16,706 nucleotides of DNA from positions 1-16,706 of the forward strand of contig JAHQWL010000087.1 of the NCBI GenBank assembly GCA_029856155.1, in the 5' to 3' direction. The notes under the pieces were generated by a model, which was not told where the DNA came from, searched no databases, and was given only the letters and a program-made list of their open reading frames with translations. The stretch comes from Promethearchaeia archaeon. GTDB lineage: Archaea > Asgardarchaeota > Lokiarchaeia > Sigyniarchaeales > SOKP01. Below, piece by piece: positions 1 through 16,706 of this stretch. The position numbers were made by a program, and so were the translations under genes. Numbering within the stretch: position 1 is the stretch's first letter; the number at the start of each line of letters is the position of its first letter.

Positions 1-1
1 A

Positions 2-217
2 GTCCCACCTATCCAACCCGTTCCAGCACCTCAACCGACACCAACACCCCAACCTATACCAGCATCCCAACCAACACCAGCACCTCAATCTTCATTATCA
101 CCTCTACCTACACCCCCTCCAGCACCTATATCTCAACCTATACCTACGCCTGCACCTCAACCTGGACCAACACCCCAACCTTCATTATCACCTTTACCAT
201 CTCGCCCTCCTCCTCCT
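2..217 (+). repeat. Coding low-complexity Pro-rich imperfect repeat
   Basis: C/A-rich stretch. CTTCATTATCACCT occurs at 90-103 and 180-193 (90 bp period, SLSPLP). CCAACACCCCAACCT occurs at 41-55 and 167-181. It ends in RPPPP. Confidence 0.9.
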
Positions 218-1828
218 ATGGAAATACCCCAAGCTGGCTTAAGACAGCCAATGATTGAACCTGGCGCACCAGTGGAACCATTTCCAAATAGAATTGATAT
301 TAATATGTTACAAAGTCAGAAAAATGGTATAATCCTTACGCCTATGTTAGATAACAGCTTAGAAGGGGGTCGGGTACAATTGAGTTCTGGTATTCTTCAA
401 CAATTAGGTCTTGGTCAGGGGATGTTAATTGGTTGGGAAGATCCTTTAACAAGATCGATGGGATCAGCAAGGATAGATGCAGCAAATATTAGCATGAATG
501 AAATCAAAATGAGTATGGATACTTATGAAGATACAAACATTCAAGCAGACCAAATTGTGGTGTATTCTACTGAACCCCCTATACAAAGAGCTTCAGAATT
601 AATGTTAGAAGTTCAGTCTCAACCCAATCTAATGGGATACGCTTTAATTGGCCCTAGAACTCAACATACTTTATCAATTCAAATGGACGATATTTTAGCA
701 TTTGAAGATGAGCTTACAGGAGCAATGGGTGCGGGAAAAGTAGAAGTTTTAGAATCTGTACCAGAAAACGCTATCATTATTGATGCTGAAATTCTTGAGG
801 CATCGGGTATAGGGAGTTTCGAAGTAAAAGTTTCCAAAAATCAAAGAACTATTATTCCCTTACAGAGTATTTCATTAGGAGTTTCACCTATTTCGGGAGA
901 AAATATGTGGGAAATAATAAGTACTGCTCGAGAAAATGTAGATTCTATGAAAGGATGGATATCTAATTATATCATCTTTAAGGGTATTAAACTGAGGTGG
1001 TCTGCTGTAAATATTGCCTGTTCAATTCTTAATACTGTTCCTGATTTAACTGGTGATATTTTTGCAAGGGTTACCCAGAATACAACTTTATCTTTAAGTC
1101 CTGTTGGTTTAATCCCCTTTAACGCTATTTTGATAATTGATATAAGCCGTTCAATGATGGCAAGAGACGTATTCGTAACCAATATTGCTCCTGCTATTGA
1201 GGGAATAAAAGCGGCTATGGAGTCTCGAGAGATTCAGGAGTTTTTAAAACATTTTAAAGATGGAATAAATATACCACGTAGAATCTCAGCAGCTTTTGCA
1301 GCAGTCCTCTTCTTGAGTGAGAAAGTGGGGAGAGGATTTGGTGAAAAGGTTTCTGTTATTCGCTTTGCAGATGAAGCCCAGATTCTTCCGTTCTCTAATA
1401 GTTTCTATATGGATTCTGCAAGTGGTAAAAAAGGTGTTCTCGAAGATGCTGCTCGGATGATTGTTGATCGAATAGGAAATTCTTACGGTCAAGCAACAAA
1501 TATGGGTTCTGCAATGGTACAAGCTCATAAAGTTTTGAATGAATTCCAAAAGATGAATCCAGACCAACCAACGATGATAGTAATTTTGACGGATGGTGTC
1601 CCTACAGATGGCGATGCTTTCTTCAATGAAATTAAAAAATTGGCAGATAATTCAAACGTTGTAGCTTATATTGTAGGTTTAGGTAACCCTGATGATGCGT
1701 TGATGTCACGTGCAGCATCTTTATGTGGTGGAGAATATTTCAAACCTGAAGATGCTGGAGAATTATTGATCTGGTATTCCAAACGTGCCAGAGATTTGAC
1801 AGTTAAAATGAAAGCTCACAAAGAATAA
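2..1828 (+). CDS. 5'-truncated multidomain protein: Pro/Gln/Thr-rich linker + two double-psi beta-barrel (Cdc48/NSF N-domain-like) repeats + Cdc48_2-like subdomain + C-terminal VWA domain
   Basis: The frame of ORF 218..1828 is open back to the window edge (VPPIQPVPAPQPTPTPQP...SRPPPP-MEIPQ), so the ATG at 218 is probably internal. The VWA MIDAS motif DISRS is at 1139-1153, with ATNMG, ILTDG (TDG 1589-1597), YIVGLG and GGEYF. Internal repeats WEDPLTRSMGSARI and FEDELTGAMGAGKV are about 89 aa apart. The VWA call is firm; the Cdc48-N call is pattern inference. Confidence 0.8.
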   Translation, partial: VPPIQPVPAPQPTPTPQPIPASQPTPAPQSSLSPLPTPPPAPISQPIPTPAPQPGPTPQPSLSPLPSRPPPPMEIPQAGLRQPMIEPGAPVEPFPNRIDINMLQSQKNGIILTPMLDNSLEGGRVQLSSGILQQLGLGQGMLIGWEDPLTRSMGSARIDAANISMNEIKMSMDTYEDTNIQADQIVVYSTEPPIQRASELMLEVQSQPNLMGYALIGPRTQHTLSIQMDDILAFEDELTGAMGAGKVEVLESVPENAIIIDAEILEASGIGSFEVKVSKNQRTIIPLQSISLGVSPISGENMWEIISTARENVDSMKGWISNYIIFKGIKLRWSAVNIACSILNTVPDLTGDIFARVTQNTTLSLSPVGLIPFNAILIIDISRSMMARDVFVTNIAPAIEGIKAAMESREIQEFLKHFKDGINIPRRISAAFAAVLFLSEKVGRGFGEKVSVIRFADEAQILPFSNSFYMDSASGKKGVLEDAARMIVDRIGNSYGQATNMGSAMVQAHKVLNEFQKMNPDQPTMIVILTDGVPTDGDAFFNEIKKLADNSNVVAYIVGLGNPDDALMSRAASLCGGEYFKPEDAGELLIWYSKRARDLTVKMKAHKE

Positions 1829-1852
1829 GAAATTCTTAACTATTAACCACCT

Positions 1853-1880
1853 ATTTTATCTATTTTTTTAGTATTTTTTA
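1853..1880 (+). terminator. Possible archaeal oligo-T terminator after the VWA gene
   Basis: T-tracts (tattttttta gtatttttta) lie 25-50 bp after the stop. Weak evidence in AT-rich DNA. Confidence 0.35.
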
Positions 1881-2095
1881 AGTGATTCATTAACAATAGA
1901 ATAAAACAATTTCTATGAATTAGGGAAATAAATGAATTTTAGTTGCTTAGGATTACATTAAAGTTATTAATAATAATTTTGATAATAATTATAAGAAATT
2001 TTTATTCATGAATTATAGTTAGAAATTTATAGCAGTAAAACAATAGTAAAAAATATGAAAGTTGAAAAAATTGTAATAATTGATAACTGAGGCGA

Positions 2096-2503
2096 TTGAT
2101 TATCAAAGACGTAAAGATTATTACAATCGATAATCGAGGACGCATAGTATTGCCTTTGGTTACTAGAAAGAATTTAGGAATTACAACAAATTCACAATTA
2201 ATGTTAGTGAGCGATTCAGAAACAAAAGAGATACGGATAACTCCTATTGGACTAAGAGATGAAAGCAATCTCGTTAAGTTAAAAGTAGTAATGAAAGATA
2301 TTCCAGGGGCATTAGCAAAATTACTCGATATAATTGCCGAGGAAGGCATTGGTCTAGTGTATAGTGAAGCAGTAATTGTTGAGAAGGATAAAACAGCTGT
2401 TTGGACGGCAATATCTGAGAGTCCTAATAATATCGATCGGTTAAAAAATATTTTAAAAGAAAACGGAGAGGCTTTAGAAGTGGAATTTACTCCTTTAGAT
2501 TAG
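2096..2503 (+). CDS. AbrB/MazE/SpoVT DNA-binding domain + ACT domain regulator
   Basis: N-terminal ITIDNRGRIVLPLVTRKNLGI is the AbrB swapped-hairpin signature. C-terminal VVMKDIPGALAKLLDIIAEEGIGL is the ACT signature (DxPGxLxx). The exact start (TTG) is uncertain. Confidence 0.9.
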   Translation: MIIKDVKIITIDNRGRIVLPLVTRKNLGITTNSQLMLVSDSETKEIRITPIGLRDESNLVKLKVVMKDIPGALAKLLDIIAEEGIGLVYSEAVIVEKDKTAVWTAISESPNNIDRLKNILKENGEALEVEFTPLD

Positions 2504-2553
2504 CATTTAAGATATAATATACTACTGAATAAAATATAAAGAAGGTATTTTTA

Positions 2554-3384
2554 GTGGCGAAAAAGAAAAAGAAAGAAAAGAAAAAAAAGATTCAAGAGAT
2601 AAAAGAGGATAACGATCAGATACCCGAATATTCACTAGATTCGGCACTACATTCCGCAAAGACCACGGAAACAACATTACAGACTTTATTGAAGGGAGTT
2701 TCGGAAGGACAGGGATTTATTCATCCAAAAAAGGAAAATGACGTAAAAATCACACCTCAATTAACACATGAATCACGAGGTAAAATAGCTGAAGCGTATG
2801 TAATGGAGGATATTCCGTTAGCTCAAAGAGCCCGAGAGAAGGAAAGACCAGAAGTATTAGAGCAGAAAAGTCAAATTAAAGCTGCTACGCCACCATCACC
2901 TCAATCTTTACCTGAATCAGCAGCTAAAACTCTAACCAAGAAAGAAGAAGTACCGCCACCCAAAGAAGAATCAGTACCCATTCCTTCTACTAAAAAAGAA
3001 CCTTCATTTATTAAAAAGGAGAGTATTTATCTAAAATTAACAGAGTTTTTCGAAGGTTTACTAACAAGTTATAGTGAGAGTTATGATAGATGGGAGATGT
3101 CAATTTCTAGTATACTTGGTATCTTGAGGAAAATGAGGAAAATTACTAAGAAGAATACGGATGACTTAACAAACAGTATTTCAAATATATTTAAAAAGAT
3201 AGAAGCGGATTTGGAGCAATTTAAAGTTAAGCGAGACGAAATTGAGAAAGTTGCCGAAGTTGATATTGAGTCAATGTCAGGCGAATTTAAGCGTGTATTA
3301 GGGTTACTTGAATTACAGGTTAAGGAATATCAATTAAAACGGGTTACAGATGAATTTATCCATGACTTAAAATATCTACCATAG
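2554..3384 (+). CDS. Hypothetical protein: poly-Lys N-terminus, disordered Pro/Glu/Lys middle, long helical/coiled-coil C-terminal domain
   Basis: 276 aa ORF with a GTG start and AAGGT just upstream. It contains AKKKKKEKKKK and ATPPSPQSLP...EEVPPPKEE, followed by about 120 aa of amphipathic helices. No family recognised. Confidence 0.8.
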   Translation: MAKKKKKEKKKKIQEIKEDNDQIPEYSLDSALHSAKTTETTLQTLLKGVSEGQGFIHPKKENDVKITPQLTHESRGKIAEAYVMEDIPLAQRAREKERPEVLEQKSQIKAATPPSPQSLPESAAKTLTKKEEVPPPKEESVPIPSTKKEPSFIKKESIYLKLTEFFEGLLTSYSESYDRWEMSISSILGILRKMRKITKKNTDDLTNSISNIFKKIEADLEQFKVKRDEIEKVAEVDIESMSGEFKRVLGLLELQVKEYQLKRVTDEFIHDLKYLP

Positions 3385-3432
3385 TAAGGAAATTCTTAAC
3401 ATTGAAAAGTTAAAATAAAGATATATTTCAAA

Positions 3433-4629
3433 ATGTCATCTGAAGAAAAAAGTCAGGTACGTCCACTTATTATTGATAATGGAAGTCAAAATTTTCGATT
3501 AGGGTGGGCGGGAGATGATTTCCCAGATATCATTGCTCCAAGTATTTATGTTAATAATTCGGATTATATATTTACTTCAGATGCAATTGATGGTCTTGAT
3601 GATATCTTTATTACAGAAAAAGAAGCTGAAAGCCATTTATTTGGACATGAAGCTTTAAAGTACTCGAATATACTCAAAATTCATGAATTTAAAAAAGAGG
3701 GTAATCTCAATATTTTCATGAAATACTTCTATCATCATTATAAACAATTAGAGATCGCTGAGGAACATCACTTTAAACAACCGATTATTATAATAACACC
3801 TTTTTATATGTCCGAATTGGAAAAAACTAAATTGCAGGATATCTTTTTTAATGTTTTTGATTTTCCGTCTCTATTATTTTTATCTGAAAATCAAGGAGTT
3901 TTAGCTACATTACAAAAAACTAGTGGCGTAGTTATAAATATGGGTGAAGTCAACACAAACATCACATCCTTTTTACATGGATTTTCAAATGTAATGGCTA
4001 GAGATATTTATCCGATTTCTGGTAAGGAATTAACAAGGCATCTTTTGAATTTGATTTTAATGAAAAAAAGTTCTGGAGAATTGGTTTATCTTGATAAAAT
4101 AATAGCACAGGAAATCAAAAATAAACTATCCTTATGCATTTTAGATCCAGATGGAGAAGTAAAAAGAATTAAAGATGGTTTTACTAAATATAACAGAACT
4201 ATTGATTTACCAGACGGAACCTCTTTAGATATTAATTCAGAAAGATTCTTATTTGTTGAACCAATGTTTGATCCTTCGCTAATTCATATTGATTATATGG
4301 GATTACCGGAGGCCGTATCAAAAGTGATTAGGTTTTGGGATCGTGAAAACTGGGAAGACTTATTACCGAATATCATCATCGTTGGGGGTAGCAGTTTAAT
4401 TCCGGGATTAGATCAAAGGTTGAAATTTGAAATATCAAAATATTTTTCAGAGAGAATACGGGATAAAATTAATGTGATTGCTGTTTCTGGAAGAGAAAAT
4501 ATTGGTTGGATCGGATCTTCAGTATTATATGCACAGGGAAAATTAAAACAAAAACAAGAATGGATTCAGAATCCCAGCCATCAGTCTTCTGAACAAGATC
4601 GAGAAAAGGAAAACTTAAATCAAAATTAA
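3433..4629 (+). CDS. Divergent actin-related protein (Asgard actin/Arp family)
   Basis: Eukaryote-type actin motifs are present in order: PLIIDNGS..RLGWAGDDFP...PS, FGHEAL, PIIIITP, IFFNVFDFP, TSGVVINMG, ISGKELTRHL, EIKNKL, LPDGTSLDINSERF..VEPMFDPSLI, NIIIVGGSSLIPGLDQRL, WIGSSVL. Length is 398 aa. Confidence 0.95.
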   Translation: MSSEEKSQVRPLIIDNGSQNFRLGWAGDDFPDIIAPSIYVNNSDYIFTSDAIDGLDDIFITEKEAESHLFGHEALKYSNILKIHEFKKEGNLNIFMKYFYHHYKQLEIAEEHHFKQPIIIITPFYMSELEKTKLQDIFFNVFDFPSLLFLSENQGVLATLQKTSGVVINMGEVNTNITSFLHGFSNVMARDIYPISGKELTRHLLNLILMKKSSGELVYLDKIIAQEIKNKLSLCILDPDGEVKRIKDGFTKYNRTIDLPDGTSLDINSERFLFVEPMFDPSLIHIDYMGLPEAVSKVIRFWDRENWEDLLPNIIIVGGSSLIPGLDQRLKFEISKYFSERIRDKINVIAVSGRENIGWIGSSVLYAQGKLKQKQEWIQNPSHQSSEQDREKENLNQN

Positions 4630-4657
4630 AATAAAGAACAATAAGGTGCGAATTCTC

Positions 4658-7255
4658 ATGTCCGTTAGCATTGATTTAAAACAACAATTTTTAACAAATT
4701 TTCAAAATAAAATTATAACTGCTCGGAAATTGCTATATGCTGCAAATCATAAATGGGCATCTAAATTACTTGAAAATTTGAGTTATGAAATTGAAAAGAA
4801 TGAGTGGTTAGATGCCCAGAAGAAGCACCAATTAATTATGATTATTTCCAATTCTTGGTTTATTTATCTAAATTCATTGAGAAGGAAAGGTGAAGAAGGA
4901 AAGGTTGAAATCAATTTAATCCGATATATTGATGCTTACAACAGGTTTTTTTCATTTTTATCAAAATTAGATGACTTCTATTTATTTAACAATTTTTGTA
5001 TAAATCTACTTCAAGAATTCATTAAAAAGGAAGAATTATCGCAAAAAGGGATAACTAAATTTATAAATTCCTTTTCAGTAAAGCTACATGAGAGAGGGGA
5101 TTACCAAAAACTATTTGAATTACAAATATTACAAATCTTTTTAAGAAAATCCGTTGCACCATCAGAATATTTCAATTTAAGTATGGAAAGATTGGGGAAA
5201 ACTCTCTTTAATTTGGAACCGAGCAAACGATCGTTATTTCTCTATATCTTATTAGAGAGTGTTTCTTTAAAGTACAAATTAATGGATGATTCCGCTGAGT
5301 TTGTAAGATCTATCAACACAATATTAGTAAATCGACTTCCTGGTTATTTAAAAAACGAATTTAGTAATATAAGCAGAATTGCTATTAATGAAAGAAGTTT
5401 TAACACGATTTTAGTTGATCTTGAAGAGCTTATTTATTATTTAAATGATATTGGGGAATATTCTTGGATTATTATTTTTATTCGTGTTATTTTCTCTAAA
5501 ATACAAGAATACCAATCATATGGTGATGCAGTCACATATATACGAAAATTCATTGATTTTTCAATAAACAGAAATCGTTTTGAAATTGCATTCGAGATTT
5601 ACGATTTCTTAGAAGATTTGTTCATGTATAAATCTGATTTATCTTATGATAATAGTTTGATTGAATTATGGGTGGAAGCCTGTAAGAAATTTGTAGATAT
5701 GAAGGAAAAAAAGTATCTCCTCCAATCCTTAGAAAAATTAAACACCCATCTAAAATTACCCAAAACTAATGCTCAAATTTTCCATTATTTTTATACATGC
5801 AATATATTATGGCAATTTAAATCGATGTTTTTTTCTTTAGAACAGCGGGATTTTTGGAGAATGATGTTCTATCGAGCTTTATTTGAAGAAAAAAATTTTA
5901 CCCTCGCAGAAAAAATAATTCCCTATTTAGATAAAGAATTTAATAAATGTTTAACAGATCTCGTAGCATTATATAATGAGGTTGAACCATTAAAAAAAAA
6001 AAGTTACTTATTTATTGATCATAATGAAACTCTACCTTCAGTTCATGAAGACTTTAGTATTAAACAGATAATATTGAGAATCGATTCTATAGGAATGATT
6101 TCTTATAGAATGATTTCTGTTGACGACAAGATAATTGAAGGATTTATTTCTAATGAATATTGGAATGATAGTCAACTAATTGAAATATATAATGAACTTT
6201 TCTATGAATCTGAAGATCGGAAATATCTTTTCAATCTGAAAGAATTTGGTGAATTATTATACATATTTCTACCAAAATTAATTCGAGATTTCTTTAAATC
6301 GTTTAAGATCGAAAGCTTGAATCTAATACCTCAAATATATTTTATCTTAAACAACATGACTATTCCTTTTGATCTCATATACGATAATAATTTTTTCTTA
6401 TTGAAATATTCCGGTGGTTATAGTGTGGGGGGTGAACCCCCACTTGGTGGTGTCGTTTTTGAAGAATATTATCCTGAGGATTCTTCGGAGGGACTATCTA
6501 GTAAGAAGTACAATATATTAGTTATTGAATCGATTAACTCTAATACTCCTTTAAAATGGAATGAAAAAACAAAACAGAAAGAACTAATTTTCCCTTTTCA
6601 AGCTGGTGCAGATGAATTAAATTATCTCGTTAATTTCTTTAATAATAGGGGGGAAGTAAAACAAATGACCACATTAATAGGATCCAATTCCACACAAGAA
6701 AATATTTTATCACATTTATCTAAAAATATATACCACATTATTGTATTCGTAGGAAATATTTTTTACTCCAAATGGTGCCCTAAGAACAGTTTTTTCCTTA
6801 CAAATGATAATAATATAATCACATTTAATGAAATTAATAAGATTTTAGATAAGAATGGATCGAAGAACCAACCGTTTATATTTTTTAATTCTCAAGTGTA
6901 TGATATCGAAGGGAAGAGGCTAAGAAATACTCTCAGGAATTTTGGTGAAATTGTGGCTCAATTTGATTATAATAAAATTACTGGTATCGTTTCAAAAAAT
7001 TATCCAATTTTTAATGATGAAACAAAGCTAATTATTTCAAATTTCTTTATAAACTTCTTCACTAAAAATAGTCAAGGGGTTTCGCTTCTGAAGGCACGTC
7101 AGCAATCTATAGCAAGTAAGATGGAAAAACTTATTGAAGAACAAGTTAAAGATTCAACTTCGGAAATTAGTACTACACATATAGACTTACGAAGTAGTTT
7201 AGCCATTTCAAGCTATTTACTTTTTGGAAAGCCGTGGAAAAAGATCTGGTCTTGA
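4658..7255 (+). CDS. Helical-repeat (TPR-like) protein with C-terminal CHAT (caspase-like) domain, predicted catalytically inactive
   Basis: CHAT scaffold motifs: LKEFGELLY.FLPKLIR, IPFDLIYD..FFLLKY, GADELNYL, STQENIL..L....YHIIVFVGNI, PFIFFNSQ, F..NFF...SQGVSLLKARQ, SSYLLFGKP. The N-terminal ~450 aa look all-helical. The start is set to the ATG at 4658 because the annotated GTG (4646) lies inside an AGGTG RBS-like motif. Confidence 0.8.
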   Translation: MSVSIDLKQQFLTNFQNKIITARKLLYAANHKWASKLLENLSYEIEKNEWLDAQKKHQLIMIISNSWFIYLNSLRRKGEEGKVEINLIRYIDAYNRFFSFLSKLDDFYLFNNFCINLLQEFIKKEELSQKGITKFINSFSVKLHERGDYQKLFELQILQIFLRKSVAPSEYFNLSMERLGKTLFNLEPSKRSLFLYILLESVSLKYKLMDDSAEFVRSINTILVNRLPGYLKNEFSNISRIAINERSFNTILVDLEELIYYLNDIGEYSWIIIFIRVIFSKIQEYQSYGDAVTYIRKFIDFSINRNRFEIAFEIYDFLEDLFMYKSDLSYDNSLIELWVEACKKFVDMKEKKYLLQSLEKLNTHLKLPKTNAQIFHYFYTCNILWQFKSMFFSLEQRDFWRMMFYRALFEEKNFTLAEKIIPYLDKEFNKCLTDLVALYNEVEPLKKKSYLFIDHNETLPSVHEDFSIKQIILRIDSIGMISYRMISVDDKIIEGFISNEYWNDSQLIEIYNELFYESEDRKYLFNLKEFGELLYIFLPKLIRDFFKSFKIESLNLIPQIYFILNNMTIPFDLIYDNNFFLLKYSGGYSVGGEPPLGGVVFEEYYPEDSSEGLSSKKYNILVIESINSNTPLKWNEKTKQKELIFPFQAGADELNYLVNFFNNRGEVKQMTTLIGSNSTQENILSHLSKNIYHIIVFVGNIFYSKWCPKNSFFLTNDNNIITFNEINKILDKNGSKNQPFIFFNSQVYDIEGKRLRNTLRNFGEIVAQFDYNKITGIVSKNYPIFNDETKLIISNFFINFFTKNSQGVSLLKARQQSIASKMEKLIEEQVKDSTSEISTTHIDLRSSLAISSYLLFGKPWKKIWS

Positions 7256-7344
7256 ATTAAATTTTTCCATTCGGAAAAACCAATAAATATAAAATATTAA
7301 TATAAGTGTAATTTAAATTAATCATTAATGATACTAAAAAAGAG

Positions 7345-7887
7345 TTGGTGTTTATAATTTCGGATCGTCTAATAGAATTACGTGTAGAAAACAAACGCTT
7401 GAAAGAACAAATCTCTAATTTAGAAAATAAGATATTATCATTAGTAGGAATGGTAGAAATAGAATCTAGTGGGGGAGAAAAGAAAAATGTGCTTAATGAT
7501 TCTTTGATAAATTTAATAAATTCAACTACAGACCAATTGAATGTGGTAGCTCCTCACATTGACAGTTTTTATGCTAAAGAACTCAAAAGAACAGTTGACC
7601 GAGGGATTCCAGTTCTTCTAATCACTAATGATAGAAGTATTATCCCAGAAAGTTTTATTTCGATTTATGATGATTTAAAAAATATTCAAGGGATAAGTAT
7701 TATAAATAATCCTAATGTAAAATTTCTATTAGTTTTTAATACGGAACAAGCAATTTATTCGGGAGGATCTTTGGATAGAGAAGAATTATCAAAATCAATT
7801 TTAATAGTTACAAAAATTCAGGAAAAATCAAAATTAAGATTTATTGCAGAGATATTTTCATTAATGTTGCCGACGTTTATGAGATGA
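7345..7887 (+). CDS. N-terminal coiled coil + phospholipase D-fold (PLDc_2/TrmB-like) domain lacking HKD
   Basis: Coiled coil LIELRVENKRLKEQISNLENKI. PLD-fold pattern LINLINSTTDQLNVVAP....ELKRTVDRGIPVLLITND....NNPNVKFLLVFNTEQAIYSGGSL. There is no His in the catalytic segment. The start codon is uncertain. Confidence 0.7.
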   Translation: MVFIISDRLIELRVENKRLKEQISNLENKILSLVGMVEIESSGGEKKNVLNDSLINLINSTTDQLNVVAPHIDSFYAKELKRTVDRGIPVLLITNDRSIIPESFISIYDDLKNIQGISIINNPNVKFLLVFNTEQAIYSGGSLDREELSKSILIVTKIQEKSKLRFIAEIFSLMLPTFMR

Positions 7888-8043
7888 TAGGATTATTGAC
7901 AAATTAATTATTTTAAAAATTCTGAAGCTATAAAGTTATTATTTTATCACAAAACATTTTAGTTCTTTCCTTCTTGAATGAAAATTCTAAGCTAATTAGG
8001 TTATTAAGGGAAGTAATATAGTGGGAATATAGAGAGATAAAAA

Positions 8044-10239
8044 ATGGCAGAAAATAAACAATTAATAAGCTCTCAAATTATTTCTGAAAAATTAGGGAAG
8101 AGCTCTGAAATTTATCAGCAATCTATAGTTTTTCTAAAAAAACAATCTAAAAATCAAATATCCTTTGACCAAAGCTTTAAACAGTGGAGAGAAATCTTCT
8201 CAAAAATTTATGGATATGAAATTAGTTCAAACCTTTTTTTGAAGCATACTTATTTTTCTCTAATTTTAAAAATTTTATTTATTTCTAAATTATGCTCTAG
8301 TAAAAATCTCGAATTAGACGAAGTCTATGAGATGTATCTCACAAATAATCTAAAGAAATTAAGGTTATTCGAATATTATTATTTATTTTGGACGAATTTT
8401 AACAAAAAGTTATTTACAAAAGTATATAATGTAATTAAATGCTCAAAATATGCAAAACAAGACATTTTCAGTGATATCTATCAAGAAATATTTCTTCCCG
8501 ATACTAGACATAAGATTGGGGAATTCTATACTCCTTCAAAACTAGTTCAGAAAATGATTGATGAAGTATATATAGTTGGTTCAAAAATCTTAGACCCCTC
8601 ATGTGGTTCGGGAAGTTTTTTAATCAACATCTTACTTAAAATTCTAGGTTCTTCGGAATCAGTAGCTTTAAAATTTAAAGCACTCTCAAAGGTATATGGT
8701 TTTGACATTAATCCTTTGGCTATTATGACAACAAAAACAAATATTCTTTTATTGATCTTTGAACATTTTACTACAAAAAATTTTAAAATCCCAGAACTTA
8801 ATATTTTTCTTATTGATTCTTTGTTTCCTGAGTCAAATGATAAGGAAACTGATATTAATATTAAAAATATGAGGAATTCATTCGATTTAGTAATTGGAAA
8901 TCCACCTTGGTTGACTTATAAGGATCTACAATCAAAGGAATATCAAATTAAAATTCGAGATTTATCAGAAAATTTAGGAATAAAACCACCCAGTCAATAT
9001 ATTACGCATATCGAATTAGCTGCAATCTTTTTTTATGCAATTCCTTCAAACTTTTTAAAAATAAAAGCGAAAGTATTTTTTGTAATGCCAAGAAGTGTAA
9101 TTAACGGAGATCATTGCTATAAATTTAGAGCTTTTTCTATCTTTAACAGAAATTTAGAAATTTGGGATTTTCCGAAACATTACTTTTTTAATGTAAATCA
9201 TATATGCTTGAAAGCGGAGTTTATAGGAAAAAACAATAATATTTTAATTGATGATAGATATCCAATAAAAACAAAATTATTTAATGATAGCTTAGAATTA
9301 CGAGAAGAAAAATTTTATTCGAGTTTAAAAATCGAAAACGATGGTGCTAAACTGTTATTGCCTAGTGAAGAGTTAGAATCCTTTAATAAATTAGAAAATA
9401 GTCCTTATAAAGATATATTTTTTCAAGGTGCTACATTAGTACCAAGAACGTTAACATTTTTTACTAAAAAGCAGAAAACAAACGGCAACTTAATAATATC
9501 ATCTGATTCAGACGTTTTATCACGTGCAAAAACACAATGGAAATTTCAATTTAAAGAAAAAGAAATTGAACAAAGATTTCAATTTAAGACGTTTTTAAAT
9601 ATGGATCTTGTTCCATTCTTCATAAAACGCAAGAGAAATGTATTCCTTCCCATTAATGAACAATTTGATTTAGATTTAGAGTTTCTACAGAATTACCCTA
9701 AAGCCCTGAAATTTTATGAAGAAATGAATAAAATATATAAGCAAAACAAGAAGCGAACTAGTACTATTAATACATTGTTTGCAAACTTAAATTATTGGAA
9801 CAAACTTAAGAAACAGATAAACAACAAAACTTACATTGTTGTTTATAACGCTAGTGGTTCTAATTTGAAAGCTGCTGTTATAGATAATGATAAACAAAAA
9901 GTTATTATTGGATCTGAAAATTATTATTATTCCACTACTTCAGAAAATGAAGCATATTACTTATCAGCAATACTGAATGATCCAAATTTATCAAAAAATA
10001 TAAAATTAATAAAAAGTTCGAGACATATTCATAAAAGACCATTCATGTTTCCAATTCCCATTTATGATAAAAATCATCCTGTGCATGAGAAATTAGCACG
10101 AACAGGTAAGAAATATGAGTTATTAGTGTATGATTTAGTCATGAACAATCCAAACATAACTTCTGAGAAAGTAAGGTTAATCTTAAATCAAAAATTAATG
10201 AAAATTCAGAAATTAACTGAACAAGTTTTTCTAAAATAA
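8044..10239 (+). CDS. N6-adenine DNA methyltransferase (gamma class, Type IIG/Eco57I-like MTase + target recognition region)
   Basis: RHKIGEFYTP (motif X), ILDPSCGSGSF (motif I), YGFDINP, FDLVIGNPPW (motif IV; NPPW at 8899-8910), FVMP. The C-terminal TRD-like region contains VVYNASGS and EAYYLSAILN. Confidence 0.93.
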   Translation: MAENKQLISSQIISEKLGKSSEIYQQSIVFLKKQSKNQISFDQSFKQWREIFSKIYGYEISSNLFLKHTYFSLILKILFISKLCSSKNLELDEVYEMYLTNNLKKLRLFEYYYLFWTNFNKKLFTKVYNVIKCSKYAKQDIFSDIYQEIFLPDTRHKIGEFYTPSKLVQKMIDEVYIVGSKILDPSCGSGSFLINILLKILGSSESVALKFKALSKVYGFDINPLAIMTTKTNILLLIFEHFTTKNFKIPELNIFLIDSLFPESNDKETDINIKNMRNSFDLVIGNPPWLTYKDLQSKEYQIKIRDLSENLGIKPPSQYITHIELAAIFFYAIPSNFLKIKAKVFFVMPRSVINGDHCYKFRAFSIFNRNLEIWDFPKHYFFNVNHICLKAEFIGKNNNILIDDRYPIKTKLFNDSLELREEKFYSSLKIENDGAKLLLPSEELESFNKLENSPYKDIFFQGATLVPRTLTFFTKKQKTNGNLIISSDSDVLSRAKTQWKFQFKEKEIEQRFQFKTFLNMDLVPFFIKRKRNVFLPINEQFDLDLEFLQNYPKALKFYEEMNKIYKQNKKRTSTINTLFANLNYWNKLKKQINNKTYIVVYNASGSNLKAAVIDNDKQKVIIGSENYYYSTTSENEAYYLSAILNDPNLSKNIKLIKSSRHIHKRPFMFPIPIYDKNHPVHEKLARTGKKYELLVYDLVMNNPNITSEKVRLILNQKLMKIQKLTEQVFLK

Positions 10240-10335
10240 AATTGTAGTTATTTTTTTACATAACTTTATCTTTCCTAATTAATTTATCTAATATGATAAT
10301 GTGTGAAAAAGTTAACGTAGTAGTGAAAGACAAAA

Positions 10336-11484
10336 TTGAGTTTTATAGAATTAGGTATTAGTGAAAAAAATAATAGCGCTTTAAAAAAATTAAATATTTT
10401 TAAACCTACAGCTGTCCAGAAAAAAGCAATTCCACTTGTTTTAGACGGAAACCATTTAATGGCACAATCTCGAACTGGGAGTGGTAAAACACTCGCTTTC
10501 ATTCTCCCGATTGTTGAACAATTAAAGTTCGTAAATAATGAAGCATTAATTTTAGTTCCAACAAGAGAGCTTGCTAAGCAAATACATAGTGTTATTAAGG
10601 ATTTAAAGAATCCGAGAGTGAAATCGATGACTATATATGGGGGTGTTTCTATAAATAATCAAATCGCCAAATTGAAGAATGGTGTTAATATTATTGTAGG
10701 AACTCCTGGCAGAATTATCGATCTTTATAAAAGAAGGGAACTCTCATTCAAAAACATTCGATTTGTAATTTTAGATGAAGGAGATCGCCTTTGGGATATG
10801 GGTTTTGCTCCAGATGTGAAATATATTCTAGGTAATATTCGAACAGAATATCAGTTTATGCTTTTTTCAGCAACTTTAGATTCTGATATGAGGAAATTAG
10901 TCCAAAAATATACTAAGAATAAATTTGAATTTTTAAATTTAAGTCGAGACAGTTTAACTGTTGGAAATACAACTCAAGTCTATTATTTAGTTGAAAGATT
11001 TGAAGAGAAATTCAAAACGTTTACTCAAGTTTTAAAGATTGAAAGACCAAACCATGCGTTAGTATTTGTAAATACAAAGAAAACTGCAGCGTGGTTAGAA
11101 AAGAGATTGAAATCATATAAAGGCACAAATTTCAGAGTAGGCATAATTTCAGGAGATTTATCACAATTTCAGAGAGAAAAAATATTAGATGAATTTAGAA
11201 CACATAAGATTAATTTACTTATTGCCACTGATGTAGCAGCTAGAGGTCTCGATATCGATAATATATCGCATGTTTTTAATTACGATGTACCAAAGTTTCC
11301 CGATAATTATGTTCATCGCATAGGGCGTACTTCAAGAATGAGTAAAAAAGGAGTTGCTATAACTCTGTGTTTAAAAGATGAGTATGAATACTTATGTAAT
11401 ATAGAGGGATTAATTGATAAAGAAATCAAATTAAGAACATTATATAAAAAAGAGAAGAAGAATTATCATAATCCTTTTTATTGA
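10336..11484 (+). CDS. DEAD-box RNA helicase (DeaD/CshA/RhlE-like core, DEGD variant)
   Basis: Q motif F..LG...PTAVQKKAIP, I SRTGSGKT, Ia PTRELAKQ, GG, Ib TPGR, II DEGD, III SAT, IV LVFVNT, V TDVAARGLDI, VI HRIGRTSR. TTG start. Confidence 0.97.
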   Translation: MSFIELGISEKNNSALKKLNIFKPTAVQKKAIPLVLDGNHLMAQSRTGSGKTLAFILPIVEQLKFVNNEALILVPTRELAKQIHSVIKDLKNPRVKSMTIYGGVSINNQIAKLKNGVNIIVGTPGRIIDLYKRRELSFKNIRFVILDEGDRLWDMGFAPDVKYILGNIRTEYQFMLFSATLDSDMRKLVQKYTKNKFEFLNLSRDSLTVGNTTQVYYLVERFEEKFKTFTQVLKIERPNHALVFVNTKKTAAWLEKRLKSYKGTNFRVGIISGDLSQFQREKILDEFRTHKINLLIATDVAARGLDIDNISHVFNYDVPKFPDNYVHRIGRTSRMSKKGVAITLCLKDEYEYLCNIEGLIDKEIKLRTLYKKEKKNYHNPFY

Positions 11485-11867
11485 GACTTATAATTTACAC
11501 AAATTTTTCTTTCCAATTTTCTAATTCAACTAAGAATTCATCTTTAATATCCTCTTCTTAAGGTTCCTTTACAGATCTCAATTTACTTATTATATCATGA
11601 AAAAACTTGCTTTTTAATATTCTCAAATAGAAAAAGAAGAGAAATATAAAATCAAGACTCTTAATTCCAAATACTAATTCACATTAATTTTTGAGCAGGA
11701 AGATATGATATTTGAATATTAGAAGTAAATACATATAAAAAGAATACTTTCAATACTTAATAATAGCAAACCTTTTCTTTTGCAAATTTTTATATTACAA
11801 GAGTTTTATAGATTTAATAAGATTTAATTTAAAATTTTTGATTAATTAATAGCGAGGATTGAAATAA

Positions 11868-12482
11868 ATGCCAAGTCGTCGGGGAGATGGGACCCTTGTA
11901 TTTAAAATTTGTTTTTACGGCCCTTCGCTTGGAGGAAAAACAACAGCTCTCGACTGGGTTTATAAAAAGGAGGGTCTAGCAACAGGAGATATGCAACAAA
12001 TACAAGATCCAACGGGTAGAACGTTATTTTTTGATCGAGTTGTAGCACGGGTTTCAAATGTCGTATTTCAAGTATATACAGTAGCAGGTCAACGTCGTCA
12101 TAAATTTCAACGTCAAACAGTCCTAAAGGGTACAGATGCAGTAATTTTTACATGGGATTCTTTAATCGATCAATGGGGTGAAAACATTTGGAGTTTAAAG
12201 GAGTTACTCCGATTTTATGGTGATAAACTAATACCACTTGCAGCCTTTGATCCTCCTGAAGTACCCACTGTTGTACTCGCAAATAAACGAGATCTAGAGG
12301 ATATTGTAGAAATAGCTAAAATACGTCAAGCTCTCGACACTGCGAAACTAAATCATGTACTTGTTTACGAAACAATAGCTATCCAAGGAATAAATGTTAA
12401 GAGAGCTTTTGTATACGCGGCTCGGCAAGCAGTACTCAACCATTACAAGAAGCTTTCAGGAAAATCGATGGAAGCAGCTTAA
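11868..12482 (+). CDS. MglA-family small GTPase
   Basis: G1 FKICFYGPSLGGKTT, G2 RTLFFD, G3 YTVAGQ (MglA TVPGQ type rather than DxxG), LKGTDAVIF..DS, G4 NKRD, G5 ETIA..G.NV. A GAGG RBS lies upstream. Confidence 0.9.
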   Translation: MPSRRGDGTLVFKICFYGPSLGGKTTALDWVYKKEGLATGDMQQIQDPTGRTLFFDRVVARVSNVVFQVYTVAGQRRHKFQRQTVLKGTDAVIFTWDSLIDQWGENIWSLKELLRFYGDKLIPLAAFDPPEVPTVVLANKRDLEDIVEIAKIRQALDTAKLNHVLVYETIAIQGINVKRAFVYAARQAVLNHYKKLSGKSMEAA

Positions 12483-12562
12483 GTTAATTTTTTTCTAATT
12501 TTAAATAATTTTTGGATTCAATAAAAATAAATACTAAATTATTATTGTTCGTTAGTAAATAC

Positions 12563-13276
12563 TTAAAATTTGAATTCAAATCCACAATATCTGCAAAATT
12601 TACCTTCTTTATATAAAACTTTTTGACCACATTCGGGACAATAGTGAAAATTATTACTTATCTCATCAGTTTGAGGATATATTATAGGAAGTTTACTTTC
12701 TTCAACTTTTTGAACTACTTCTCTTGGTTTAATCTTCTTACTAGCAATCCCTATAATAATTGAGGATGCAGCTCCAATAAAAGGTCCAAAAATTCCAAAT
12801 CCGGGATTGTATACATCCCATATATCTGGTACTGTATAATAATAAGGTAATTGAGAGAAAACATATTCTACATAGTTGTTCATAGTAATACCGGTTGCGA
12901 TGATATAACTTATTGAGGAAAAAATTAAGACAATTCCTAATCCAATCCAACTATTACTAACATCTTTTGGATCTTTTTTACCAAGTCTTACTTTATTTGC
13001 AGAAGCTATTAAAGCTAAAGAGCATAAAAAAATTATTAATGCACTGAAAATACCAGACAGGAATATTGGTATCATATATTTCGACGGCTGTTCCAAAGGT
13101 ATCAATAAAGTATTACTACCATAACCTAAAATATAGTTATAATATAATCCCCACATCCAATAATATTCAGTAATTGCTATTTCATCAAAATAAATTGCTG
13201 GAGTAAAAACGGATATAAGCGTGATTATGCCCATTATTAATGGAATTCCCCAAATATAACTATCACTTTCTTTAAT
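12563..13276 (-). CDS. Multi-pass membrane protein with C-terminal double zinc ribbon
   Basis: About four hydrophobic segments and C-terminal YCPECG...KFCRYCG. The ORF track starts at ATG 13234, but the frame is open to an ATT at 13276 that follows AGGTGA (see finding). Confidence 0.8.
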   Translation of the reverse strand: MKESDSYIWGIPLIMGIITLISVFTPAIYFDEIAITEYYWMWGLYYNYILGYGSNTLLIPLEQPSKYMIPIFLSGIFSALIIFLCSLALIASANKVRLGKKDPKDVSNSWIGLGIVLIFSSISYIIATGITMNNYVEYVFSQLPYYYTVPDIWDVYNPGFGIFGPFIGAASSIIIGIASKKIKPREVVQKVEESKLPIIYPQTDEISNNFHYCPECGQKVLYKEGKFCRYCGFEFKF

Positions 13277-13294
13277 TTATTTCACCTAATTTGG

Positions 13295-13313
13295 ATTGAA
13301 TTTAGAATTCAAT
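13295..13313. promoter_or_regulatory. 8-3-8 perfect palindrome, candidate operator
   Basis: ATTGAATT-TAG-AATTCAAT sits just upstream of the RBS of the zinc-ribbon membrane gene. Confidence 0.35.
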
Positions 13314-13470
13314 TATTGGAGTTTTAATGTTTTGATTCCTGATATAATGAAGTATTATTTTGGTTCTTAATATTTTTAATTACATTCGGATCTAGTAATT
13401 ATTAGGAGTATGAGTTATTTGCATAATTAGTGGAAATAAAACAATAAGATTTGAATTTTTTCATACCCAA

Positions 13471-13908
13471 TTAGATTTCAAGATTATAATTTACCTTTTG
13501 TCTTCGATTTATCTCTAATTTTTTATGTAGATCATCACACCGCTTATACCATAGAATTTCATACTTTTTTTGATCAATAATTCTTGTACTTAGATCAGCA
13601 ATAGAAAATATACCTGCTTCTTTACACCAATTTATACAAATTTCATACATTTCCCAATCTAATTCCTCGTCCTCCCAAATTATAGGTATTTTTGTAAGAC
13701 CTTCTTGATAAGCTGCAAATGCCCTTGTATGACCATCAGTATAAAAAATATTATTTTTAATTTTCTTAATGGGTATTGGTTTCAACGTTGCTATATCGTT
13801 AGGATTAAACTTTTCCTTTACTGTGGCAAGTTTCTGTTTGCTTATAAATAATTGACTAGGCTGAATATTATTAAGTCCCATTTCAAGAAACTTTCTCTTC
13901 GCATTCAT
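13471..13908 (-). CDS. ParB/sulfiredoxin-fold small protein
   Basis: IQPSQLFIS..KL, PIPIK....IFYTDGHTRAFAA...G...IP matches the ParB/Srx DGHxR motif. The ATG at 13908 is preferred because it avoids overlap with the upstream gene. Confidence 0.7.
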   Translation of the reverse strand: MNAKRKFLEMGLNNIQPSQLFISKQKLATVKEKFNPNDIATLKPIPIKKIKNNIFYTDGHTRAFAAYQEGLTKIPIIWEDEELDWEMYEICINWCKEAGIFSIADLSTRIIDQKKYEILWYKRCDDLHKKLEINRRQKVNYNLEI

Positions 13909-13927
13909 TCTATACAACAATTTTTTG

Positions 13928-14458
13928 TTATAAATAAATAATTGTGGGCTCAACTTTTTCCTTAGATATTTTTAAATACCCATACGAATTAATATCAGTA
14001 AATTTTTTGTCGGTTGGTGTGCCTGGACTAATGTATAATTTTCCATCTCTCCATTTTTCATTAAAAGGACGGTGGACATGACCAAAAATGATGATATCAT
14101 ATTCAGATAAGTCAAATCTTCTGTTTAAACGTTCAATAATATTGTCTGGTCCACCCTCACCATGGGTTATAAAAATTTTATGTCCAAATATATCTAATTC
14201 TCTTTTTTTAGGCAACTCTTTCGCTATTTTTGAGTCATCCATATTCCCAACAATTCCAATAACTTTTTCGTTTCCAAATATATCTTGAAGTTCTTTATAG
14301 ACTTTATAGCGTGTAAAATCTCCTACATGAAAAATATAGTCAACATTTTTTTCTTTGAAATCATCTATTACATTTTGTAGGGTATCTCCTTCTCGAGAAT
14401 GTATATGAGTATCACCGATAAGACCAATTACTAATTCTGCTTTATTCGATTTTATCAT
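13928..14458 (-). CDS. YfcE/MJ0936/Vps29-type metallophosphoesterase
   Basis: All calcineurin-like motifs are present: GDTH, HVGD, GNMD, THG, GHVH, SPGTP. Confidence 0.95.
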   Translation of the reverse strand: MIKSNKAELVIGLIGDTHIHSREGDTLQNVIDDFKEKNVDYIFHVGDFTRYKVYKELQDIFGNEKVIGIVGNMDDSKIAKELPKKRELDIFGHKIFITHGEGGPDNIIERLNRRFDLSEYDIIIFGHVHRPFNEKWRDGKLYISPGTPTDKKFTDINSYGYLKISKEKVEPTIIYL

Positions 14459-15371
14459 CTTTCTCTGTTTCCTTCAATCTGATTTTAGTAACTTTTAAAG
14501 CAAAATTAATTACATCATCAAGTTTTTTCCATTTTCCTTTATGTATCATATCTTTAATCCAGTAAAACAAATCTTGATTTATAGCAACGGTTGTAAAAAC
14601 AGGCTTTATTTGTTGTTCTTCTTCGTTTCCAGCTTTATTCAATAGCCAAGAGATCATATTACTAATTAATTTAAAATTATCAGCAGCAGTTATACCATAT
14701 GATTTGTTTAAACTAGAAAAGATTGATAAATTGCCTATTGTAATTACTTTCCCTAAACCATAATGTGTAGCTCCAATGACTGGAAGGTGTTGTTCTGATT
14801 TTTCTTGCCATTCCTCTCCATTAAAGATTCTGTGCCATGAAGTATTTTCAGATGAAACTGCAATACTGCTTATATCAATTTCGTTATTTTCAATAGATTT
14901 GTCAATTACCAAAGTACAGCCATTTGAATGAATTATTTTAGAAATATCTCTCGTAATAAAATGACTTTTAAAATCTAATATTATAGGATGTGAATTTTTT
15001 TCTGAGAAATTTTTATTATCAAACAATCGGTCAGAATTAAATATTATTCCAAAATGTTTAGTCAATTCAGAAAGATTGTTTTTGTTTTCATAATCACCAC
15101 CACCATCATTAATTACAAGAAGACTTCCACCATTTTCAACATACTTCACTAAATCAATTATTTCATCTGGATCTAAATTAGGCCCTAAATTTGGGACGCC
15201 AACTATAAAAAGATCATATTTATTTAATTTTTCAACAGTAATTCCTGCTTCTATTTTTCCTAGTTTAAATCCGGAATCAAATAAATATTGGATAAAATCT
15301 GTAAAAGTAGTATTTTCAATAGTTAATTTATTATTATGGGAGTGATCAAATCCAATTAAAATTTCTCGCAT
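14442..15371 (-). CDS. GIFT/GldG/IFT52-like (DUF4350, GATase-like fold) domain + C-terminal ribbon-helix-helix-like domain
   Basis: IGFDHSHN, ITVEKLNKYDLFIVGVP, EI..L.KYVENGGSLLVI.DGGGD, NLSELTKHFGI.FN.D, PVIGA..YGLGKVITIGN..IFS, DNFKLISNMISWL. The tail TTVAINQDLFYWIKDMIHKGKWKKLDDVINFALK has an RHH (CopG/MetJ) pattern. Confidence 0.75.
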   Translation of the reverse strand: MREILIGFDHSHNNKLTIENTTFTDFIQYLFDSGFKLGKIEAGITVEKLNKYDLFIVGVPNLGPNLDPDEIIDLVKYVENGGSLLVINDGGGDYENKNNLSELTKHFGIIFNSDRLFDNKNFSEKNSHPIILDFKSHFITRDISKIIHSNGCTLVIDKSIENNEIDISSIAVSSENTSWHRIFNGEEWQEKSEQHLPVIGATHYGLGKVITIGNLSIFSSLNKSYGITAADNFKLISNMISWLLNKAGNEEEQQIKPVFTTVAINQDLFYWIKDMIHKGKWKKLDDVINFALKVTKIRLKETEKDDKIE

Positions 15372-15491
15372 TTACATCCATGATAATATTTAGCAACTTA
15401 TTAAGTGCTTTGTTAAATATTGGTCTAATAATTATTAATATATTTGATCAATTTTGTCAGTATTATAAAATTATCTTAAAATTGATTTATT

Positions 15492-16367
15492 ATGATAAGT
15501 GAAAATAAAAACATAATAAATGAAAGACCGAAACTCAACATAAACTACTCAAATAATAAGAAAAACCTAATCATTTTCTTTATTCTAAGTTTTGCTTTGA
15601 TGATAATAACTGTAATTATCCAAATCGGAGTTAGAAATCTTATAGATAATTATTTTGTAGACATGTTTTTTGCAATTTTAGCAATAACTACTCCAACAAT
15701 TTCAGCTGTTATTATATCAGGTATAAATGACGGATTACAAGGGATTAAAAATCTTTTTGCGGGATTTAGAATTTGGAAGGTGAGTTTTTTTTGGTATTTT
15801 GCAGGATTATTATTTATAATTGCTCCTTTGATATTTGCTTTATTTTATCTTCTTTTTGGAGGTGAAGCACCAGGACCAGCTACGAATTATACAATAGCAT
15901 TATTTCTTCTAGATTTGTTTATATCTTTAATAAGTGGACCTTTAAATGAAGAAGCTGGTTGGCGAGGATATGCATTACCTAGATTACAATCAAGATTTTC
16001 AGCATTAACCTCAAGCGTTATTTTAGGAATTTTGTGGGGCTTTTGGCATTTACCTTTATATCTGGTTGAAGTGAGATTACCATTTTATATCTTTATATTC
16101 CTTAATATTGTCCTCTCAATATTAATAACATGGGGGTATAATAATACCAATGGAAGTCTAGTAATAGCTGTATTGTTCCACTTTTGTTTTAATTTCGTGG
16201 GAACTTATATTGCAGGAAAACTTGGATTATTACCAACTATGATGTTTTATTTAGCTGGTGGTATTTTAATAGGGATATATGTAATTATAGTAATTATTTA
16301 TTATGGCCCTAAGCGACTTTCTCGAAAATCTGAAGAAGATTTACCCTTTAAGAAATTAGATATTTAA
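15492..16367 (+). CDS. CPBP family (CAAX prenyl protease II/Abi) intramembrane glutamic endopeptidase
   Basis: EEAGWRGYALPRL, WGFWHLP and HFCFN motifs, plus about eight hydrophobic segments. Confidence 0.95.
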   Translation: MISENKNIINERPKLNINYSNNKKNLIIFFILSFALMIITVIIQIGVRNLIDNYFVDMFFAILAITTPTISAVIISGINDGLQGIKNLFAGFRIWKVSFFWYFAGLLFIIAPLIFALFYLLFGGEAPGPATNYTIALFLLDLFISLISGPLNEEAGWRGYALPRLQSRFSALTSSVILGILWGFWHLPLYLVEVRLPFYIFIFLNIVLSILITWGYNNTNGSLVIAVLFHFCFNFVGTYIAGKLGLLPTMMFYLAGGILIGIYVIIVIIYYGPKRLSRKSEEDLPFKKLDI

Positions 16368-16398
16368 TGTTCTTATAATTCAAAAATAAATTTTATTT

Positions 16399-16704
16399 TC
16401 ATTCTTTTGATAAGTTTTTTAAAGTAATAAAAGCGCTTCCAATTTGAACTCGGACTAGTTTTTGGATTGGAATAACGGTATATTGGACACCACTTAGTAA
16501 TTCGTTGATCTTTTGTTCAATCCATTTTTCTAAGTCAAATTTAATGTTAGAAATCTCAACTTTATTTTCTGGGTGATTCGATAGAGCTTCTTCACATAAT
16601 CTTGCAATCATTGATATATTTAACAAACTTCTTATATATCTACGTGCAACATTCGAATCAAAAGCTTGAGCAATAGTTGCTTTTCCGTCGTACATTGAGG
16701 AAGT
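16399..16704 (-). CDS. Hypothetical protein, C-terminal part (gene begins beyond the window)
   Basis: The frame is open from the window edge through the ORF-track ATG (16695) to the TGA at 16399. The product looks helical and protein-like. No family recognised. Confidence 0.65.
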   Translation of the reverse strand, partial: TSSMYDGKATIAQAFDSNVARRYIRSLLNISMIARLCEEALSNHPENKVEISNIKFDLEKWIEQKINELLSGVQYTVIPIQKLVRVQIGSAFITLKNLSKE

Positions 16705-16706
16705 TT

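What the first reader, a model, noticed from the sequence alone, without database searches (positions are those of the whole stretch)
3433..4629. Actin-related protein with rewired ATPase and polymerisation determinants
Manual alignment to conventional actin gives the following. Phosphate-1 DNGSGLVK becomes DNGSQNFR (G15Q, K18R). Phosphate-2 DSGDGVTH becomes NMGEVNTN (D154N, G158V, H161N; residues 169-176, from nt 3937). The catalytic Q137 position is Glu152, as in MreB/ParM-type proteins. The methyl-His73 motif PIEHG becomes FKKEG. The D-loop region is about 12 aa longer and acidic (SDAIDGLDDIFITEKE). The C-terminal EYDE..PSIVHRKCF is replaced by a polar tail. Inference: this is not the filament-forming Lokiactin but an Arp-like paralog, probably with weak or altered ATPase activity and different partners.
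Basis: partly seen in the sequence, partly recalled or inferred. Interest (0 to 1): 0.72.

Follow-up and report, generated by a model that had tools for sequence, protein, structure and literature searches.

The report
Divergent Asgard actin paralog, pseudo-caspase partner
This gene encodes a fast-evolving actin-like protein of one Asgard archaeal lineage that has lost actin's catalytic residues and is always encoded next to, and predicted to dock through its enlarged D-loop onto, a large caspase-like protein that has also lost its catalytic residues, so it looks like a complex subunit rather than a filament-forming actin.

Summary
It carries the stated changes at the phosphate-1 and phosphate-2 loops, H73, the D-loop and the C-terminus. 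Q137→Glu152 depends on alignment register, but MAFFT and the model's helix start support it.

It is not Lokiactin. The genome has two canonical Lokiactins plus two other paralogs. An AU test rejects grouping this family with Lokiactin/actin (p=3e-5), and it evolves about ten times faster.

Orthologs (47-94% identity) occur in 61 of 68 sampled genomes of one GTDB family and in no other Asgard family sampled. Across the family, the G15, G158 and H161 positions are never Gly/His, and D154 is N or S. The adenosine-pocket residues stay invariant.

New here: the gene sits in a conserved four-gene module of a ~270-aa helical protein, the ARP, a ~865-aa CHAT-like protein lacking the His/Cys dyad, and a ~170-aa HKD-less PLD-like protein. 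The module persists in sister lineages at ~30% identity, and ARP and the CHAT-like gene co-occur and are co-absent. Complex prediction supports ARP binding to the CHAT-like protein through the D-loop insert (score 0.62, best control 0.00).

First-stage readers of this scan flagged the same family in other genomes.

The parts
3433..4629 (+). Divergent actin-related protein (ARP), 398 aa (P0001)
   Evidence: ORF. Pfam Actin 153.7 bits. AF2 model pLDDT 88.6, pTM 0.85. Nearest structure is actin, Z 39.2, rmsd 2.2 A, 339 aa, 26% identity.
3475..3498 (+). Phosphate-1 loop, residues 15-22 (DNGSQNFR)
   Evidence: The G15 position is never Gly in 118 family members (N/K/Q/R/D/H). K18->R in 117/118. The G13 equivalent is invariant.
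3565..3615 (+). Enlarged D-loop insert, residues 45-61; predicted docking element for the BIG protein
   Evidence: 10-aa insertion relative to the genome's Lokiactin. D44, F47, S49, I52, G54 and L55 are invariant in 60/60. It forms the core of the predicted ARP-BIG interface.
3688..3702 (+). H73-equivalent region, residues 86-90 (FKKEG); no His
   Evidence: Alignments. A 3-residue deletion here is shared with the sister groups.
3886..3894 (+). Glu152-Asn153-Gln154: the Q137-equivalent site at the start of the hinge helix
   Evidence: Position 152 is E in 92 and D in 26 of 118 members. Q154 is kept in 116/118. The helix starts at 152 in both AF2 models.
3937..3960 (+). Phosphate-2 loop, residues 169-176 (NMGEVNTN)
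   Evidence: D154 position: N81, S29, D1. G156 is invariant. D157->E in 113. The G158 position is never Gly. The H161 position is never His.
4117..4122 (+). K229-N230 (actin K213-E214), ribose/adenosine pocket
   Evidence: K229 is invariant in all 95 rows of the diverse alignment. Position 230 is E/D in 111/118; Asn here is atypical.
4384..4395 (+). GGSS, residues 318-321 (actin G301-G302-T-T), adenosine motif
   Evidence: The two Gly are invariant in 118/118.
4567..4626 (+). Polar, non-conserved C-terminal tail replacing the actin ...HRCF end
   Evidence: pLDDT falls over the last ~20 residues.
2554..3384 (+). Module gene X, 276 aa: polybasic N-terminus, variable Pro-rich linker, conserved ~115-aa C-terminal helical domain
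   Evidence: No Pfam, Atlas or PADLOC match. Always immediately upstream of the ARP, including in sister lineages. C-terminal domain conserved.
4646..7255 (+). Module gene BIG, 869 aa: N-terminal helical region plus C-terminal CHAT/caspase-like domain without the His/Cys dyad (Asn704 at nt 6755-6757; Gln750 at nt 6893-6895)
   Evidence: CHAT hit in 6/6 orthologs, best E 1.5e-6. Atlas features match CHAT/separase clusters. Asn704 is invariant in 50/50; the Cys position is Q/V/R. Starts 16 bp after the ARP stop, and from +21 to -8 bp in the other loci examined.
7345..7887 (+). Module gene SM, 180 aa: N-terminal coiled coil plus PLD-like domain with N-x-K in place of H-x-K
   Evidence: Weak PLDc_2 hit, E 0.008. 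Conserved at 36-42% identity in sister lineages.

Best explanation
The gene encodes a lineage-restricted, fast-evolving actin-fold paralog that is not the cell's filament-forming actin. It keeps the actin fold and the adenosine/ribose pocket. Its hydrolytic centre has been dismantled: D154->N/S, H161 lost, both phosphate-loop glycines (G15, G158) lost, and Q137->Glu/Asp. It therefore most likely binds nucleotide but hydrolyses it slowly or by a different route (inferred).

It works as a stoichiometric subunit of a conserved four-protein module: a polybasic/helical protein X, the ARP, a ~865-aa helical plus CHAT-like pseudo-protease (BIG), and a small HKD-less PLD-like protein (SM). The gene linkage, co-inheritance and co-absence of ARP and BIG are shown.

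The predicted mode of assembly is that the ARP's enlarged, almost invariant D-loop insert (residues 45-61) and neighbouring subdomain-2 residues dock onto the first ~150 residues of BIG's helical domain. In F-actin the D-loop makes the longitudinal filament contact, so this docking would preclude canonical polymerisation. This part is predicted, not shown.

Functionally it would then resemble eukaryotic ARPs that serve as non-polymerising, nucleotide-holding structural or regulatory subunits of large complexes, but it arose independently.
For: Identity and fold: Pfam Actin 153.7 bits. AF2 pLDDT 88.6. Actin is the nearest structure at Z 39.2, ahead of Arps at 29-36, crenactin at 31 and MreB/ParM at 18-26.

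Not Lokiactin: there are five actin-family genes in the genome, two of them canonical. The family is a separate clade with 100% support. The AU test gives p=3.3e-5. Lokiactin is 96-100% identical where this ARP is 93, 64, 63 and 47% identical in the same genome pairs.

Fixed rewiring with a retained pocket: residue counts over 118 homologs. K229, G318 and G24 are invariant even in the 95-row diverse alignment.

Purifying selection: intact orthologs at 47-94% identity in 61/68 genomes of GTDB family f1.

Module: the X-ARP-BIG-SM order is conserved in f1, in consecutive locus tags of many MAGs, and in four sister lineages whose ARPs are only ~25-33% identical. ARP-to-BIG spacing ranges from +21 to -8 bp.

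Co-occurrence: BIG is found in 63/68 f1 genomes. The five genomes without BIG also lack the ARP. The other two ARP 'absences' have BIG cut at a contig edge. BIG is found in none of 26 other families.

BIG is a pseudo-CHAT.

Complex prediction (ARP 8-392, X 150-276, BIG 1-480, ARP scored): score 0.62, best of 3 controls 0.00. That mark was reached by 58 of 80 solved complexes and 2 of 110 mismatched pairs. These counts hold only roughly here, because my own alignments were used and three chains were folded. The runs agree in at least 2% of their contacts, and the partner's pLDDT is at least 75. Replacing BIG abolished the score.

The predicted ARP interface residues are more conserved than the rest of the protein within the family (0.883 vs 0.797, permutation p=0.003).
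Against: There are no biochemical or expression data.

The predicted interface appeared in 2 of 3 runs only. The other chains' pLDDT was only ~61, and contact agreement across all runs was low.

Across the deep sister groups, the ARP interface residues are not more conserved than the rest (p=0.73). For BIG the enrichment is marginal (p about 0.04).

The Q137-equivalent is invariably acidic (E/D), as in hydrolytically active ParM, MreB and Hsp70 (established knowledge). Gly156, Glu172 (D157), Asn174 and Thr175 are conserved. ATP hydrolysis by an alternative geometry is therefore possible.

The 'hydrophobic plug' region (I284-Y288) and other surfaces are also highly conserved. They could serve self-assembly rather than hetero-complex formation.

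No coordinates were available to check the pocket geometry.
Confidence: 0.6

Rival explanations
1. It is still a cytomotive filament former. On this view it is a specialised, ParM/MreB-style actin with a Glu catalytic residue that polymerises on its own, and X, BIG and SM act as adaptors, nucleators or cargo, analogous to ParM-ParR or MamK systems.
For: An acidic residue occupies the Q137 position in 118/118 members, as in active bacterial actins (established knowledge of ParM/MreB). The G156, D157->E, K18->R and adenosine-pocket residues are conserved. The plug-equivalent segment I284-Y288 and the D-loop insert are near-invariant, as filament contacts would be. The operon-like arrangement with partner genes resembles plasmid and organelle actin systems.
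Against: Both phosphate-loop glycines, D154 and H161 are lost family-wide. The barbed-end cleft and C-terminus are remodelled (Y143->A/S/T, L349->Q, no ...HRCF). The D-loop insert is predicted to be buried against BIG. Structurally the protein is much closer to actin and Arps than to ParM/MreB. Self-assembly was not tested.
Confidence: 0.25
2. The module is a defence or mobile-element system. CHAT proteases, PLD nucleases, a type IIG-like methyltransferase and helicases are typical of defence islands, and the ARP would be a sensor or scaffold component of it.
For: The f1 neighbourhood includes a type IIG REase/MTase-like protein (PADLOC 1.2e-36) and a DEAD helicase. CHAT and PLD folds are common in defence systems (established knowledge).
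Against: None of ARP, X, BIG or SM matches any PADLOC model. The CHAT dyad and the PLD His are absent in all lineages. The module is near-universal (61-63 of 68 genomes), single-copy and syntenic, and it diverges in step with the taxonomy (47-48% identity in genus g3, 54-63% in g2 and g4-g9, 64-93% in g1). That pattern indicates vertical inheritance, unlike patchy defence islands. The MTase and helicase are not linked in the sister lineages.
Confidence: 0.08
3. It is a decaying or functionless duplicate whose motif changes simply reflect relaxed selection.
For: It evolves about ten times faster than Lokiactin. Several catalytic-site positions (19, 173, 176) vary freely.
Against: The ORFs are intact, with 59 invariant and more than 100 near-invariant columns across 60 diverse members. 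The family persists in 61/68 genomes and in sister lineages at ~30% identity with the same indels. The AF2 fold is confident.
Confidence: 0.02

Closest known systems
Lokiactin / eukaryotic actin
   Same: Same four-subdomain fold (Z 39.2, rmsd 2.2 A over 339 residues; Foldseek TM 0.78-0.88). Same Pfam family. The adenosine-pocket residues (K213, G301-G302) and the G13/G156 loop glycines are retained.
   Different: Only 25-28% identity. Q137, D154, H161, G15, G158 and H73 are all changed. The D-loop is 10-12 aa longer. The C-terminus is replaced. It evolves ~10x faster and is restricted to one GTDB family. The AU test rejects a shared clade.
Other uncharacterised Asgard actin paralogs ('asgardactin' clades; the three non-Lokiactin homologues of Ca. 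L. ossiferum)
   Same: It is another divergent Asgard actin-family paralog alongside Lokiactin. The existence of several such clades is published (PMC9834061, PMC8850707, PMC4917890).
   Different: No ortholog was found outside family f1. This includes the same-order family f2, whose 4.4-Mb single-contig genome G213 may correspond to the cultured strain MK-D1 (this correspondence is my guess). In the literature searched, no paper links an Asgard ARP to a CHAT-like partner or describes its catalytic-site pattern.
Eukaryotic nuclear ARPs (Arp4, Arp7/9, Arp8, Arp5, Arp6)
   Same: Actin-fold proteins with altered nucleotide sites and subdomain-2 insertions that do not polymerise and act as subunits docked on helical elements of large complexes (established knowledge). 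Structural similarity is Z 29-33.
   Different: No specific orthology: 17-22% identity and lower Z than actin. The partner is a pseudo-CHAT protein, not a Snf2-type ATPase HSA helix. The predicted contact uses the D-loop/pointed face rather than the barbed-end cleft.
ParM / MreB bacterial actins
   Same: An acidic residue (Glu/Asp) at the position of actin Q137. Encoded in an operon with partner proteins.
   Different: Much lower structural similarity (Z 18-26 against 39 for actin). The sequence is clearly of the actin/Arp branch.
TPR-CHAT / separase-type caspase-fold proteins (for the partner BIG)
   Same: A helical N-terminal region followed by a CHAT/caspase-like domain.
   Different: The catalytic His is replaced by an invariant Asn and the Cys by Q/V/R in all lineages. 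The Pfam score in this copy is below the gathering threshold (16.2 vs 24). A PDB profile search found nothing.

Membership tests
Actin family (Pfam PF00022) | Profile HMM score above the curated gathering threshold over the full domain | tested here: met
   153.7 bits against a cut-off of 27; residues 8-373 match profile positions 3-389 of 410.
Actin family (Pfam PF00022) | Four-subdomain actin fold | tested here: met
   AF2 pLDDT 88.6, pTM 0.85. Actin Z 39.2, rmsd 2.2 A, 339 aligned. Foldseek E 4e-32, TM 0.78-0.88.
Lokiactin (conserved Asgard actin orthogroup) | High identity to actin and other Lokiactins, and the canonical C-terminus | tested here: not met
   25-28% identity to the genome's own Lokiactin, whereas Lokiactins of the same genomes are 96-100% identical to each other. 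The tail is a polar stretch, not ...HRCF.
Lokiactin (conserved Asgard actin orthogroup) | Branches with Lokiactin/actin in a phylogeny | tested here: not met
   Separate 12-row clade, SH-aLRT 100. The AU test rejects the joint clade (delta lnL 208.8, p 3.3e-5). Caveat: quick tree with long branches.
Catalytically canonical actin ATPase | Q137, D154 and H161 plus the phosphate-loop glycines G15 and G158 | tested here: not met
   The positions read E/D, N/S, variable, non-Gly and non-Gly respectively across 118 homologs.
Nucleotide-binding ASKHA core | Conserved adenosine/ribose pocket and loop glycines (D11, G13, G156, K213, E214, G301-G302) | tested here: met
   D/E at 15, G17, G171, K229 and G318-G319 are invariant or nearly so. 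Position 230 is E/D in 111/118. Actual nucleotide binding is not testable with these tools.
Eukaryotic Arp classes Arp1-Arp10 | Specific orthology to one Arp class (closest similarity or clade membership) | tested here: inconclusive
   Every Arp representative scores below actin (Arp3 Z 35.9; Arp4, 5, 6, 7, 8 and 11 at Z 29-33; 17-22% identity). No named eukaryotic protein falls in the query's clade. The tree lacked curated Arp4-10 references.
ParM/MreB-type bacterial actins | Acidic catalytic residue at the Q137-equivalent position | tested here: met
   E152, with E92/D26 across the family. The register is supported by MAFFT and the helix start at 152. HMMER's register differs.
ParM/MreB-type bacterial actins | Closest overall similarity to ParM/MreB rather than actin | tested here: not met
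   MreB Z 25.9-26.4 and ParM Z 17-20, against actin at 39.2.
CHAT/caspase-like proteases (partner BIG) | CHAT domain profile match | tested here: inconclusive
   This copy scores 16.2 bits, below the 24-bit cut-off. All 6 orthologs scanned do match (best E 1.5e-6), and Atlas features point to CHAT/separase clusters. No fold model was made.
CHAT/caspase-like proteases (partner BIG) | Catalytic His-Cys dyad | tested here: not met
   The His position is Asn704, invariant in 50/50. The Cys position is Gln750 in f1 and V/R in sister lineages. The motif register was assigned by eye against the known CHAT pattern.
Known anti-phage defence systems (PADLOC) | Match of module proteins to any defence-system model | tested here: not met
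   No hit at E<=0.01 for ARP, X, BIG or SM. Only the outer MTase and helicase match generic models.

The most novel reading that the evidence does not exclude
Asgard archaea independently invented the 'ARP as complex subunit' principle. In this reading an actin paralog turned into a nucleotide-holding pseudo-ATPase, and its D-loop, the filament contact of actin, was repurposed as a docking peg for a pseudo-caspase scaffold. The result is a four-protein assembly built largely from catalytically dead enzyme folds (actin, CHAT, PLD), with a function so far unknown.
Probability: 0.4. Interest if true: 0.75.

Novelty: new variant of a known kind. Interest (0 to 1): 0.62.

Why it matters
Asgard actin paralogs other than Lokiactin are listed in several papers, but none has an assigned partner or mechanism. 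This work gives one such family a concrete, testable context: a defined lineage distribution, a fixed pattern of catalytic-site loss with a retained nucleotide pocket, an obligate genomic partnership with a pseudo-CHAT protein, and a specific predicted interface (D-loop insert against the first ~150 residues of BIG).

If confirmed, it would show that conversion of actin into a non-filament complex subunit, a hallmark of eukaryotic ARPs, also happened within archaea. It would also add a prokaryotic example of a multi-pseudoenzyme complex.

Because the family is confined to one lokiarchaeial-type family and order, it is a parallel innovation rather than an ancestor of eukaryotic Arps. That limits its bearing on eukaryogenesis.

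Tried and rejected
1. AF2 with a family-only alignment gave a poor model (pLDDT 54) and was replaced by a diverse alignment.
2. No model coordinates were exposed, so no explicit superposition or pocket geometry could be computed.
3. HMMER's Q154=Q137 register was considered and judged less likely than E152.
4. Anaeramoeba tandem double-actin proteins scored unusually high against the query (named) but do not cluster with it. They were rejected as specific relatives.
5. ARP-X binding: in the complex job, replacing BIG while keeping X gave a score of 0.00, so there was no support for an ARP-X interface. This is no evidence against binding.
6. A PDB profile search with the BIG C-terminal domain found nothing significant.
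7. An Atlas search with the X C-terminal domain gave no usable hit.
8. PADLOC gave no hit for the four module proteins.
9. Expression: no RNA holder was listed for window:2554-7887.
10. The 2015 Lokiarchaeum paper is not held. I could not check whether this family is among its actin homologs, although a BIG homolog (P0336) carries the LCGC14 tag that I take to be that study's Loki's Castle sediment metagenome.
11. The primer sequences for the three L. ossiferum ARPs translate to peptides that do not fit this family. This agrees with no ortholog being found outside f1 (by-eye check only).
12. Deep-lineage conservation of the predicted ARP interface showed no enrichment (p=0.73).
Full report
**Observation.** window:3433-4629(+) is an uninterrupted ATG-initiated ORF of 398 codons. 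It matches Pfam Actin over its whole length (153.7 bits against a cut-off of 27), and PDB actins at E about 1e-31 to 1e-35.

Alignment to the genome's own canonical Lokiactin and to PDB actins confirms these changes:
- G15->Q, K18->R, D154->N, G158->V and H161->N.
- No His at the H73 site.
- A D-loop region 10 aa longer than Lokiactin.
- A polar tail in place of the ...HRCF end.

The one contested point is Q137. HMMER's pairwise alignments place Gln154 opposite Q137 by opening two compensating gaps. Two MAFFT alignments are gapless and place Glu152 there. Both AF2 models put strand 146-151 directly before a helix starting at 152, which is the geometry of actin's strand 131-136 followed by the helix starting at Q137 (the actin secondary structure is from established knowledge). 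I therefore accept Glu152.

Two details are idiosyncrasies of this sequence. Its family reads D-I-G, not D-N-G, and has E/D rather than Asn at the E214 position.

**It is a paralog, not the cytoskeletal actin.** The 4.1-Mb genome carries five actin-family genes:
- Two near-canonical Lokiactins (441 and 433 bits).
- A 373-aa paralog (297 bits).
- A 504-aa paralog with a Cys-rich insert (206 bits).
- This gene, the most divergent (147 bits).

In a 91-row IQ-TREE (LG+C20, quick search), the family is a 100%-supported clade. It nests in a 12-row clade, also at 100%, that is split from the other 79 rows, which include Lokiactin and the other paralogs; rows of that partition that I looked up are eukaryotic actin-like proteins. 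Forcing the family together with Lokiactin and an actin costs 208.8 log-likelihood units (p-AU 3.3e-5).

In the same genome pairs, Lokiactin is 100, 98, 99 and 96% identical where this protein is 93, 64, 63 and 47% identical.

**Distribution.** The large protein database holds at least 120 clusters at 63-94% identity, all about 390-400 aa, from Asgard MAGs. Among 301 species-representative Asgard genomes, orthologs (at least 47% identity, E<=1e-120) occur in 61 of 68 genomes of the window's own GTDB family. They occur in none of the other 29 families, where the best hits are 27-32% cross-paralog matches.

An exhaustive search of 1.8 billion representatives found only 21 proteins at E<=1e-30. 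These are the family itself and a few sister groups (P0130, P0133, P0134, P0137, P0139, P0140, P0232). The sister groups share the hallmark indels: the long D-loop insert, the 3-residue deletion at the H73 loop, and the SWDR/SWER and GRE..W.GAS signatures.

**Active-site pattern.** Residue counts over 118 family members:

| Actin position | State in the family |
|---|---|
| G15 | Never Gly (N/K/Q/R/D/H) |
| K18 | Arg in 117 |
| D154 | N81, S29, D1 |
| G156 | Invariant |
| D157 | Glu in 113 |
| G158 | Never Gly |
| H161 | Never His |
| Q137 | E92, D26 |
| K213 and G301-G302 | Invariant |
| E214 | E/D in 111 |
| R335 | Invariant |

The adenosine and ribose pocket and the loop scaffolds are thus under strong constraint. 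The residues that position and activate the hydrolytic water in actin (established knowledge: Q137, D154, H161) are gone.

My inference is that nucleotide binding is retained and hydrolysis is slow or mechanistically different. The invariant acidic residue at the Q137 site, as in ParM/MreB/Hsp70, keeps an alternative catalytic route open. This is the main reason I do not claim a dead ATPase.

**Structure.** With a diverse 95-row alignment, AF2 gives pLDDT 88.6 and pTM 0.85. Only the N-terminus and the tip of the D-loop insert are uncertain.

Against 48,161 PDB representatives:

| Structure | Z | Identity |
|---|---|---|
| Actin (rmsd 2.2 A, 339 residues) | 39.2 | 26% |
| Arp3 | 35.9 | 19% |
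| Arp4, 5, 6, 7, 8, 11 | 29-33 | 17-22% |
| Crenactin | 31.2 | 15% |
| MreB | about 26 | 13-15% |
| ParM | 17-20 | 10-15% |

Foldseek agrees, with actins at TM 0.78-0.88. There is therefore no sign of orthology to a particular eukaryotic Arp. 'Arp-like' is a functional analogy.

**Genomic context: the main addition.** The gene lies in a co-oriented cluster. In family f1 the order is VWA protein, AbrB-ACT protein, X (~270 aa), ARP, BIG (~865 aa), SM (~170 aa), type IIG-like MTase, then DEAD helicase.

In four sister lineages whose ARPs are only ~25-33% identical, the outer genes differ but the X-ARP-BIG-SM core is retained. The ARP stop and the BIG start are 1 bp apart or overlap by 4 to 8 bp. 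Consecutive locus tags show the same adjacency in many independent MAGs.

The three partners are as follows.
- **BIG.** It has an N-terminal helical region and a C-terminal CHAT/caspase-like domain. CHAT matches in 6/6 orthologs (best E 1.5e-6), and Atlas features point to CHAT and separase clusters. At the two catalytic motifs it has an invariant Asn (50/50) instead of His, and Q/V/R instead of Cys.
- **SM.** It is a coiled coil plus a PLD-like domain with N-x-K where H-x-K is expected.
- **X.** It has a polybasic N-terminus, a variable linker and a conserved ~115-aa helical domain with no detectable relatives.

A BIG profile finds the gene in 63/68 f1 genomes and 2/7 genomes of the same-order family f2. 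In f2 genome G285 it is adjacent to the ARP-like hit. It is found in none of 26 other families. The five f1 genomes without BIG also lack the ARP; all are genus g4, and two are 99% complete. The two remaining ARP 'absences' have BIG truncated at a contig edge. No genome was seen with one gene clearly present and the other clearly absent.

**Physical association.** One complex job folded ARP 8-392, X 150-276 and BIG 1-480, with the ARP as the scored chain. The score was 0.62 and the best of 3 controls was 0.00. That mark was reached by 58 of 80 solved complexes and 2 of 110 mismatched pairs. The counts hold only roughly here, because my own alignments and three chains were used.

The runs agree in at least 2% of their contacts, and the partner's pLDDT is at least 75. 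Individual runs scored 0.62, 0.63 and 0.00, and the other chains' pLDDT was ~61. Replacing BIG abolished the score, so the confident interface is ARP-BIG. It involves ARP residues 42, 45-61, 76-77, 79-81, 219, 221 and 260-262, and BIG residues 22-41, 89-106 and 114-146.

The ARP side is essentially the family-specific D-loop insert, which is almost invariant within f1 (D44, F47, S49, I52, G54 and L55 in 60/60). Interface residues are more conserved than the rest of the ARP within f1 (p=0.003), and marginally so in BIG (p=0.04). They are not more conserved across the deep sister groups (p=0.73). I treat the interface as a good hypothesis and not a result.

**Literature.** Papers note that Loki-type genomes hold several actin homologs beyond Lokiactin:
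- 'Six actin homologs' (PMC4917890).
- Three ARP-clustering homologues in L. ossiferum, all expressed far below Lokiactin (PMC9834061).
- 'Asgardactins' in five clades (PMC8850707).

I found no paper that links an Asgard ARP to a CHAT-like partner. The existence of divergent Asgard ARPs is therefore known. This family's residue pattern, its lineage restriction and its module appear to be undescribed in the literature I could search.

First-stage readers of this scan flagged the same family and module in several other genomes. Those notes are unchecked. I tested the CHAT-dyad and synteny claims myself.

**Verdict.** The most likely role is a non-filament, nucleotide-holding subunit of a conserved multi-pseudoenzyme module. 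Its D-loop is predicted to dock onto the pseudo-CHAT protein. The main rival is a specialised filament system with these partners, at about 0.25.

Noticed in passing
L004:955-2469 (-) = G000 contig C52: A 504-aa actin paralog with a ~130-aa insertion carrying four CxxC pairs (two zinc-ribbon-like units) between the last strand and the final helices. It is conserved at 505-511 aa in other genomes of the family.
   Followed up: partly
P0131, P0132, P0136, P0172 (Anaeramoeba spp.; P0172 not named): Eukaryotic 740-895-aa proteins made of two tandem actin-like domains. They score unusually high against the query (up to 194 bits) but do not cluster with it in the tree.
   Followed up: partly
window:4646-7255 (+): BIG's would-be catalytic His is an Asn that is invariant in 50/50 homologs, including lineages at 18-24% identity. 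This suggests a selected new role for that site rather than simple loss.
   Followed up: partly
window:7345-7887 (+): The small PLD-like protein has N-V-K where PLD enzymes have H-x-K, plus a strongly conserved C-terminal ...MLP(T/S)FMR end. It is the third 'dead-enzyme' fold in the module.
   Followed up: partly
window:2096-2503 (+): A 135-aa protein with weak AbrB/MazE-like N-terminal and ACT-domain hits, a possible small-molecule-responsive regulator. It sits directly upstream of the module in family f1 only.
   Followed up: no
window:8044-11484 (+): A type IIG REase/MTase-like protein (731 aa; PADLOC 1.2e-36) and a DEAD-box helicase (382 aa) are syntenic with the module throughout f1 but not in the sister lineages. 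In sister loci L009 and L010 a Hef-like helicase-ERCC4 nuclease, a PHP protein, a histone-fold protein and Rpb6 lie nearby.
   Followed up: no
window:2-1828 (+) and 11868-12482 (+): A VWA-domain protein (about 700 aa in orthologs, cut by the window start) and an Arf/Ras-family small GTPase flank the cluster. A Roadblock/LC7 gene lies nearby in L007 and L008.
   Followed up: no
G204:C28:217173-218327 (-): In one genome the ARP match lies in a 1256-aa open frame interrupted by a single TAG. This suggests ARP and BIG are in the same frame there, separated by one stop codon.
   Followed up: no
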